A stretch of 64,000 nucleotides of DNA from an uncultured Chloroflexia bacterium (GTDB taxonomy: Bacteria; Chloroflexota; Anaerolineae; Anaerolineales; Anaerolineaceae), in assembly GCA_963810385.1 (NCBI GenBank), contig CAWENA010000003.1, positions 70,646 through 134,645 of the forward strand, given 5' to 3'. The notes beneath the pieces were generated by a model. It searched no databases and had not been told where the DNA came from. It saw only the letters and a program-made list of their open reading frames with translations. Below, in pieces: positions 1 through 64,000 of the stretch. Position numbers and translations under genes: made by a program. Position 1 is the stretch's first letter. Every line of letters starts with the position of its first letter.

Positions 1-517
1 CCATCAGCGGGAACCCCAGAATATTGACAATGATCGTATACACCACAAAACTTACCCAAGAAACCAGCACAGCCGGAATAAGACCAGCGAGAACTTTCCC
101 AAAGAACAGTTCACTATCCGACGTAGGGGTGTAGAGCAATCCCTCCAGGGTTTTTCTTTCCCTTTCGCCTGCGAACGACTCGGCTGCTATTATAGAAGAC
201 AGCATCAGAGGCATGATCAAGAACATCGGTGCAAAGAAATACCCCAGAAACAGAAACGGAAATATCTGGTCAGTAGTTTTCCCTGCAATCAGTCCTTTGA
301 TCTCCTGTGGTAATACGGATAGCATCTGTTCTATCGACACGTTTGATTGAAACGCTTGCTGCTTAAAAAATGGCAGGGTCGGGAGAACAAGCACGGCAAT
401 TGGCAGGATCACAAAAAAGACCATCGGAACAATAATAGCTGGCCCCCAGGCAAAGCGATTTTGCTGTACTTCCATTAAGTCTTTTCTTGCTATTGTCCAC
501 AGATTTTCTATTTTCAT
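1..517 (-). CDS. ABC-2 type transporter permease; N-terminal part only, the gene runs off the window's left edge
   Basis: Reverse-strand frame is open from ATG (rc of 515-517) to position 1. It translates to a hydrophobic protein containing ESFAGERERKTLEGLL, typical of ABC-2 permeases. Its start overlaps the upstream ATPase stop in an ATGA arrangement. It is missing from the ORF track because it has no stop inside the window. Confidence 0.6.
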   Translation of the reverse strand, partial: MKIENLWTIARKDLMEVQQNRFAWGPAIIVPMVFFVILPIAVLVLPTLPFFKQQAFQSNVSIEQMLSVLPQEIKGLIAGKTTDQIFPFLFLGYFFAPMFLIMPLMLSSIIAAESFAGERERKTLEGLLYTPTSDSELFFGKVLAGLIPAVLVSWVSFVVYTIIVNILGFPLM

Positions 518-1458
518 TTCTTACCCGCCTGTTGCTTCTGTAGTGTAAAATAGATCTCTTCGAGAGTGATTTCACGAGGCGTGACTCTTGTAAGTTGAGC
601 CTTATTCGCGGCCAGCCTGGTTATCAAGACGGATATGGCTTCCTTGTCAGATACCTGAACATGTAGCAAAGGTCCCTCTGTTCTGAACTGAAGAACCCCG
701 TGATTTTCTCCTAGGATTGTTTCAATGCCAGCAGGAATATTGTTTAAGAATTCAATTTCTACCCATATGCCCGGGAACAAGGACTTTGCCAACTGATCAG
801 GGGTACCGATAGCAAGCAGCGAGCCATTGTCAATGACTGCTACCCGATCACACAACCTTTGCGCTTCAACCAGGTTATGAGTACATAAGAATACTGTACG
901 ACCATCCTCATGACTGATGCGTTCAATCAACTCATTTACCTGTTGTGCTGATTCCGGATCCAACCCGGAAGTTGGCTCATCAAAATATAGCAACTCCGGG
1001 TTATGGAGCAGAGTGCGGGCAAGAGCCATCCTCTGCTTCATTCCCTTGCTATACCCGCCAACCTTATCCTTCTTCCTGGCGGATAAATCAAAGAAACCTA
1101 ACACTTCATCTATCCTTTTATCCAATTCTTCATCTGTAACCCCAGCCAACCTACCGGAAAACTTCAAATTATCCACGGCAGATAAACGCTCGTATAAAGC
1201 CGGCGTCTCAGTCAACACCCCTACTCTCATCCGGACACCTACACCGGCGATGATCGGATCTTCCCCAAATATGCGCACTTCTCCACCCGATACAGGCAGC
1301 AAACCGTTCAATACCCGGATAGTGGTAGTTTTACCAGCCCCATTAGGACCAAGCAAACCAAACACCTCACCCCGTTCAACATTGAACGATAAATCATTGA
1401 TAGCTTTGTTCGATCCGAAATATTTACTAAGATTATTGACATGAATTATATTTTCCAT
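514..1458 (-). CDS. ABC transporter ATP-binding protein
   Basis: Walker A GPNGAGKTT, signature-like YSKGMKQR, Walker B LLYFDEPTSGLD, H-loop CTHN. Confidence 0.9.
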   Translation of the reverse strand: MENIIHVNNLSKYFGSNKAINDLSFNVERGEVFGLLGPNGAGKTTTIRVLNGLLPVSGGEVRIFGEDPIIAGVGVRMRVGVLTETPALYERLSAVDNLKFSGRLAGVTDEELDKRIDEVLGFFDLSARKKDKVGGYSKGMKQRMALARTLLHNPELLYFDEPTSGLDPESAQQVNELIERISHEDGRTVFLCTHNLVEAQRLCDRVAVIDNGSLLAIGTPDQLAKSLFPGIWVEIEFLNNIPAGIETILGENHGVLQFRTEGPLLHVQVSDKEAISVLITRLAANKAQLTRVTPREITLEEIYFTLQKQQAGKK

Positions 1459-1466
1459 TGTTTATA

Positions 1467-1492
1467 CGTAATGTTTCACGTGAAACATTACG
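1467..1492. other. Perfect 26-bp palindrome CGTAATGTTTCACGTGAAACATTACG, overlapping the stop of the SdpI-like gene
   Basis: Read directly from the sequence. As RNA it can form an 11-bp stem with a 4-nt loop. It shares a 20-nt core with 2170-2189. Confidence 0.8.
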
Positions 1493-2138
1493 CCTCCCCG
1501 CGATGCAAATTCTTGTAGGCAACATAAGAGTAAATAATCAATCCTACAGTGCTTCCCAGTAGCGGAATCATCAAAAGCCAGATATATGCGTTTGGAAATA
1601 TCAAGCCTGCCAAACTGACTATGCCACAAATTTTGAATGTCAAACCTCCGGCGAGGTGTGTTTTTTCCCAAACTCGATCGTCACTCAAAGTCCACGGAGT
1701 TCGAATCCCTATGAACCAGTTTGGCTGTGCTTTTGATATAAGAACTCCACACAAGTAAAGGAGGATGGCAAAGGCAGGTGACATCCAGCGCAATAAATTA
1801 GTGATCAGGTGTAAATTCCATGCCAGGGTAAGGAAATGGATATATGTCATAAATCCTATGATGACCACGACAAAGACGTTATAGACAGGGCGAAAATGAC
1901 GGATATTCTTTTTCCTTGGGTCAATCATCGGCAGGAAAATAAGCAGCATTGCCAGCCCGACTTCCACCCCGGGAAGGAGGAATAAGCCAGTTGTTTTATT
2001 GCTGTAACCATCCACTTGCCCCAGGGTATCCCAGTGCGAAGCCATTTTATCTGGCACCAGAGGGCCTGCCGCCAAGCTGACCCCAAGTGTGAAAAGGATT
2101 ATGATAATGATCAAAATTGATGTATTTCTTGTTGTCAT
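1488..2138 (-). CDS. SdpI/YhfL-family membrane protein with N-terminal DUF1648-like region
   Basis: MASHWDTLGQVDGYSNK (DUF1648-like) and NWFIGIRTPWTLSDDRVWEKTH (SdpI-like), plus multiple TM segments. Confidence 0.75.
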   Translation of the reverse strand: MTTRNTSILIIIIILFTLGVSLAAGPLVPDKMASHWDTLGQVDGYSNKTTGLFLLPGVEVGLAMLLIFLPMIDPRKKNIRHFRPVYNVFVVVIIGFMTYIHFLTLAWNLHLITNLLRWMSPAFAILLYLCGVLISKAQPNWFIGIRTPWTLSDDRVWEKTHLAGGLTFKICGIVSLAGLIFPNAYIWLLMIPLLGSTVGLIIYSYVAYKNLHRGEA

Positions 2139-2169
2139 TTTTCTCCGAATTTCTTTTATTCAAAATTTT

Positions 2170-2189
2170 TGTTTCACGTGAAACGTTAC
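2170..2189. other. Second copy of the TGTTTCACGTGAAACRTTAC element (14-bp perfect palindrome core at 2171-2184), overlapping the stop of the SPFH gene
   Basis: Read directly; 19 of 20 nt are identical to 1472-1491. Confidence 0.8.
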
Positions 2190-3136
2190 TATTTAATTTC
2201 AGGAGGTAGGTTGTTTTGGGCAAGCGATACCAATCCACTCATGCTGCCCAAATTCATTGTGTCCACTGCGCTGCTTGGAACAATAACCAACGCTCCTTTT
2301 TCCTTTAGGCCTTCGAATAGCATATTCATCGCCCGCAGGTGCAGGGCGGTGGGGTTGTTGATATAGGCTTTGGATGCCTCGGCAAAACTGTGCGCGATCT
2401 GCATTTCAGATTCTCCCAGTATCACTCTCGCCTGTCGTTCTCGTTCTGCTTGGGCTTGCCTGCTCATTGAATCTTCCAGTTCCTGCGGAATGACAATATC
2501 CCGAATCTCTACCGATTGGACCGTGATACCCCAGGGTGTGGTTCTTTCGTCAATGATCTTCTGGAGATCGGCATCCATTTTTGCGCGACCCACCAGGATA
2601 TCCGCCAGTGACATCTGGCCAATGACTTCCCGCAGGGCTGTTTGTGCGGCCCAGGCAATGGCTGCGCGGTAATCTTCAACTTCCAATGCAGCTTTCTCGG
2701 CATCCCATACCAGCCAGAATAACACAGCATCCACATCTACCGGAACGGTATCCTTGGTGAGGGTTTTTTCAGCGCTGAAAGGGGTGACCATCACGCGGTG
2801 GTCGATCCAGGTTGGAGTCTGGTCGATCAATGGCAGTACCCAGAATGCTCCCGGCCCCTTTAGTTTCTGAAATTTTCCAAAACGGAGCACAATGGCTTTC
2901 TCCCATTGTTGTGCGATCTTAAAGGAGAAAAGGAATATCGTTCCGGCCAACAGCATAAAGAACACATACAGACCGATGATCCAATCTGCAACCTTTTTGT
3001 CCATTAACACTGCGCCGAAAACAATGAGGAGTAAAAATGCAAAGAAGATTGCTAAAGCAATTCCGTTGATATGCATTTCCTCAGTGGAATTCTGGTTGGA
3101 TTTTTGCCTTTTTTTGTTTAATGACGATATATTCAT
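2189..3136 (-). CDS. SPFH/band 7 (stomatin-like) membrane protein
   Basis: N-terminal TM segments followed by a typical SPFH core (VDVDAVLFW, ALREVIG, ITVQSVEIRDI) and a charged coiled-coil tail. Confidence 0.85.
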   Translation of the reverse strand: MNISSLNKKRQKSNQNSTEEMHINGIALAIFFAFLLLIVFGAVLMDKKVADWIIGLYVFFMLLAGTIFLFSFKIAQQWEKAIVLRFGKFQKLKGPGAFWVLPLIDQTPTWIDHRVMVTPFSAEKTLTKDTVPVDVDAVLFWLVWDAEKAALEVEDYRAAIAWAAQTALREVIGQMSLADILVGRAKMDADLQKIIDERTTPWGITVQSVEIRDIVIPQELEDSMSRQAQAERERQARVILGESEMQIAHSFAEASKAYINNPTALHLRAMNMLFEGLKEKGALVIVPSSAVDTMNLGSMSGLVSLAQNNLPPEIK

Positions 3137-3156
3137 TTAATCCTGCCTTTCAATAA

Positions 3157-3540
3157 TCACTTATCTCGCAAATTGACTTTTTTCAATATTTCTTGAATTT
3201 CTTCAAATGTAAAACCCAGCTGTTTGGTATCACGAAGGAATGATTTCGCCATATCATGCAGTGATTGTTCTTTAATGTTTTTACTCACTTCCGGTGTGGC
3301 TTCATCCAGGATATATGTTCCGCGGCCCTGTTGGGTGGAGATCAAGCCAGCTTCGTCCAAGATTCGATATGCACGCGCAATGGTATTGAAATTTACGCGC
3401 AGTTCGGATGCAAGCCGACGGACTGTGGGTAACTGTTCGTCTTGCTTTAGTTCTCCCGAAACAACCTGCAGCCGGATCTGCTCAACGATCTGGTTATAGA
3501 TCGGCGAGTCTGATCGGAAATCGATCTGAATGGTTTTCAA
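3157..3540 (-). CDS. GntR-family transcriptional regulator, short YtrA-like subtype
   Basis: 127 aa with a winged-HTH (LPTVRRLASELRVNFNTIARAYRIL) and a short C-terminal tail. TTG start, with AGGAG 9 nt upstream. Confidence 0.85.
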   Translation of the reverse strand: MKTIQIDFRSDSPIYNQIVEQIRLQVVSGELKQDEQLPTVRRLASELRVNFNTIARAYRILDEAGLISTQQGRGTYILDEATPEVSKNIKEQSLHDMAKSFLRDTKQLGFTFEEIQEILKKVNLRDK

Positions 3541-3574
3541 CTCATTTTTCTCCTTTCTAACCCGGGCATAACAA

Positions 3575-3625
3575 TTGTATCATTGTATCTTTGTATTATT
3601 GTATACTTTATTTTCAAATTGTCAA
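3575..3625 (-). promoter_or_regulatory. Putative promoter of the GntR operon with four tandem TTGTATNN repeats (candidate operator array)
   Basis: On the minus strand, TTGACA (rc of 3620-3625) is followed 16 nt later by TACAAT (rc of 3598-3603). TTGTAT sits at 3575, 3583, 3591 and 3599, an exact 8-bp period, between the -10 and the RBS. Confidence 0.45.
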
Positions 3626-3666
3626 GAGGCATTCTGGGATGGTAACGGAAATATTAAAATTTATAT

Positions 3667-3703
3667 CCAAAGCAAATAACCCTACCAGGGTTATGCACTT
3701 TGG
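3667..3703 (-). terminator. Hairpin downstream of purB (CCAAAG..ATAACCCT-ACC-AGGGTTAT..CTTTGG)
   Basis: 8-bp inner stem plus a 6-bp outer stem, read directly. On the minus strand it is followed by an A/T-rich tract. Confidence 0.45.
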
Positions 3704-3727
3704 AATTTTCAACTTTGGTTTTCGAAT

Positions 3728-5128
3728 TTAGATTGTATCTTGAAAAATTTGTTTGCGAATCCCTTGCGCCGTCTCCCGCGCTCTTGTTTCGGCTATTCCC
3801 GTATATCCTTCAACCTGGAACAAATTGCTCAATTCCTTCGGAGCAATCAGGTTGATAATTCTCCCATCCGCCTTCAGCAAATCCAGCAACGGGTTATCCT
3901 TCCCCAGCTGTAGGGTTTCCCAGGCCTGCATACTGTGTCCCCGCAGCCATTCATGTGCTTCCTGACGGTCTGCTCCGGTATTCACCAATGCCATCAAGAC
4001 CCGTTCGATTGCTGCAAAGGGCGCAAATTTCTCAATATTCCTGCGTATCGCTTCCTCGCGCACCTGCAACCCGCCGATGACTTTCGTAAAGCTATTCAGT
4101 ATCTCATCCACGATCAAAAAAGATTCCGGCAGCATACTGCGCCGGTTGGCGCTGTCGTCCAGGGTGCGTTCCAGCATCGAATGGGCATAATTGTTCCAGG
4201 CAATAGTTGGTAATGAGGATAACTCACGCGTCAGCGAAGTTATCTTTTCAAGCTCGATCGGGTTACGCTTGAAAGGCATCGCCGAGGACCCCACCTGCTC
4301 GCCTCCGAAGGGTTCTGCCAACTCGCCTATGACCTCAGATTGTAGCAGCCGCAAATCCAGGGCAAATTTATATAGTGTCGCTCCCAGGCTGGAAAGGACA
4401 TTCAACAACACCAGTTCCTGCTTGCGGGTATAGGTTTGTGTTGCAACAGGGAAGAAATCCAGCCCGAGCTTTTCGCTCAATAATTTTTCAAATTGTTCAA
4501 AGCCATCTTCACCTAGCAGCATTACAAATGATGCTGCATTACCGACAGCTCCTTTAAATCCCTTGCCCATAAACCCGGCGCTTATTTCATTAATGGCCTG
4601 CCAGTCTACGAGGAGGTCCTGGCCTATGTTCGCCAACCGGTATCCCAGTGTGGTCGGTTCGGCTGGCTGTAAATGCGTGAATGCCATCACCGGCAGCGCA
4701 GCATACTTCTCGATAGAACCAGCCAACACATTCAAGAATTTGGCAAGAACTTTGGTTACCAAAACCAGTCCCTCTTTGATTTGAAGCGCTTCGGCATTGT
4801 CCTTGATATCCATCGAGGTTGCCCCCAGGTGAATGATCCCGGCGCCGATTTTGCATTGTGAGGCATATACTTTTATCTCTGCCATCAGGTCATGATGAAG
4901 TTTTTCTTCGATAACCAGCGCATGGGGGATGTCGACATCTCCTGAGTGCTCCAGTAGATCTTGTGCCTGTTCAGGAGAAACCAATCCGCTATCGATCTGT
5001 GCTTCAGCCATGGAAACCCATAACCTGCGCCACAACAACCGCTTATTTTCTTCGCTCCAGATGCGCCGCATTTCAGGCGATCCGTATCGCCAACTGAATG
5101 GACTTTGATAACTGCTGTAATTATCCAT
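3728..5128 (-). CDS. purB: Adenylosuccinate lyase
   Basis: Full-length lyase-1 fold protein. N-terminus reads SPFSWRYGSPEMRRIW, and the SSAMPFKRNP signature loop is present. Confidence 0.9.
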   Translation of the reverse strand: MDNYSSYQSPFSWRYGSPEMRRIWSEENKRLLWRRLWVSMAEAQIDSGLVSPEQAQDLLEHSGDVDIPHALVIEEKLHHDLMAEIKVYASQCKIGAGIIHLGATSMDIKDNAEALQIKEGLVLVTKVLAKFLNVLAGSIEKYAALPVMAFTHLQPAEPTTLGYRLANIGQDLLVDWQAINEISAGFMGKGFKGAVGNAASFVMLLGEDGFEQFEKLLSEKLGLDFFPVATQTYTRKQELVLLNVLSSLGATLYKFALDLRLLQSEVIGELAEPFGGEQVGSSAMPFKRNPIELEKITSLTRELSSLPTIAWNNYAHSMLERTLDDSANRRSMLPESFLIVDEILNSFTKVIGGLQVREEAIRRNIEKFAPFAAIERVLMALVNTGADRQEAHEWLRGHSMQAWETLQLGKDNPLLDLLKADGRIINLIAPKELSNLFQVEGYTGIAETRARETAQGIRKQIFQDTI

Positions 5129-6427
5129 TTAGTTCTTCTTTACCACGTCCATGCGTTCTGGTCCTACCGAGATCATCCGCACCGGCACTCGACATTGGGA
5201 TTCAATATAGAGGATATATTCTTTGGCCGCCGATGGAAAATTGGCATAATCGCGCATGGTTCTCAAATCAGCATCCCAGCCTTTGAGGGTATCGAAAACA
5301 GGTTTATAGCTTGCCAGTGTGTACGCATCAGCCGTTCGTTCCAGTTGATTGATCCGTCTGCCGTCCACTTCGTAAGCATTACAGATGGGGATCTGCTGGA
5401 TGCCGGAGAGGATATCCATTTTCGTAATGAACAGCTCTGTGATACCGTTGATCTCGACCGCATAGCGCAGCAGCACCAGGTCCAGCCAACCCACCCGGCG
5501 TGGGCGACCGGTGGTCGTGCCAAACTCATCCCACGGGTTACTGCCGGTTCCTCGCAGTAGTGTAGCCTGTTCACCCAGCAATTCTGTTGGGAATGGGCCG
5601 GAGCCAACTCTAGTCTGGAAGGATTTTGTCACGCCGATCACTTTTTTTACCGGGCCAATCCCTACACCCAACCCGCTGAACACACCTGCTGCCGTTGTGC
5701 AGGAACTGGTCACAAAAGGATAGCTACCCTGTTCCAAATCCAATAAAGTTCCCTGGGCGCCTTCTGATAGGACAGTCTGCCCCTGATCTAGCGCAGATTT
5801 AACCAAAGGGCCAATGCGTCTGATGTATGGCTGAAGGATCCGGGCTTTCTCAATGTATTCTTCGGTTGATTTTTCAACATCCAATCCTGGAAGTTGGTAG
5901 AGCGCCTGCAATGTTACATTAGTGGCAGTAAAGTGGTCGATTAATCGTTGCTTGAAGGATGGCAGGTCCAGAATTTCACCGGTGCGCAAACCACGCCGTG
6001 AAGCTTTATCCACATAAGCCGGTCCGATGCCACGACCCGTGGTACCGATCATTCCCTTTCCGAGTGCCGTATCCTGAGCGCCATCCAATAACCTGTGTGC
6101 TGGTGTAATGAGCTGGGCCGCATCGGAAATGAATAATCGGGCAGGGGATACTTCCACGCCAGCAGCTTTCAGCATCTCCATCTCATCCACAAGTGTACTT
6201 GGGTTTATCACCATGCCGTTCCCAAGTACCCCTTTGGTGGTTGGGTGGATGAATCCCGAAGGTATGATATGCAGTTTGAATATCTTTTCGCCAACAGTGA
6301 CGGTATGCCCGGCATTGTCACCACCATTGAATCTGGCAGAGATATACGCTTTTTCGGAAAGCAGGTCAACCACCCTTCCCTTCCCCTCATCACCCCATTG
6401 GGCTCCAACAACGATCTCAAGCGGCAT
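5129..6427 (-). CDS. purA: Adenylosuccinate synthetase
   Basis: GAQWGDEGKGRVVD P-loop, GTTGRGIGPAY, GTTTGRPRR. Confidence 0.95.
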   Translation of the reverse strand: MPLEIVVGAQWGDEGKGRVVDLLSEKAYISARFNGGDNAGHTVTVGEKIFKLHIIPSGFIHPTTKGVLGNGMVINPSTLVDEMEMLKAAGVEVSPARLFISDAAQLITPAHRLLDGAQDTALGKGMIGTTGRGIGPAYVDKASRRGLRTGEILDLPSFKQRLIDHFTATNVTLQALYQLPGLDVEKSTEEYIEKARILQPYIRRIGPLVKSALDQGQTVLSEGAQGTLLDLEQGSYPFVTSSCTTAAGVFSGLGVGIGPVKKVIGVTKSFQTRVGSGPFPTELLGEQATLLRGTGSNPWDEFGTTTGRPRRVGWLDLVLLRYAVEINGITELFITKMDILSGIQQIPICNAYEVDGRRINQLERTADAYTLASYKPVFDTLKGWDADLRTMRDYANFPSAAKEYILYIESQCRVPVRMISVGPERMDVVKKN

Positions 6428-6437
6428 ATATGCCTTC

Positions 6438-6998
6438 CTATCCTTTGTATTTCTTCAAATCAACCGATGCGATGTAAGGCAGGTTGCGCCCTTTTTCATC
6501 GATATCCAATCCGTAGCCAACCACAAAATAATCGGGAATTGAAAAACCCAGGTAGTCGATATCAATATCCACCTTATGACGGTCGGGTTTATCCAGTAAC
6601 GCACACACCTTGAGGCTTTTCGGTTCGCGGTCTTTGAGCAGTTTGGAAACAGTTTTGATCGTATACCCAGAATCGACGATATCATCGATAAGGATCACAT
6701 CCCAGCCGCGGATATTGGTCTTGTGGTCGGAATCGATGCGCACAAATCCGCTGGATTCCGAGCCGGAGTAGGATGAGACGGACATAAAATCCATGGTCAT
6801 CGGTCTTGGTACATGCCGCATCAGGTCGGTGATGAACACCACGCTGCCACGCAATAATCCTAATAACAGCAGCTTTTCAGAATCCTTATAATCCTGCGCG
6901 ATCAAATTACCAAGAAATTGGACCCGTTTCTCAATATCTTCTTTGGATATGATGACCTTATCAATAAAATCATACGGAAATTCAGATATGGTTTCCAT
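6438..6998 (-). CDS. hpt: Hypoxanthine(-guanine) phosphoribosyltransferase
   Basis: PRPP-binding motif VILIDDIVDSGYT. The start is placed at the internal METISEF Met; the longer ORF reaches 7064. Confidence 0.85.
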   Translation of the reverse strand: METISEFPYDFIDKVIISKEDIEKRVQFLGNLIAQDYKDSEKLLLLGLLRGSVVFITDLMRHVPRPMTMDFMSVSSYSGSESSGFVRIDSDHKTNIRGWDVILIDDIVDSGYTIKTVSKLLKDREPKSLKVCALLDKPDRHKVDIDIDYLGFSIPDYFVVGYGLDIDEKGRNLPYIASVDLKKYKG

Positions 6999-7127
6999 GA
7001 GCTTGTACCTGTAGGGGAAAAAGGATATGTTACAAGGATATTGTACCAAATCCCTCTTTAACAAGCATTATGATTTCGCAGTCAGTTTTCGAGCAAACTA
7101 TTGGATCTAACTAAGCAACAGACGAAT

Positions 7128-7535
7128 CTAAAAAACTCCGCAATTGTTTAGATACCTCCTGTATTCCTGATCGCTTCCCAGAATATGGCCGGTCAGCCAA
7201 TCGGCCAGGAATTCAAGCATATCCTCCGTCACTTTGTTATCGGTTGAATCAAACCTGGTATGGTACTCTTTGATCTTTTGTTCATAAAACCGGTGTTCCT
7301 TCGCATGTTGATCAAGTCCATAAAATTTGTGCTTGACAAACAAATCTTCTTCAGATTTAAAATGCACATGGGCATATTCTTCTAACTGATTTATCAGAGC
7401 ACCGGTCTGTTCTTTTTTTTCAGGGTCATTGTATAGGTGATAGATGGTATTAAGATGTGAAACCAACAACTTGTGCTGCTCATCCAGCACGTTGACCCCG
7501 ACCGAATATGTTTCTTTCCATTCCAATGATTGCAT
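7128..7535 (-). CDS. Hemerythrin-like metal-binding protein (bacteriohemerythrin)
   Basis: WKETYSVGVNVLDEQHKLLV opening and the H/E ligand pattern (HFKSEE, HAKEH). Confidence 0.8.
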   Translation of the reverse strand: MQSLEWKETYSVGVNVLDEQHKLLVSHLNTIYHLYNDPEKKEQTGALINQLEEYAHVHFKSEEDLFVKHKFYGLDQHAKEHRFYEQKIKEYHTRFDSTDNKVTEDMLEFLADWLTGHILGSDQEYRRYLNNCGVF

Positions 7536-7870
7536 ATATCGACTCCGAAAACAGAATTATTTAATCATATATCGGCAAAAATATTGCCATGTTTAGCATC
7601 AGTGTATGAATAACTTCCAATTTGATAGGAAACTTATCAGTCTTAGTAATTCCCTTAGGCTTTTTGTGAGTGTAGAAGCATAGTAAATCCAGCATAAGCA
7701 ACCCATTTACAGAAGACAATTAATAATTGGGGATAAATTCACCTCGGAAGTTGAGAAATCATGGCCCATTGCTCCTTCAAGCTATTCCTTTTATTGTTCT
7801 ATCAAATCTCCATCTCATCTCTTCCGCGTGGTAAAATAAGATTGAATTATCAGGTACTTAGGAGGAAGTA

Positions 7871-8758
7871 ATGGAGCAGCAAACAGCAACATTTGCAGTT
7901 AAAAAAGGTCTCGCACAGATGCTTAAAGGCGGCGTGATCATGGATGTGGTGACACCTGAGCATGCCAGGATCGCGGAAGATGCCGGCGCTTGCGCTGTCA
8001 TGGCGTTGGAACGCGTACCCGCCGATATCCGCGCTTCAGGTGGTGTCGCACGCATGAGCGATCCGGACCTTATCATGAAGATCATGGATACGGTCACTAT
8101 TCCAGTTATGGCAAAATGCCGCATCGGACATTTTGTCGAAGCGCAGATTCTTGAATCAATTGGCGTCGACTACATTGACGAATCCGAAGTGTTAACTCCG
8201 GCGGATGAAGCCCATCACATAAATAAGCACGATTTCAAAGTTCCTTTCGTTTGTGGCTGTCGCAACCTCGGCGAGGCGCTTCGCCGCTTAGGTGAAGGTG
8301 CTGCCATGATCCGTACCAAAGGCGAAGCCGGCACAGGGGACGTGGTCGAAGCGGTTCGACACGCCCGGTCTGTTTTGGGTGAGATCCGCAAGCTGCAGAA
8401 TATGCCCGAAGAAGAATTGATGGCGCTTGCCAAAGACCTTGGCGCGCCTTACGAGTTGCTATTGGAAACCCGGCAGCTTGGAAGAATGCCTGTCGTCAAC
8501 TTCGCCGCAGGTGGCATTGCCACCCCTGCCGATGCTGCGTTGATGATGCAGCTGGGTGTGGATGGTGTCTTCGTGGGTTCCGGAATTTTCAAATCCGGCG
8601 ACCCTGCCAAACGTGCCGCAGCGATCGTCAAAGCTACGACCCATTACAAAGATGCAGCCATCCTGGCGGATGTCAGCCGCAACCTGGGCGAGCCCATGGT
8701 TGGTCGGCAAATTTCATCCATCCCGGAACAGGATCTGATCGCAACCCGCGGTTGGTAA
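7871..8758 (+). CDS. pdxS: Pyridoxal 5'-phosphate synthase, lyase subunit
   Basis: Near-canonical PdxS sequence ([27 protein letters not shown]). AGGAGG RBS. Confidence 0.95.
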
Positions 8759-8762
8759 TAGT

Positions 8763-9350
8763 ATGACGTTGATCGGTGTGCTGGCATTACAGGGCGATTT
8801 CATCGAGCACATCCATGCATTGCAACGGATTGGCGCAAATACACGCGAAGTTCGGCTGCCCACAGACCTGCTGGGATTGGATGGTTTGATCATCCCTGGC
8901 GGAGAATCGACTACCATCGGAAAACTGGCTGTGGCTTATGGCCTGATGGAACCTCTTATGGCATTTGGGAAACAGCATGCCGTTTGGGGTACCTGTGCCG
9001 GAGCAATTTTCCTATCAAAAGATGCCCACCGTCAGCAGCCGTTGTTGGGTTTGATGGATATCACCGTCGAACGCAATGCCTTTGGCCGCCAGGTGGACAG
9101 CTTCGAAGTGGATCTGGATATTCCAGCCTTAAATAGTATTGATCCTGAAGGTCGACCTTACCACGCTGTATTCATCCGGGCGCCACTCATAAAATCGGTA
9201 AACGGTCATGTGGAAGTCCTTTCCAAACTTCCCAACGGCAAGATCGTGGCAGCCAGGGAAGGCCGGCTTTTAGCAACCTCTTTCCATCCGGAATTAACCC
9301 GGGATGACCGTTTTCATCAGTTATTTGTGGAGATGTCAGAATCGGATTAA
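8763..9350 (+). CDS. pdxT: Pyridoxal 5'-phosphate synthase, glutaminase subunit
   Basis: GVLALQGDF, GTCAG catalytic Cys, FHPE. Confidence 0.95.
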   Translation: MTLIGVLALQGDFIEHIHALQRIGANTREVRLPTDLLGLDGLIIPGGESTTIGKLAVAYGLMEPLMAFGKQHAVWGTCAGAIFLSKDAHRQQPLLGLMDITVERNAFGRQVDSFEVDLDIPALNSIDPEGRPYHAVFIRAPLIKSVNGHVEVLSKLPNGKIVAAREGRLLATSFHPELTRDDRFHQLFVEMSESD

Positions 9351-9625
9351 GATCTGTTGACCTTCTCGATTTACCCTCCTTACGCCGGTACCGCGATCAA
9401 GTACTGCCGCTGGATACTGTTCAACTGCTTACTCGCGGAAATCCGCTTAGGACCCGCGCCTTCCTTGAATATCTGAATCCCTCAAACGGAATTTATACAT
9501 CTCTGAATGAAGAAGCCGGAAAGATTTCCATTGTAGGGCAGATCAGTCATCCCGGCAGCACTCGTTCATCTCATATCTCATATATCGCACCAGAAAGAGC
9601 CATCTTTTCATCTGATTTCAGCCAA

Positions 9626-10300
9626 ATGCTGGATCACCTTGCAAAACAAGCAGGTGAATGGGGCACATTTCACCTACTGGTTGATGCAGACGAACACTCC
9701 CAACATTTTGATATTCTGAGGAAGAATGGATTTTCGGTATATGCCTGGCAGCGGATATGGAAATTCCCACCCGGTGCAGCCAATAGTAAAATCCCCACTG
9801 TGGATAAACCAGAAGGAGCCTGGTACCTGGCAGAAGATCGTGACACTATCCAGCTAAAGATGTTTTGTCAGTCGCTTGTGCCTGCGCTGGTGCAACCTAT
9901 AGAATCGCTGTTTGATCGAAAAATGGAAGGATTCCTGGTTCGTTCCGAGGATAACATAACAGCCTATGCAGATGTGATCGCAGGACGGGAAGGTCTATGG
10001 GTGCAGCCATTCGTCCACCCGCAAACCCAAAATGTGCCCGGTTTACTAATGGAATTATTAAACACAATTTGCAAAAAATGTTATACAACTATATACATCT
10101 GTGTCCGTTCTTATCAGGCATGGATAGAATCAGCATTGGAGGAGTTGCCGGTGTTAGCCAGTCCGCGCCAGGCATTAATGGTGCGACACCTGGCGATCAT
10201 GGAAAAAGGTCTTAATACGGTGCGATTGCCCACTTTTGAAAAATCCCTGGTCAAACCGGGATCACCGGTCGCACATTCCAAGACTAATAAGCAGGTTTAA
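9626..10300 (+). CDS. Hypothetical protein, possibly GNAT-like fold; true start probably upstream
   Basis: The ORF begins at the first ATG, but the same frame is open and protein-like back to 9308 with no ATG/GTG/TTG. See the finding at 9308-9628. Confidence 0.5.
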   Translation: MLDHLAKQAGEWGTFHLLVDADEHSQHFDILRKNGFSVYAWQRIWKFPPGAANSKIPTVDKPEGAWYLAEDRDTIQLKMFCQSLVPALVQPIESLFDRKMEGFLVRSEDNITAYADVIAGREGLWVQPFVHPQTQNVPGLLMELLNTICKKCYTTIYICVRSYQAWIESALEELPVLASPRQALMVRHLAIMEKGLNTVRLPTFEKSLVKPGSPVAHSKTNKQV

Positions 10301-10305
10301 ATAAA

Positions 10306-11946
10306 ATGACGCAGAAAAGAATTACAGACGATCTTCACATCCTCATGGGTGTTCTTCCACCGGAAATTGCAAATGCGGTTTCTGGAATCAATAACAGCGA
10401 TAATCTGATCGAGATCATCATGGATCTCGGCCGCCCGCCGACTGCTCGATTTGTCAACAGTGAAATTACGCTGTTGGATCGGGAAGTCACCAGTGATGAT
10501 ATCAACGCGGTTGTGAAACACATTGGCGATTTTGATGCGGATAACCGCGCCGGGTTGGAGAGAACACTTCACCGAATTTCCGCTTTAAGAAACCGTCATA
10601 ACCACATCGTCGGTTTAACCTGCCGGGTTGGACGCGCAGTCTATGGCACAATCGATATCATTCAAGATTTGATCGAATCCGGTAAAAGCCTCCTTTTGTT
10701 GGGGAAACCGGGTATTGGAAAGACCACCATGCTGCGCGAAGCTGCCCGTATGATGGCCGAAAAAAACCGGGTCATCATTGTCGATACTTCCAATGAAATT
10801 GGCGGGGATGGCGATGTTCCTCATCCCGCAGTTGGCAAGGCGCGCCGCATGCAGGTCGCCAGGCCTTCTCTGCAGCATGAGGTGATGATTGAAGCGGTAG
10901 AAAATCACAATCCGGAAGTGATTGTCATCGATGAGATCGGGCGTGAGTTGGAAGCCGCTGCAGCCCGCACAATTGCAGAACGCGGTGTCCAACTGATTGG
11001 CACCGCTCATGGTCGCACCCTGGAAAACTTATTATTGAATCCCACCCTGTCTGACCTGATCGGCGGTATCGAATCGGTTACCCTGTCAGATGAAGAAGCC
11101 CGGCGCCGTGGCACCCAGAAAACTGTGCTGGAGCGACGTTCGCCACCCACCTTTGATGTGTTGATCGAGTTATTGGATCGTGATCGGGTGGCGGTCCATG
11201 CGGATGTCGCCTCTGCTGTGGATGCCCTGGTACGTGGTTACCCCGAACCGGCCGAAATTCGCTTCCGCAAGGAAGATGGCAGCATCGGCTCTGAAATGCA
11301 GGCAATCCCCGCTCCTTCTGCAAGCCGTCCTGGCGGCAGACCCGGCAAACGCAATGGCGACTTCGGGAATGAAATTTCTGCCCAGGGATATCGAAGGCAG
11401 GAATCTTCCAGTGGTTATGGAGCAACTCAAAACCCACGGCTGCAGGACAGTAACAATGGAGAGTTGAAACTGCGTCCGGACCAGCCTATTCGCATTTATC
11501 CCTATGGCGTAGCCCGCAACAGGCTCACCCAGGCTGCCAAACGTCTTGGAGTTCCAGCCGTTGTCGTGCGGGATATCGCTGATGCGCAAGCACTTATTAC
11601 CTTGCGGGCATATTATCGTAACCGCCAGGCAACCATCATCAACGCCGAAGATCGCGGCATGCCGGTTTACGTCCTGCGTGCAAATACCGTTACCCAAATG
11701 GAACAGTTCCTGGCCGATATCTTCAACCTGGATAATGAATCTGCCTCATCCGCCAACATGGATGTCACCGTCCAGCAGACCCAGGCAGCCATTGAAGCTG
11801 TGATGAATGGGGAGCGCTTTGTAGATCTACCCCCGGCTGCTGCCACTGTTCGACGTTTGCAACATGAAATTGCCCGTCAGAATGAATTGGTCTCTCAATC
11901 CTATGGAAAGGAACCCTACCGCCGTGTGCGGATCTTCCGGGAATGA
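10306..11946 (+). CDS. AAA-type ATPase with a basic/R3H-like C-terminal region (SpoIIIAA/Ycf45-like)
   Basis: Walker A GKPGIGKTT, Walker B VIVIDEIG, then GTAHG. Long charged linker and a conserved C-terminal domain. Confidence 0.7.
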   Translation: MTQKRITDDLHILMGVLPPEIANAVSGINNSDNLIEIIMDLGRPPTARFVNSEITLLDREVTSDDINAVVKHIGDFDADNRAGLERTLHRISALRNRHNHIVGLTCRVGRAVYGTIDIIQDLIESGKSLLLLGKPGIGKTTMLREAARMMAEKNRVIIVDTSNEIGGDGDVPHPAVGKARRMQVARPSLQHEVMIEAVENHNPEVIVIDEIGRELEAAAARTIAERGVQLIGTAHGRTLENLLLNPTLSDLIGGIESVTLSDEEARRRGTQKTVLERRSPPTFDVLIELLDRDRVAVHADVASAVDALVRGYPEPAEIRFRKEDGSIGSEMQAIPAPSASRPGGRPGKRNGDFGNEISAQGYRRQESSSGYGATQNPRLQDSNNGELKLRPDQPIRIYPYGVARNRLTQAAKRLGVPAVVVRDIADAQALITLRAYYRNRQATIINAEDRGMPVYVLRANTVTQMEQFLADIFNLDNESASSANMDVTVQQTQAAIEAVMNGERFVDLPPAAATVRRLQHEIARQNELVSQSYGKEPYRRVRIFRE

Positions 11947-12590
11947 GCGGCTACTTTATCACCCTCGAAGGGCCGGACGGCAGCGGTAAAACTGGGCAGA
12001 TCCCAGTCCTGGCAGATCATCTGCGTTGCCAGGGATATGACGTACTATGCACCCGTGAACCCGGCGGAACAGAGATAGGGGACCAGGTACGTAAAGTCAT
12101 CATGGACCTCTCCAATAAAGGAATGGATTCCCGAACCGAGATCCTGTTATTCCAGGCATCGCGTGTCCAGATAATTGAACAGGTGATCCGCCCAGCTTTG
12201 AAAGCCGGTAAGGTGGTTATCTGTGACCGTTACGCCGATTCGACCCTGGCATACCAGGGCTACGGTCACCAGACAGATATGGATTTCTTAAACAAACTGT
12301 TACAATTTGTAACCGGCGGATTAAAACCCGATTTGACCATCCTGTTAGACCTGGATGTAGAAGAAGGCTTGAAGCGTAGGCAACGTGGGGGCGGGGAATG
12401 GAACCGCCTCGATGATTATGATGTAGAATTCCACCGTAGAGTGCGAGCTGGATATCAGCAGCTCGTTAATCTTGAAATAGATCGCTGGGAAGTTATTGAC
12501 GCCCGGCAGCCCAAAGGCGCGATCCAAAAGCAGCTACAGGCAATTGTTTCGCAGCGTTTATTGTTATCAACATCTGAAAGGAAAGAATGA
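11943..12590 (+). CDS. tmk: Thymidylate kinase
   Basis: ITLEGPDGSGKTG P-loop and DRY motif. ATGA overlap with the upstream gene. Confidence 0.9.
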   Translation: MSGYFITLEGPDGSGKTGQIPVLADHLRCQGYDVLCTREPGGTEIGDQVRKVIMDLSNKGMDSRTEILLFQASRVQIIEQVIRPALKAGKVVICDRYADSTLAYQGYGHQTDMDFLNKLLQFVTGGLKPDLTILLDLDVEEGLKRRQRGGGEWNRLDDYDVEFHRRVRAGYQQLVNLEIDRWEVIDARQPKGAIQKQLQAIVSQRLLLSTSERKE

Positions 12591-13879
12591 AACGATCCCT
12601 ACCAAAAGCTTTACTCATACTGGTAGCTCTCTCGGTGATATTGGCCGCTTGTATTCCAAGCCCGGCCGCACCCACCGTAGCACCTACCCAGGTGGCAGCA
12701 ACGCTGCCAGCAGTCCAAACCACTGCCGATCCGGCAGCAGCTCCGCCAACCGTATTGCCAACACTTGGACCAGCCGAATGTAAAGCCGGTCTAAGCGCCA
12801 TCCAACCGCCAACAGCAGAGCAGGCAGCCATGGTGGCGAAGGTCCCTCCGGTAAATGCGAATGACCTGGTTCGTGGTCCGGCAGATGCATCAGTTACCAT
12901 CCTGGAATACAGCGATTATCAATGACCATACTGCGCCCAATTTGCTCCCGTGTTGGAGCAACTCCTCAAAGAATTCCCCGATGATCTGCGCACAGTTTTC
13001 CGTCACTTCCCGCTGCCATCCCACGCCAACTCCCTTCTCGCAACTCAGGCCGTGGAAGCCGCCGGGATGCAGGGTAAGCTCTATGAAATGTCCGATCATA
13101 TCTTTGCCAACCAGGCTATCTGGAGTCCAATGGACATATCTGCTTTCGAATCCTGGCTAACGACAGAAGCCGAAACACTGGGCTTAAATAAAGACCAGTT
13201 CGTAAAGGATATGAAGAGTGATGCTGTCGTGGCGAAAGTGCTCGAATATCAAAAGCAGGCAATGGATGCTGGCGTTACCTACACCCCGTTCATCATGGTC
13301 AATGGGCGTATCTGGGAAGGGATCGACCTCCCCAACATGCGGATCCTTGTTCAACTTTTGCGGGAAGATAAAAACCTCTTCCCGGATTGCCCGCCAACCG
13401 TCCTTGGGCCCGGCAGAAAATATACTGCCACCATCGAAACAGAAATTGGCAATATTGTAATGGCATTGAATACAGATCAGGTCCCGTTGTCTGCAAATGC
13501 TTTCGTCTGGTTGGTTCAACAGGGTTGGTATGACAACACAACCTTCTTCAATGTCATGCGCGATGACCCAAGTCAGATCGAGATCGCCCTGACGGGCGAC
13601 CGAACCGAAACAGGGTACGGGACGGCTGGTTTCAGTATTTCACCGGAAATTGTGTCCGACCTCAATTTTACCCAACCGGGTACAGTTGGATTTGTCAATG
13701 GCAACCAATTATTCATTTCCTACAGCGCCCTCCCGAAATTGGATGGTCGCTATACAGTTTTGGGTAACGTGATCGAAGGTATGGATGTCGTCCAGAACCT
13801 AGCTATCACTAAAATTGATGCTGAAGGCCGTTTTTCACCTGGCACCAAGATCATTAAAGTGACCATATCAGAGCAATGA
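12587..13879 (+). CDS. Lipoprotein fusing a DsbA-like thioredoxin-fold domain to a cyclophilin-like domain; one in-frame TGA (12923-12925) at the first position of the xPYC redox motif (selenocysteine candidate, otherwise a nonsense mutation)
   Basis: Track ORFs 12587-12925 and 12950-13879 share one frame. Read-through gives EYSDYQ-[TGA]-PYCAQFAPVLEQL. Signal peptide with lipobox LAAC. The C-terminal half aligns by eye to cyclophilin (QLFISYSALPKLDGRYTVLGNVIEGMDVV). Confidence 0.7.
12942..12961 (+). promoter_or_regulatory. SECIS-like stem-loop downstream of the in-frame TGA
   Basis: TTGCTCC (12942-12948) pairs perfectly with GGAGCAA (12955-12961). The loop is CGTGTT. The stem starts 16 nt after the TGA. 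Confidence 0.4.
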
Positions 13880-15084
13880 TCTCTGGTAGTCAAAAACCTC
13901 ACATTCCAAGCATCGCCCAGTTCGTCCTAAGCGGATTGGGCCTGCTTGCCCTGTGGGGTTTAGCATTGGTCTATGTTGTGATGGGAGTAGTGGATTTCTC
14001 AGCTGCAAACCAAAATTCTCAAACCGCCTCCCTCTTCCTTGTTGCGATAGATTTCTTTGTTCTCGGGTTGCTTGTTTTACCCTCCCTCGTTTTCAGCCTC
14101 ATGCGGATGATCAATCATCCCTTATCCAACCCAATTAGCCGCACACCTCGTTTTCAGCTGGCCATCATTCTACTGTGGCCATTGATCCTATACCTGGGAA
14201 ATCTTTTTATTCAGGCTGAGGACTGGAGCGCCTATCTGTTTCCAGTTACCCAGGTCTTAGCTGTGCTCTTGCTGGTCTATTGGTTTTTTTCCATTGCCAC
14301 CCTGGGGATGATACGAACAAGTCCTCAGCGCAGCTGGGGACTCCTTGCTTCCGGGATGTTTGGCGGTACAGGCCTTTCCATTTTAATAGAACTGCTGGGG
14401 ATTCTGCTTTTACTAATAGGCTTCATCGCGCTCGTAATTCTTATCCCCAGTCTGCAGGATGAGATCAATCGACTTGCAACCCGAATTTCCACGGTTGGCA
14501 ATGATATGGACGCACTGATGCGAATCTTGACTCCATATTTTTCCAAACCCGCAATAATTATCTCCCTGATTCTTTCCACATCCATCATAGTGCCTCTGAT
14601 TGAAGAAGCCTTAAAGCCTGTTGGATTATGGTTCCTTTCCCGCAAAAACCTATCCTCAGCCGAGGGGTTCATGGGAGGGGTCATCAGCGGCGCCGGGTTT
14701 GCCATTGTTGAAAGCCTTTTTAATACAGCCCAGGTGATGGGTGATACCTGGATTCTTGTTTCTTCCATGCGTTTTGGAACAACCCTGATTCATATGCTCG
14801 CTTCCGGGTTGGTAGGCTGGGGTTTGGCAGGCGCTTGGACACAGAGGAAATACCTGCGGCTGGCTGGAGCTTATCTGGGGGCAGTAATATTGCACGGGGG
14901 TTGGAACGCGATGGCTATCTTTTTTTCTGTCAACCAGCTTTCATCAACACAACCGCCTGTGAGCCTGATCTCATCCAGTAAATTATTAATTGTCGGTTTG
15001 GGGGTATGGGCATTGATTGCCTTCATTTTATTACTGTTTGTGAATTCACAGCTTCGCAAATGTAAACCGTTGCCTCTGATTTAA
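13876..15084 (+). CDS. PrsW-family intramembrane protease
   Basis: Polytopic membrane protein with IEEALKP (EExxK), GFAIVESLFN and HGGWN motifs. ATGA overlap with the upstream gene. Confidence 0.7.
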   Translation: MISGSQKPHIPSIAQFVLSGLGLLALWGLALVYVVMGVVDFSAANQNSQTASLFLVAIDFFVLGLLVLPSLVFSLMRMINHPLSNPISRTPRFQLAIILLWPLILYLGNLFIQAEDWSAYLFPVTQVLAVLLLVYWFFSIATLGMIRTSPQRSWGLLASGMFGGTGLSILIELLGILLLLIGFIALVILIPSLQDEINRLATRISTVGNDMDALMRILTPYFSKPAIIISLILSTSIIVPLIEEALKPVGLWFLSRKNLSSAEGFMGGVISGAGFAIVESLFNTAQVMGDTWILVSSMRFGTTLIHMLASGLVGWGLAGAWTQRKYLRLAGAYLGAVILHGGWNAMAIFFSVNQLSSTQPPVSLISSSKLLIVGLGVWALIAFILLLFVNSQLRKCKPLPLI

Positions 15085-15139
15085 TCCACCAAATTTCATG
15101 CTATAATCCCCCACATTAATCCAAATACAAAGGCAGAAC

Positions 15140-15787
15140 ATGCAAATAATCACCTTTCTGATCGACCTGATCCTGCATCTCGATGAACACCTCACTCTAT
15201 TAATCACCCAATTTGGTCCTTGGACATACATGATACTATTCCTTGTGATCTTCATGGAGACCGGGCTGGTCGTTACCCCTTTCCTGCCAGGTGATTCCCT
15301 GCTCTTTGCCGCCGGCGCCCTGGCCGCACTGGATGGCTCCCCGTTGAATGTAGTGCTTCTTTGGGCACTCCTGGCAATTGCAGCCGTAATGGGTGATTCT
15401 GTCAATTATTCCATTGGTAAATATATCGGTCCCAAAGCCTTCACTACAAAATCGCGTCTCTTAAAACAGGAATACCTACTGCACGCCCAGGAATTCTATA
15501 AAAAGCATGGTCGCATCACGATTTTTTTAGCCCGTTTCATTCCGATCATCCGCACGTTCGCTCCATTTGTTGCAGGGATTGGCGAAATGCCCTACGGCTA
15601 CTTCATTAGTTACAACATCATCGGCGGCATAGTATGGACTGTATTGTTCATTTTCGGCGGTTATTTCTTTGGTAACCTGCCTTTCGTCAGGGATAACTTC
15701 TCCATTGTGGTCATCGCCATCATCATCATTTCCTTCCTCCCCGCAGTTTGGGAAGTCATCAAGGCAAAGAGGAAACCTGCTGGGTAA
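15140..15787 (+). CDS. DedA-family membrane protein
   Basis: VTPFLPGDSLLFAAG and RFIPIIRTFAPFVAG motifs. Confidence 0.85.
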   Translation: MQIITFLIDLILHLDEHLTLLITQFGPWTYMILFLVIFMETGLVVTPFLPGDSLLFAAGALAALDGSPLNVVLLWALLAIAAVMGDSVNYSIGKYIGPKAFTTKSRLLKQEYLLHAQEFYKKHGRITIFLARFIPIIRTFAPFVAGIGEMPYGYFISYNIIGGIVWTVLFIFGGYFFGNLPFVRDNFSIVVIAIIIISFLPAVWEVIKAKRKPAG

Positions 15788-15918
15788 TCCATTGAATAGG
15801 AAGATGTAAAGATCAAGCTATGGATACCTGCCCCAGTTTCAACCTTCACCAAAAGCATATACAACGATAAGATATTGTGTATAATGATATTATGGATGAG
15901 CAATCATCCTAATTCACG

Positions 15919-15950
15919 TCCGGCGCCCCCCTCGCCGGATGTGTTTTATT
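15919..15950 (+). terminator. Rho-independent terminator candidate after the DedA gene
   Basis: TCCGGCG / CGCCGGA 7-bp stem with a C-rich loop, followed by TGTGTTTTATT. Confidence 0.55.
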
Positions 15951-16038
15951 CCTGCAAACCCTTATAAACTTATTCATCAGATGAATAGCCCGAAACGTGT
16001 TAAAATAAATATTTAAATTCTTAAGTTGGCAGGTAGAA

Positions 16039-17814
16039 ATGCAAAATCATTGGCCTCATAAAATTATTGGCGATAAGATCGTTTTCCGCACGAAGGACCG
16101 TGTCTGTGAAAACGCGGAGGAGCTCCTCTCAAGCCGTCTGTGTTACAAAGTCATCCGGCGCTGCGTGCAAGAGCTTTCCCAACGCAATTCCCCTCTTGCC
16201 AATATTTTTGATCATCGCGTTATAACGGATGAGGATATTCAATTATTGGTGGATACCCTTCGTTTCAGTATGAAGATCGAAGTGGATCTCATTCCAAAAG
16301 TCCTGCCAGGCGCTGGTCAATTCTTTCGGGATCGCGACCTGCTTGTGCAATTTGTGGAGTATGCCTACAACTACTGGCGCCATTTTCAGCGCATTATCGT
16401 ATGTGATTCTGAGGGCAATCGGCTCGGCCATCGCCCTTACCAGACGTTCAACCGCACAGTTGAGACACTAACAAGTGTGGTGCGCAACACTTATCGTGAC
16501 ATGCAGGAGAACCTCTCTGGCAATCATCCACGGATTTATCGCCAGGTACCCGCTGGAGCAGAAATTGCTACGATCGCTTTGCCGCGCGCGATTCCCTACC
16601 CTATCCCGATATATGAACGCTTGAACAACATCCCGGTGATTCGTCAGATTCTAATTTATCCACCTTTGATATTCAATCCGCCGATGAACAAAAGAAGTGG
16701 CGTCTTTGAACGGGTATTCAAGAATCCACTCGAGGGATTGGAGCTAAAACCAAAAAACTGGTTATGCTACCCAGCAAAAGTTGGTCCGTTATTGATAATG
16801 GTCTACTTTTCTTTTAAGTTTGCTGAGCTTGGCTTTTCCCTTTGCAATTTATTTGAGATGGCAGACGGAGATGACATCCAGCGTAAACCAGATGCAGCGT
16901 ACTTATTTGGGGTTCCCGAAGAAGATTTTCCGGATTTTGGTGAAGGCAAAACCATATTTTTCGACGACGAGCAGAATGATATGCTGATGGCGGCGATCCC
17001 CGATTCCAATGTCTTCGGTTATTTTGGATACTTAAAGAAAATGATCCTTACCCTGCATAACATTGTGATGATGAAACGCGGCCATATGCCCTTTCATGGA
17101 GCGCTTGTATCACTCAAGGTACGTGGTGGAGAACCGCTGACCATCCTGACAATCGGAGATACCGGCGCTGGCAAATCAGAGTCGCTGGAAGCTTTTCGCC
17201 AGATTGGTGGGGATGAGATCGAAGATATCACCATAATCGCTGATGATATGGGTTCGCTAACACATCAAATGGATGGCAAGGTGGTTGGCTATGGCACCGA
17301 AACCGGCGCTTTCATCCGCCTCGATGACCTTCAACCCGGTTACGCATTTGGGCAGATGGACCGCACCATCATCATGAGTCCAGACCAGGTAAATGCCCGG
17401 GTTGTTCTGCCAGTTACAACATACAATACGATTATGCGGGGATACCCGATCGATGTTGTTCTATATGCAAATAACTATCAGGAAGTACCGGATGGCGAAT
17501 CTACGATAAGCTGGTTTGACAACGCAGAGGACGCATTAAAGGTTTTCCGCGCCGGGAATGTGATGAGTAAAGGCACGACCACCACCACCGGACTGAATGC
17601 CACCTATTTTGCCAATGTGTTTGGCCCCCAGCAGTACCAGGATGTTCATGAAAAGATTGCGGATGAATACTTTGCAGCTCTGTTTAAGAGTGGCGCCCGG
17701 GTGGGTGAACTTTACACCCAACTGGGGATCAACGGGAATGAACACAGCGGCCCGGAGCGCGCAGCGAGGGATATTCTGGATCTGGCAAAAGGCAAACACG
17801 ACAAAAAAGTTTAA
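16039..17814 (+). CDS. Uncharacterized 591-aa protein with an HPr-kinase/PEPCK-like P-loop region in its C-terminal half
   Basis: ILTIGDTGAGKSESLEAF followed by IIADDMG resembles the HprK/P GxSGxGKSE...ADD arrangement. The N-terminal ~350 aa match nothing I recognise. Confidence 0.6.
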   Translation: MQNHWPHKIIGDKIVFRTKDRVCENAEELLSSRLCYKVIRRCVQELSQRNSPLANIFDHRVITDEDIQLLVDTLRFSMKIEVDLIPKVLPGAGQFFRDRDLLVQFVEYAYNYWRHFQRIIVCDSEGNRLGHRPYQTFNRTVETLTSVVRNTYRDMQENLSGNHPRIYRQVPAGAEIATIALPRAIPYPIPIYERLNNIPVIRQILIYPPLIFNPPMNKRSGVFERVFKNPLEGLELKPKNWLCYPAKVGPLLIMVYFSFKFAELGFSLCNLFEMADGDDIQRKPDAAYLFGVPEEDFPDFGEGKTIFFDDEQNDMLMAAIPDSNVFGYFGYLKKMILTLHNIVMMKRGHMPFHGALVSLKVRGGEPLTILTIGDTGAGKSESLEAFRQIGGDEIEDITIIADDMGSLTHQMDGKVVGYGTETGAFIRLDDLQPGYAFGQMDRTIIMSPDQVNARVVLPVTTYNTIMRGYPIDVVLYANNYQEVPDGESTISWFDNAEDALKVFRAGNVMSKGTTTTTGLNATYFANVFGPQQYQDVHEKIADEYFAALFKSGARVGELYTQLGINGNEHSGPERAARDILDLAKGKHDKKV

Positions 17815-18497
17815 TCCAGCAGGATTCTTTCAATATCTTCAAAATTCACTTGATCAAGGCGGTTAACCAGCAGGTTGGCCGTTTTTGATTCCGCGCGGGA
17901 AAGCGAAGATGAAACTGCTATGCATAGATACCCGGCCCTGTGGGCGCCCAGTACACCGGCTGGAGAGTCTTCGATGACGATCCCGGTTTTAGGGTTGGCA
18001 CCAAGCTGTCTGCCCGCTTCGATAAATACCCACGGGTCCGGTTTTCCGGCTTGACCGAATGCCGAAATAATGGCATTGAAATATGGACGAATGCCGGTTT
18101 CATCCACCACCGCGTCAATATTTGCCATCGGGGCGGAGGAAGCCACTGCCTGGGGTACGTGATATGCGGCAAACCGTTCCAGCCAGGTGCGCACTCCAGG
18201 CAGCACCACCACCCGTCCTTTGACGGCTGCCCTGAAGGCGTTTTCCTTTTCATCGCTTATCTTAAGCAATTCGTCATCCGGGAAGTCGTCGCCCAAAATA
18301 CTGTGAACGATGGATTGGTTGTTCATACCAAAAGTTGTATTGAAAAGTTCCCGGTCATACACGACTTTATATGGAGCAAGTGCATCCACCCAGGATTGAT
18401 AATGTGCATCGGCGGTGTCCACCAGCACCCCATCCATATCCCACAGGATGCCGGAGGGTTTGATTTTGGCAAAATGTTGATCGGATGGTTTCGGCAT
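17811..18497 (-). CDS. HAD-superfamily hydrolase (beta-phosphoglucomutase-like)
   Basis: WDMDGVLVDT motif I, SS motif II, and a K...EDS motif III/IV region. The start is placed at MPKPS, which has GGAGAA upstream. Its stop overlaps the convergent upstream gene. Confidence 0.85.
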   Translation of the reverse strand: MPKPSDQHFAKIKPSGILWDMDGVLVDTADAHYQSWVDALAPYKVVYDRELFNTTFGMNNQSIVHSILGDDFPDDELLKISDEKENAFRAAVKGRVVVLPGVRTWLERFAAYHVPQAVASSAPMANIDAVVDETGIRPYFNAIISAFGQAGKPDPWVFIEAGRQLGANPKTGIVIEDSPAGVLGAHRAGYLCIAVSSSLSRAESKTANLLVNRLDQVNFEDIERILLD

Positions 18498-18656
18498 GTG
18501 TTCTCCATGGCAATGGCGCGTTGATTGCAAAATTCTCCTGATGCCTCAACGGAATGTGAAACGGTTAATGGATGCTTACCGTATAATGATTAAGAGCAGA
18601 TTTCAATGATCTGTGCCTGATTATGCTATGATTCATCAGATATTGGAAGGGATGAT

Positions 18657-19874
18657 ATGGAAAAACCGGAAATCGATTCAGTGATTGCAAAATTCCCCGC
18701 GGATGTCCAGGGAGGCGTGAAAAATGTCTGGGACAGTCTTTCGGCTTCCGAGAAAGAGACTTTCATTACACTTGTAAAGAGTTTTCCGTCCAATTCCAAC
18801 CTCATGAAAGTTTTGATCAAATTATCGGCGGAACAGTTCAAGCAGGCGTTTGGAACCCTTTCCAAAGTAGCGATTGTTGGCCCCGCTAATGTGGGTAAAT
18901 CCACCCTCTATAACCAGTTGATCCATCAACGCAGCGACTTGGCGAAGGTCAGCCCGCTGCCGGGAACCACCCGCGTCAACCAGGAAGCAAATGCCGGAAT
19001 CTTCTCGATTGTGGATACACCAGGAGCAGACGCAGTCGGCGAGGTAGGCGAAATCGAAAAAGTGGAAGCGCTGCGGGCTGCAAAGGATGCCGATTTTCTC
19101 ATCATCCTGTTCGACTCTATCCAGGGGATAAAGAAGACAGAAAAAGAAATATTCGAAGAGCTGGCTGTTTTGGGTAAACCATTCATTGTCGCGTTGAACA
19201 AGATTGATCTGGTCAAGGCGGATAAGGTAGGTATTCAACAATTAACAGCTTCACATTTGGGACTGAAGGTTGAGCAGGTCATCCCCATCGCGGCGAAAAA
19301 TGGCGCAGGTTTGGACCAGCTGCTGATCGCCATCGCAGCTTCTGAACCGCGCATCGTGGCTGCCTTGGGCAAAGCCCTGCCTGAATACCGCTGGCGGCTG
19401 GCCTGGCGTAGCATCATTAGCGCTTCATCGCTATCTGCGGTAATTGCCCTCATCCCGCTGCCTGTCATCGATTTTGTGCCATTGACGGTCAATCAGACCA
19501 CCATGGTTCTGGGTATCGCCCGCATCTACAATTACAAGATCAACTTCCAGAGGGCGAAAGAACTGGTGGTTACCTTTGGATTGGGATTCCTGGGGCGTAC
19601 CCTCTTCCAGGAAATAAGTAAGCTGGGAGGGTTACCCGGTTGGCTGCTCTCCGCCGCAATAGCTGCCTCCACAACCGTTGTGATGGGTTACGCGGCTGCC
19701 CAGTGGTTTGAAAAAGGTGAAAAGGTATCGGCCGAATCACTCAACCGGATGACCCGTGATGTCACTGCCAAACTGTTAGAGTCATTAAAAGGTTTGGGAA
19801 AGAAACGACCGGACAAAAAGAAACTGCGGGATTCTGTCGCTGAATCACTGCAGGAGATCAAGCTCGAAGATTAA
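18657..19874 (+). CDS. GTP-binding protein with a C-terminal membrane-associated (DUF697-like) domain
   Basis: G1 GPANVGKST, G3 DTPG, G4 NKIDL. Hydrophobic C-terminal half. Confidence 0.8.
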   Translation: MEKPEIDSVIAKFPADVQGGVKNVWDSLSASEKETFITLVKSFPSNSNLMKVLIKLSAEQFKQAFGTLSKVAIVGPANVGKSTLYNQLIHQRSDLAKVSPLPGTTRVNQEANAGIFSIVDTPGADAVGEVGEIEKVEALRAAKDADFLIILFDSIQGIKKTEKEIFEELAVLGKPFIVALNKIDLVKADKVGIQQLTASHLGLKVEQVIPIAAKNGAGLDQLLIAIAASEPRIVAALGKALPEYRWRLAWRSIISASSLSAVIALIPLPVIDFVPLTVNQTTMVLGIARIYNYKINFQRAKELVVTFGLGFLGRTLFQEISKLGGLPGWLLSAAIAASTTVVMGYAAAQWFEKGEKVSAESLNRMTRDVTAKLLESLKGLGKKRPDKKKLRDSVAESLQEIKLED

Positions 19875-20002
19875 GAAAGCCTTCAGCTAGTGCATCCTTA
19901 GTCAAAGTACTTTGATATGATCTTCGACAACTTTTGTAATGCTGTGGATTATTGTTCGGATACTTATGAGCGATAATTCTATTATCCAATATTTAATCAG
20001 GA

Positions 20003-20680
20003 TCACCGGGTGATTTCATTCAAATAATTAAGGAATGGCTTCATCCTGCGGCAGGCGGTCAATATCCGAGAGCCAAAATCTACATCTGCTACTTCTGAAT
20101 CTGAATATCGGTGAATGGCTGTGACCTGCTTGAGTTGCAGCAAAGCAATTTCAGGATGGGTTCGGTCATATCCCCTTGGATTTGTCTTAAGTCTCTCTCC
20201 TTGAATTTCTCCAAAGGTTTCCTGAAAATCTGCTGAGCGGGCGATTTTCTTTAATGAATGTGCATCTTTGTCGATCGCCTCGCGAAAAAGGGTCAACTGT
20301 TCAGTGGTTGGGTTGTGCAGACCACCAGCTATCATTGATTTCCCGCCTGGCTCAAGGGATATATAGTAACCAAAAGCAGATGCATTCCATCCGCCAGGCG
20401 TGATCATTGCCCCAAAATTCGTTTTGTAAGGCGATTTGTCTTTTGAGAATCGAATATCACGATAAATTCGGCTGAGACAAAGTCTTGCCGAAAGATCCTT
20501 AAGTTGATCAGATGCTCGCAATTCATCAATGACCGGATCAATCAACTTTTCGAAATTGGCCACGGCGGCGTTGTAGTTTGTGCGATGCGCTTCAAACCAG
20601 CCTTTGTTATTATTTTGCTTTAACTCTTTAAGAAAAATGAGTATAGAGACTGGATTATTGTCCAACATAAATACCTCCAT
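20003..20680 (-). CDS. DUF2461 (TIGR02453-like) family protein
   Basis: NNNKGWFEAHRTNY and RIYRDIRFSKDKSPYK are typical of this family. Confidence 0.75.
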   Translation of the reverse strand: MEVFMLDNNPVSILIFLKELKQNNNKGWFEAHRTNYNAAVANFEKLIDPVIDELRASDQLKDLSARLCLSRIYRDIRFSKDKSPYKTNFGAMITPGGWNASAFGYYISLEPGGKSMIAGGLHNPTTEQLTLFREAIDKDAHSLKKIARSADFQETFGEIQGERLKTNPRGYDRTHPEIALLQLKQVTAIHRYSDSEVADVDFGSRILTACRRMKPFLNYLNEITR

Positions 20681-21058
20681 TTTGTGCCCCTGAAATATTT
20701 CTCTGTATTAGACAATGATATATCTATAGCGTCTTCTTGGTAATGAGAGGTGTATAACTTTTTGGCTTTATGGCAGTATTGGGGAAGAGGTCTTTTAAAG
20801 GTCAAACTGCAGGAGGGGATAAGTTTTCATGACAAAAATAATATCTTATTCCATTACAAAAAATCCTTTAACTATATACAAATTTCAGTGAAATTGCTGT
20901 GTAAATATATTACATCAATATTCATTTCTAACCTTATAATTTATGCAGTTCAAGATATTACCAATAAGAATTAAGATCTGCTTGGTCCGCCTGTTTGGTA
21001 AGAGTGAAAATCTCGCAAGAGGATCACACACACATCATTTCGGAGCTGGAAGAATAAC

Positions 21059-22207
21059 ATGACATCTGACAAAATCGCAAAACGCGCACTCCAATCTCCC
21101 GCTGGAAAGGCAGGACGAATTATGTTGATCGCTATCGTCTCCGTGGTGCTGCTCATCCTCATATTAGTTGGCAGCCTTTGGATCATAAGCCCCGGAAAAC
21201 CTGCCCCATTCCTGGATAAAAGCGGAAAAACACTGGCAGGCAGTATCTCAGAGAAAGTTTTTATAGAAATTAATGGCGTGAAACAGGGCATGTTCATCAA
21301 GGGCAGGAATGTAGCAAACCCGGTGCTGCTCTACCTGCATGGCGGAATGCCGGATTACTTTCTGACAAAAAAATACCCAACAGGCTTGGAGGATTATTTC
21401 ACGGTGGTCTGGTGGGAACAACGCGGGTCTGGTATCTCTTATAGCGCCGATATTTCGCCGGCGACGATGACGGAAGAACAGATGATCTCTGACGCGTTGG
21501 AAGTGACAAATTACCTGCGAAACCGCTTCGGCAAAGAAAAGATCTACCTGATGGGGCATTCCGGGGGAACCTTCATCGGTATTCAGGCGGCTGCCCGGGC
21601 ACCGGAGTTGTACCATGCTTACATTGGCGTTGCCCAGATGTCGGATCAACTCGGTTCTGAAATCCTGGCATATAACTATATGCTTGAGCGCTTCAAGTCG
21701 GATGGCAACACCAAAATGGTCCAAAAACTGGAAGTTGCCCCTGTGACACGGACAGGCGGCACACCGGATGCCTATCGTTTGGTGCGCGACACAGCCATGC
21801 ACAGCCTTGGCATTGGCACCACCCGCGACATGGATTCTGTGATCACTGGAATCTTCCTGCCCTCACTGGCAAGCCGGGATTATTCCTTTATGGAAAAGGT
21901 GAACATGTGGCGCGGCAAATCTCAATCCGGAGTTGCCACTTTATGGAGTATGATGTTGACTACAGACCTGGCAAAAAAAGTGCCAGAATTGGATATACCG
22001 GTTTATTTCTTTGAAGGGATCTATGATTACACTTGTAATTACTCTTTGGCGAAGGACTACTTTGAGATTATCAAGGCTCCGGTAAAAGGCTTTTATACCT
22101 TTGATCAATCCGCGCACAGCCCCATTTTTGAAGAACCCGCCAAGGTGCAGCAGATCATCCGCGATGATGTGCTGCAAGGGGAGAATAACCTGGCAGATGT
22201 GAAGTAG
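21059..22207 (+). CDS. Alpha/beta hydrolase (prolyl aminopeptidase-like) with N-terminal TM anchor
   Basis: LYLHGG oxyanion region, GHSGG nucleophile elbow, C-terminal SAH. Confidence 0.8.
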   Translation: MTSDKIAKRALQSPAGKAGRIMLIAIVSVVLLILILVGSLWIISPGKPAPFLDKSGKTLAGSISEKVFIEINGVKQGMFIKGRNVANPVLLYLHGGMPDYFLTKKYPTGLEDYFTVVWWEQRGSGISYSADISPATMTEEQMISDALEVTNYLRNRFGKEKIYLMGHSGGTFIGIQAAARAPELYHAYIGVAQMSDQLGSEILAYNYMLERFKSDGNTKMVQKLEVAPVTRTGGTPDAYRLVRDTAMHSLGIGTTRDMDSVITGIFLPSLASRDYSFMEKVNMWRGKSQSGVATLWSMMLTTDLAKKVPELDIPVYFFEGIYDYTCNYSLAKDYFEIIKAPVKGFYTFDQSAHSPIFEEPAKVQQIIRDDVLQGENNLADVK

Positions 22208-22426
22208 ATGCTGTTAAATGAATGTGAATCGATGAGAGATCTATGATTGCCAGATCCATTTCATATAGGAAGATTGGTTTGACGTTATCGTCTTCCCGTT
22301 CATACCGCTGATGTTTTACCATAAGATGTGATCCTGGAATTGACTTAAATACCGATTGAATCTCTCAAGACCATGGATGGGATGTATGATTCCCCAATCT
22401 AAAACGATGATACTAAAATCAACTCT

Positions 22427-23383
22427 ATGATCGAGCCGCCGATGAACCAAACGAAGCAAGCCACCTCTCCGAAAGGATTTCCCATCGCATTGTTGAGTGC
22501 GGTCTTCCTTTCCACCACTGCTATCTTAGTGAAGCACCTCGCCGAAGTGTACGGCCTGCCCCCCATCATTCTTTCTTTCTGGCGCGCGTTATTCATGGCC
22601 TTAGTGCTCCTGGTCATCCTGGGGCTGGTCCGGCCGGTGCTGCTGCGAGTCTCCAGGATGCAACTCATCTTCCTCTTCGCTTTTGGTTTTGTGCTTTCCA
22701 TCTTCAATTCGTTGTGGACTCTTTCGATTTCCATCAACGGCGCTTCCATCGGGACGGTGCTGGTGTACTGCTCAGCGGCTTTCACGGCTCTGTTGGGATG
22801 GCGGTTCCTCAAGGAGAAACTGACCTGGATCAAGGGTGTGGTGATCGTCCTGTGCCTGGCCGGGTGCGTGCTGGTGGCGGATGCTTTGAACGCGGCCGCC
22901 TGGCGGGTGAACCCGGTCGGTATTCTCACCGGCATCGGGTCTGGCCTGCTCTATGCTATCTACACCATGATGGGGCGCTCTGCCTCCAACCGCGGATTGA
23001 ATCCTTGGACAACTCTCCTTTATACCTTCGGGTTCGGGGCGGTGTGGCTGCTTGGCATTGACCTGCTGGGCAACGGTGTGCTGCCTGGCACCGCACCCGG
23101 TCTGGCCGGGTTAATGCACCTCGGTACCAATTGGACGGGTTGGCTGATCCTGTTCATCCTTGCGGCGATCCCGTCTGTGGCGGGGTTCGGGCTTTTAAAT
23201 CTCAGCCTGACGATGATGCCATCCAACGTTGTGAACCTGATCGTGACCACTGAGCCGGCATTCACATCACTTTGGGCATATTTTCTATTGGCAGAACGAT
23301 TTACAACCATTCAGATTTTCGGAAGCCTGATGATCGTTTCAGGGGTAATTATTTTGCGGGTTTTCGAAGGCAAGCAGGAATAA
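22427..23383 (+). CDS. EamA/DMT-family transporter
   Basis: About 10 TM segments arranged as two EamA-like halves. Confidence 0.85.
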   Translation: MIEPPMNQTKQATSPKGFPIALLSAVFLSTTAILVKHLAEVYGLPPIILSFWRALFMALVLLVILGLVRPVLLRVSRMQLIFLFAFGFVLSIFNSLWTLSISINGASIGTVLVYCSAAFTALLGWRFLKEKLTWIKGVVIVLCLAGCVLVADALNAAAWRVNPVGILTGIGSGLLYAIYTMMGRSASNRGLNPWTTLLYTFGFGAVWLLGIDLLGNGVLPGTAPGLAGLMHLGTNWTGWLILFILAAIPSVAGFGLLNLSLTMMPSNVVNLIVTTEPAFTSLWAYFLLAERFTTIQIFGSLMIVSGVIILRVFEGKQE

Positions 23384-23391
23384 GAAAATCA

Positions 23392-23886
23392 TCAGAGATC
23401 GTTGCGACTGGCCCAAAATGACCGTTGTATCATTTCGGGGTCACGCGCAGCAGCTGTACATAGTTTACCCGGGTGCGGGCGGATGCCAACGCGGCCAAGG
23501 TCAAGGCGGTCGGAATCCCAACAGGTCATAACCGTCGGGTCGGCTTTGGTCATGCCGAAGGTGTGGCGCTGGACGGCAAATTCAAGCAGTTTCAGGTCAC
23601 TTTCAGCAAGGTGCAGATAGTCTGGCTGCAAAACTCCCACGATCAGCTTTGCTGCTCTGACGCCGTGGAAAAGGTCAACATCTTCATCTACCCGGCAGAC
23701 ATCATGCAGGAAAGCAAAATACTTCACCACTTCCATATTCGCGCCAGTTGAGCGCGACAATTCCTCGCCAATTTTCCAGACACGGACCCAATGATTCAGC
23801 CCGTGTGTGCCATTCAAATTGAGGAGATATTGGTCTAGGACCGCTTTTGCAAGCGGTGCAGGGAGGAATTCATCTAATTCTGGCAA
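23392..23886 (-). CDS. HD-domain protein
   Basis: HGLNHW ... FLHD metal-binding pattern. Confidence 0.6.
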   Translation of the reverse strand: MPELDEFLPAPLAKAVLDQYLLNLNGTHGLNHWVRVWKIGEELSRSTGANMEVVKYFAFLHDVCRVDEDVDLFHGVRAAKLIVGVLQPDYLHLAESDLKLLEFAVQRHTFGMTKADPTVMTCWDSDRLDLGRVGIRPHPGKLCTAAARDPEMIQRSFWASRNDL

Positions 23887-23893
23887 AATTAAT

Positions 23894-24667
23894 CTACCAT
23901 TCCCACTTTTTTAGAGTATCCAGCATGTGATGGGCGGTCAGGTCAAGCTGGATGGGTGTGATGGATACATAGCCTTCCTGCAGGGTGCCAAATTCGGTAA
24001 ACTCATCTGCAACTCCAGTAGGTGTGTCGCCGCCGATCCAGTAATAGGGACGGCCGCGCGGGTCCTGGCGGCGGATGAGCTCGTCACGATAGATGCGCAG
24101 ACCCTGGCGGGTGACGCGATAGCCTTTGATCTCATCATCCTGCCCATAAGGGATGTTCACGTTGATCACTACATCCACGGGGAAGCCGTACTGCCCGTGC
24201 AGTTGAACCACCTTTGCCGCCACACGGGCAGCAGGGTTGAAATCGATGTGGTTGTGGTAATTATCGGGACGATCCAGCGAAAAGGCGATGCCGGCTATAC
24301 CGGAAATGGCGGCTTCCATGGCCGCGGTCACGGTGCCTGAATAAGTGACGTCATGCCCGATGTTGGCGTTGGGGTTTATGCCCGAGACGACCAGGTCGAT
24401 CTTCTCCGGGAAGAAACCAAGCGATGCCAGGGCGACGCAATCTGATGGAGCGCCGTCGCTGCACCAGGCAGGGGTGCCATCCGAGAGATGAGTTTCGCGT
24501 ACACGAAGCGGGCGGTCCAGGGTTTTAACATGTCCTGAAGCCGACCAGTTCCGGTCCGGTGCGAGGATGGTCACCTTGCCCAGCTTTTTCATCTCCTGCG
24601 CCAGGGCAAGCAACCCCGGAGCGTTGATGCCATCATCGTTGGTGACTAAAATGTGTCTTTCTGCCAT
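23894..24667 (-). CDS. surE: 5'/3'-nucleotidase SurE
   Basis: ILVTNDDGINAPG and GINPNANIGHDVTYSGTV. Confidence 0.9.
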   Translation of the reverse strand: MAERHILVTNDDGINAPGLLALAQEMKKLGKVTILAPDRNWSASGHVKTLDRPLRVRETHLSDGTPAWCSDGAPSDCVALASLGFFPEKIDLVVSGINPNANIGHDVTYSGTVTAAMEAAISGIAGIAFSLDRPDNYHNHIDFNPAARVAAKVVQLHGQYGFPVDVVINVNIPYGQDDEIKGYRVTRQGLRIYRDELIRRQDPRGRPYYWIGGDTPTGVADEFTEFGTLQEGYVSITPIQLDLTAHHMLDTLKKWEW

Positions 24668-24668
24668 G

Positions 24669-24968
24669 TTATATTCTTTCCTGCCACCGGATAAATTCTG
24701 GCTGCATTTTTAATGGATTGAATTCGATGAACCGGTAATCTGCAAGCTCTTTTTGCATATATGGCCCACGCGCGAAGAATTGAGTCAGAGAGTCAACGGA
24801 TTCCGCTTTTACAATGGCTATCCCGCCGATCCGTGGCTCACGGGGACCTGCGGCCAGCACCCAGCCCTGTGCCATCCCTACGTCCAGCAGCTTGCGATGT
24901 TCCATAATTTCCGTCTCCATCTGCTGCCAGGGGACCCGGTATGTGATCTCTACTATAAATGTTTTCAT
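24669..24968 (-). CDS. YciI-like protein
   Basis: 99-aa alpha+beta protein with a YciI-like pattern (GPR..GG.AIV, P). Weak motif evidence. Confidence 0.6.
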   Translation of the reverse strand: MKTFIVEITYRVPWQQMETEIMEHRKLLDVGMAQGWVLAAGPREPRIGGIAIVKAESVDSLTQFFARGPYMQKELADYRFIEFNPLKMQPEFIRWQERI

Positions 24969-24979
24969 CGTCCCATAGC

Positions 24980-27900
24980 TTAATGGCGATGGCGCCGCTT
25001 ACCTTTTTTTTCTTGTCCAACCGGCTGTTCCACGGCTTCAACCATCGGCAGAGGCGCTGCAGAGGCGTCATCCTGAACAGATTGGACCACCTGGCGTGGA
25101 CGGTAGGTAAAGGCGCGAGTGATGACCCCGGCGCGGATGTCGCGCAACAGGACGGTGAATAGTTCTGAAGCGCGGCTCTTGTATTGAACCAATGGGTCGC
25201 GCTGGGCATAAGCTTCGAGGCCAATGGAGACGCGCAGCGCTTCAACACGGGTGAGATATTCAACCCATAACTCTGATATGACAGATAGCAGCAGGTGCCG
25301 GTTGATCTCGTTCATCACCTGTTCACCAATGACAAAGCGGGCAGTCTCCTTGCTTTCTTCGGGCCATTCTGCCAGCGGAATCTGCATCAGGCGGGCGGCT
25401 TCCTCTTCCCCCACTTCCACGCCGAAGCGTTTGGTAAAGGTTTCGCCCGGCAAAAGATTCATCTGCGTAAAGCGGGTCCACTCGCTCTGTCCCCACATCT
25501 CACGCATTGAATCGATGGCGCGGCTGAGGTGCTCAAGGACTTCCGGTGTGGTGTTGGCAGCGTTTTGATCCCGCATCATTTTGGCTGCGAGGTATATATA
25601 ATGCAGTCGGGTGGTGGGCATCCAGGCTTGCTTGTGGGTTTTTTTGTCGAACACCATGCGCGCGCCGCGCGTCATCACTTCCATCATCTGGATGGCAAGA
25701 TTTTCGCTTACGGGCGGTTTGTTCAGGCGGTCGATGGCGGTATTGATGTCACGAATGATCTGGCCATTTTCACCGAACAATTTCGCGCGATTGCGTTTGA
25801 AGAGTTCCTCGACCTGGCGCATCAATTCATCGGAGACATCGTTCCAATCCTTGTTCTGCAGGTCCGCCGCTTTGATCGGCAGGTTGTCTTCCAGGCGGCG
25901 GTCGAAAGCCATGATGAGGCGCGTGATGGTGAGTCCGGTGAGCAGGTTGATGATCTGCTCTTCCAGGGGTGCTTTCAGATCCTCGGGGGAATTCGCCAGC
26001 AGTTTCATCTGGTCATTGTTTAATCGAACAGGGATGCCGATGGCAGCTCCCAATTCATCCAACAGTTCGACTGGCCGACGAACATCGGTCTCGTCCCGGT
26101 CGCGCAGGGCGTCAAAAAAGGTTTCCAATCCATCCACGCGTTCGGTGATCTGGTTCTCCAGTGAGAGCTGCTGGGTTTCGATAATACTCCGGGCGGAATC
26201 CACCAATCGCTCCTGCTCGGCATCAAAGGCTTCTTCGGCGATCTGCAGCAGGGACGCTTTCATCGAGGCGTGGTCGCCATCCAGGTCAACGCGGTCCAGT
26301 AGCAGGCGCTGGGTATAGGTTGGATAAAATTCCGAGCCGTACATGATGGCAGGTTGGACGCTTTCAAGATAAGCCAGCAAACGCCACGGGCCTTCCTCAT
26401 CTTTGAGGGCTTCGGGGATGCGTTTGGTGAGTTCGTCGCGGAAGATCTCTGTGACATCCTCGCTCAAGTTCTCCTTGGAGAAAACCCGGTTGCGCTGACC
26501 GTAGATGCGTTCACGCTGGCTGTTCAATACATCATCGTATTCAAGCAAGTGCTTGCGGATGTCAAAGTTGGCGCCTTCGACGCGGGTCTGGGATTGCTCC
26601 ACCAGCCGCCCCACGATACCGCTTTCGATCGGGAGCGATTCGTCCAGTTTGAGACGGCCCATCAGGTCTTCGACCTGACCGCCGCCGAACAGCCGCATCA
26701 ATTCATCCTGCAGGGAGAGGTAGAAACGCGAAGAACCGGGGTCGCCCTGTCGGGCGGCACGGCCGCGCAACTGGTTATCGATGCGGCGGGCTTCATGGCG
26801 TTCCGAGCCTATGACGTGCAATCCACCCAGGTCGCGGACAGACTCCATGTTGTCCATATACTCCAGAACAACTTGCACACCGGCTTCATAGATTCCGTAA
26901 TCGTCAGGTGTCAGTTTTCGCAGGGCTTCCCGGCGGATTTCCATCGTCATGCTGTAAGGATCATCCACGCCGGCCTTGACAAGCGCGCGGTTGGCGTCGC
27001 GCAAGTCTGCCCCATCGAGTTCGCCGCCGAGTTTGATATCGACACCACGGCCGGCCATATTGGTGGCAATGGTCACGGAGCCAAAGGCGCCTGCCTCGGC
27101 GATGATCCTGGATTCCTCGTCGTGGCGGCGGGCGTTCAAAACCTGGTGGGGTACACCGGCCTGGATCACAGTTGCCAATCGCTCGCCGGACTCGGGGGAA
27201 AGCTCCAGAATGCTGAGCAGGCCTGCCAGGTTTTCAGGGTCTTCCGGGTTGAACGAGATCTCCAACTGGCGGGCCAACTGGCGCATCTCGTTGGTGTTCA
27301 GTTCGTCAATGGGTTTGTTCAGGAACAGCAGTTCTTCGATCTCGCGTTCATCGCCTTCGCGCTTGTTCTTCACCAGCCATGTTTGGCGCAGCAGCAGGGT
27401 GAGCAATAAGCGGCGAACAGGTTCCGCCTTCAAACGCAATGACAGGCGTTCTGAATGTTCGACCGAGGTTGTGCCAACCAACTGCGGCCGCCCGATGACG
27501 TAGAAACGCACAATCTCCTGAGTGATGGCGCGCAGTTTGGCTTCCTCGGTTCGATACACAACATCCGGGAAATCCTGCCGGCGCCAGAATACGGGAACCT
27601 TTTCATCTCCATCGCGGCGGGCATAATAGGAGTATTTGTAACCTTTGGAATCCTTGTCGTGGATCTCGATGAGCGGGCTGTTCTCACGGGTGGCGTTATA
27701 TTCCAGGTTCATCGGGATGGGGAGGACGTCCAGTTTATAGATCTTGGCGAACTCCTCGGCTTCGGTGAGCGCGGTACCGGTCATACCGGAAAGTTTTTCA
27801 TACATGCGGAAGTAGTTCTGCAGGGTGATGGTGGCATAGGTGACGTTCTCAGCCTCGACCTTGACGCCTTCCTTGGCTTCGACCGCCTGGTGAAGTCCAT

Positions 27901-28990
27901 CGGACCAGCGGCGGCCGGGCATGAGGCGCCCGGTGAATTCATCTACAATGACGACCTTGCCGCCCTGCACCAGGTATTCCTTGTTCTTTTTGTAGAGATA
28001 CTGGGCACGCAGGGACTGCTCCAGGAAGCCAAGCAAGGATTCTTGTTCGGGGGTGCTGTCTTCCGGGCGGTCCGGATCACCAAGGGACTGCCCGAGGATC
28101 ATTTCCACGTGGACGAGTCCGGCTTCGGTCAGGCTGACGGCGTGATCCTTCTCGTTGATCTCGTAATCTTCCGGGTTCAACTGTTTGACGACCCCGGCCA
28201 TGCGCTGGTACTGCTCGGCGCTTTCGGCGGCGGGGCCGGAGATGATGAGCGGGGTTCGGGCTTCATCGATGAGGATGTTATCGACCTCATCCACGATGGA
28301 ATAGTGATGCCCGCGCTGCACCCGATCTTCGAGGCGCATGGAGGTGTTATCGCGCAGATAGTCGAAGCCGAATTCGCTGTTGGTGCCGTAGGTCATATCC
28401 GCCAGGTAAGCTTCCTGTCGGGGAACCAGGCGCAGTTGATGCTGGTCTTCGTGGGGCGATTCTTTTTCGAGGTCTACAATGAAAGCCATGCGGCCGTTCT
28501 CGGTGCGGTTGGCCATTTGCAAAACGCCGACGGACATTCCCAGGGCGGCAAAAACAGGCGCCATCCAGCGCGCATCCCGGCGGGCGAGGTAATCGTTGAC
28601 TGTGACGAGGTGGGTGCCTTTGCCGGTGAGGGCATTGAGGTAGAGCGGCAGGGTGGCAACGAGGGTTTTACCCTCGCCGGTGCGCATCTCGGCGATGCGT
28701 CCGCTATGGAGGGTGATTCCGCCGACCATCTGCACATCGTAATGACGCAGCCCGATGGTCCGTTTGGAGGCTTCACGCACAGCCGCGAAGGCTTCCGGCA
28801 GCAGTTCATCGAGGGTTTCACCTTCTGCCAGGCGCTCTTTGAATTCGATCGTCTTGGCTTTCAGTTCTTCGAGCGAGAGCTTTTCGTAATCGCTTTCCAA
28901 TGCGTTGATCTCGTCAACGGTCAGGATCATGCGGTCAATTTCTTTTTTGTTCGGGTCGCCGCCCAGGACGCGGATGATATTCTGGAACAT
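24980..28990 (-). CDS. secA: Preprotein translocase ATPase SecA, unusually long at 1336 aa
   Basis: MRTGEGKT Walker A, DEVDNILIDEARTPLIISG, RGRAARQGDPGSSRFYLSLQDELMR, LWVEYLTRVEALRVSIGLEAYAQRDPLVQYK. Large extra segments are present; see the finding at 24980-28990. Confidence 0.95.
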   Translation of the reverse strand: MFQNIIRVLGGDPNKKEIDRMILTVDEINALESDYEKLSLEELKAKTIEFKERLAEGETLDELLPEAFAAVREASKRTIGLRHYDVQMVGGITLHSGRIAEMRTGEGKTLVATLPLYLNALTGKGTHLVTVNDYLARRDARWMAPVFAALGMSVGVLQMANRTENGRMAFIVDLEKESPHEDQHQLRLVPRQEAYLADMTYGTNSEFGFDYLRDNTSMRLEDRVQRGHHYSIVDEVDNILIDEARTPLIISGPAAESAEQYQRMAGVVKQLNPEDYEINEKDHAVSLTEAGLVHVEMILGQSLGDPDRPEDSTPEQESLLGFLEQSLRAQYLYKKNKEYLVQGGKVVIVDEFTGRLMPGRRWSDGLHQAVEAKEGVKVEAENVTYATITLQNYFRMYEKLSGMTGTALTEAEEFAKIYKLDVLPIPMNLEYNATRENSPLIEIHDKDSKGYKYSYYARRDGDEKVPVFWRRQDFPDVVYRTEEAKLRAITQEIVRFYVIGRPQLVGTTSVEHSERLSLRLKAEPVRRLLLTLLLRQTWLVKNKREGDEREIEELLFLNKPIDELNTNEMRQLARQLEISFNPEDPENLAGLLSILELSPESGERLATVIQAGVPHQVLNARRHDEESRIIAEAGAFGSVTIATNMAGRGVDIKLGGELDGADLRDANRALVKAGVDDPYSMTMEIRREALRKLTPDDYGIYEAGVQVVLEYMDNMESVRDLGGLHVIGSERHEARRIDNQLRGRAARQGDPGSSRFYLSLQDELMRLFGGGQVEDLMGRLKLDESLPIESGIVGRLVEQSQTRVEGANFDIRKHLLEYDDVLNSQRERIYGQRNRVFSKENLSEDVTEIFRDELTKRIPEALKDEEGPWRLLAYLESVQPAIMYGSEFYPTYTQRLLLDRVDLDGDHASMKASLLQIAEEAFDAEQERLVDSARSIIETQQLSLENQITERVDGLETFFDALRDRDETDVRRPVELLDELGAAIGIPVRLNNDQMKLLANSPEDLKAPLEEQIINLLTGLTITRLIMAFDRRLEDNLPIKAADLQNKDWNDVSDELMRQVEELFKRNRAKLFGENGQIIRDINTAIDRLNKPPVSENLAIQMMEVMTRGARMVFDKKTHKQAWMPTTRLHYIYLAAKMMRDQNAANTTPEVLEHLSRAIDSMREMWGQSEWTRFTQMNLLPGETFTKRFGVEVGEEEAARLMQIPLAEWPEESKETARFVIGEQVMNEINRHLLLSVISELWVEYLTRVEALRVSIGLEAYAQRDPLVQYKSRASELFTVLLRDIRAGVITRAFTYRPRQVVQSVQDDASAAPLPMVEAVEQPVGQEKKGKRRHRH

Positions 28991-29211
28991 AGTTTTCCTT
29001 CAAAATGTGTTTAAATACAGCTGGATTATACTATAGCGGTATTAATGTAATATAAGATGATGCAGGGTTGGGGGAAGAGTGGAAACAACCCGATTGGCAA
29101 TAAAATAGGCAGTTTGTAGGGTGCGATTCTAACGCACCAAATATTATCCGATATATAATTTAGTCATGCCGGAATACCCAAGAACCACAAACCAGGGAGG
29201 AATATTTTTTC

Positions 29212-30801
29212 ATGGTTGTAACCGATCACAGCTTACAGATCCCCACGAATAAGGAAGCAAAGCCGATCCGGAATTATTCCGGATCCTTCACCCCCCACTA
29301 TCTGGAAAAGGTGGGTGACGTCGTCGATTCCATCTTTGCGGATGATTTCGAGAGTGGCGATCTGAACCTGTGGACCTCAAGCGTTACTGATAGCGGCGAT
29401 CTTAGCGCCGAGCGGTATGCCTCTTACTGGGGTGATTACGGGCTTAGCGCCGAGATCAATGATACCAACCCAATATACGTCCAAGATGACGCACCAGCTT
29501 CAGATGCGATTTACCTGGCGCGTTTTTACCTTGACCCGAGCCGACTGACGGTCGGAACAGGCAGTGTGGTCACGCTCTTCAGTGGATTGGGTGGTGGCTC
29601 TGAGATTTTCCGCCTTCAACTTCAAAAGACAAGTACACTCTACCAGGTGCGAATCGGTATCAAAAATATCGGCGGATCGTGGACGGATGGCGCCTGGAAG
29701 GACATCAACACAGGTTGGACTGCTTTGGAAATGCAATGGGTTGCCGCAGATGATAACGGATATATGAGCCTGTGGGTGGATGGCAACGCCAGCGGGAGCG
29801 TCAGTCCGGTGGATAATGGCACCCTGCTACTGGATTCCGTTCGGTTGGGCGTGCTGAGCATCAGCGGAACGGGAACCGTGGGCACACTCTACTTTGATGA
29901 CTTTGAATCTCGCAGAAGAAGTAACATTGGTTTATTGCCCGAACCCGGGGTGGAAGAACCGGAACCCGTAGCCGAGCCGGGTTGGGATGCAGTGCAGTAC
30001 ACCTACGACACGCAACACCCGCATGCAGTCACAGCGCTCTCCAGTGGCGAAAGTTATACCTATGACGCAAACGGGAATATGACTCAACGGGTGGAAAACG
30101 GCATCACCTGGACCCAGACATATAATGCAGAGAACAGACTGGCTACCCTGAGCGATGCTTCTACTACCTGGGCATTCAGCTATGATGGAGATGGCAGCCG
30201 GGTGGCACAAGTGGTCACCAATGGCACCAACGTGGTCCAGACCAGATACTTTGCAGCAGGTGCGTATGAAGAAACCAACGATGGAACAGCCACGACGACC
30301 AAAAAATATTACTCGATTGCAGGACAAAACATAGCAATGGATGATGGCAGCGGAATGAAATATCTGCTGACCGATCATCTGGGCAGCATGGTGGGAGTGA
30401 CCGATACGACCGGTGATTTGATAAGCCAGCAGCGTTACCTGCCCTTTGGTGAAATTCGCCAGGATATTGGGAGCATTACCCAAACTGATTTTGGTTATAT
30501 ATCATCCCCGAGCGAAGCGAGCGGGACCGGGCAGCGCAATTTACCTGAAACGGGTTTGATGGATTACAAAGCAAGGATGTATTACCCCTCGCTTAAACAA
30601 TTCATCCAGCCGGATAGCATTGTGCCCGGAGCGGGAAATCCACAGAGCTGGAACAGGTATGCGTATGTGAAGAATAATCCGGTCGTGTACAATGATCCAA
30701 GCGGGCATAAACCTTGCGATAATGAATTTTGCCGAACCGATGAACAACTAAACAAAATATATTATTCTGGCATAATCAAGAAAAGGTGGGGTGGACAGTA
30801 A
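29212..30801 (+). CDS. Short RHS/YD-repeat protein with an N-terminal beta-sandwich-like region; ORF ends just after the RHS core boundary
   Basis: YD repeats (YTYDANGNM, TYNAENRL, FSYDGDGSR) and an RHS core end (YKARMYYPSLKQFIQPDS ... NRYAYVKNNPVVYNDPSGH). Two DDFES motifs bracket the N-terminal region. GGGAGG RBS. Confidence 0.8.
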   Translation: MVVTDHSLQIPTNKEAKPIRNYSGSFTPHYLEKVGDVVDSIFADDFESGDLNLWTSSVTDSGDLSAERYASYWGDYGLSAEINDTNPIYVQDDAPASDAIYLARFYLDPSRLTVGTGSVVTLFSGLGGGSEIFRLQLQKTSTLYQVRIGIKNIGGSWTDGAWKDINTGWTALEMQWVAADDNGYMSLWVDGNASGSVSPVDNGTLLLDSVRLGVLSISGTGTVGTLYFDDFESRRRSNIGLLPEPGVEEPEPVAEPGWDAVQYTYDTQHPHAVTALSSGESYTYDANGNMTQRVENGITWTQTYNAENRLATLSDASTTWAFSYDGDGSRVAQVVTNGTNVVQTRYFAAGAYEETNDGTATTTKKYYSIAGQNIAMDDGSGMKYLLTDHLGSMVGVTDTTGDLISQQRYLPFGEIRQDIGSITQTDFGYISSPSEASGTGQRNLPETGLMDYKARMYYPSLKQFIQPDSIVPGAGNPQSWNRYAYVKNNPVVYNDPSGHKPCDNEFCRTDEQLNKIYYSGIIKKRWGGQ

Positions 30802-31312
30802 GCCATTTTTCATCATCAAAAGCAATGGAATTGATTTATCAAACTGGCGATGATTTAGCACTTCACATAACTAATGTGACTAAAAGTTCAGGAGAGAAAT
30901 GGATTCAAAAGAACTTAGGAAATACTCGATTCCAATCAGGTGGTATGTTGCAACAAGCAATGACAACACTTAATGGTCGTCCAACCTCTGTTACTTTTGG
31001 AAATACTATGATTTCTTCCGGTTTTGAAAATGAGTATGAACCAAAACACCATATTTTGCATGAACTAGGACATGTATTGGATAATAATTATTCATCATCT
31101 CTCACTCCCGGAGAATTATCCGATCAATTTACAAAGTCATTTGGAGGAGAACCACAAGGACTTAATTTTTAACAAATTCTGTCTCTGATGAATACAAATA
31201 TCCTGAGAGTGATTATGCAAATCACTCAACAGCAGATTATTTTTCTGAAGCTCTCGCCGACACTGTTTATAATAATTTTGTCCCAAATATTAAGATGAAT
31301 GGTTGGATATAA
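30744..31312 (+). pseudogene. HExxH zinc-metallopeptidase toxin-like domain, split over two frames and out of frame with the RHS ORF
   Basis: Frame-0 piece (30744-31172) contains HELGH at 31059-31073. Frame-2 piece (31166-31312) reads DYANHSTADYFSEALADTVYNNF, a likely third-ligand Glu region. The shifts fall at TGGGGTGG (about 30787-30794) and AATTTTTAA (about 31164-31172). Confidence 0.6.
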
Positions 31313-31347
31313 TGCCATGTTTATATCCTTCCAATAAGGTGTGGAAA

Positions 31348-31957
31348 ATGGAAACTAAAATAAAAATTCTAATTATTACACTTATCATCTCAATAATAGC
31401 ATTGGGGTGTAGTGTAAAAATCCCTAAATATATATTAAATAATGAATGTACTTTCCCGTGTTGGCATGGAATTTATCCGAACAAAACGACCTTGGAAGAG
31501 TCGAAGCGAATTATTAGTGGATGGGATTTTGTCAAATCAATTTCAAAACCTGATTGTATGCCGGATGGAAGTCAAATAATTTTTATTATTTAAAATTCCA
31601 ATTCGCAGATTGAAGTGAAGTTTGAAAAATCTATTGTTGATTATATTTATATTGGGTTACCTAACCAAACAGTAAATCATTATATTGATGAATTTGGGGA
31701 TCCTAGTTTATTGGTTATGGAAGAAAAGGTTCGGTCTTGGTTATATTGGTGATGCGGTTGTAAGGCATGTTTATTTGGTGTATCCTGAAAAAGGCATAAT
31801 TATTTATGTTTATGCAACGAAGGATGATAAGGTAAATGGAGATTGTAATACTGTGGGATTGATAATCACAGATAAAGCTAACCTTAATCGTGTTGTTAGT
31901 ATTCTTGATGAAGGGAATGAGGTGTATTATGTACCCTGGTCTGATGACAAGAAATAG
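31348..31957 (+). pseudogene. Lipoprotein, immunity-like by position, interrupted by an in-frame TAA and one frameshift
   Basis: METKIKILIITLIISIIALGC signal with lipobox. TAA at 31591-31593 is followed by the same open frame to 31752. The frame then moves +1 at GAAGAAAAGG (about 31720-31729) into the ORF ending at 31957. Confidence 0.5.
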
Positions 31958-32046
31958 TAAGTGGTATCTTTGTTCGCGCCGGTGTTATCATCCTTGAAGC
32001 GTAGCGGAAAGGACCACACCGCGCGCGAGGGTTTCCCTCATCCCAA

Positions 32047-32195
32047 CCTTCTCCCAGGGGAGAAGGAGCACACCCTCTCCTGGAGAACATCGTGCCCGCA
32101 GGGTAGAGGTAGGCTTTACATGCTGGGCGGATCCGTTGGTAGAACGAGAAAGCCCTCTCCTCCAGGACATCGTGCCCGCAGGGTAGAGGGTAGGG
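32047..32195. repeat. GC-rich REP-like hairpin and an 80-bp-spaced direct repeat at the right edge of the AT-rich cassette
   Basis: CCTTCTCCC-AG-GGGAGAAGG hairpin at 32047-32068. CCCTCTCC..ACATCGTGCCCGCAGGGTAGAGG occurs twice (32073-32110 and 32153-32190). Confidence 0.7.
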
Positions 32196-32433
32196 TGAGG
32201 TAGTTTTGTGTTTCAGGATTACAAAGCCCACATGTATCCCAACCACCACTTCATTGAAGGAATTCTTCACTTCTGTATTCCAGAACCTAAATCACCCTGA
32301 AACCCCGTGTTCGCACCGGTCTGTGCGATATCATCCCTGGAGTGAAACAGAATGGGAAGCCTCCTTTAGGATCCCCGTAGCGCAGTGGAGTGGGACCCCA
32401 CGGTCTTGGCCGGCTTTGGCGAAACCCAACCTT

Positions 32434-32967
32434 CTATTTTCTCCCCCACGGAATCAGGAAGGGCGTAACTTTCATGTAAGCAAGATAAGGCTGCCCGAAG
32501 CGGGCTGCCAGTTCCTTCTCCTCGATGCACTTGATGTACAGGATCAGCAGCCCCGCGAAGATGGCCACAACGATCAGGGCCGCTGGGCTTCCAACAGCCA
32601 CCCCGATACCGGCATAGCCGCAGAACGTCCCGAAGGACATCGGGTTGCGGCAGTATCTGAATGGCCCGTGGATCAGCAGCTTTTGCGTTGGCAGCATCGG
32701 CAGGGGTGTACCGCTGGCTTCCACCACCTGCATGCCGATCGACCAGAACGCAAAGAACAGACCGCACAGGATCATCACACCACCGGCAGCCAGGTTGGGC
32801 AGTCCGTAAAAGAAGCCCGGCAGGTGGAGCAGGGCATTCAGCCTGGAGACCGGAACAACGAGCGTATAGGGAATGAGGATCGGGAAAATGAGCCCGGCGA
32901 AGAACAAAGCGATTATTCTCACACACAGGGGACTTTCTTTGTTGGACCAGCGCAGGAAGATATTCAT
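32434..32967 (-). CDS. Isoprenylcysteine carboxyl / phospholipid methyltransferase-family membrane protein
   Basis: LIHGPFRYCRNPMSFG and EEKELAARFG motifs; 4-5 TM segments. Confidence 0.75.
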   Translation of the reverse strand: MNIFLRWSNKESPLCVRIIALFFAGLIFPILIPYTLVVPVSRLNALLHLPGFFYGLPNLAAGGVMILCGLFFAFWSIGMQVVEASGTPLPMLPTQKLLIHGPFRYCRNPMSFGTFCGYAGIGVAVGSPAALIVVAIFAGLLILYIKCIEEKELAARFGQPYLAYMKVTPFLIPWGRK

Positions 32968-33183
32968 GGGTTTTTCCTACATGATTGGAATACAACCAAT
33001 ATGATTATAGCATTTTCGAGAGGATGGTTTTTAGGTCCGTTCGCGCTGGTGTTAGTAGTGAAATGGAACTTTTTTCAACAAACGCGCGTGCTATAATAAT
33101 TCTGGCGAACCCATCGTCACACATCAGCGGCTGTAACACACACTCCCAACGTCATTTGGATTGAAGATTCGCTTCCACTCGTT

Positions 33184-34368
33184 TTGCTGGAGGTAGATAT
33201 GTTCAAGCGATATTTTTGTTACCCAATAATTTTGGCAATCACCCTTGGTGCCTGTTCGCCTGTGAGTACCCCATCTGTCTCGCCGACACCACTTCCAACT
33301 GCTATCATCCCGGTTTATACACCCACGGGGAAAATTCCTCTTCCCACCGCAAGCCCAATTCCAGAAGAGATGATCTATGCCAGAGCAGGCAGGTATTTTG
33401 CGGGGAAGATGGCGGTTAAATATCCACATCCCTGGCTGCCGGGCAAGGACCTTAACCTGACCATCTTTTATCCGGCTGTCCGTCCGCCGGATTTCACAGG
33501 CACTGTGAAATGGGATGTTCAACCGGATCCCGCAGGGGCGCCTTACACAACCCTGCTGTGTTCGACGACGATGGCCAACGAATTTGCCCCAGTTATTGTT
33601 TCGCATGGATTCATTGTGGTGAGTGTTGACGGGCAGGGACCTTATGATGTCATGGATAGCAGGATCATCGACTACCCGCAGCAGATCCTGGCGGCGCTTG
33701 ATAATGTTGCAACGAAAGCACCGGTTGAACTGCAGGGTATGCTGCAAACGGAACGGGTGGGTGTAATGGGGTACTCATTCGACGGGTACAATTCGCTGGC
33801 ACTCAGCGGGGCCAGGTTCGACCCGCAGTACCACCGGGAGAGATGCGCTGATCTGGTTGCGCACTCGGAATCAATCTTGCCAGCCCCGGAGAATTGGTGG
33901 TTGGGGTACATGTGCCCGGATAATATTGATTACGTTAGAATCGCGGGGGATGCCGGTAAGCGGCTCTCGGTGGAAGCAGATGGACTCTGGCAGGCTATGA
34001 CGGATGATCGCATCAAGGCTGCGGCTCCAATGGCACCGGATGGTGCGCTTTGGTTTGGCGAACGCGGATTAAAGGAAGTAAAAATGCCCATCCTGCTTAT
34101 AGGTGGAACCATGGATAATACCACCCCATACGAAGTAGAATCCGTACCCATCTATGAGATGATCGGCAGCCGCGATAAAACCCTCATCTCATTTATTGGG
34201 CGAGGGCATATGATGATCTTTAACGCCGAAGAAAATGCTCAGATCACGCATTTTCTGGTTGCATTTTTCAAAAATCAGCTGGGAGGAAGCGAAGAGGATG
34301 CCCGTTACTACTCTAAAGAGTTTGTGAACAGTCAGCCCGGGTTATACTGGGGACCTTATACGGAGTAG
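33184..34368 (+). CDS. Lipoprotein alpha/beta hydrolase (PAF-acetylhydrolase / dienelactone-hydrolase-like)
   Basis: Signal peptide with LGAC lipobox. VGVMGYSFDGYNS nucleophile-elbow-like segment and C-terminal GRGHMM. Confidence 0.6.
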   Translation: MLEVDMFKRYFCYPIILAITLGACSPVSTPSVSPTPLPTAIIPVYTPTGKIPLPTASPIPEEMIYARAGRYFAGKMAVKYPHPWLPGKDLNLTIFYPAVRPPDFTGTVKWDVQPDPAGAPYTTLLCSTTMANEFAPVIVSHGFIVVSVDGQGPYDVMDSRIIDYPQQILAALDNVATKAPVELQGMLQTERVGVMGYSFDGYNSLALSGARFDPQYHRERCADLVAHSESILPAPENWWLGYMCPDNIDYVRIAGDAGKRLSVEADGLWQAMTDDRIKAAAPMAPDGALWFGERGLKEVKMPILLIGGTMDNTTPYEVESVPIYEMIGSRDKTLISFIGRGHMMIFNAEENAQITHFLVAFFKNQLGGSEEDARYYSKEFVNSQPGLYWGPYTE

Positions 34369-34660
34369 TGATACGCGACTAGATTCTAAGCTGATAGTCA
34401 GGGGGGAATAGAATTGTGATCGATTAATTGAGTATAAAATGGTTCCCCCGGTTTATTATGTGCCAGAGCGATCACCATTAGCCTATAACGTGATCGCAAG
34501 ATCTCTGTTCACACCTGGTTGCAATTTCCCGCGGCTGGTCTCTTTAAGGCGTTCGGGCACTTCCATCCCGGGAACTATTATCCCTCCCATTCGTCTTAAT
34601 TCTGGCACCATAACTGCATATTTATATCGGACAAAACCACTCTTATTAAATGTTATAATC

Positions 34661-36529
34661 ATGGATATGGACACTTACGCTTTTGCAAAACAACAAAAAC
34701 CGAAACAGGATGGCATCTCGATTCCTGCGGTATTATTGGGTCTGGCGGTAACTTTCCTGGTCGGGATCCTGCTGGTCTCCACCATATATATGCTGGGGTC
34801 TTCGAAACATATTTTGACAGGGGTAGCTGTGAACGGCATAGACCTTTCCGGCAAAACGGTTGATGAAGCCTCCGGTATTCTCACAAACCAAATGGCATAC
34901 TCGGCATCCGGCAAGATCATCCTGATGGATGGCGACAGATCATGGCTGGCCACACCGGCCGAACTGGGCTTGTTCATTGACGCCCGCACCTCTGCGCAGA
35001 AGGCACTTGAAACCGGCAGAACCCTCAACCCCCTGGCGAATTTGATCGAATCGGTCAGAGCCAGGTACATGGGGTACAACATCGCCCCGACCGTTTACTT
35101 TGATAAAAACACAGCGCAGCAATACCTGGTGAAGATCGCTGAAGAGATCGACCGACCGGTGGTGGAGGCTGGCATCAACATCAATGGCATAGAGGTGACC
35201 ACCAATCCAAGCCAGGCCGGGCGCACCCTGGATCTTGACGGCACATTGAAAGTGCTTACGGTGCAATTGCAAACCCTGCAGGATGGCGTGGTTCCCCTGA
35301 TCATCCGGGAGACCCAGCCGCAACTGGTGGATGCCGCCCCGTTGGCGGATGCCGCCCGCAGCATCCTGTCTGCGCCGCTATTGATCACTGTGCCGGATGC
35401 AAGCGGCAGCGATCCCGGTCCGTGGACCTTAGACCAGGCAACCCTGGCCAGGGTGATTGCCATCAAGCCGAACCCCGAAAACCCTTCTTACCCGTACAAG
35501 ATCGGGTTGGATGCAAACGCATTGCGAGGTTACCTGGAAGGGATCGCGCCCGAACTTGACCGTGCTCCTGCCAATGCCCGCTTCATCTTTAACGACGACA
35601 CACGGCAACTGGACATTCTCGAAAAATCCACAACAGGCCGCTCGATGGATTTGGAAGGAACGCTTGCAAATATCAACACCCGCCTGAGCGCTGGCGAACA
35701 CAACATCCCGCTGGTCGTCTATACAGCCGCCCCCCAGATCACCGATAGTTCCACCGGGCAGGATCTGGGCGTCACCGAACTGGTTCATGCGCAGACGTCA
35801 TACTTCTACGGCTCAAGCTCTGCCCGCATCCACAATATTCGCACCGCAGCAGCCAATTTCCATGGACTGCTGATCGCTCCCGGGGAAGTGTTTTCAATGG
35901 CAAGCGCCATGAAAGACATTACACTGGATAACGGTTACTCGGAGGCATTGATCATCTTCGGCAACCAGACCATCAAAGGGGTGGGTGGAGGCGTTTGCCA
36001 GGTGAGCACAACGCTCTTTCGGGCAGCCTTCTTCAGCGGATTCCCGATCGAAGAACGGTACGCGCATGCTTACCGGGTTGGATATTACGAACAAACCGCT
36101 TCAGGCGGATCGGACTCGAACCTGGCTGGTCTGGACGCGACCGTCTTTATTCCGGTTGTGGACTTGAAATTCACCAACGACACACCTTACTGGCTTTTGA
36201 TGGAAACCTACGTCTCAGACACATCCATCACCTGGAAGTTCTATTCAACCTCCGATGGCCGCTCGGTGGAATGGCATAACGGCGGACTGCAGAACGTTGT
36301 AGAAGCGCCAGAGCCTCTATACAAATTGAATTCCGAACTGGAAAAGAATCAGATCAAACAGGTGGATTGGTCGGCGGATGGCGCGGATATTCAGGTCAAT
36401 CGCACTGTTTACAAGGATGGCCAGATATACTTCCAGGATGCATACAACACCCATTATGCGGCTTGGCAGGCGGTATATGAATATGGCCCAGGCAGCAAAC
36501 TGCCCAAAAAAGCGCTGGTCGAGGACTAA
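34661..36529 (+). CDS. VanW-family protein with an N-terminal TM anchor and YoaR-like region
   Basis: GGGVCQVSTTLFRAAFFSGFPIEERYAHAYRVGYYE. The start is placed at MDMDTYAF, just before the TM helix; the longer ORF begins at 34439. Confidence 0.8.
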   Translation: MDMDTYAFAKQQKPKQDGISIPAVLLGLAVTFLVGILLVSTIYMLGSSKHILTGVAVNGIDLSGKTVDEASGILTNQMAYSASGKIILMDGDRSWLATPAELGLFIDARTSAQKALETGRTLNPLANLIESVRARYMGYNIAPTVYFDKNTAQQYLVKIAEEIDRPVVEAGININGIEVTTNPSQAGRTLDLDGTLKVLTVQLQTLQDGVVPLIIRETQPQLVDAAPLADAARSILSAPLLITVPDASGSDPGPWTLDQATLARVIAIKPNPENPSYPYKIGLDANALRGYLEGIAPELDRAPANARFIFNDDTRQLDILEKSTTGRSMDLEGTLANINTRLSAGEHNIPLVVYTAAPQITDSSTGQDLGVTELVHAQTSYFYGSSSARIHNIRTAAANFHGLLIAPGEVFSMASAMKDITLDNGYSEALIIFGNQTIKGVGGGVCQVSTTLFRAAFFSGFPIEERYAHAYRVGYYEQTASGGSDSNLAGLDATVFIPVVDLKFTNDTPYWLLMETYVSDTSITWKFYSTSDGRSVEWHNGGLQNVVEAPEPLYKLNSELEKNQIKQVDWSADGADIQVNRTVYKDGQIYFQDAYNTHYAAWQAVYEYGPGSKLPKKALVED

Positions 36530-36679
36530 CAGGATTTATGAAAGTTATTTATATGATCGTCGGGCGACAGAGAGATATCGGATCTTATAATATGGTTCAG
36601 ACAACATTTTTCAAACTCAGCCGGCGGCATTTTCTTTGTGGTATCATTAAATAAATGTTGATGGACCATTGGAGGTCGA

Positions 36680-36901
36680 ATGGTTAATGCTGATCTATTG
36701 GAAATTTTACGCTGCCCGGCTTGCGTTCGGGAAACTGAAGGATTATTAAAACTGGAACATGAGACTTGGTTGATATGCCAGGATTGCGGACGGAAGTATC
36801 CGATCAGCGATGATATTCCAGTTATGCTTATTGACGAAGGTGACAAGTGGAAAGATACAGCAGTGAAAGACCTGCCAGTGCCTCCACCCCCAATTTCATA
36901 A
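36680..36901 (+). CDS. Trm112/UPF0434-family small zinc-ribbon protein
   Basis: LLEILRCPAC ... CQDCGRKYPISDDIPVMLIDE. Confidence 0.8.
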   Translation: MVNADLLEILRCPACVRETEGLLKLEHETWLICQDCGRKYPISDDIPVMLIDEGDKWKDTAVKDLPVPPPPIS

Positions 36902-37014
36902 ATATTGAATATCCATTAATTAATAACAAAATTCGAGTCCTTGATTGGAACATCTCTTGCAACATTACAGAGAAGTTTCGTATCCTGGTCTGACATTTAT
37001 CTCTGGAAACTTTT

Positions 37015-38469
37015 ATGGCTAACACGCAAAACAGAAGATCAAAAAAACAAAAAAATAATTCAAGAATAATCATCCTGATCGGGCTGGGAGTGGTGGCAAT
37101 AGTGGCCGCCATCATGGCATTCGTTTTCATCCGCAACCTGGTCTCCAGTTGGACTCTGGGTACCCTGCCTGGCGAACCCAGCATAGATGAAAATGCTCTG
37201 CCAACCATGGCGGCAGGAGATAAGTTCTCGCAAGGCGGCGACTCATTGCAGCCATCCACAGGTCCTACCCCGCAGCCGTGGGATGGCTCCAGCCGGGTGA
37301 CAGTGCTGCTTATGGGTCTGGATTATGATGATACCGAAGCCAGAAAGCTTCCCAGAACCGACAGCATGATGCTTATTTCAATGGACCCGCAAACAAGGAC
37401 TGCCGGAATACTCTCCATTCCCCGCGATATGTGGGTCAATATCCCCGGATTTGATTATGCGAAAATTAACACCGCTTACTTCCTGGGTGAGTCCTATCAA
37501 ATGCCGGGTGGCGGTGCAGGGCTGGCTGTTCAAGCAGTTCAAGATTTTATTGGCGTTCCCATTAATTATTATGCACAGATCGATTTTGATGCTTTTGTAA
37601 GCTTTATCGATGAAATCGGTGGTGTGGATATCCAGGTTCCGAAAAAGATAAAAGTCAGTTTAATGGGAGGCTACACCGTCACCGCGGATAATGGAAAAAC
37701 ATTCACCCGTGAAGAAAAAGTGCTCAAGCCCGGATACCAGACACTTGACGGTGCGACCGCATTAGCCTATGCCCGTGCACGACATACCAGCGGCGGAGAT
37801 TACGATCGGGCGGGGAGACAGCAGCAGGTTGTCGATGCAGTGAGATCAAGAATTCTTGCTTACAATATGCTTCCCACATTAATTACAAAAGCTCCCAAAC
37901 TGTACGCAGAACTCTCCAAAGGCGTGAAGACGAATCTCTCGCTGAATCAAATGATCCAGTTGGCATTGTATGCAGCAAAGATCCCGGAAGCAAGCATCAA
38001 ACACGGGCTGATCACAGAAGATTCCGCATTTCAGGGTATGTCCCCGGATGGCCAATCCATCCTGATTCCCATTATGGATAAGATCAGAACCGTGCGGGAT
38101 GAAACATTCGCCACAGGCGGACCACTTGGACCATCCCTTGTATCATCAGATCCGACTGAACTGATGAAAGCCGAAGCTGCCCGGGTCTCCATACGCAATG
38201 GCTCATCAGTGGAAGGTTTGGCTGCCCTTTCTGCCCAATATTTTCAACAGCAGGGCGTCAATGTAGCCGAAGAGGGTACCGGTGATCCTTCCAGTTACTC
38301 GTACGTTATTGATATAACAGGTAAACCTTACACTCTGGCGTACTTTACGAGTGTTTTAGGTTTGTCCCCGGCGCAAATACGAAATGCGAGCTACGATCCG
38401 AACTCTCCAGTGGATGTGATCGTTGTGCTTGGACAGGATTGGGCAGGCAATAATCCAATTGGAAGGTAA
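37015..38469 (+). CDS. LytR-CpsA-Psr (LCP) family protein with a C-terminal LytR_C-like domain
   Basis: TM anchor, LLMGLDYDD, RTDSMMLISMDP, ALAYARARH. Confidence 0.85.
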   Translation: MANTQNRRSKKQKNNSRIIILIGLGVVAIVAAIMAFVFIRNLVSSWTLGTLPGEPSIDENALPTMAAGDKFSQGGDSLQPSTGPTPQPWDGSSRVTVLLMGLDYDDTEARKLPRTDSMMLISMDPQTRTAGILSIPRDMWVNIPGFDYAKINTAYFLGESYQMPGGGAGLAVQAVQDFIGVPINYYAQIDFDAFVSFIDEIGGVDIQVPKKIKVSLMGGYTVTADNGKTFTREEKVLKPGYQTLDGATALAYARARHTSGGDYDRAGRQQQVVDAVRSRILAYNMLPTLITKAPKLYAELSKGVKTNLSLNQMIQLALYAAKIPEASIKHGLITEDSAFQGMSPDGQSILIPIMDKIRTVRDETFATGGPLGPSLVSSDPTELMKAEAARVSIRNGSSVEGLAALSAQYFQQQGVNVAEEGTGDPSSYSYVIDITGKPYTLAYFTSVLGLSPAQIRNASYDPNSPVDVIVVLGQDWAGNNPIGR

Positions 38470-38485
38470 GTAATTTAATTATTAA

Positions 38486-38518
38486 TCAGACCCCATATTT
38501 AGGGGTCTGATTTTTTTT
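38486..38518 (+). terminator. Rho-independent terminator
   Basis: TCAGACCCC / GGGGTCTGA 9-bp stem with a 7-nt loop, followed by T8. Confidence 0.85.
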
Positions 38519-38538
38519 AAGAGTGTCCTGCCGGGTAG

Positions 38539-39774
38539 TCATTTCCGCATGGCTTGATCCAGGTCGTTGAGAATATCATCAACTTCCTCAATGCCAACAG
38601 ACAGGCGGATCAATCCATCTGAGATGCCCTGGCTGATGCGGTCATCGCGGGCAACCTTGGAGTGTGTCATGCTGGCCGGGTGCTGGATGAGGGTATCCAC
38701 CATGCCGAGCGAGACAGCCAACGTTGACAACTGAACGCCATCCATCATCTTCACGCCCGCATCATAACCGCCCATCAATTCGAAGGACATCATCCCGCCG
38801 AAAGCGTACATTTGTCTGGCTGCAATGACGTGATCGGGGTAACTAACCAGACCCGGGTAATTGACCTTCGAGACTAGAGGGTGGTTTTCAAGGAATTGCG
38901 CCACCCGCATTGCATTTTCGCAGTGTCGTTCCATCCGCAAAGCAAAAGTTTTCAACCCTGTGGCAGCCAACCAGCAATCAAATGGGCTGGGGTTGCATCC
39001 GAGCGTCCGCATCATCACCGCCAGGTCGTTTTTTACAAAATCGGGATGCCGTGAAATGACCGCCCCGCCGACGACCTGGCCATGGCCTGAGAGATACTTG
39101 GTGGTGGAGTGCGCCACAACATCCGCGCCGAGGTTCAATGGACGCTGGCAGAACGGCGTTGCGAAAGTGTTATCCACAATGACCCACGCCCCTGAAGCAT
39201 GAGCAATATCGACCACAGCCTGGATATCCACAATGGCCATGCCTGGATTGGAAGGTGTTTCAACATAGGCCATCTTCGCCTGAGGATATTTTTCAAAGGC
39301 TGCCTGCCAGTTATCAGGGGTCGGATCATGCACAAAGACCGCCCGGATTCCATAAGCTGAGGCTATATTATTAATGAAAGTGAAAGTTGCCCCATATAGC
39401 TGTTCCTGGGCGATCATCGTATCACCGGATTTCAAGCAGGCGAGCAAGGTGGTGGTGATGGCAGCCATTCCGGAGGCAAAAACCATACCACCAGCCAGTG
39501 TCTCCAACGGTGTTTCGGGGTTCTTCCTGACAAGATCGAACGCTTCCAACGCGGTTATCTTTTCGGATAGCTGATCCATGTTCGGGTTGGATAGACGCGA
39601 GTAAATATGACCGGGCTGCTCCCCGCGCCAGATGGCCTGCCCTGTGGCTACATCGGGGAATGAAAAAGTCGAGGTTGGATAAATTGGCGCAGCATGCGAG
39701 TGAAAGGGGTGCGCTCCTTCGGATGAATGAATGGATATGCTGCCCAATCCATATTTTCCTGTCGATTTGATCAT
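38539..39774 (-). CDS. Cys/Met-metabolism PLP-dependent enzyme (O-acetylhomoserine sulfhydrylase / methionine gamma-lyase family)
   Basis: STTKYLSGHG PLP-lysine motif and LAVSLG..DTLIQHPASMTH. Confidence 0.85.
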   Translation of the reverse strand: MIKSTGKYGLGSISIHSSEGAHPFHSHAAPIYPTSTFSFPDVATGQAIWRGEQPGHIYSRLSNPNMDQLSEKITALEAFDLVRKNPETPLETLAGGMVFASGMAAITTTLLACLKSGDTMIAQEQLYGATFTFINNIASAYGIRAVFVHDPTPDNWQAAFEKYPQAKMAYVETPSNPGMAIVDIQAVVDIAHASGAWVIVDNTFATPFCQRPLNLGADVVAHSTTKYLSGHGQVVGGAVISRHPDFVKNDLAVMMRTLGCNPSPFDCWLAATGLKTFALRMERHCENAMRVAQFLENHPLVSKVNYPGLVSYPDHVIAARQMYAFGGMMSFELMGGYDAGVKMMDGVQLSTLAVSLGMVDTLIQHPASMTHSKVARDDRISQGISDGLIRLSVGIEEVDDILNDLDQAMRK

Positions 39775-39918
39775 TTTTCCTCCAGTTCGTTTGATACTTC
39801 ATTATAATATTCCGCACTAAAATTGGATTGAAGATTCTCCAAAGTGCATCATGGTATAATGCTCTTGTTATTCAGAAATTAAGATAAAATTACTCCGATT
39901 TGGAAAAAAACAACGAAA

Positions 39919-41703
39919 ATGACATCACTTGATCTAACATTTTTACATGCACCATCTGTGTATGACTTCAGGCGCGAATCCATCCTTTATGGTCCTGTTA
40001 GCGATCTGGTTCCCTCCACCCCGGTGTTCGAGATGTATCCCATCGGCTTTACAACAATGGCGGAATACCTGGAACGCAACGGACTGCGCTGCCGCATCGT
40101 AAACCTGGCTGTCCGCATGCTGGATGATGTGCATTTCGACGTGGAGAAAAATATCTCCAAATTGAATTCTGCTGCTTTCGGAATTGACTTGCACTGGATG
40201 CCGCACGCCCACGGGTCGATCGAAGTGGCAAAGATCGTCAAAAGGATCCATCCTGACCGGCCGATCATTTTTGGCGGGTTTTCCTCCACATATTATCATG
40301 AAGAATTGATCCGCTACCCCGCTGTGGATTTTGTGATGCGGGGCGATTCTACAGAAAAACCCATGTTGCTTTGGATGCAGTATATCCGCTCGGGCGGCAA
40401 GCCGCACCCATCACCGCAATCAGTGGAAGCCCTGGAGTTGGAAAAGGTTCCCAACCTGGTGTGGAAGGATTCCGAGAATGGGGTGCACGTCAACCCGATC
40501 ACGTACAGCCCGGAAAACCTGGACGGCATCTTATTGGATTACTCGGGAGTATTGAAATCCGTTGTCCGATACCGCGACCTGGCCAGTTATATCCCATTCA
40601 GGGCGTGGATGCGTTATCCCATCACCGCCGCGCTCACCGTTCGGGGCTGCCGTTACAACTGCCTAACCTGCGGCGGAGGATGCAGTGCTTTCAAAAATCT
40701 GCATAACCGCGAGCGCCCCGCTTATCGAAAACCGGAAGACCTCGCGAATGACATTCGGCGCATTGGCTCTTTTAGCAGTGGCCCCGTGATGGTGCTGGGC
40801 GATATTCGCCAACCTGGCGAAGATTATGCCAACCGGTTCATGGATGCCATATCCGGCTATAAAAAGCCGATCTTCTTCGAATTTTTTGACGCTGCCCCCA
40901 AGGATTTTTATCAGCGTCTTGCCCGGGCTGTCCCCAATTTTGTCATAGAGATCTCGATGGAATCGCACGATGAAAAGGTGCGGCGGGCATTTGGCCGTCC
41001 ATACTCCAACCAGGAAGTAGAACAATCTATCAATGATGCATTGGATGCAGGTTGTCAACGGCTTGACCTGTTCTTTATGGTTGGCTTGAAAGAACAGACC
41101 TACGATAACGTCATGGAGACGGTGGATTACTCCAAAAAAATGCTGGAGACGTACTCATCCGGCGGCGAACACAGGGTGATCCCGTTCATTTCACCATTGG
41201 CGCCATTCCTTGATCCTGGAAGCCGGGCATTTGAAGAACCCGAAAAACATGGATACAAGCTGTTTGCCCGTACACTTGAAGAGCACCGGCAAAAGTTATT
41301 GGAACCCAGTTGGAAATACGTGCTGAATTACGAGACCCAGTGGATGAATCGGGACCAGATCGTGGATGCCACATACGAAGCCGGCAGGCGCCTGAACCAG
41401 ATCAAAGGGGAAAATGGCGTCATCAGCAGCGAAAAAGCGGCAGCCACAGAGATCCGGATTGACCGCGCGGTCAAATTGATGAGCGAAATTGACGAAGTCA
41501 TGCTGATATCAGACGTGGATGACCGAAAACGAAAATTAACCGAGCTAAAACACCACGTGGATAATTCAAATGAAAGCACCGTTGTGGATAAGCGCGAGCT
41601 GGAAGCCCCGATCAAAGGCATGAAGATCAATTTCTTGCGTGCGGCTGGTGTGGTAATGCAGGAGTGGTGGAAAGACGCCACTAGATCGACACCGGATGGA
41701 TAA
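39919..41703 (+). CDS. B12-binding-domain / radical SAM protein
   Basis: The N-terminal region resembles a cobalamin-binding domain. CRYNCLTC (CxxxCxxC) sits in VRGCRYNCLTCGG. Confidence 0.75.
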   Translation: MTSLDLTFLHAPSVYDFRRESILYGPVSDLVPSTPVFEMYPIGFTTMAEYLERNGLRCRIVNLAVRMLDDVHFDVEKNISKLNSAAFGIDLHWMPHAHGSIEVAKIVKRIHPDRPIIFGGFSSTYYHEELIRYPAVDFVMRGDSTEKPMLLWMQYIRSGGKPHPSPQSVEALELEKVPNLVWKDSENGVHVNPITYSPENLDGILLDYSGVLKSVVRYRDLASYIPFRAWMRYPITAALTVRGCRYNCLTCGGGCSAFKNLHNRERPAYRKPEDLANDIRRIGSFSSGPVMVLGDIRQPGEDYANRFMDAISGYKKPIFFEFFDAAPKDFYQRLARAVPNFVIEISMESHDEKVRRAFGRPYSNQEVEQSINDALDAGCQRLDLFFMVGLKEQTYDNVMETVDYSKKMLETYSSGGEHRVIPFISPLAPFLDPGSRAFEEPEKHGYKLFARTLEEHRQKLLEPSWKYVLNYETQWMNRDQIVDATYEAGRRLNQIKGENGVISSEKAAATEIRIDRAVKLMSEIDEVMLISDVDDRKRKLTELKHHVDNSNESTVVDKRELEAPIKGMKINFLRAAGVVMQEWWKDATRSTPDG

Positions 41704-41754
41704 CCCCATTCTGGGATAATCAACCCCTGGCAATGAATACTCTTAGACTTCACC

Positions 41755-41781
41755 CTCACCGGACCGGTGAGTGTTTTTCTT
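41755..41781 (+). terminator. Rho-independent terminator candidate
   Basis: CTCACCGG-A-CCGGTGAG palindrome followed by TGTTTTTCTT. Confidence 0.7.
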
Positions 41782-41981
41782 CCATAATTTGAAAAAGCAC
41801 TCTAATACCTTCCTTTGTTGACCACTTGACAGTATCCAAAATATGCAAGTCGTAATTAAAGACAAACCACATCCCTACAAAATTGTTGAATATATCTGGC
41901 TGATGGAATTAATGCTTGTAATGTGACTGCGGATGTAATAATATTATTAGGCAAACGATTTCCAGGAAAGTGTAAAAACAT

Positions 41982-42416
41982 ATGATCAAAGAGTTCAAAG
42001 CATTCATTATGCGGGGTAATGTACTTGACCTGGCGGTTGCTGTCATCATCGGCGGCGCTTTTGGCAGCATCATCACATCCCTGGTCAATGACATTATCAT
42101 GCCGCCAATTGGATTACTGCTAGGCAAGGTGGATTTTGCCAAATTATTCATAAACATTTCAGGGAAGGATTACGCCTCCCTGGCAGATGCACAGGCAGCG
42201 GGGGCCGCGACAATAAACTACGGGTTGTTTCTAAATACGATCGTCAATTTCTTAATCGTTGGATTTGTCATTTTTCTCGTTGTGAGAACTTCCAATAAAC
42301 TAAAACAACCTGAACCAGCAACGGTTCCAGATAAAAAAGATTGTCCGTACTGTTATACAAGCATCCCCATTAAAGCCACGCGCTGCCCGAATTGCACTTC
42401 AGAACTTTCAAAATAA
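41982..42416 (+). CDS. mscL: Large-conductance mechanosensitive channel with an extra C-terminal CxxC..CxxC tail
   Basis: [31 protein letters not shown] is canonical MscL. The tail reads CPYC...CPNC. Confidence 0.9.
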
Positions 42417-42446
42417 TCGTCAAATGAAATCATAGGATGGATCAAC

Positions 42447-42641
42447 ATGGATGAATTAATAAAAATTGTTGCTGCAAAAGCGGGGATATCTGAAGAGGCT
42501 GCAAGAAAAGCAATTGAAGCTATAGTTGGTTTCTTAAAGCAGAAGCTTCCAGCCCAGGTGTATTATCAAATGGAAAATGTGATCACAGGCGGCATTACCA
42601 AGGATCTCTCTAATTCGATCGGTGGGATGCTGAAGAAGTAA
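42447..42641 (+). CDS. Small hypothetical protein (64 aa)
   Basis: ORF with a plausible RBS and helical, protein-like composition. No family recognised. Confidence 0.45.
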   Translation: MDELIKIVAAKAGISEEAARKAIEAIVGFLKQKLPAQVYYQMENVITGGITKDLSNSIGGMLKK

Positions 42642-42765
42642 GCATAAAAAAGTTACTGAAGCGGTATTATATTCCACGCTTAACACCTTTTTTACATAAT
42701 CCTTATATTTTCCTTATATCCTATACCTTATACTTTGGTATCTATCCGTTCAAGATAGATATTTT

Positions 42766-45195
42766 ATGGACGCGATACAAGTATATGGATTAATCTCATA
42801 CCTTTCTGCCGCCGTTTCGGTAGTGATTATTTTTATTGCCCTCGGCCGAAAATCATCACCCGGCGCCATCCCATTAGCATGGTTGATGGCGGCTGTTGCT
42901 GTGTGGTGCGTAGCCCTTGCTCTGGAAATGCGATCTACTACAATTATTACCAAAGTATTCTGGAGTCAAGTCAGTTATATCGGGGCTATGACGTCACCAG
43001 CATTATATCTTTGGTTTGCCACCCGGTATCATAACGAGTCGATCAATAAATGGCTGCGCCCATTCATTATTGGCGTTCCTATTGCCGGAATCGTGGCCGC
43101 CTTTACGAATGAATTCCATTTTCTTTTATGGCCAGCATATCACCTTAATCCCGTAACCAATGTTATGGTCTATGAACATGGACCAGTATTCTGGATATTG
43201 ATCCCAATCATTTATCTCTTCTTACTGGTTGGGATTCTCCGATTTGTCGTCTCGCTCTTTAATCAGGATCAATTTTATAGAAATCAAGTATTAATATTTC
43301 TCGGCGCTTCAGTGTTTCCGATCGTTGCTAATCTGCTTTATATCTCCGATAAAAATCCATTGCCAGGTTTTGAAATCACACCCATTGGATTCACAATTAC
43401 AGGGTTATTTCTCACCTGGGGATTATTTCAGTACAAATTCCTGGATATTGTTCCGCTGGGGAGGAATGCCGTTCTTGAAAATCTACCAGATGCAGTATTC
43501 ATCGTAGATTCGCGGGATAGAATCCTGGATGTTAATGGTGCAGCTTTAAATATCCTTGGTTTGGATAAAAAGCCCGATGTGGGAAGTTATATAAAGCAGT
43601 ATTTTCAGGAAGAAAATACTCCACTGGTTAATTTGCCACAGGAGCACAACGGCGGCATTTCTGAGGTGAAGATAAAAAATAAGACCCTGGAAATACGGCG
43701 AACCAATATTTATGACCACGATCAAAAGATAGCAGGTTATTCATTGTTGATTTCGGATACCACCACCCGAAAAAACGCAGTAAACGCCATCCGCGAAAGT
43801 GAAGAAAAATCCCGCTTGCTGCTTGAAAATGCATCCTTTCCGCTCATTATCTGTGACCTGATCTCAGGGTCACTGATATACCAGAATAAATGGGCAACGG
43901 ACTTACTCCATCATCCCTCAAATGGCAGTTCGAATGTTACGCTTGCCTCCCTGTTTTGTGATCCATCCGAGTATAAAAGGCTTACAACGATCGTCATGAA
44001 GAATCGGATTGTGACTGATTATGAAACACAGATATTTGCTTCACCGAATAAAAAAATCTGGGTACTTACATCTGCAAATATTATTCCCTATGCCAATGAC
44101 GAAGCCATCCTGGTGTCCTTCAATGACATCACCTCAAGAAAGCTGATGGAAGGGGCCGAAAAGGAACAGCGGTATTTTAATGAAGCCATGATCGACAGCG
44201 CCTCCGCTTTGAACAGCACACTGAAATTCGATGAGGTTCTTGATCGGATACTCAACAACCTGGGCAAAGTGATTCCACATGATGTGAGCAACATTATGCT
44301 CGTTACAGAAAACGGAGATGTCAAAATTGTTCGTGCGCATGGTTATGATGCAAAAGGATTGGAAAGCCTGTTTCAACATGGCGATCTCACCGTTGCTGAA
44401 ACCCCTTATCTACTGAAAATGGCAATGACCAGCCAACCCATCGTGATTTCAGATACTCACGCCGATCAGGGCTGGGTTAACCTTCCCGGAATGGAGAGAA
44501 CCCGATCTTTCCTGGGGGCTCCAATTTTGGTAAAGGAGAAGGTTATGGGGTACCTGAATGTGGAAAGCTTCCAGCCGCATGACTATAACAAAAACCAGGG
44601 CAGAAGGTTGATGGCTTTTGCAAATCAGGCAGCGATTGCCATTGAAAATGCCCGTTTGTTTGAAAAACTTGAACAGATGGCCGTGGTGGATACTTTGACT
44701 GGCCTCTACACGAGGCGGCAGTTCTTTGAGCTGGGTGGCAAAGAAATTGAACGCGCCAGAAGGTATGGCAGCCCACTATCATTATTAATGATCGACCTGG
44801 ATCATTTCAAACAGATCAATGATACCTATGGACATGCAGTTGGGGATCAAATTTTGTATGAAGTATGTGCGGTAATCGCATCAACTCTACGCAAGATTGA
44901 TATACCGGGGCGCATCGGCGGTGAAGAGTTTGTAGTCTTACTCCCCGAAACCAATCAGCAAAATGGATTGATCGTGGCTGAACGATTGCGGACGGCCATT
45001 TCAAAAATTAAACTGACCATGGAAAATCTTGTGATCGATGATGTGACAGCTAGCTTTGGCCTCTCCACACTCGTCGATTCTCACAAGGACCTTCAGGCGC
45101 TGATCACATCCGCTGATATTGCCATGTATGCTGCGAAAGAAAATGGACGAAACAGGGTGGAAATTGCTGCCCCTTTAGCGCCCAATCCCAGTTGA
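42766..45195 (+). CDS. Membrane sensor diguanylate cyclase (7TM N-terminal region, PAS, GAF, GGDEF)
   Basis: Multiple N-terminal TM helices, a GAF-like region, and a GGDEF domain with the GGEEF active site and an RxxD-like site. Confidence 0.9.
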   Translation: MDAIQVYGLISYLSAAVSVVIIFIALGRKSSPGAIPLAWLMAAVAVWCVALALEMRSTTIITKVFWSQVSYIGAMTSPALYLWFATRYHNESINKWLRPFIIGVPIAGIVAAFTNEFHFLLWPAYHLNPVTNVMVYEHGPVFWILIPIIYLFLLVGILRFVVSLFNQDQFYRNQVLIFLGASVFPIVANLLYISDKNPLPGFEITPIGFTITGLFLTWGLFQYKFLDIVPLGRNAVLENLPDAVFIVDSRDRILDVNGAALNILGLDKKPDVGSYIKQYFQEENTPLVNLPQEHNGGISEVKIKNKTLEIRRTNIYDHDQKIAGYSLLISDTTTRKNAVNAIRESEEKSRLLLENASFPLIICDLISGSLIYQNKWATDLLHHPSNGSSNVTLASLFCDPSEYKRLTTIVMKNRIVTDYETQIFASPNKKIWVLTSANIIPYANDEAILVSFNDITSRKLMEGAEKEQRYFNEAMIDSASALNSTLKFDEVLDRILNNLGKVIPHDVSNIMLVTENGDVKIVRAHGYDAKGLESLFQHGDLTVAETPYLLKMAMTSQPIVISDTHADQGWVNLPGMERTRSFLGAPILVKEKVMGYLNVESFQPHDYNKNQGRRLMAFANQAAIAIENARLFEKLEQMAVVDTLTGLYTRRQFFELGGKEIERARRYGSPLSLLMIDLDHFKQINDTYGHAVGDQILYEVCAVIASTLRKIDIPGRIGGEEFVVLLPETNQQNGLIVAERLRTAISKIKLTMENLVIDDVTASFGLSTLVDSHKDLQALITSADIAMYAAKENGRNRVEIAAPLAPNPS

Positions 45196-45267
45196 ATAAT
45201 CAACATAACATAATACAATTATCTCGAAATAAGGCTAAAATATAAGTAACGTTTCGGGAGGTTTGAC

Positions 45268-45657
45268 GTGTCCACAAAAACAATAGTTCAAAAAATGCTT
45301 GTAAAGCCGGGTTTTGGTCTCCTGATCATTAATCCGCCGAAAGGATACCTTGACACCATTGGGGATCTTCCCGATGGCGCATACCTGGTTGAATCCAAAA
45401 CCGCCCCAGCTGATATGATTCAAGTTTTTATTAAATCACAGGCAGAGGTTGATCTAAATTTGGAAAATTGGTTACAACGGATTAAATCAACCGGCATCAT
45501 TTGGCTCACCTATCCAAAGCTTTCCTCCGGCGTGAAAACAGATTTGAATCGGGATATTCTATGGAAGCTAGTAAAATCACATGGGTTCGATGCTGTGTCA
45601 ATGATCGCCATCGATGAAACCTGGTCCGCGATGCGGCTAAAAAATCTTAACTCATAA
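45268..45657 (+). CDS. Hypothetical protein (DUF3052-like)
   Basis: GTG start with GGGAGG upstream. The pattern IIWLTYPK ... DETWSAMRL resembles DUF3052; weak evidence. Confidence 0.5.
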   Translation: MSTKTIVQKMLVKPGFGLLIINPPKGYLDTIGDLPDGAYLVESKTAPADMIQVFIKSQAEVDLNLENWLQRIKSTGIIWLTYPKLSSGVKTDLNRDILWKLVKSHGFDAVSMIAIDETWSAMRLKNLNS

Positions 45658-45668
45658 AGGTATTCACC

Positions 45669-46706
45669 ATGTCTTTGAAATCAGAAATCTTTGATCAACC
45701 ATTTAGCATTCAGCGCATCCTCATAGAACAAAAAACGAAAATTAAGGATATTGCCAGGGAAATCAAGAAAAAGGATCCGAGTTATGTATTTCTAACAGCC
45801 AGGGGCACATCCGATAACGCTGGCAGGTACGCCAATTACCTGTGGGGAGCAAAAAATCAACTTCCACTTGCCCTTGCGACTCCATCCCTGTTTTCTATAT
45901 ACAATCAACCGCCGAACCTGCGGAATGCGCTGGTCGTATCTGTTTCTCAATCCGGTCAATCACCTGATATCGTGAGTGTGGTGGCTGAGGGGAAGAAACA
46001 GGGTTGTATGACGGTTGCCATTACAAACGAGCCCGAGTCGCCTTTAGGATCCATCTCTGAACATGTGATCGATATCTCAGCCGGGGTGGAAACATCCACT
46101 GCTGCAACAAAAACTTACACGAATGAATTGATGGCCATCGCTATGATTTCAGCAGCATTAGCAGATGACGCCAGGCAATGGGAGGAATTGGAAATGGTGA
46201 GCGGCTGGGCAGACAAAGTGCTGCAGCAGGATGCCAACATCCACAACCTATCCTTGCGATACCGTTATATGCAGCGCTGCGTGGTCCTTGGGCGTGGATA
46301 CAATTATTGCACTGCCTTTGAGTGGTCGCTGAAGATGAAAGAAATGTCTTATACTGTTGCTGAGCCGTATTCCTCAGCCGACTTCCTGCATGGACCGATT
46401 GCCATGATGGAAACAGGATTCCCGGTAATGGGAGTGCTGCCTTCCGGGGCCGTCTTCTCAACGTTGTATGATACGCTGCACAAGATCCGAAAAGAACAAA
46501 ATGTCGAGCTGGCCATCATCTCGGATTCAGAAAAAGCGCTGGATTTGGCGCAATCACCAATACCTCTACCTGCCGGAATTTCGGAATGGCTTTCTCCGAT
46601 CATTAGTATCATCCCTGCGCAGCTCTTTTGCTATCACCTCACCAACCATAAAGGATTGAATGCAGAGAATCCCCGTAATATCACGAAGGTGACCGAAACC
46701 AACTAG
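45669..46706 (+). CDS. SIS-domain sugar isomerase / aminotransferase-like protein (GlmS isomerase-half or AgaS-like)
   Basis: Two SIS repeats (ARGTSDNA, VSQSGQSPD). No glutaminase domain. Confidence 0.8.
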   Translation: MSLKSEIFDQPFSIQRILIEQKTKIKDIAREIKKKDPSYVFLTARGTSDNAGRYANYLWGAKNQLPLALATPSLFSIYNQPPNLRNALVVSVSQSGQSPDIVSVVAEGKKQGCMTVAITNEPESPLGSISEHVIDISAGVETSTAATKTYTNELMAIAMISAALADDARQWEELEMVSGWADKVLQQDANIHNLSLRYRYMQRCVVLGRGYNYCTAFEWSLKMKEMSYTVAEPYSSADFLHGPIAMMETGFPVMGVLPSGAVFSTLYDTLHKIRKEQNVELAIISDSEKALDLAQSPIPLPAGISEWLSPIISIIPAQLFCYHLTNHKGLNAENPRNITKVTETN

Positions 46707-46867
46707 TGTTTTTTCAGATTACATCGATTCACTAAATGGAGAGTGTGTTATTATCCGGTATTAATTGATATTAATCCATCTTTTATGGATTAAGACAATA
46801 TTTCTGTTATGATAAATATACTAACCAAATATTAACTATCAGAATCCTGATCAATATATTTACAACG

Positions 46868-46889
46868 CCGCCCAGGATAGGGCGGTTTT
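46868..46889 (+). terminator. Small GC hairpin plus T4, upstream of the CBS gene
   Basis: CCGCCC-AGGATA-GGGCGG followed by TTTT. It could terminate the SIS gene or attenuate the CBS gene. Confidence 0.35.
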
Positions 46890-46905
46890 GTGGTTAAGAG
46901 GCAAA

Positions 46906-47337
46906 ATGGATAAACTCATTTCAAGTCTGATCAAAGGGAAAAACAAACTCTATTCCATCGCACCCGAAACGACGGTCTATGCTGCGCTTGAACTTATGGC
47001 GGAAAAGAACGTTGGTTTTTTGGTGGTTCTGGATGGAGAAACCATGAAAGGTGTTGTTTCAGAAAGAGACATCGCCCGTAAGGTGGATCTATTGAATAAA
47101 AACTCCCGAACAACCGCAATCCGCGAGATCATGGTCCGGGAAGTCGAAACCATATTGCCCACTCAAACCTATGATGAAGCCATGTCTATCATGGCGGCAA
47201 AACACATCCGGCACTTGCCGGTCGTTGACGAAGGTCGGGTTTTAACAGTCATTTCTATGGGAGATGTCGTCAAAGCCTGTATGAGGAATCAGAAAGAAAC
47301 AATAGAATTCTTGCAGGATATTGCGCTGGATAAGTAA
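46906..47337 (+). CDS. CBS-domain pair protein
   Basis: Two CBS repeats (FLVVLDGE, HLPVVDEGRV). ATG with AAGAGG upstream. Confidence 0.8.
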   Translation: MDKLISSLIKGKNKLYSIAPETTVYAALELMAEKNVGFLVVLDGETMKGVVSERDIARKVDLLNKNSRTTAIREIMVREVETILPTQTYDEAMSIMAAKHIRHLPVVDEGRVLTVISMGDVVKACMRNQKETIEFLQDIALDK

Positions 47338-47359
47338 ATTGTGATTTGCAGAAACAGTA

Positions 47360-48244
47360 TTAATAACGGAAATCGTATATACCATTCACAATTGGCCAAG
47401 GCTTGTTACATATTGCGCAAACCAGCTCAGCCGGTTTTTCGTTTAGTTCCCGACTTCCGCAGATTGGACATTGAAAGAAACCGGTAACAGGAGATGATGC
47501 GGTCCCCTCTTTTCGTGATCTAACAAAAACGCTTGGCGTCAATTGCCAGAGATCTCCTGTAAGTTGGAAGTCTGAATCCAGATGGATCAGGACGGAAAGC
47601 GGTATCAAACGCTTAAAAATAGGAGAGCGCAGGTGAGATACCGTCAGTTGCCTTTCAATATTGAAACCTGCTTTTTCCAGCCAGCTTCTCACTGCGCGCG
47701 GATGAAAATCGAAATTTAATGCTGTAAATTCAACCGGCTCAAGCGCAAACGGATTCCAGCTCTGCTTTTTTAAGAAATAGCGCAGGATCGCTTTTAAATT
47801 TTGTTTATTTGCATATTCAAGGATGAATGTCGCACCCGGTTCGATAACGCGTTCAACCTGTTTCAGTGCCTTCGGGGCATCCGCCATGTGGTGCAATGTG
47901 CGGATCATGGTTGCACCATCAAAAAGATTGTCCACAAAAGGCAAGTGATAGACATCCGCAGCGACGTAAATGTACCTCTCGCTTGTCCCCAGCCGCTCTT
48001 GCGCCTGCTCCAATTGCGTGCGGGAGTAGTCCAGAAGGACAACTTGCTTGAACCCTGCATATCTCGGGGTATTTCTGCCAGCCCCGGCACCTAATTCCAG
48101 CATCAACGCACCAGAACTTGGCAGCATCCGTTTTATGGCAACTGCTTCAACTGCATCTTCATAAGCGCGGCCACCCTGATCCCAGAAGCTGGTCTGGTAA
48201 TCAGAATCGGTGTAATCGCAAACGGGTGGAGTGTCTTTGTTCAT
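47360..48244 (-). CDS. Class I SAM-dependent methyltransferase with a C-terminal Trm112-like zinc ribbon
   Basis: LELGAGAGR motif I. The C-terminus reads CPICGS...CAICNKPWPIVNGIYDF. The start is placed at MNKDTPP; the ORF extends to 48391. Confidence 0.75.
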   Translation of the reverse strand: MNKDTPPVCDYTDSDYQTSFWDQGGRAYEDAVEAVAIKRMLPSSGALMLELGAGAGRNTPRYAGFKQVVLLDYSRTQLEQAQERLGTSERYIYVAADVYHLPFVDNLFDGATMIRTLHHMADAPKALKQVERVIEPGATFILEYANKQNLKAILRYFLKKQSWNPFALEPVEFTALNFDFHPRAVRSWLEKAGFNIERQLTVSHLRSPIFKRLIPLSVLIHLDSDFQLTGDLWQLTPSVFVRSRKEGTASSPVTGFFQCPICGSRELNEKPAELVCAICNKPWPIVNGIYDFRY

Positions 48245-48487
48245 GTGTAAAAAGTGAGTGCGGATAGGTTTCCCGGCGGCACCCGGAATGAGCTCCTTAC
48301 CGCTGCTTCCTCTCGGACCTGACGGGGTTCGAAGCGTTCCGCCGCGCCGGACCCATCCGGCACTCGCGCATAAGGATACCGTAACCGTCAAATACTGTCA
48401 ATTGGAGAAGGCGATGGCTCATGAAAAAAATTGTATAGATTCCAACGGATGTGGTAAAATCGAAAAGCTTAAGAGGTCATCACGAAT

Positions 48488-48572
48488 GGAGGGGTGGCCG
48501 AGAGGCTTAAGGCGCTTGTCTTGAAAACAAGTGTGGGGCAACCCACCGTGGGTTCGAATCCCTCCCCCTCCG
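48488..48572 (+). tRNA. tRNA-Ser (anticodon UGA)
   Basis: Folded by hand. GGAGGGG/CCCCTCC acceptor, 3-bp D stem, CTTGT/ACAAG anticodon stem with loop CU-UGA-AA, long variable arm, TTCGAAT T-loop. One T-T mismatch in the T stem. CCA is not encoded. Confidence 0.85.
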
Positions 48573-48661
48573 CTGGAAGACCGTGTCAGGAGGTTGAATA
48601 TGGGTTCTAACACCATCCTGGCGCTTGTTCCTTCCTCCTTACAAATGAATACCTCGAAATC

Positions 48662-48753
48662 GGGGAGGTGCCAGAGTGGCCGATTGGGCTCGCCTGCTAA
48701 GTGAGTGCTGGGGTGAAACTCAGCCGTGGGTTCAAATCCCACCCTCCCCGCCA
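48662..48753 (+). tRNA. tRNA-Ser (anticodon GCU), CCA encoded
   Basis: GGGGAGG/CCTCCCC acceptor, anticodon loop CU-GCU-AA, long variable arm, GTGGG-TTCAAAT-CCCAC T arm. Confidence 0.9.
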
Positions 48754-49078
48754 GAAAATCAAACCGTCAGCAATGGCGGTTTTTATTAACAGTCATTGGT
48801 CCCCAAAAGGGGATGATAATCAAATCTCAGTGTCCCTGCCAGAAAATTCAGCTCGCTACGGCGGGCTTTTATTATCCAGCCGTTGGCCCCCGAAAGGGGA
48901 TGATATTCAAATCCCACCCTCCCCGCCAGAAATTCAAACCGTCAGCAATGGCGGTTTTTATTAACAGTCATTTGTCCCCCCCGGGGGGATGATATTCAAA
49001 TACCTTTACAGGCACATGTCCCACCCACACCGCCAGAACAATACCTGCGATATTTCGCAGATTTGTCCGTTAACTTTA
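48731..49078 (+). repeat. Four tandem ~87-89-bp units, each holding a copy or derivative of the tRNA-Ser 3' end, a terminator-like hairpin and a G/C hairpin
   Basis: Units start at 48731, 48819, 48906 and 48995. The first ~74 nt of units 1 and 3 differ at only 2 positions. Confidence 0.75.
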
Positions 49079-49102
49079 TTTTCTTAATCATTAAATGACG
49101 AG

Positions 49103-50545
49103 CTAAATTGCGTTCATTGTTTTTCTACGGATGGATTGCATAACTGATGTGAAAACGATCAATCCATATCCGGATGCGTAAAGAAAAAGCCAGGGAGCAA
49201 ACAAATAATCTCCTAATATCCAGGCAATAATCAACCCAGTAATTGCAAAAAGCATAAAAAAGAATTCCCCGAATCCAATTGGATCATTTACAATAGCATA
49301 GCGGCTCTGTTCCCAGCGTTGCTTAGAGTGATGCACCGCAAACTTGGGTGTGCGCACAAACACACCCTCATTAGTTAAAAACAAACCAAGCAAGGCAGCC
49401 TTGGTGTTATTAACCGATATTCCGATGCTTAATAACAACAGAATGGGGATCAATTTTAGCCTGCCCAGCCAAGAAGGCGCTTCCGGCGCCGGAGATGTCA
49501 GATACAGAAGTGGTGGAACAATGGCAGAGAGCATAAAAAGCGGCGCCCATTGAAAGATCGCCGCATCCTGGATGCGCAATATGATGGACAGCATCAGGGT
49601 TAAAAGGATCAAAGGGTGAACCAGGTAATGGGTTAAATGCAGCGTTCCTGTGATCTTTAACTTTATTGGCAAAGGTGAACGCAAAAGTGGAACCAGGAGC
49701 TTGCGGGCGGTCTGCAAACTTCCCCGCGCCCATCGGGCTTGCTGCTGTTTGAACGCCGCCATCTGGACAGGTAATTCCCCGGGGATAACAAGATCAGGCT
49801 GGTATTCCAACCGCCAACCTTTCATTTGAGCCCGGTAACTCAGGTCAAAGTCTTCTGTCAATGTGCCCGCCTGCCAGCCACCGGCATCCTCTATACACGT
49901 CTTCCGCCATATGCCGCCAGATCCATTGAAGTTCATTAATAATCCACTGCGTGATCGCGCGGTTTGTTCCACCATGAAATGGGCATCAATCGCCATGGCT
50001 TGTAATCGGGTCAGCATCGAGTAATCGCGGTTTAAATGCCCCCAGCGCCCCTGAACGCAGCCGACTGTTGGACCATTGAACCAGGGCAGGCATTTATATA
50101 TGAAGTCTCGCGGGGGAATGAAGTCTGCATCAAAAATTGCGATGAACTCACCGGTTGCTGAATTCATGGCATTGGCCAGGGCGCCCGCTTTGAATCCAGC
50201 CCTTTCTGCGCGATGAATGTGTTCAATGTTGACCCCCTCTTGCCTCAGCGAAGGCAACAAATTGGAGATCACAGAAGTGGTTTCGTCAGTTGAATCATCC
50301 AGGATTTGAATTTGTAACCGTCCACCCGGGTAGTCAATTGCTGCCGTCTCTTTCACCAATCTTTCAATGGTAGTCAGCTCGTTATAAACCGGCAACTGAA
50401 TGGTCACCTGCGGCAGTTCGCCATCAAAAACCGGCTCTGTCCTCTTACCTTTCACGCGGTGATAGATCCACAGCAAATACAGGCTGTGAAGTGAATAAGC
50501 AGCCAGCCAGAAAGTGACGATGATATAGAGAACCGATACTACCAA
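49103..50545 (-). CDS. Processive family-2 glycosyltransferase (cellulose/chitin/glucomannan-synthase-like) with C-terminal TM bundle
   Basis: DDSTD, FDADF, GSGG, and the QQARWARG (QxxRW) motif. Confidence 0.85.
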   Translation of the reverse strand: MVVSVLYIIVTFWLAAYSLHSLYLLWIYHRVKGKRTEPVFDGELPQVTIQLPVYNELTTIERLVKETAAIDYPGGRLQIQILDDSTDETTSVISNLLPSLRQEGVNIEHIHRAERAGFKAGALANAMNSATGEFIAIFDADFIPPRDFIYKCLPWFNGPTVGCVQGRWGHLNRDYSMLTRLQAMAIDAHFMVEQTARSRSGLLMNFNGSGGIWRKTCIEDAGGWQAGTLTEDFDLSYRAQMKGWRLEYQPDLVIPGELPVQMAAFKQQQARWARGSLQTARKLLVPLLRSPLPIKLKITGTLHLTHYLVHPLILLTLMLSIILRIQDAAIFQWAPLFMLSAIVPPLLYLTSPAPEAPSWLGRLKLIPILLLLSIGISVNNTKAALLGLFLTNEGVFVRTPKFAVHHSKQRWEQSRYAIVNDPIGFGEFFFMLFAITGLIIAWILGDYLFAPWLFLYASGYGLIVFTSVMQSIRRKTMNAI

Positions 50546-51045
50546 AGCAGGAAGCCCTTATCTCCCCGCTTCTTGAACCAGGCGCCATCCAATCCAATTG
50601 CACGCCCGGCCTTCGTGAGGAAAACAACGCCAAGGATGCCGATCGGCATTAGATACGCCCATGGCCAATCATGCCCGAATGTGGCAAGGAATGTATTCGC
50701 CAGGAAGAATATTCCAGCCAGGGAAAACAGCCTTGTAAAACCGCCCAGGATCAAAGCCAAACCCAGGGTAAACTCCGCTACCATCTGGAATGGAGCGAAT
50801 ATATGACGTATAGGTAAGATCACCCCATCTATGAAAGCCGCATACCAGGTGAGTGGATTATCTGCCTGTGGAAAAACATTGGTAAAAAAGTGCTGCAGCC
50901 CGTCTGTGGTGTAAAAACCTTTGGATAAATTGCTTGCCCAGGTTGTTAGGATGACCAACCCCACCATGATCCGCAATAATGCCAGCCAGGTTAACGAAGT
51001 CATAGGCTGCTTCTTGAATAAGTATTCCATCTTTTTCTCCTCCAT
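50539..51045 (-). CDS. DoxX-family membrane protein
   Basis: Four TM segments, with LLRIMVG.. and GGFTRL patterns. Confidence 0.65.
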   Translation of the reverse strand: MEEKKMEYLFKKQPMTSLTWLALLRIMVGLVILTTWASNLSKGFYTTDGLQHFFTNVFPQADNPLTWYAAFIDGVILPIRHIFAPFQMVAEFTLGLALILGGFTRLFSLAGIFFLANTFLATFGHDWPWAYLMPIGILGVVFLTKAGRAIGLDGAWFKKRGDKGFLLW

Positions 51046-51117
51046 CCCTTACAAAAATATTTTAAGTAATAATTCTGCCCCTGATATCAGTATATGAGAT
51101 ATCCATACTATTTGACA

Positions 51118-52517
51118 TCATCCGTGCAGGGTTTCGCTTTTCATCCGGCTGTTAATTGCAGACCATATCACTAATCCATACAACGGAAGGTATTCCACCC
51201 ATGTGAACCAAACAGGAACATCTGCAGTTTGTCCAAGTCCATAAGCCAGGTAGGTAAGGATGACAACCATTGAAAAATATGTGACTGGTATGATCCAATA
51301 AATGATCCTCGGGCGATCATTCCGTGCGGGTATGAAGAATGGGGTGAATGGAATCAGGATGGTGACATACCAGGGATGCACCGTGGGGGAGAGCAATAGA
51401 AATGCGCCGAACGGGAGAAGCGATAACCGAATCAACCTCCGCCCTCTTCTGGCAGGGTCCTCGCCGGATTGGTCAAACCGCCAGGCTTTGATGGTGCTCC
51501 ACGCCAGTACGATTACCAAGGATGCTCCGGCGATCAATCGCACTATCACCCCGATCATTTCTTTCTTGGCATGGAAAAGCTCCGCAATTTTGTAGATCGG
51601 TCCAGCATTGAATTGCCAGTACTGCGAATAGATGCGAATGGCGCCAAATAAGCCGCGGCCGTCCAACTCTCCGAATAACCCCCAGCCAGCGCCTGTTGCA
51701 AATACCGTCAAAGCAGCACTGCTCAACAAGGCAAGAATGATCAGCCCGGCCGCTTTCCAGCGTCGTAACCAGAGCGGGATGATGATTATGGGCAAGCCCT
51801 TTGTCAGAGCAGCCAGTGTCATGGTGATGACCGACAACCAGTGTCTTTATTATTGTTCAAGACCAATAACCAGGAGAGCATTGTCAGGAACATCATCAAG
51901 GCTTCCAGGTGAGCGCCGTGTGCAAATTCAACAATGACCAGCGGATTCCACAGGTAGAGCAATACCGCTTTTGGATCCAGCTTTAATTTAAGCAAAATGA
52001 GATAGACCATCAACCCGGTGAGTAGATCGAAGACCAGAGCAGAGATCTGGTAAGCCTTGATCTGCTGGGGAGCAATGGTTTCCACCAGCCAAAAGTACCC
52101 CTGGGCTGCGGGCAGATAAGGGGATGCCATCCAGGAATGATTTACGCTTTCACGCAAAGACGTATCAAATTGATCCAGCAGTGGGGATTCGACAACTTCA
52201 GCGTACGGATTGATACCCTGCTTTAATAAATGCCCGTCCCATAGATAGCGGTAGCCATCATCGGAAAGGGTGGGGGTTGTGCCTAAAAGGATCAACCGGG
52301 CGATGATCGCCACACCCCAGATAAATTGTAAAGAGATGTGCAGCCTGCGGATGAATATGATCGCAATAATATAAGCCAAAGCAGCCAGGCCGAAACAGAG
52401 GAAGAACCAGTGTAGGTTTTCCCCTCGTAGAGTAGGTAGAAAGAGCAATGGGATGAACGCACCGGAGAGTGTCAAACCCGCTGCCCATACTTTTTGGTCT
52501 GTTCGGGTAAACTTCAC
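51118..52517 (-). pseudogene. Polytopic GT-C-like membrane glycosyltransferase (DUF2029/GT87-like) split into two overlapping ORFs by a frameshift
   Basis: ORFs 51819-52517 and 51118-51837 overlap by 19 nt in different frames, and both are polytopic. The N-terminal ORF has SDDGYRYLWDG..GINPY. The junction lies at AATAATAAAGA. Confidence 0.55.
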
Positions 52518-53203
52518 TTGGTTGGCTTTCGCAAATGGGGATGCATATCAAAGAAGCTGCGTGAATGGACCAATCTGTCTGATGGCAGCATATCCAATTC
52601 CATTGCCAGCCGGGCAGCATCGGAAGCAGTATCCACGTCAAACCAGGCAGGGAGCATTGCAAAACTTAAATGAAGCGATTGCAGCTTTGCAAGTGTTTGC
52701 GCAAGCACCCGTCCGGTGCTCCAATCTATACCGGTGAAAACTTCAGGGATCTCCTTTTTTAATCCGATCAAATAGTACCCGCCATCTTCTCCTGGTCCTA
52801 TCACAGCATCATTTTCGTCAAGCAGTCGGATCGACTGATACAGATATTCCTGAGGCAAAGAAGGGCCATCAGAATTAATGGCCAGTACCTTTTTATGTCC
52901 TTCTTTTAGCAGTATCCCAATGGTTTGGTTCAAACATTGTCCTATATCCCGGCCCCCTACAGGTAATAATCTTGTGCCATCAGGAGATTTTATTTTAAAA
53001 TAAGGTACCGATTGGATGGGGGTGATTGCAACCCCAAATTGGACTCCCGTCACGTTTCCAGCCAGGGCAAATGTATCCAACAACATCGCCTCATAGAAAC
53101 TGGCAGCCTGCTCATAGCTGAAGGGTGGGCAAAGCCTGGTTTTCGTGATGCCCACCTCTGGCATTTTTGCCATGACAACCAGGGCGGTGTCAGGTTGTGT
53201 CAT
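52514..53203 (-). CDS. DUF2064 (TIGR04282-like) nucleotidyl/glycosyl-transferase-like protein
   Basis: VVMAKMPEVGITKTRL opening and DGGYYLIG motif. Confidence 0.75.
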   Translation of the reverse strand: MTQPDTALVVMAKMPEVGITKTRLCPPFSYEQAASFYEAMLLDTFALAGNVTGVQFGVAITPIQSVPYFKIKSPDGTRLLPVGGRDIGQCLNQTIGILLKEGHKKVLAINSDGPSLPQEYLYQSIRLLDENDAVIGPGEDGGYYLIGLKKEIPEVFTGIDWSTGRVLAQTLAKLQSLHLSFAMLPAWFDVDTASDAARLAMELDMLPSDRLVHSRSFFDMHPHLRKPTK

Positions 53204-53890
53204 TCATCCTCCCGCATACTTGAAAATAAGACGGAAGATATGATACGCCGCCAGGAACGTGCCACGAACTGTACCAGTGATCTTTGATTTTCCGCCCATC
53301 CTGGCATGATATGAAACCGGAATTTCTACGATCCTCCATTTTTGAAGGGCTGCCTTGGCGATCATCTCTGTGGGAAATCCATAGGTCATTTCTTCTAGAT
53401 TAAGTCCGATGATCATTTCCCTTTTTCCGGCTCTGAATGGGCTAAGATCAGTGATGGGAAGATGATAGATCAGGCGGAACATGAAAGCAGCCATCACATT
53501 TCCCGTCCATTGGGTCCAGGGCATCGCATTTCTATCCATCTTTCCAGCCAGGCGTGAACCTAACACCAGGTCGGCTTGTCCATTGCTGATCGGAAGTAAT
53601 AGATCTGGCAAATGTCGCGGATCATCCGCCCCGTCCGCGTCCAGAAAGACAACGATTGCCGATCTGGCAGCGAGTAAACCCTTATGACAGGCCATCCCAT
53701 ACCCGCGCCTGGACTCGTGAATCACACAGGCACCCGCTTGTTCAGCAATGGCGACTGTATCATCAGTGGAACCGCCATCCACAACGATGATCTCATTCGC
53801 GCAGTCTCGTGGAATCGAGGAAATGACATAAGCGATACTTTCCGCTTCGTTTAAAGTCGGTATGACAATGCTGGCTTTACCTATTATCAT
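53204..53890 (-). CDS. Family-2 glycosyltransferase (dolichyl-phosphate sugar synthase-like)
   Basis: IVIPTLNE, VVDGGSTD, FLDADG. Confidence 0.85.
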   Translation of the reverse strand: MIIGKASIVIPTLNEAESIAYVISSIPRDCANEIIVVDGGSTDDTVAIAEQAGACVIHESRRGYGMACHKGLLAARSAIVVFLDADGADDPRHLPDLLLPISNGQADLVLGSRLAGKMDRNAMPWTQWTGNVMAAFMFRLIYHLPITDLSPFRAGKREMIIGLNLEEMTYGFPTEMIAKAALQKWRIVEIPVSYHARMGGKSKITGTVRGTFLAAYHIFRLIFKYAGG

Positions 53891-53923
53891 AAATGAGCCT
53901 TCCGACCGAAGGAAGCCCTACCC

Positions 53924-54721
53924 TCAGGTGAAGGTTTTAAGCGGACCGGATTCGCCCTTTTGGTAGGCAAGAAGCTGGCTGGATACAATTTTTAACGCTT
54001 CTGTTAGTGGGAAAGTGTCATGGGTGACCAGCATATTATCCCGCGTCGCCAACGGGTGCCAGTAAATGCCATCGACATTTGCAGTGATTTCAGGCGCCAG
54101 GTTATCCATCCGTATTTCAATACCTTCATCAGAAAACCCGCATTTGGCGAGTGGACGGATAAAGTGATCCTTTTCCGGTATTCCGATGGATAGATGATAG
54201 GCACATATTTCATCAAGATGGGCGGTGTTGGCGGGTGTCTCAGTTGTGGAAAGCCGCACCTGGAAGCCGTTCTCCTGAAGGACCTGAATACCTTCAATGG
54301 TCTTGATCCAGGTGCCTACTCCCCGATAGGAATCATGCGGCTCTGCACTGCCGCCATCCAGACTGACCTGGATGATCAAATTGTCATTCAAGATATCTTT
54401 TAATTTTTCCAAGCGCTTATTATTCAACAACATGGCGTTTGTCAGAAGAATGGTTTGAAGGTGTGCAGAGGAATAAGCCAGCATTTCGTAGATCTCGTCC
54501 AGAATTAGGGGTTCTCCACCGGTAAAAAATACACTGGTAATGCCCGCCTGGTTAGCTTCATCCACGAGTTTCTTAACAACGTCCAGGCTGATGGCACGGC
54601 GCAGAGCAATTGGGCTGGATTCAGCAACACAATACGAACAACGTAAATTGCAATCGTAATTGGTATAAATCCACAATTTTCCCGATTTTGTTGGATCCAT
54701 CTCGTTTACGGCATAGTTCAT
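53924..54721 (-). CDS. Radical SAM protein
   Basis: CNLRCSYC (CxxxCxxC) and GGEPL. Confidence 0.8.
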   Translation of the reverse strand: MNYAVNEMDPTKSGKLWIYTNYDCNLRCSYCVAESSPIALRRAISLDVVKKLVDEANQAGITSVFFTGGEPLILDEIYEMLAYSSAHLQTILLTNAMLLNNKRLEKLKDILNDNLIIQVSLDGGSAEPHDSYRGVGTWIKTIEGIQVLQENGFQVRLSTTETPANTAHLDEICAYHLSIGIPEKDHFIRPLAKCGFSDEGIEIRMDNLAPEITANVDGIYWHPLATRDNMLVTHDTFPLTEALKIVSSQLLAYQKGESGPLKTFT

Positions 54722-54847
54722 AAGTTTAATCCTTTAGATATATACATATTCATTATAAGAGATTCCCGCTATGGATGCAGGTGGTTGTCAAAGACCAGGA
54801 GTTTTCCATGGGCGGGAAAATCTGGGCCAAATCGTTAAAATTGGTTA

Positions 54848-54906
54848 TTGACAACCGCCAGAAAATGTTATAAACTATTGTTACCGTTCATGTGACCGGT
54901 AACAAT
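54848..54906 (+). promoter_or_regulatory. Putative sigma-70 promoter plus a 10-bp inverted repeat (candidate LacI operator) ahead of the LacI gene
   Basis: TTGACA at 54848-54853 and TAAACT at 54871-54876, 17-nt spacer. ATTGTTACCG (54877-54886) and CGGTAACAAT (54897-54906) are separated by 10 nt. Confidence 0.5.
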
Positions 54907-54966
54907 CATCCAAACTACCATAAATTGATTCTATCAAGGCGAAACTTGAAGAAAAAAAACCCCACA

Positions 54967-55959
54967 ATGCGAGATGTAGCTGCCCTGGCTAAAGTTTCTC
55001 ACCAGACAGTTTCGCGCGTCATCAATGGCGATCCGCACGTCACACCTGAAACTCATGATAAAGTGGAACGCGCTATCAGCCAGTTGGAATACCTGCCCAA
55101 CGCCATCGCCCGATCCATGGCCCAGGGGAAAAGTTGCATGCTGGCTTCTATTGCGCCAAACATGGTTGACTTCACCTTTGCCAGCAACCAGGAAGGCGCC
55201 GAATTCGAAGCCCGCCAATCGGGTTATTTCCTGGTTACCTCCTCTGCTCCCACAGAAAAAGATTTTGAAGCGCTCGTGGATGAATTGATCGGTCATCGCC
55301 GTGTCGATGGCATTGTTGTCTTCAACCCTTACCTGGATCACCGTCATACCTTGCTTCCCCGCGATATCCCGCTTGTTTACTGCGGTGGACGGGCGCGGGA
55401 TGATATTCGTTATTCAGTGTATCTGGATAATAAAGCAGGCGCGGAGACAGCCACCAATCACCTGCTGGAATTAGGCCACACAAAAATTGGAGAAATTACA
55501 GGCCCACTTGTAGAAGACTGTGCACAGGAACGACATCAAGGATTTTCAAGCGCCCTCACCCGTTACAAAATGGATGGCAAGGTGGTCCAATGCGTTGAAG
55601 GGGATTGGTCCGCGACGAGCGGTTATCAAGCATTCCAAACCTGGCTAGCGAATGGAGAATTACCAACGGCCATTTTTGCTCATAATGATCGCATGGCGAT
55701 AGGCGTGATCAGCGCGGCACGTGATGCCGGAATTCGTGTCCCGGAACAAGTTTCTGTCATTGGCTTCGATGATATGCCGCTTGCATCGTATTTTGACCCC
55801 CCCCTAACCACAATCCGGCAGGACACTTTCATGCTTGGCCGTGAAGCAGTTAAATTATTGCTCCAAATTATTGAAAAACCTGGTCTTCCTTCGCAGCATA
55901 TTTGTTTTCCATGCGAATTAATTAACCGCAAATCAACATCAGTACCTGAGAGGAGGTGA
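54967..55959 (+). CDS. LacI-family transcriptional regulator
   Basis: [24 protein letters not shown] and a periplasmic-binding-protein-like core. The longer ORF starts at 54892. Confidence 0.9.
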
Positions 55960-56032
55960 TTGTTTTACAAATATCCACAGCAAGTTTTCTGAAAGTTTTC
56001 TAATTGACCAATCAGAAATATGAGGAGAAAAA

Positions 56033-57430
56033 ATGTCTAAAAAGTTATATGTTTTTGCAAGCATCATCATCCTGGCAGCAATGATCCTGGCTGCCTGTGC
56101 GCCTGCGGCTGCCCCCGTTGAACCCGCTGCCCCGGCTGAACCTGCTCCTGCCGAGCCAGCCGCTCCTGCAGCCCCAGCAGAACCTGCCGCACCTGCGGCA
56201 CCAGCCATGGAAGAAATAACCCTCCGCTGGCGAACCCGCCCGGATAACCAGGCAGAGATCGATGTTTACTCTGCGGTCAGCGCGGATCTCGATGCAGCCA
56301 TGGATAACGTCACTCTTGAATACGAACCAGGTGGTTCTGAATCCTCCAGTTATCAGGATGTCTTAAAGACCGAGATCGGCGCCGGAACAGCGCCCGATGT
56401 CTTCTGGATTCCCGGAACCGACATTGCAGATTTCGCCACCCGTGGTTTGATCATGGACTTGAAAGGTATGGCTGATGCCACACCAGATTTCAACGCAGCA
56501 GATTTCTACCCCGGACCAATGTACCACCTCACCTACAGTCCCGAAAAGAACATGACTGGTGAAGCCCTCTGGGGACTTCCACGAGATGTCTCGACCTTTG
56601 TTCTATACCTGAACCTGGATTTGATCGCTGAAGCCGGCGCAGATGACCCGCGCGAACTTGCCAAAGAAGGTAAATGGACCTGGGATGCTTTCCTGGATGT
56701 TTCCAAAAAGATCAGCGCCCTCGGCACTGATGTTTATGGATACGGCGCAAACGCCTGGTGGGGTCCATACGGTGTCTGGATCAACTCTGCAGGCGGCGGT
56801 TTCTTTAGCGAAGATCGAACAGCTTGCGCGCTGGATACTCCGGAATCGATAGCTGGCCTAACGTTTGAGCGTCAACTTTATGTCGACGAAAAAGTGGCTG
56901 TTCCCTATGGTGAAGATAGCGAACCTCCATTCATGGCCGGAAAAGTTGGCATGTTCCAGAACGGCCGCTGGGCAACACCCGGCGTCCGCGCCAATGCTAA
57001 TTTTAACTGGGATGTCGTAGAATTGCCAGCCGGCGCAAACGGCCAGGGTAACTGGTTATTCTGGGGCGCGTATGTCGTAAATGCCAAGACCCAACACCCC
57101 GAAGAAGCGTGGAAACTGATGCAAATGTTAACCACGGCTGAAACCCAGGGCAAGATCTCCGCGCTTGGCACCAATATCCCAAGCCGTGTCAGTCAATCCG
57201 CCCTGGATGCATTCCTGACCTTCACTCCTCCCGCCAATAACCAGGCATTCCTGAACGGTATCGCAGATAACAATATGCCTACCGCCGAAGGCCCGCTGTG
57301 GGCTGGAAGCTGGCCAAATTATGACTCCATCATGGGACCGATGATCTCCAAAGTCCTCAATGGTGAAATGACCATCGAGGATTACCAGAAGAGTATCTGC
57401 GTCGAAGCAAACAAAGCCTTCCAGCAGTAA
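56033..57430 (+). CDS. Sugar ABC transporter substrate-binding lipoprotein with a Pro/Ala-rich linker
   Basis: LAAC lipobox, a PAAPAEP-type linker, and a family-1 solute-binding fold. Confidence 0.9.
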   Translation: MSKKLYVFASIIILAAMILAACAPAAAPVEPAAPAEPAPAEPAAPAAPAEPAAPAAPAMEEITLRWRTRPDNQAEIDVYSAVSADLDAAMDNVTLEYEPGGSESSSYQDVLKTEIGAGTAPDVFWIPGTDIADFATRGLIMDLKGMADATPDFNAADFYPGPMYHLTYSPEKNMTGEALWGLPRDVSTFVLYLNLDLIAEAGADDPRELAKEGKWTWDAFLDVSKKISALGTDVYGYGANAWWGPYGVWINSAGGGFFSEDRTACALDTPESIAGLTFERQLYVDEKVAVPYGEDSEPPFMAGKVGMFQNGRWATPGVRANANFNWDVVELPAGANGQGNWLFWGAYVVNAKTQHPEEAWKLMQMLTTAETQGKISALGTNIPSRVSQSALDAFLTFTPPANNQAFLNGIADNNMPTAEGPLWAGSWPNYDSIMGPMISKVLNGEMTIEDYQKSICVEANKAFQQ

Positions 57431-57445
57431 ACGAATACCTCCAAA

Positions 57446-57473
57446 GATACCTCCCCGCACGCGGGGAGGTATC
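57446..57473 (+). other. Strong intercistronic hairpin after the binding-protein gene
   Basis: GATACCTCCCCG / CGGGGAGGTATC perfect 12-bp stem with a 4-nt loop. No T tract follows. Confidence 0.8.
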
Positions 57474-57517
57474 ACTTATACTCTTGGAAAATACCTGCCT
57501 GTTCCCTGGAGGTCACC

Positions 57518-59197
57518 ATGTTTAATACCTTACTGGATAAAGATAAAAGATTGACCTTAAGATTCATTAATACTGTCACGGCTTGGCATTTCTTTCTATC
57601 AATATTTGGAATTTTCATTTTATATTTTGCTATTTTTGCTCAATTGCTGGATAAACTTCCGTCCTGGCTGAGAGTAATTGCAATCATTTTTTCCATCCTT
57701 TACATTATTGCCAGCTTTTATGCCGGGGTAAATTTGCTCAAACGAACCCGCCGGGGAAGGACCGCTTCCCTGGTGGTCAACTACCTCGGATTCGCCCTCG
57801 CATTAATCGCCTTGCTGCAGGGATTGGGTATCTTTTTGGGGGTGGATGCCCTGGCAAAAACTTTCGGATCAGGCATCCTGTGGCTGGCGGGTGTGGTAGC
57901 TGGATATTTGATCCACGCAGCCGGGGATAAATTTCACCACAAGATCAAGGTTGAGGAGTGGTTCCACCGCATAGGGAAATATACCGCGGCAATTTTTTTC
58001 ATCATCTTCCTGATTCGCGTAGGCTTGCTGCCAGCCCTTGCATTTCTCGGAAAACGATTGATCATCCCGGAAAACCTTGTGGTTGCGCTCGTTACCATGC
58101 TCTTTGCAGCAGCCATCTGGATGATGTGGCGCGAACCAACTGCGATCATCCTGCACCGCAGCAATGCTCAGACAGAAGCCCTGGAAGGATATCTATTCCT
58201 TTCCCCTAACCTGCTTGGCTTTCTGGTCTTTTTCGCTTTCCCGCTTGTGTTTTCTTTCTTTATCAGCCTCACCGATTGGGACGCATTTGGTAATGCCAAT
58301 TTCATCGGTCTGGCGAACTACTTCAAAATATTCCAGTTGAACCTCCAACAGCTTGCCAGCCCCACCCAGGATTTTATTCAGGTTATGGATGGCGCCATCT
58401 TCAGTGAGTTGCTTCGATTTGATCTTTTCGGCCGGAATTTTGTCCTCGGAGCAGCGGATGCCCGTTTCTGGATCGCCTTGAGAAATACGCTTGTGTTCGG
58501 CATCGTTACTGTTCCTCTAAGCGCCATTCCCGCTTTGTTCCTTGCAAATATCCTCAATTCCAAGATCCCCGGGATGAAGTTCTTTAGGGCGATCTACTTC
58601 CTGCCGAGCATCGCCGCGGTGGTTGGAATTTCTTTGATCTGGCAGTGGTTGTACAATGCCACGATCGGATACATCAACTACTTCATTACTCTCGGCGCGC
58701 AATTGATCAATTCCGTTTTTGCCACAGGTTACCCGATTGCCCAGATCCGCTGGCTTTCAGAAAGTCGTACTGCCCTGTTGGCGATCATCATCGTTTCTGC
58801 CTGGCAGACAATGGGCTTTAACACCGTCCTCTTCATGGCGGGTTTGCAGAACGTTCCCAAGGAACTGTATGAAGCGGCTACGGTGGATGGCGCAGGGAAA
58901 TGGGCGAAATTCTGGAAGATCACCCTGCCGCTCCTGGCTCCCACGACATTTTTTGTCATCACCACAACCACGATCCAGGCTCTTCAGGTATTTGAACAGG
59001 TCTTCATAATGACCAATCCTCCCGGCAGCCCGGGCACTTCAACGCTGACGATCGTGCTGTACCTGTATCAAAACGGTTTCCAGCGCTTCCAGCAGGGATA
59101 TGGCGCGGCGATTGCCTGGGTTTTGTTCATAGTCATCTTCGCTGTTACGCTGCTTCAATTCCGCAGTCAGCGCAGCACCGGCGCGTATGATGTGTAG
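57518..59197 (+). CDS. Sugar ABC transporter permease (MalF-like) with a ~215-aa extra N-terminal membrane region
   Basis: The C-terminal ~300 aa have a permease core with an EAA-type loop (LYEAATVDGAGKW). The N-terminal extension contains several predicted TM helices. Confidence 0.85.
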   Translation: MFNTLLDKDKRLTLRFINTVTAWHFFLSIFGIFILYFAIFAQLLDKLPSWLRVIAIIFSILYIIASFYAGVNLLKRTRRGRTASLVVNYLGFALALIALLQGLGIFLGVDALAKTFGSGILWLAGVVAGYLIHAAGDKFHHKIKVEEWFHRIGKYTAAIFFIIFLIRVGLLPALAFLGKRLIIPENLVVALVTMLFAAAIWMMWREPTAIILHRSNAQTEALEGYLFLSPNLLGFLVFFAFPLVFSFFISLTDWDAFGNANFIGLANYFKIFQLNLQQLASPTQDFIQVMDGAIFSELLRFDLFGRNFVLGAADARFWIALRNTLVFGIVTVPLSAIPALFLANILNSKIPGMKFFRAIYFLPSIAAVVGISLIWQWLYNATIGYINYFITLGAQLINSVFATGYPIAQIRWLSESRTALLAIIIVSAWQTMGFNTVLFMAGLQNVPKELYEAATVDGAGKWAKFWKITLPLLAPTTFFVITTTTIQALQVFEQVFIMTNPPGSPGTSTLTIVLYLYQNGFQRFQQGYGAAIAWVLFIVIFAVTLLQFRSQRSTGAYDV

Positions 59198-59206
59198 GAG
59201 AGAATC

Positions 59207-60415
59207 ATGAAATCATTTCGACTATCCCGGATCCTTTCGAACACCGCGGCATATCTCATCCTATCAGTATTTGCGCTGGCAATGCTGTTTCCATTCTTAT
59301 ATATGTTCTCTACCTCCTTAAAAACGCCCGACGACACTTTCAATTACCCGCCCAGGTTCTTTCCAAGAGAGAATGTGTCCATTTCCATGGCCGGTTATGA
59401 GAAGCCGTTGGATCTCTATTTCATCGAAGTGGATGGCAAAAAAATGGAGTATGCCCTTGTGCAAACAGGAGTCCCCTCTGGTGTTTTTATTGACCCATCC
59501 GATCCCGAAACCACCTATTCGCTTCCATTGGAAAAAGTCCAGCTTATTGAACCGCCCAGGGAGGCGTTGTCGCCGGACGGTACATCTCAACCCCTGTACA
59601 ATGCAACTTTGGACGGCAGCCCGCGCGAATTGGTGATGCTGAATAAAACCGCACTGGGTCGATTCGTAGATCCGGAAGATAACAGCAGGGAAGCATTTCA
59701 GGTCGTGCGAACCAGTGAGCCGGTAACCCGTATCACTGCCCACCCGGAAAACTATACGCATGTGATGACGATGGAGAATATGTCCCGGAGTCTGACCAAT
59801 ACCACACTAATAACGATCTTCGTGGTTCTTGGCCAGATGATCACCTCTGTCATGGGTGGATATGCCTTTGCCAGGTTACGCTTCCCTGGAAGGGATAAGT
59901 TATTCGTATTCTACCTGGGCACCATCATGATTCCGTTCGTTATGCTCATCATTCCTCTTTATCAATTGATGGTGCTCTTCGGCTGGACCGATAAATTGGC
60001 GTCCCTGATCTTCCCCTGGATTTTCACGGCCTATGGCACTTTCCTGATGCGCCAGTTCTTCATCACGGTGCCCAAGGAAATTGAAGAAGCTGCTCTCATC
60101 GACGGCGCCTCCCGTTTTGAGATCCTCTATCGGATCTTCCTTCCAGCTGCAGCCCCCGCCCTTGCCACCCTGGCGACCTTCACCTTCCTCTACGCCTGGA
60201 ACAGCTTCTTCTGGCCGCTCGTCATCATCAACACCGGGAACCTCGACAACCACGTCCTCACCCTTACGCTAAACATGCTGCGGGGCCGCGCTTCTGATTC
60301 TGCTAATCTCATCCTGGCCGGCGCAGCGATCTCGATTCTTCCCCCGTTCATCCTGTTTATATTTGGACAGCGCTTCTTCATTGAAAGCGCCATGGGCAGC
60401 GGGGTAAAAGGTTAA
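59207..60415 (+). CDS. Sugar ABC transporter permease (MalG-like) with a large extracytoplasmic insert after TM1
   Basis: EEAALIDGASRF EAA loop. About 140 aa of hydrophilic insert lie between the first two TM helices. Confidence 0.85.
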   Translation: MKSFRLSRILSNTAAYLILSVFALAMLFPFLYMFSTSLKTPDDTFNYPPRFFPRENVSISMAGYEKPLDLYFIEVDGKKMEYALVQTGVPSGVFIDPSDPETTYSLPLEKVQLIEPPREALSPDGTSQPLYNATLDGSPRELVMLNKTALGRFVDPEDNSREAFQVVRTSEPVTRITAHPENYTHVMTMENMSRSLTNTTLITIFVVLGQMITSVMGGYAFARLRFPGRDKLFVFYLGTIMIPFVMLIIPLYQLMVLFGWTDKLASLIFPWIFTAYGTFLMRQFFITVPKEIEEAALIDGASRFEILYRIFLPAAAPALATLATFTFLYAWNSFFWPLVIINTGNLDNHVLTLTLNMLRGRASDSANLILAGAAISILPPFILFIFGQRFFIESAMGSGVKG

Positions 60416-60466
60416 TGTTATGTTATTCTTATCAATTGGCAAATCAATGCAGCGGAGAAATTTGCA

Positions 60467-61987
60467 ATGAAGAAACAAAATGGAAAATACGCTCTTTACA
60501 ACAACTCGATCTCTAAAGGCAAGTCTTCTGCCGCTGACAGGTGGCAGAAGTTTTTCGTAAACAAATTTAAGTACGATCCAGCTGAAAAATATCAACTGAG
60601 CCAGCGGCATAACCCTTACCTGGGTGATGTTCTTGGAATTCAGGATATTATACGCGGCGGAACGGGTGCGCCGATAGCAACTGGCAACTCAGTTGTAGTC
60701 TCAACCATCCGCATGGGTTATGGTCACTATCGCATTGCCATGGCTGGCGCATCCTGCGCGCGCGCCATGGGCTTCACACCCCTCTGGCTGGACCTGCTCT
60801 CCATCCCCGGTATAACGACCGATGTGATCAACTGGTGTAATACAAATTACAGCTGGTTTTCAAGATTATCCCAAAGCAGTGGTTTATTTAACAAATACAT
60901 CTGGGAATCTCTGACGACCGGGGACCCATCACTGCCGGGATTAACCGAAATTCTTAACAACTGGATCGTTACCTGGCCCTGGCGCTTCATAAAAACAAAT
61001 GTCAAAGATTACAAAATGTCAGAGCTATTTCGCAATCTTTATGAAGCGCTGCCATCCGATATCCCCATGCTGACAGCCCACATGTGGACATGCATGGGCG
61101 CAGTTGCCGGCGGTATGACCAATGTAGTGGATATGATGTTTGATAACTGGCCAATGGCTTTTCAGTTGACAGAAGGCGCGAAGCATGCCGTTCAGTCACC
61201 GTCTGGTTATTATGGTTTTCGTTCGATGCGTGGATTCGACGATCGTGGAAGGACCCTCAACCCTGTTCCGCCAGAGGCGTTATTCTATACCGGGCATCAT
61301 GTGGATCACGAACTCGTCGAGAACATCGAAGTGGATTGTGAAGCCAGGCTGAACAGAATGGCCAACGCCGAACCCCGCAGATTCCTGCTGACCATGGGCG
61401 GCGCTGGCGCGCAACGGGAATTGTTCAAAGCGATCATCGAACACAGTGTGCCGCTCCTCCAAAAAGATAAAATTGCTCTGTTCGTCAACCTGGGCGACCA
61501 CAAAGCCAACTGGGATTGGATGCAGGCAGAGTTAAAGGATTTTCCCGGTGAAATTCACACTCATTTTACTTGGGAGGAAACCAGCAGCTTCGTCGATTCC
61601 ATCCGAACCAGACCAGCCAGCGGATTGCATGTTTTTCTGCATGATAATACCTATCACGCTGTATATGCCACAAATTACCTGATGCGGGTGATTGACGTGA
61701 TGATAACCAAGCCAAGCGAACTCGCTTTTTACCCGGTTCCCAAGATTTTCAATGAACGCGTTGGGGGTCATGAGATGTGGGGTGCCATCCGCGGGGCGGA
61801 ACTGGGTGATGGCACTGTCGAAGCCCGAACAATTCCTCAGGCCCTGCAGGCAATCGATCTCCTGACCAATGATAACGATCTGCTCAAAATGTTCTGTGAC
61901 TGCATCGTGAAGAACAAAGGCATCGGCATCTACGATGGAGCTTATAAAAGCGTCGAGTTAGCCACAGGGAAGAAATGGTCCCGGTGA
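60467..61987 (+). CDS. Uncharacterized protein, possibly GT-B fold (MGDG-synthase/MurG-like)
   Basis: STIRMGYGHYRIA near the N-terminus and LLTMGGAGAQRE mid-protein resemble GT28-type motifs. Weak evidence. Confidence 0.45.
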   Translation: MKKQNGKYALYNNSISKGKSSAADRWQKFFVNKFKYDPAEKYQLSQRHNPYLGDVLGIQDIIRGGTGAPIATGNSVVVSTIRMGYGHYRIAMAGASCARAMGFTPLWLDLLSIPGITTDVINWCNTNYSWFSRLSQSSGLFNKYIWESLTTGDPSLPGLTEILNNWIVTWPWRFIKTNVKDYKMSELFRNLYEALPSDIPMLTAHMWTCMGAVAGGMTNVVDMMFDNWPMAFQLTEGAKHAVQSPSGYYGFRSMRGFDDRGRTLNPVPPEALFYTGHHVDHELVENIEVDCEARLNRMANAEPRRFLLTMGGAGAQRELFKAIIEHSVPLLQKDKIALFVNLGDHKANWDWMQAELKDFPGEIHTHFTWEETSSFVDSIRTRPASGLHVFLHDNTYHAVYATNYLMRVIDVMITKPSELAFYPVPKIFNERVGGHEMWGAIRGAELGDGTVEARTIPQALQAIDLLTNDNDLLKMFCDCIVKNKGIGIYDGAYKSVELATGKKWSR

Positions 61988-62085
61988 GTGTTTATTCCGT
62001 CCTGGATTGATCGGTATCCAAAAGTGGGTGGTTATTACCATGCCTAACCTGATATGCTTCCCAATGTTATTCTGGGAATAGGAGA

Positions 62086-62997
62086 ATGATGGGTCTTTTC
62101 TTGATCATTTTACCTGCAGTCGTGATCCTGTTACTGTTGGCCGGGTGGTTCTTTGCCAGAATAATCATTTATCCCAAAAGATTTGGCAATGAAGAGACTT
62201 ATAACCTCGAAAAAGACGGAGGAAAGCTGGTTGAATTGGAATACAATTCCTGGAAGAAGGAAGAGATCTGGATTCCATCTGATTATGGGTATTTGCTTCA
62301 TGGATTTTTCTTCCCGATTGAAGGGACAGCGAGAACGATCATCTTTTCTCATGGCATCACATACACCCTTTATGGCTCAGTGAAATATATGAAAATGTTC
62401 CGAGAGCTTGGATTCAATGTCCTTATTTACGATAATCGGTTCCATGGTTTGTCTGGCGGTAGAAACTGCACCTTCGGATACTTCGAAAAATTTGACCTGA
62501 AGTCGATCACCACCTGGCTAATAAATAAAACTGGCCCTCAAACCATCATTGGTACTCACGGAGAATCGATGGGGGCAGCTATCTCATTGCAACATGCCGC
62601 AATCGACGATAGGATCAGATTTACCATTTCGGATTGCAGTTTCAGCATGCTGGCAGATCAATTATCCTACCGGCTAAAAACTGAATATTATTTGCCCAAA
62701 TTTCCATTCATGACACTGGCCAACATCATGACCCGTTGGATGGCCGGGTTGGATATTAATAAAATTTCTCCCGTCATGGCAGTACAGCAGTTCGCCGCAC
62801 CCGCCTTGTTTATTCATGGATTGGATGATCACTACATCCCTGTTTCCATGGCTCATGAATTATTTGAACACAAAATGAATGGTCCGCGGGATATTTATCT
62901 GGCTTCTATGGCTGGCCACGCAGAATCGTGCTGGAGTGATCCAGTGGAGTACACACGAATTGTTCAAAAATTTCTAAAAGAAAACAATATTATTTAA
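62086..62997 (+). CDS. Alpha/beta hydrolase with N-terminal TM anchor
   Basis: HGESMGA nucleophile elbow, D and H near the C-terminus. Confidence 0.8.
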   Translation: MMGLFLIILPAVVILLLLAGWFFARIIIYPKRFGNEETYNLEKDGGKLVELEYNSWKKEEIWIPSDYGYLLHGFFFPIEGTARTIIFSHGITYTLYGSVKYMKMFRELGFNVLIYDNRFHGLSGGRNCTFGYFEKFDLKSITTWLINKTGPQTIIGTHGESMGAAISLQHAAIDDRIRFTISDCSFSMLADQLSYRLKTEYYLPKFPFMTLANIMTRWMAGLDINKISPVMAVQQFAAPALFIHGLDDHYIPVSMAHELFEHKMNGPRDIYLASMAGHAESCWSDPVEYTRIVQKFLKENNII

Positions 62998-63023
62998 TAA
63001 AGCTTCATAAAAAAAAGGTGATC

Positions 63024-64000
63024 ATGTCCACATTAGCTGAATTACACGAAGAAAAAGTACCCCTGAAAAGTAAGATCTGGGTATCCATAGCAGATGCTTC
63101 AACCGCCATGCTCAATACTTTTGTTGTGAGTATTGGGTTGACATATTACTTTACCAGTTACCGAGGAATGGATGCAGGGCTTGCAGCTACTGTCTGGATA
63201 TTGTTCGGAATTTGGAATGCCGTTAATGACCCATTGTTCGGGTATATAAGCGACAGAACAAAAAGTTATTTGGGCCGCCGCATCCCATATATCAGGTTTG
63301 GTGCGCCAATCATTGGGTTGTCTTTTGTGCTTTCATGGGTAAACTTCGGGGGTGTCCAAACAAGCCAGACAATTTTATTCATCCAAATGCTTTTGCTGCT
63401 ATTTATTTTCGATTCACTTTACACTGCAATTGCAACTAGTATTTATGTAATGCCTTTTGAAATGGCGGTTTCCAATAAGGCGCGCAGCGGCATCTTTATC
63501 TGGAAGCTGATATTTTCAGTTTTTCCACTGGCGATTCCATTGGTGCTCTGGGGCATCATCAAACCGGAACCCGGCTCAAATGCTTTTACATTTCAGTTGA
63601 TCATGACTGCTTTTGGCATTGTAATGGCAGCTTTGATCTTTACAAGCACTTTTTTTTACAAAGAAATGCATTATCAGCAAGAAGATGAACAGCTTCCTTT
63701 CCTGAAATCTCTAAAAGAGTGTTTCAAAAACCGGTCATTCATCATTTTTGAGGTGATAAGCTTTACTATCATCTATGTACAAACATCTTTAATGCTTGGC
63801 CTCAATTATTATCTGTCCGAATTATCTGTTCCCGCAATGGTTGTATACGGTGCGCTTGCTGTCGGTATTGTGGGCGGGGTGTTTCTGTTTGTAAACATGC
63901 GCGAACGGTGGGGAATTAAAGGCTGTGTGATGGCTATGGCATTGGTTTTTTCTATCGGCTGTTTTATTATGCTCGGTTTTGGGCGCGAAGTCATTCCCGC
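63024..64000 (+). CDS. GPH/MFS-family glycoside-cation symporter; N-terminal part only, runs off the window's right edge
   Basis: I translated the frame from the ATG at 63024 and it stays open to the end of the window. NAVNDPLFGYISDRT and GRRIPYI are GPH signatures. Absent from the ORF track because there is no stop in the window. Confidence 0.8.
   Translation, partial: MSTLAELHEEKVPLKSKIWVSIADASTAMLNTFVVSIGLTYYFTSYRGMDAGLAATVWILFGIWNAVNDPLFGYISDRTKSYLGRRIPYIRFGAPIIGLSFVLSWVNFGGVQTSQTILFIQMLLLLFIFDSLYTAIATSIYVMPFEMAVSNKARSGIFIWKLIFSVFPLAIPLVLWGIIKPEPGSNAFTFQLIMTAFGIVMAALIFTSTFFYKEMHYQQEDEQLPFLKSLKECFKNRSFIIFEVISFTIIYVQTSLMLGLNYYLSELSVPAMVVYGALAVGIVGGVFLFVNMRERWGIKGCVMAMALVFSIGCFIMLGFGREVIP

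What the first reader, a model, noticed from the sequence alone, without database searches (positions are those of the whole stretch)
12911..12961. In-frame TGA replaces the first Cys of the CPYC motif in a DsbA-like lipoprotein, with a SECIS-like hairpin: selenocysteine candidate
ORFs 12587-12925 and 12950-13879 share one frame, separated only by TGA at 12923-12925. Read-through gives VTILEYSDYQ-[TGA]-PYCAQFAPVLEQLLKEFPDDLRTVFRHFPL. The TGA falls on the nucleophilic Cys of the CxxC motif in DsbA/thioredoxin-fold oxidoreductases, the position where known selenoprotein homologues of thiol oxidoreductases carry Sec (UxxC).

Sixteen nt after the TGA, TTGCTCC (12942-12948) pairs perfectly with GGAGCAA (12955-12961). 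The loop CGTGTT starts 23 nt after the UGA and contains G/U, which fits the general geometry of bacterial SECIS elements. A protein stopping at the TGA would end inside its own active site.

TGA is an ordinary stop in neighbouring genes (ABC ATPase, tmk, the AAA/R3H gene, this gene's own end), so a reassigned genetic code is unlikely. The alternative is a TGC/TGT-to-TGA nonsense mutation or a base-call error.
Basis: partly seen in the sequence, partly recalled or inferred. Interest (0 to 1): 0.8.

Follow-up and report, generated by a model that had tools for sequence, protein, structure and literature searches.

The report
Selenocysteine-containing DsbA–cyclophilin lipoprotein gene
An apparent stop codon inside the active site of a secreted disulfide-bond enzyme is almost certainly read as selenocysteine, a well-known kind of recoding, and public annotation has cut this protein family in two because of it.

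Summary
TGA 12923-12925 replaces the first Cys of the CxxC motif in one 430-codon gene (12587-13879). The gene encodes a lipoprotein signal peptide, a DsbA-like domain and a cyclophilin domain.

Among 80 orthologous loci from different Anaerolineae species, 31 carry TGA (never TAA or TAG) at exactly this codon. Another 41 carry TGC/TGT and 8 carry other residues.

All 32 TGA forms keep the 7-bp hairpin 16 nt downstream, and none of the 49 non-TGA forms has it intact. Four of its 7 pairs show compensatory changes, the loop (CGUGNU) is frozen at synonymous sites, and it meets every criterion of the published bacterial SECIS model. Codons on both sides of the TGA evolve as coding sequence. TGA is an ordinary stop for 17 of 56 window genes.

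Selenocysteine machinery could not be checked, because only the window and ±10 kb flanks of relatives were readable. The literature reports SelA/B/D in Anaerolinea thermophila.

DsbA-like and DsbG-like UxxC selenoproteins are already known. This is therefore a new, systematically mis-annotated member of a known kind, not a new mechanism.

The parts
12587..13879 (+). Complete selenoprotein gene: 430 codons including Sec113, ending at its own TGA stop (13877-13879). It encodes a pre-lipoprotein of about 46 kDa.
   Evidence: One frame, interrupted only by TGA 12923. Pfam finds the DsbA-like and cyclophilin domains across the read-through. The full-length Cys homologue P0001 (429 aa, 71% identical) covers 100% of it.
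12587..12652 (+). Lipoprotein signal peptide MKRSLPKALLILVALSVILAAC, with lipobox L-A-A-C (Cys22 at 12650-12652).
   Evidence: Read directly from the translation. Every TGA-form locus with a complete 5' end keeps an upstream ORF with a hydrophobic signal and an L-x-[AGS]-C lipobox. Cys22 is nearly invariant in the full-length alignment.
12857..13327 (+). DsbA-like thioredoxin-fold domain (residues about 91-247).
   Evidence: PF13462 at 4.5e-22 and PF01323 at 3.3e-17, both above their gathering scores. The model of P0001 matches DsbA, BdbD and ScsC structures with target TM-scores of 0.66-0.79.
12923..12925 (+). In-frame UGA, proposed selenocysteine codon (residue 113).
   Evidence: It aligns with the first Cys of CxxC in 41 orthologues and with TGA in 31 of 80 species loci, never with TAA or TAG. 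L083-L086 also carry TGA here.
12923..12934 (+). Redox motif U-P-Y-C.
   Evidence: Translation. In the P0001 model the equivalent Cys112 sits at the N-terminal end of helix 113-128.
12942..12961 (+). Bacterial SECIS hairpin: stem 12942-12948 with 12955-12961 (7 bp), loop CGUGUU 12949-12954.
   Evidence: 98.7% of cells are paired and 4 of 7 pairs show compensatory changes; 0 of 500 shuffles reach the covariation score. RNAalifold finds the same helix. It is 6-7/7 paired in all 32 TGA forms and never 7/7 in 49 non-TGA forms. Third-codon-position divergence is 0.18 here against 0.55-0.63 in the flanks. It meets the bSECIS model criteria.
13427..13864 (+). Cyclophilin-type domain (residues about 281-426). 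In this subclade the canonical catalytic Arg is missing (FFN instead of FHR).
   Evidence: PF00160 at 2.2e-23. PDB sequence alignment to S. pombe ppi1. Foldseek matches to cyclophilins with target TM-scores of about 0.8.
13876..15084 (+). Context: PrsW-family intramembrane protease gene whose start overlaps the stop of the selenoprotein gene.
   Evidence: PF13367 at 1.4e-14. It lies directly downstream in 62 of 80 loci and in L083, L085, L086 and L088.
15140..15787 (+). Context: DedA/VTT-domain membrane protein gene, third gene of the conserved cluster.
   Evidence: PF09335 at 3e-21. It is adjacent on the same strand in 44 of 80 loci.

Best explanation
Window 12587-13879 is a single gene for an exported (seleno)lipoprotein. 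Translation starts at ATG 12587. When the ribosome reaches UGA 12923, the hairpin 16 nt downstream (a bacterial SECIS lying inside the coding sequence) is bound by SelB·GTP·Sec-tRNA(Sec). Selenocysteine is inserted instead of termination, and translation continues to the ordinary TGA stop at 13877.

The product is exported and lipid-anchored at Cys22 on the outer face of the cytoplasmic membrane. It carries a DsbA-like thiol:disulfide oxidoreductase domain whose nucleophilic active-site residue is Sec (U-P-Y-C), fused to a cyclophilin-like domain. It probably acts on secreted proteins as a folding catalyst.

Shown: the anatomy, the conservation of TGA and hairpin, coding-type evolution on both sides of the TGA, and the domain folds.

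Inferred: SelB-dependent Sec insertion, export and lipidation, and the substrate and direction of the redox reaction.
For: 1. TGA aligns with the catalytic Cys. Of 80 orthologous loci from distinct Anaerolineae species, 31 have TGA, 41 have TGC/TGT and 8 have other residues; none has TAA or TAG. Further TGA forms come from NCBI and JGI contigs.

2. These are orthologues, not paralogues. The same neighbours (tmk upstream, prsW and dedA downstream) flank both Sec and Cys forms.

3. The hairpin tracks the TGA. All 7 pairs form in 29 of 32 TGA forms and 6 of 7 in the other 3; no non-TGA form has all 7.

4. The hairpin covaries. Of paired cells, 98.7% form standard pairs. Four of 7 pairs show compensatory changes: GC/UA split 22/10 at one pair; CG, AU, UA and UG at another. 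No shuffle of 500 reaches the score, and slid controls give 26-56% paired. A synonymous Ala third position covaries with the second position of a Glu/Ala codon.

5. The loop is frozen at synonymous sites. CCC and GTG are invariant in all 32 TGA forms, although each makes up only 34% of Pro or Val codons elsewhere in the same genes. Third-position divergence is 0.18 in the hairpin against 0.55-0.63 in the flanks.

6. It meets all four bSECIS criteria quoted in PMC13188914: a 6-nt loop, a 7-bp stem, G followed by U at loop positions 2-3, 23 nt between UGA and loop, and MFE -9.8 kcal/mol.

7. Both sides of the TGA are coding. Third-position divergence is in excess upstream (0.35/0.29/0.60 for positions 1/2/3) and in the five codons between the TGA and the annotated start (0.21/0.21/0.55). 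The upstream ORF with signal peptide and lipobox is kept in all complete TGA loci.

8. TGA is otherwise a stop: in 17 of 56 window genes, and as the terminal stop of this same gene in 12 of the TGA-form orthologues.

9. The closest Cys form (71% identical) keeps a relic of the stem but has lost the loop Gs.

10. The Sec trait exists in the class. Anaerolinea thermophila UNI-1 is listed as SelD+, SelA+ and SelB+ with 4 selenoproteins (PMC5029168 supplement). Anaerolineales single-cell genomes have Sec-containing formate dehydrogenases and SelB (PMC4959059).

11. UxxC DsbA-like and DsbG-like selenoproteins are an established class (PMC1088965; PMC13188914).
Against: - No tRNA-Sec was found. No SelA, SelB or SelD homologue was found by tblastn with the E. 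coli proteins or by Pfam annotation of the window. This covers only 64 kb plus about 1.3 Mb of flanks from 80 genomes, so it says little.
- The hairpin alone is not thermodynamically unusual and matches no Rfam family.
- All TGA forms come from metagenome-assembled genomes or metagenomes. The three cultured relatives in the set (Bellilinea, Levilinea, Longilinea) carry Cys.
- There is no experimental evidence of selenium incorporation.
Confidence: 0.88

Rival explanations
1. The TGA is a nonsense mutation, pseudogene lesion or sequencing error in what should be a CxxC gene.
For: A single base separates TGA from TGC/TGT. The window comes from an uncultured organism. One relative (L006) does carry a frameshift further downstream.
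Against: The same TGA occurs in 31 of 80 independent species-level genomes from many studies and sequencing platforms, and in further NCBI and JGI contigs. Protein identity to the window falls as low as 36%. The reading frame, signal peptide and active-site remainder are preserved on both sides. A dedicated hairpin co-occurs with the TGA.
Confidence: 0.01
2. UGA terminates translation and the locus yields two products, as public annotation has it: a roughly 112-residue lipoprotein fragment, and a 309-residue 'peptidylprolyl isomerase' started at GTG 12950. The hairpin would serve some other role, such as translational coupling or mRNA stability.
For: Gene callers produce exactly this split. 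At least 41 of 120 homologue clusters are called as proteins of about 309-319 aa. One is MBE9524461.1, named 'peptidylprolyl isomerase'. Small upstream ORFs are called separately.
Against: - The truncated product would lack both its signal peptide and the redox motif, and would start inside the thioredoxin fold, within helix 113-128 of the model.
- The codons between the TGA and the putative start (P-x-C-A-x) evolve as coding sequence and keep the resolving Cys.
- The putative start is GTG in the window and in every aligned TGA form, because it is the invariant Val codon of the SECIS loop.
- Cys-form orthologues at the same chromosomal position are single 410-440 aa proteins.
Confidence: 0.05
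3. UGA is read through without the selenocysteine system, for example by near-cognate tRNA-Trp, tRNA-Cys or tRNA-Arg, or by a suppressor tRNA. The hairpin would act as a read-through stimulator, so residue 113 would be a standard amino acid.
For: The Sec machinery was not seen in the sequence available. Downstream structures can stimulate read-through in other systems (general knowledge).
Against: - The position is the nucleophilic Cys of a CxxC, where only Cys or Sec is expected to work and where known selenoproteins carry Sec.
- The hairpin has the geometry and the loop G-U of the bSECIS model.
- The Sec machinery is documented in Anaerolineae.
- TGA is a normal stop elsewhere, including at the end of this same gene.
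Confidence: 0.05

Closest known systems
DsbA-like selenoproteins (UxxC; PF01323), first predicted in the Sargasso Sea metagenome and later found in 41 bacterial genomes
   Same: A thioredoxin-fold DsbA-type domain with Sec replacing the first Cys of CxxC, a bSECIS directly downstream of the UGA, and widespread Cys homologues (PMC1088965; PMC5029168; PMC13188914).
   Different: The original family was assigned to COG2761. This one scores best on PF13462 (Thioredoxin_4), is a lipoprotein and carries a C-terminal cyclophilin domain. No prolyl isomerase or cyclophilin architecture appears in the text of the 2026 catalogue of prokaryotic selenoproteins.
NCBIfam NF041057, 'Rcas_1661 family thioredoxin-like (seleno)lipoprotein', listed as 'DsbG-like protein, UxxC' in PMC13188914
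   Same: It is the best NCBIfam hit and covers the signal peptide plus the whole redox domain (residues 12-246 against model positions 2-234 of 247). Both are thioredoxin-like lipoproteins with Sec/Cys alternation, and the family is named after a Chloroflexi gene.
   Different: The window protein scores 87 bits, and five other family members score 75-92 bits, against a cut-off of 190. It is therefore not a member. NF041057 is a single-domain model of about 247 positions, whereas this family adds about 180 residues of cyclophilin.
Extracytoplasmic DsbA-type oxidoreductases: B. subtilis BdbD, Wolbachia alpha-DsbA1, C. diphtheriae DsbA and ScsC
   Same: The fold matches: Foldseek target TM-scores of 0.66-0.79 and E-values of 1e-10 to 7e-9. 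The CxxC sits at the helix N-terminus, the cis-Pro loop (T-P) is present, and the protein is located outside the cytoplasm.
   Different: All of these use Cys, and none is fused to a PPIase. Sequence identity is only 19-25%.
E. coli fdhF-type bacterial SECIS and the consensus bSECIS model (bSECISearch)
   Same: A stem-loop inside the coding region just after the UGA. The small apical loop has G followed by U near its 5' side, the UGA-to-loop spacing falls within 16-37 nt, and MFE is at or below -7.5 kcal/mol.
   Different: No sequence similarity is expected or seen, and no Rfam family matches. A distant member of this family (L083) uses a different hairpin that starts 8 nt after the UGA.

Membership tests
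Bacterial selenoprotein gene (Sec-UGA plus bSECIS) | In-frame UGA aligned with a conserved, catalytically important Cys in homologues (Cys/Sec pair) | tested here: met
   41 orthologues have TGC/TGT at the codon where the window has TGA, and it is the first Cys of CxxC.
Bacterial selenoprotein gene (Sec-UGA plus bSECIS) | TGA-containing orthologues in other organisms at the same codon | tested here: met
   31 of 80 species-level loci, plus L083-L086. The stop is always TGA.
Bacterial selenoprotein gene (Sec-UGA plus bSECIS) | bSECIS model: 3-9 nt apical loop, 4-16 bp stem, G in the first two loop positions, 16-37 nt from UGA to loop, MFE <= -7.5 kcal/mol | tested here: met
   Loop CGUGUU (6 nt, G at position 2 followed by U), 7-bp stem, 23-nt spacing, -9.8 kcal/mol. 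The criteria are quoted from PMC13188914.
Bacterial selenoprotein gene (Sec-UGA plus bSECIS) | Hairpin conserved by selection on RNA structure (covariation) and linked to the TGA | tested here: met
   Four of 7 pairs show compensatory changes, 98.7% of cells are paired, and 0 of 500 shuffles reach the score. The hairpin is present in 32 of 32 TGA forms and intact in 0 of 49 non-TGA forms. Synonymous sites are constrained.
Bacterial selenoprotein gene (Sec-UGA plus bSECIS) | selA, selB, selD and tRNA-Sec present in the same genome | not testable with these tools
   None was found in the 64-kb window or in 1.3 Mb of flanking loci, but whole genomes could not be read. The literature reports SelD, SelA and SelB in Anaerolinea thermophila and SelB plus Sec-containing formate dehydrogenase in Anaerolineales single-cell genomes.
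Bacterial selenoprotein gene (Sec-UGA plus bSECIS) | Selenium demonstrated in the protein (75Se labelling or mass spectrometry) | not testable with these tools
   This needs an experiment.
DsbA-like thioredoxin-fold oxidoreductase (PF01323 / PF13462) | Pfam match above the gathering score | tested here: met
   PF13462 scores 79.4 bits (cut-off 23.2) and PF01323 scores 63.3 bits (cut-off 25.6).
DsbA-like thioredoxin-fold oxidoreductase (PF01323 / PF13462) | CxxC at the N-terminus of helix alpha-1, a cis-Pro loop, and a helical insertion in the thioredoxin fold | tested here: met
   In the model of the 71%-identical Cys form, Cys112 lies immediately before helix 113-128, helices span 148-226, and the invariant Pro233 (T-P) precedes strand 234-237. 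Foldseek matches DsbA, BdbD and ScsC structures.
NCBIfam NF041057, Rcas_1661 family thioredoxin-like (seleno)lipoprotein ('DsbG-like' selenoprotein) | Whole-protein score at or above the curated cut-off of 190 bits | tested here: not met
   The window protein scores 87 bits, and five other TGA-form members score 74.8-92.4 bits.
Cyclophilin-type peptidyl-prolyl isomerase (PF00160) | Pfam match above the gathering score and a cyclophilin fold | tested here: met
   83.7 bits against a cut-off of 21.7. Foldseek target TM-scores are about 0.8 to cyclophilin structures.
Cyclophilin-type peptidyl-prolyl isomerase (PF00160) | Canonical catalytic residues, i.e. the Arg of the F-H-R motif and the Q-G-G-D segment (general knowledge of cyclophilin A) | tested here: not met
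   The window protein has FFN where S. pombe ppi1 has FHR, and IALTGD where ppi1 has IQGGD (alignment). Most other family members keep FHRV..PGF.AQ.GDP (consensus). PPIase activity of the window protein is therefore doubtful.

The most novel reading that the evidence does not exclude
Sec may be the ancestral state of an Anaerolineae-wide extracytoplasmic folding catalyst (DsbA-like domain plus cyclophilin). In that case it was replaced by Cys many times independently at one orthologous locus, which would make a replicated natural experiment on Sec/Cys exchangeability.

The conserved dsbA::cyp - prsW - dedA cluster would then be a dedicated envelope protein-folding and quality-control module that uses selenium outside the cytoplasm of mostly anaerobic bacteria.

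Supporting points are that Sec and Cys forms are interleaved on a neighbour-joining tree, that one homologous SECIS is shared across the tree, and that the closest Cys form keeps a decayed SECIS relic.
Probability: 0.35. Interest if true: 0.6.

Novelty: new member of a known kind. Interest (0 to 1): 0.45.

Why it matters
1. Annotation. A whole protein family in Anaerolineae is split in public databases into a small 'hypothetical' ORF and a truncated 'peptidylprolyl isomerase' (for example MBE9524461.1). At least 41 of the 120 closest homologue clusters are such truncations. The curated NCBIfam selenoprotein model nearest to it (NF041057) does not reach its cut-off, so automatic pipelines will keep missing the family.

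2. Biology. It adds an exported, lipid-anchored selenoprotein with a DsbA-cyclophilin architecture to the selenoproteome of an abundant, mostly uncultured class. I did not find this architecture in the 2026 catalogue text.

3. Evolution and RNA. The 32 aligned SECIS elements, with clean covariation and perfect linkage to the TGA, are a good test set for bSECIS models. The interleaved Sec and Cys orthologues are useful for studying why Sec is kept or lost.

The mechanism itself is textbook, so a specialist would not be surprised.

Tried and rejected
- Single-sequence folding of 12923-12990 gives z = -0.07, so it is not evidence on its own.
- Rfam gave no SECIS-type match at gathering thresholds, and a permissive scan of 12880-13020 returned only chance hits to lncRNA families.
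- ARAGORN on the window and all loci found no tRNA-Sec.
- tblastn with E. coli SelD, SelA and SelB against the window plus 80 loci gave no hits. This is uninformative because only about 1.3 Mb of flanks was covered.
- Pfam annotation of 50 window ORFs found no sel genes.
- A scan of the window for other genes split by an in-frame TGA found only neighbouring same-frame genes and short chance ORFs; none was followed up with homology searches.
- A brute-force tblastn screen of all TGA-interrupted frames in the loci was swamped by off-frame shadows of conserved genes and abandoned. Only the DsbA codon showed a Cys/TGA pattern.
- A pattern search (in-frame TGA, NGTGNT loop, stem of at least 6 bp) over 1.4 Mb found 30 instances in this gene and one in-frame TGA at L024:611 with only 42 and 34 open codons on either side, which I did not examine further. 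No second selenoprotein gene with this SECIS type is in hand.
- Exact-sequence look-ups failed to name the window's own assembly. P0002 is not on record, and the tmk protein is found only in a Logan run and an unshown contig of more than 1 Mb.
- The listing of cluster members rejects 'U' in a sequence, so I could not ask whether a Sec-annotated full-length entry exists.
Full report
**1. The observation**

- TGA occupies 12923-12925.
- ORF 12587-12925 (112 codons) and ORF 12950-13879 (309 codons) share one frame and are separated only by that TGA.
- Read-through gives ...VTILEYSDYQ-[TGA]-PYCAQFAPVLEQLLKEFPDDLR....
- TTGCTCC (12942-12948) pairs perfectly with GGAGCAA (12955-12961) around the loop CGTGTT. 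The stem starts 16 nt after the TGA and the loop 23 nt after it.

With Cys substituted for the stop, Pfam finds a Thioredoxin_4/DSBA domain at residues 91-247. The TGA falls on the first Cys of its CxxC. A cyclophilin-type domain follows at residues 281-426. The N-terminus, MKRSLPKALLILVALSVILAAC, is a lipoprotein signal peptide with an L-A-A-C lipobox.

On this one sequence the hairpin is unremarkable: -9.8 kcal/mol, z = -0.07, and 91 of 200 shuffles fold as well. It matches no Rfam family. The case therefore rests on comparison with relatives.

**2. The first clue from relatives**

A protein search with the read-through sequence returned two kinds of homologue. One kind is full-length, 410-440 aa, and covers the whole query. 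The other kind, a large class, is about 309-319 aa and covers exactly 72% of the query. Members of the second class start at MLEQLL, VLEQLL, MLAQL and similar sequences, which is just after the CxxC.

At least 41 of the 120 listed clusters are truncated in this way. One is in NCBI nr as MBE9524461.1, 'peptidylprolyl isomerase'. Gene callers stop and restart around an in-frame stop in just this pattern.

**3. The TGA is conserved**

I fetched 80 loci from different species-level genomes, all but one titled as Chloroflexota (mostly Anaerolineae); one short contig (L032) sits in a MAG labelled Verrucomicrobiota. I then read the codon aligned with the first Cys.
- 31 loci carry a stop there, and in every case it is TGA.
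- 41 loci carry TGC or TGT.
- 8 loci carry other residues and have a degenerate motif.

The TGA forms range from 78% down to about 36% protein identity to the window. Three further truncated database proteins were traced to their contigs (L083-L086). All have TGA at the same codon, and gene callers had split each gene into a 90-115 aa ORF plus the truncated protein.

The upstream frame stays open for 81-166 codons in every TGA locus that is not cut off at its 5' end by the contig (L053 starts two codons before the TGA). Wherever the 5' end is complete, it encodes a signal peptide with an L-x-[AGS]-C lipobox.

Both Sec and Cys forms sit in the same gene order. tmk lies upstream in 33 loci, a PrsW-family protease gene directly downstream in 62, and a DedA/VTT gene after that in 44. 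They are therefore orthologues at one chromosomal position.

**4. The hairpin belongs to the TGA**

An ungapped alignment of the 60 nt from the TGA in all 32 TGA forms shows the 7-bp helix in every sequence.
- 98.7% of cells form standard pairs.
- Four of 7 pairs show changes on both sides: G-C/U-A split 22/10 at one pair; C-G, A-U, U-A and U-G at another.
- No shuffle of 500 reaches the covariation score. Sliding the 3' arm by 1-3 columns drops pairing to 26-56%.
- RNAalifold predicts the same helix independently.

One covarying pair joins the synonymous third position of an Ala codon to the second position of a Glu/Ala codon, so a silent change tracks an amino-acid change. That makes sense only for RNA pairing.

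The loop codons CCC-GUG are invariant in all 32 TGA forms. Elsewhere in the same genes, CCC and GTG each make up only 34% of Pro and Val codons.

Mean pairwise divergence at third codon positions is 0.18 in the hairpin codons. It is 0.60 upstream of the TGA, 0.55 in the five codons just after it, and 0.63 further downstream. The excess at third positions on both sides of the TGA also shows that both sides are translated in this frame.

In the 49 non-TGA orthologues, none can form all seven pairs and only two form six. The closest Cys form (P0001, 71% identical) keeps six pairs but has the loop UAUUUU with no G. That looks like a decaying relic.

A pattern search for this arrangement over about 1.4 Mb, both strands, recovered 30 instances in this gene and one spurious hit.

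**5. Fit to the known model**

The published consensus for bacterial SECIS elements (PMC13188914) has four criteria. The window hairpin meets all of them.

| Criterion | Window hairpin |
|---|---|
| Apical loop of 3-9 nt | 6 nt (CGUGUU) |
| Stem of 4-16 bp | 7 bp |
| G, usually followed by G or U, in the first two loop positions | G at position 2, followed by U |
| 16-37 nt between UGA and loop | 23 nt |
| MFE <= -7.5 kcal/mol | -9.8 kcal/mol |

TGA is not reassigned. It ends 17 of 56 likely genes in the window. It also ends this same gene in the window and in 11 of the other TGA-form orthologues, with no such hairpin behind it. Decoding therefore depends on context, as in Sec insertion.

**6. 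What could not be shown**

I could not read whole genomes.
- There is no tRNA-Sec in the window or the loci.
- There is no SelA, SelB or SelD homologue by tblastn with the E. coli proteins.
- No sel gene appears among 50 annotated window ORFs.

With only 64 kb plus ±10 kb around one gene in 80 genomes, this is not evidence of absence.

The literature supplies the background. Anaerolinea thermophila UNI-1 is listed as SelD+, SelA+ and SelB+ with four selenoproteins (PMC5029168 supplementary tables). Anaerolineales single-cell genomes have Sec-containing formate dehydrogenases and SelB (PMC4959059).

All TGA forms seen here come from MAGs or metagenomes. The three cultured species in the set carry Cys.

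**7. The protein**

An AlphaFold model of the 71%-identical Cys form has mean pLDDT 88.6 and pTM 0.79. It shows a disordered linker after the lipobox, followed by two domains.
- The first is a DsbA-type thioredoxin fold. The first Cys lies immediately before helix 113-128, a helical insertion spans 148-226, and the invariant T-P (cis-Pro loop) precedes strand 234-237.
- The second is a cyclophilin barrel.

Foldseek matches Wolbachia alpha-DsbA1, BdbD, ScsC and C. diphtheriae DsbA for the first domain, and many cyclophilins for the second.

The inferred function is an extracytoplasmic, membrane-anchored thiol:disulfide oxidoreductase whose attacking residue is Sec, coupled to a prolyl-isomerase-like module. 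In other words, it would be a folding catalyst for exported proteins. The direction of the reaction (oxidase, reductase or isomerase) and the redox partner are unknown.

In the window's own subclade the cyclophilin domain has FFN in place of the canonical FHR, and it has lost other conserved segments. Most other family members keep them. The window protein may therefore bind peptides without isomerising them.

**8. Comparison with what is known**

UxxC selenoprotein homologues of DsbA have been predicted since the Sargasso Sea analysis (PMC1088965). They were later counted in 41 bacterial genomes (PMC5029168).

The nearest curated model is NCBIfam NF041057, 'Rcas_1661 family thioredoxin-like (seleno)lipoprotein'. 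The 2026 review lists it as 'DsbG-like protein, UxxC'. The window protein aligns to it from signal peptide to the end of the redox domain, but it scores 87 bits against a cut-off of 190. Five other members score 75-92 bits.

The window protein is therefore related to that family but not a member, which explains why annotation pipelines miss it. The 2026 catalogue text contains no cyclophilin, prolyl isomerase or PF13462 entry.

I file the finding as a new member of a known kind. The recoding mechanism and the UxxC thioredoxin-fold theme are standard. The DsbA-cyclophilin lipoprotein architecture and its Anaerolineae-wide distribution appear not to have been described.

**9. Rival explanations**

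- **Nonsense mutation or sequencing error.** This is excluded by the conservation across genomes.
- **Two separate products, as annotated.** This is contradicted on several counts. The codons between the TGA and the putative start evolve as coding sequence. The truncated product would lose its signal peptide and active site and would begin inside the fold. The 'start' GTG is simply the invariant Val codon of the SECIS loop.
- **Read-through without Sec.** Without the genome or an experiment this cannot be excluded formally. It fits poorly with a catalytic Cys position and a hairpin that meets the bSECIS consensus.

I put the selenoprotein reading at about 0.88.

**10. Evolution**

On a neighbour-joining tree, Sec and Cys forms are interleaved (no support values, so this is indicative only). 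The SECIS sits at the same position with the same loop across the tree, so one origin followed by repeated Sec-to-Cys replacement is the simplest reading.

A distant TGA form (L083) has a different hairpin that starts 8 nt after the UGA. The element has therefore been remodelled at least once.

Noticed in passing
L015:9974-10033 (OY969578.1, complete chromosome): This TGA form has U-P-G-S: the resolving Cys of the motif is replaced by Ser, while the UGA and the SECIS hairpin are intact. It would be a UxxS active site within an otherwise UxxC family.
   Followed up: no
L083:2983-3042 (GCA_029935855.1, 36% identical): This locus has TGA at the same codon but a different, stronger hairpin, GCGCGGC-GAUGGAA-GCCGCGC, starting 8 nt after the UGA. 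The whole 60-nt stretch folds at -25.4 kcal/mol, and that fold also includes a second small hairpin. It would be a second SECIS type in the same protein family.
   Followed up: partly
L087:968-2257 (JGI metagenome contig, protein P0001): This is the closest Cys-form relative (71% identical). It keeps 6 of 7 stem pairs, but its loop is UAUUUU with no G. It looks like a decaying SECIS after a recent Sec-to-Cys change.
   Followed up: partly
L006:9974-10960: This TGA-form orthologue has a +1 frameshift about 158 codons after the Sec codon, and the rest of the protein continues in another frame. It is either an assembly error or a pseudogene.
   Followed up: no
window 13427-13864: The cyclophilin domain of the window protein and its subclade has FFN for the canonical FHR, IALTGD for (A/I)QGGD, and a deletion in the MANAGPNTNGSQFF segment. 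More distant family members keep these motifs. The PPIase may be catalytically dead in this subclade.
   Followed up: partly
window 10306-15787: The gene order R3H/AAA ATPase - tmk - dsbA::cyclophilin - prsW (start overlaps the stop) - dedA/VTT is conserved. PrsW follows in 62 of 80 loci and DedA in 44 of 80. A functional link between the foldase, an intramembrane protease and a DedA protein is suggested but untested.
   Followed up: partly
window 12776-12778 and about 13388-13390 (Cys64 and Cys268 of the read-through protein): Two further Cys residues outside the active site are nearly invariant in full-length homologues (C64 and C267 in P0001 numbering). One lies in the N-terminal segment and one in the linker before the cyclophilin domain. 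They may form a structural disulfide.
   Followed up: no
L041, L043, L059, L067 (codon aligned with window 12923): Some orthologues have lost the redox motif altogether (DNRS, DTSS, SPAS, GGGE) yet keep the rest of the protein and its genomic position.
   Followed up: no
window 24980-28990 (-): This SecA homologue is 1336 aa, far longer than typical SecA proteins (about 900 aa, from general knowledge), and its Pfam domains are split by insertions.
   Followed up: no
window 51118-53890 (-): Four tandem same-strand genes of about 230 aa have overlapping or abutting stops and starts. One abutting pair (52514-53203 and 53204-53890) shares a frame and is separated by a TGA. At least one is a family-2 glycosyltransferase. 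I read them as separate genes, not as a read-through candidate.
   Followed up: partly
window 48259-48753: A bacterial SRP RNA (-) and two tRNA-Ser genes (+) lie here. The mechanical ORF 48419-48742 (-), and the N-terminal part of ORF 47360-48391 (-), overlap these RNA genes and are probably not real coding sequence.
   Followed up: no
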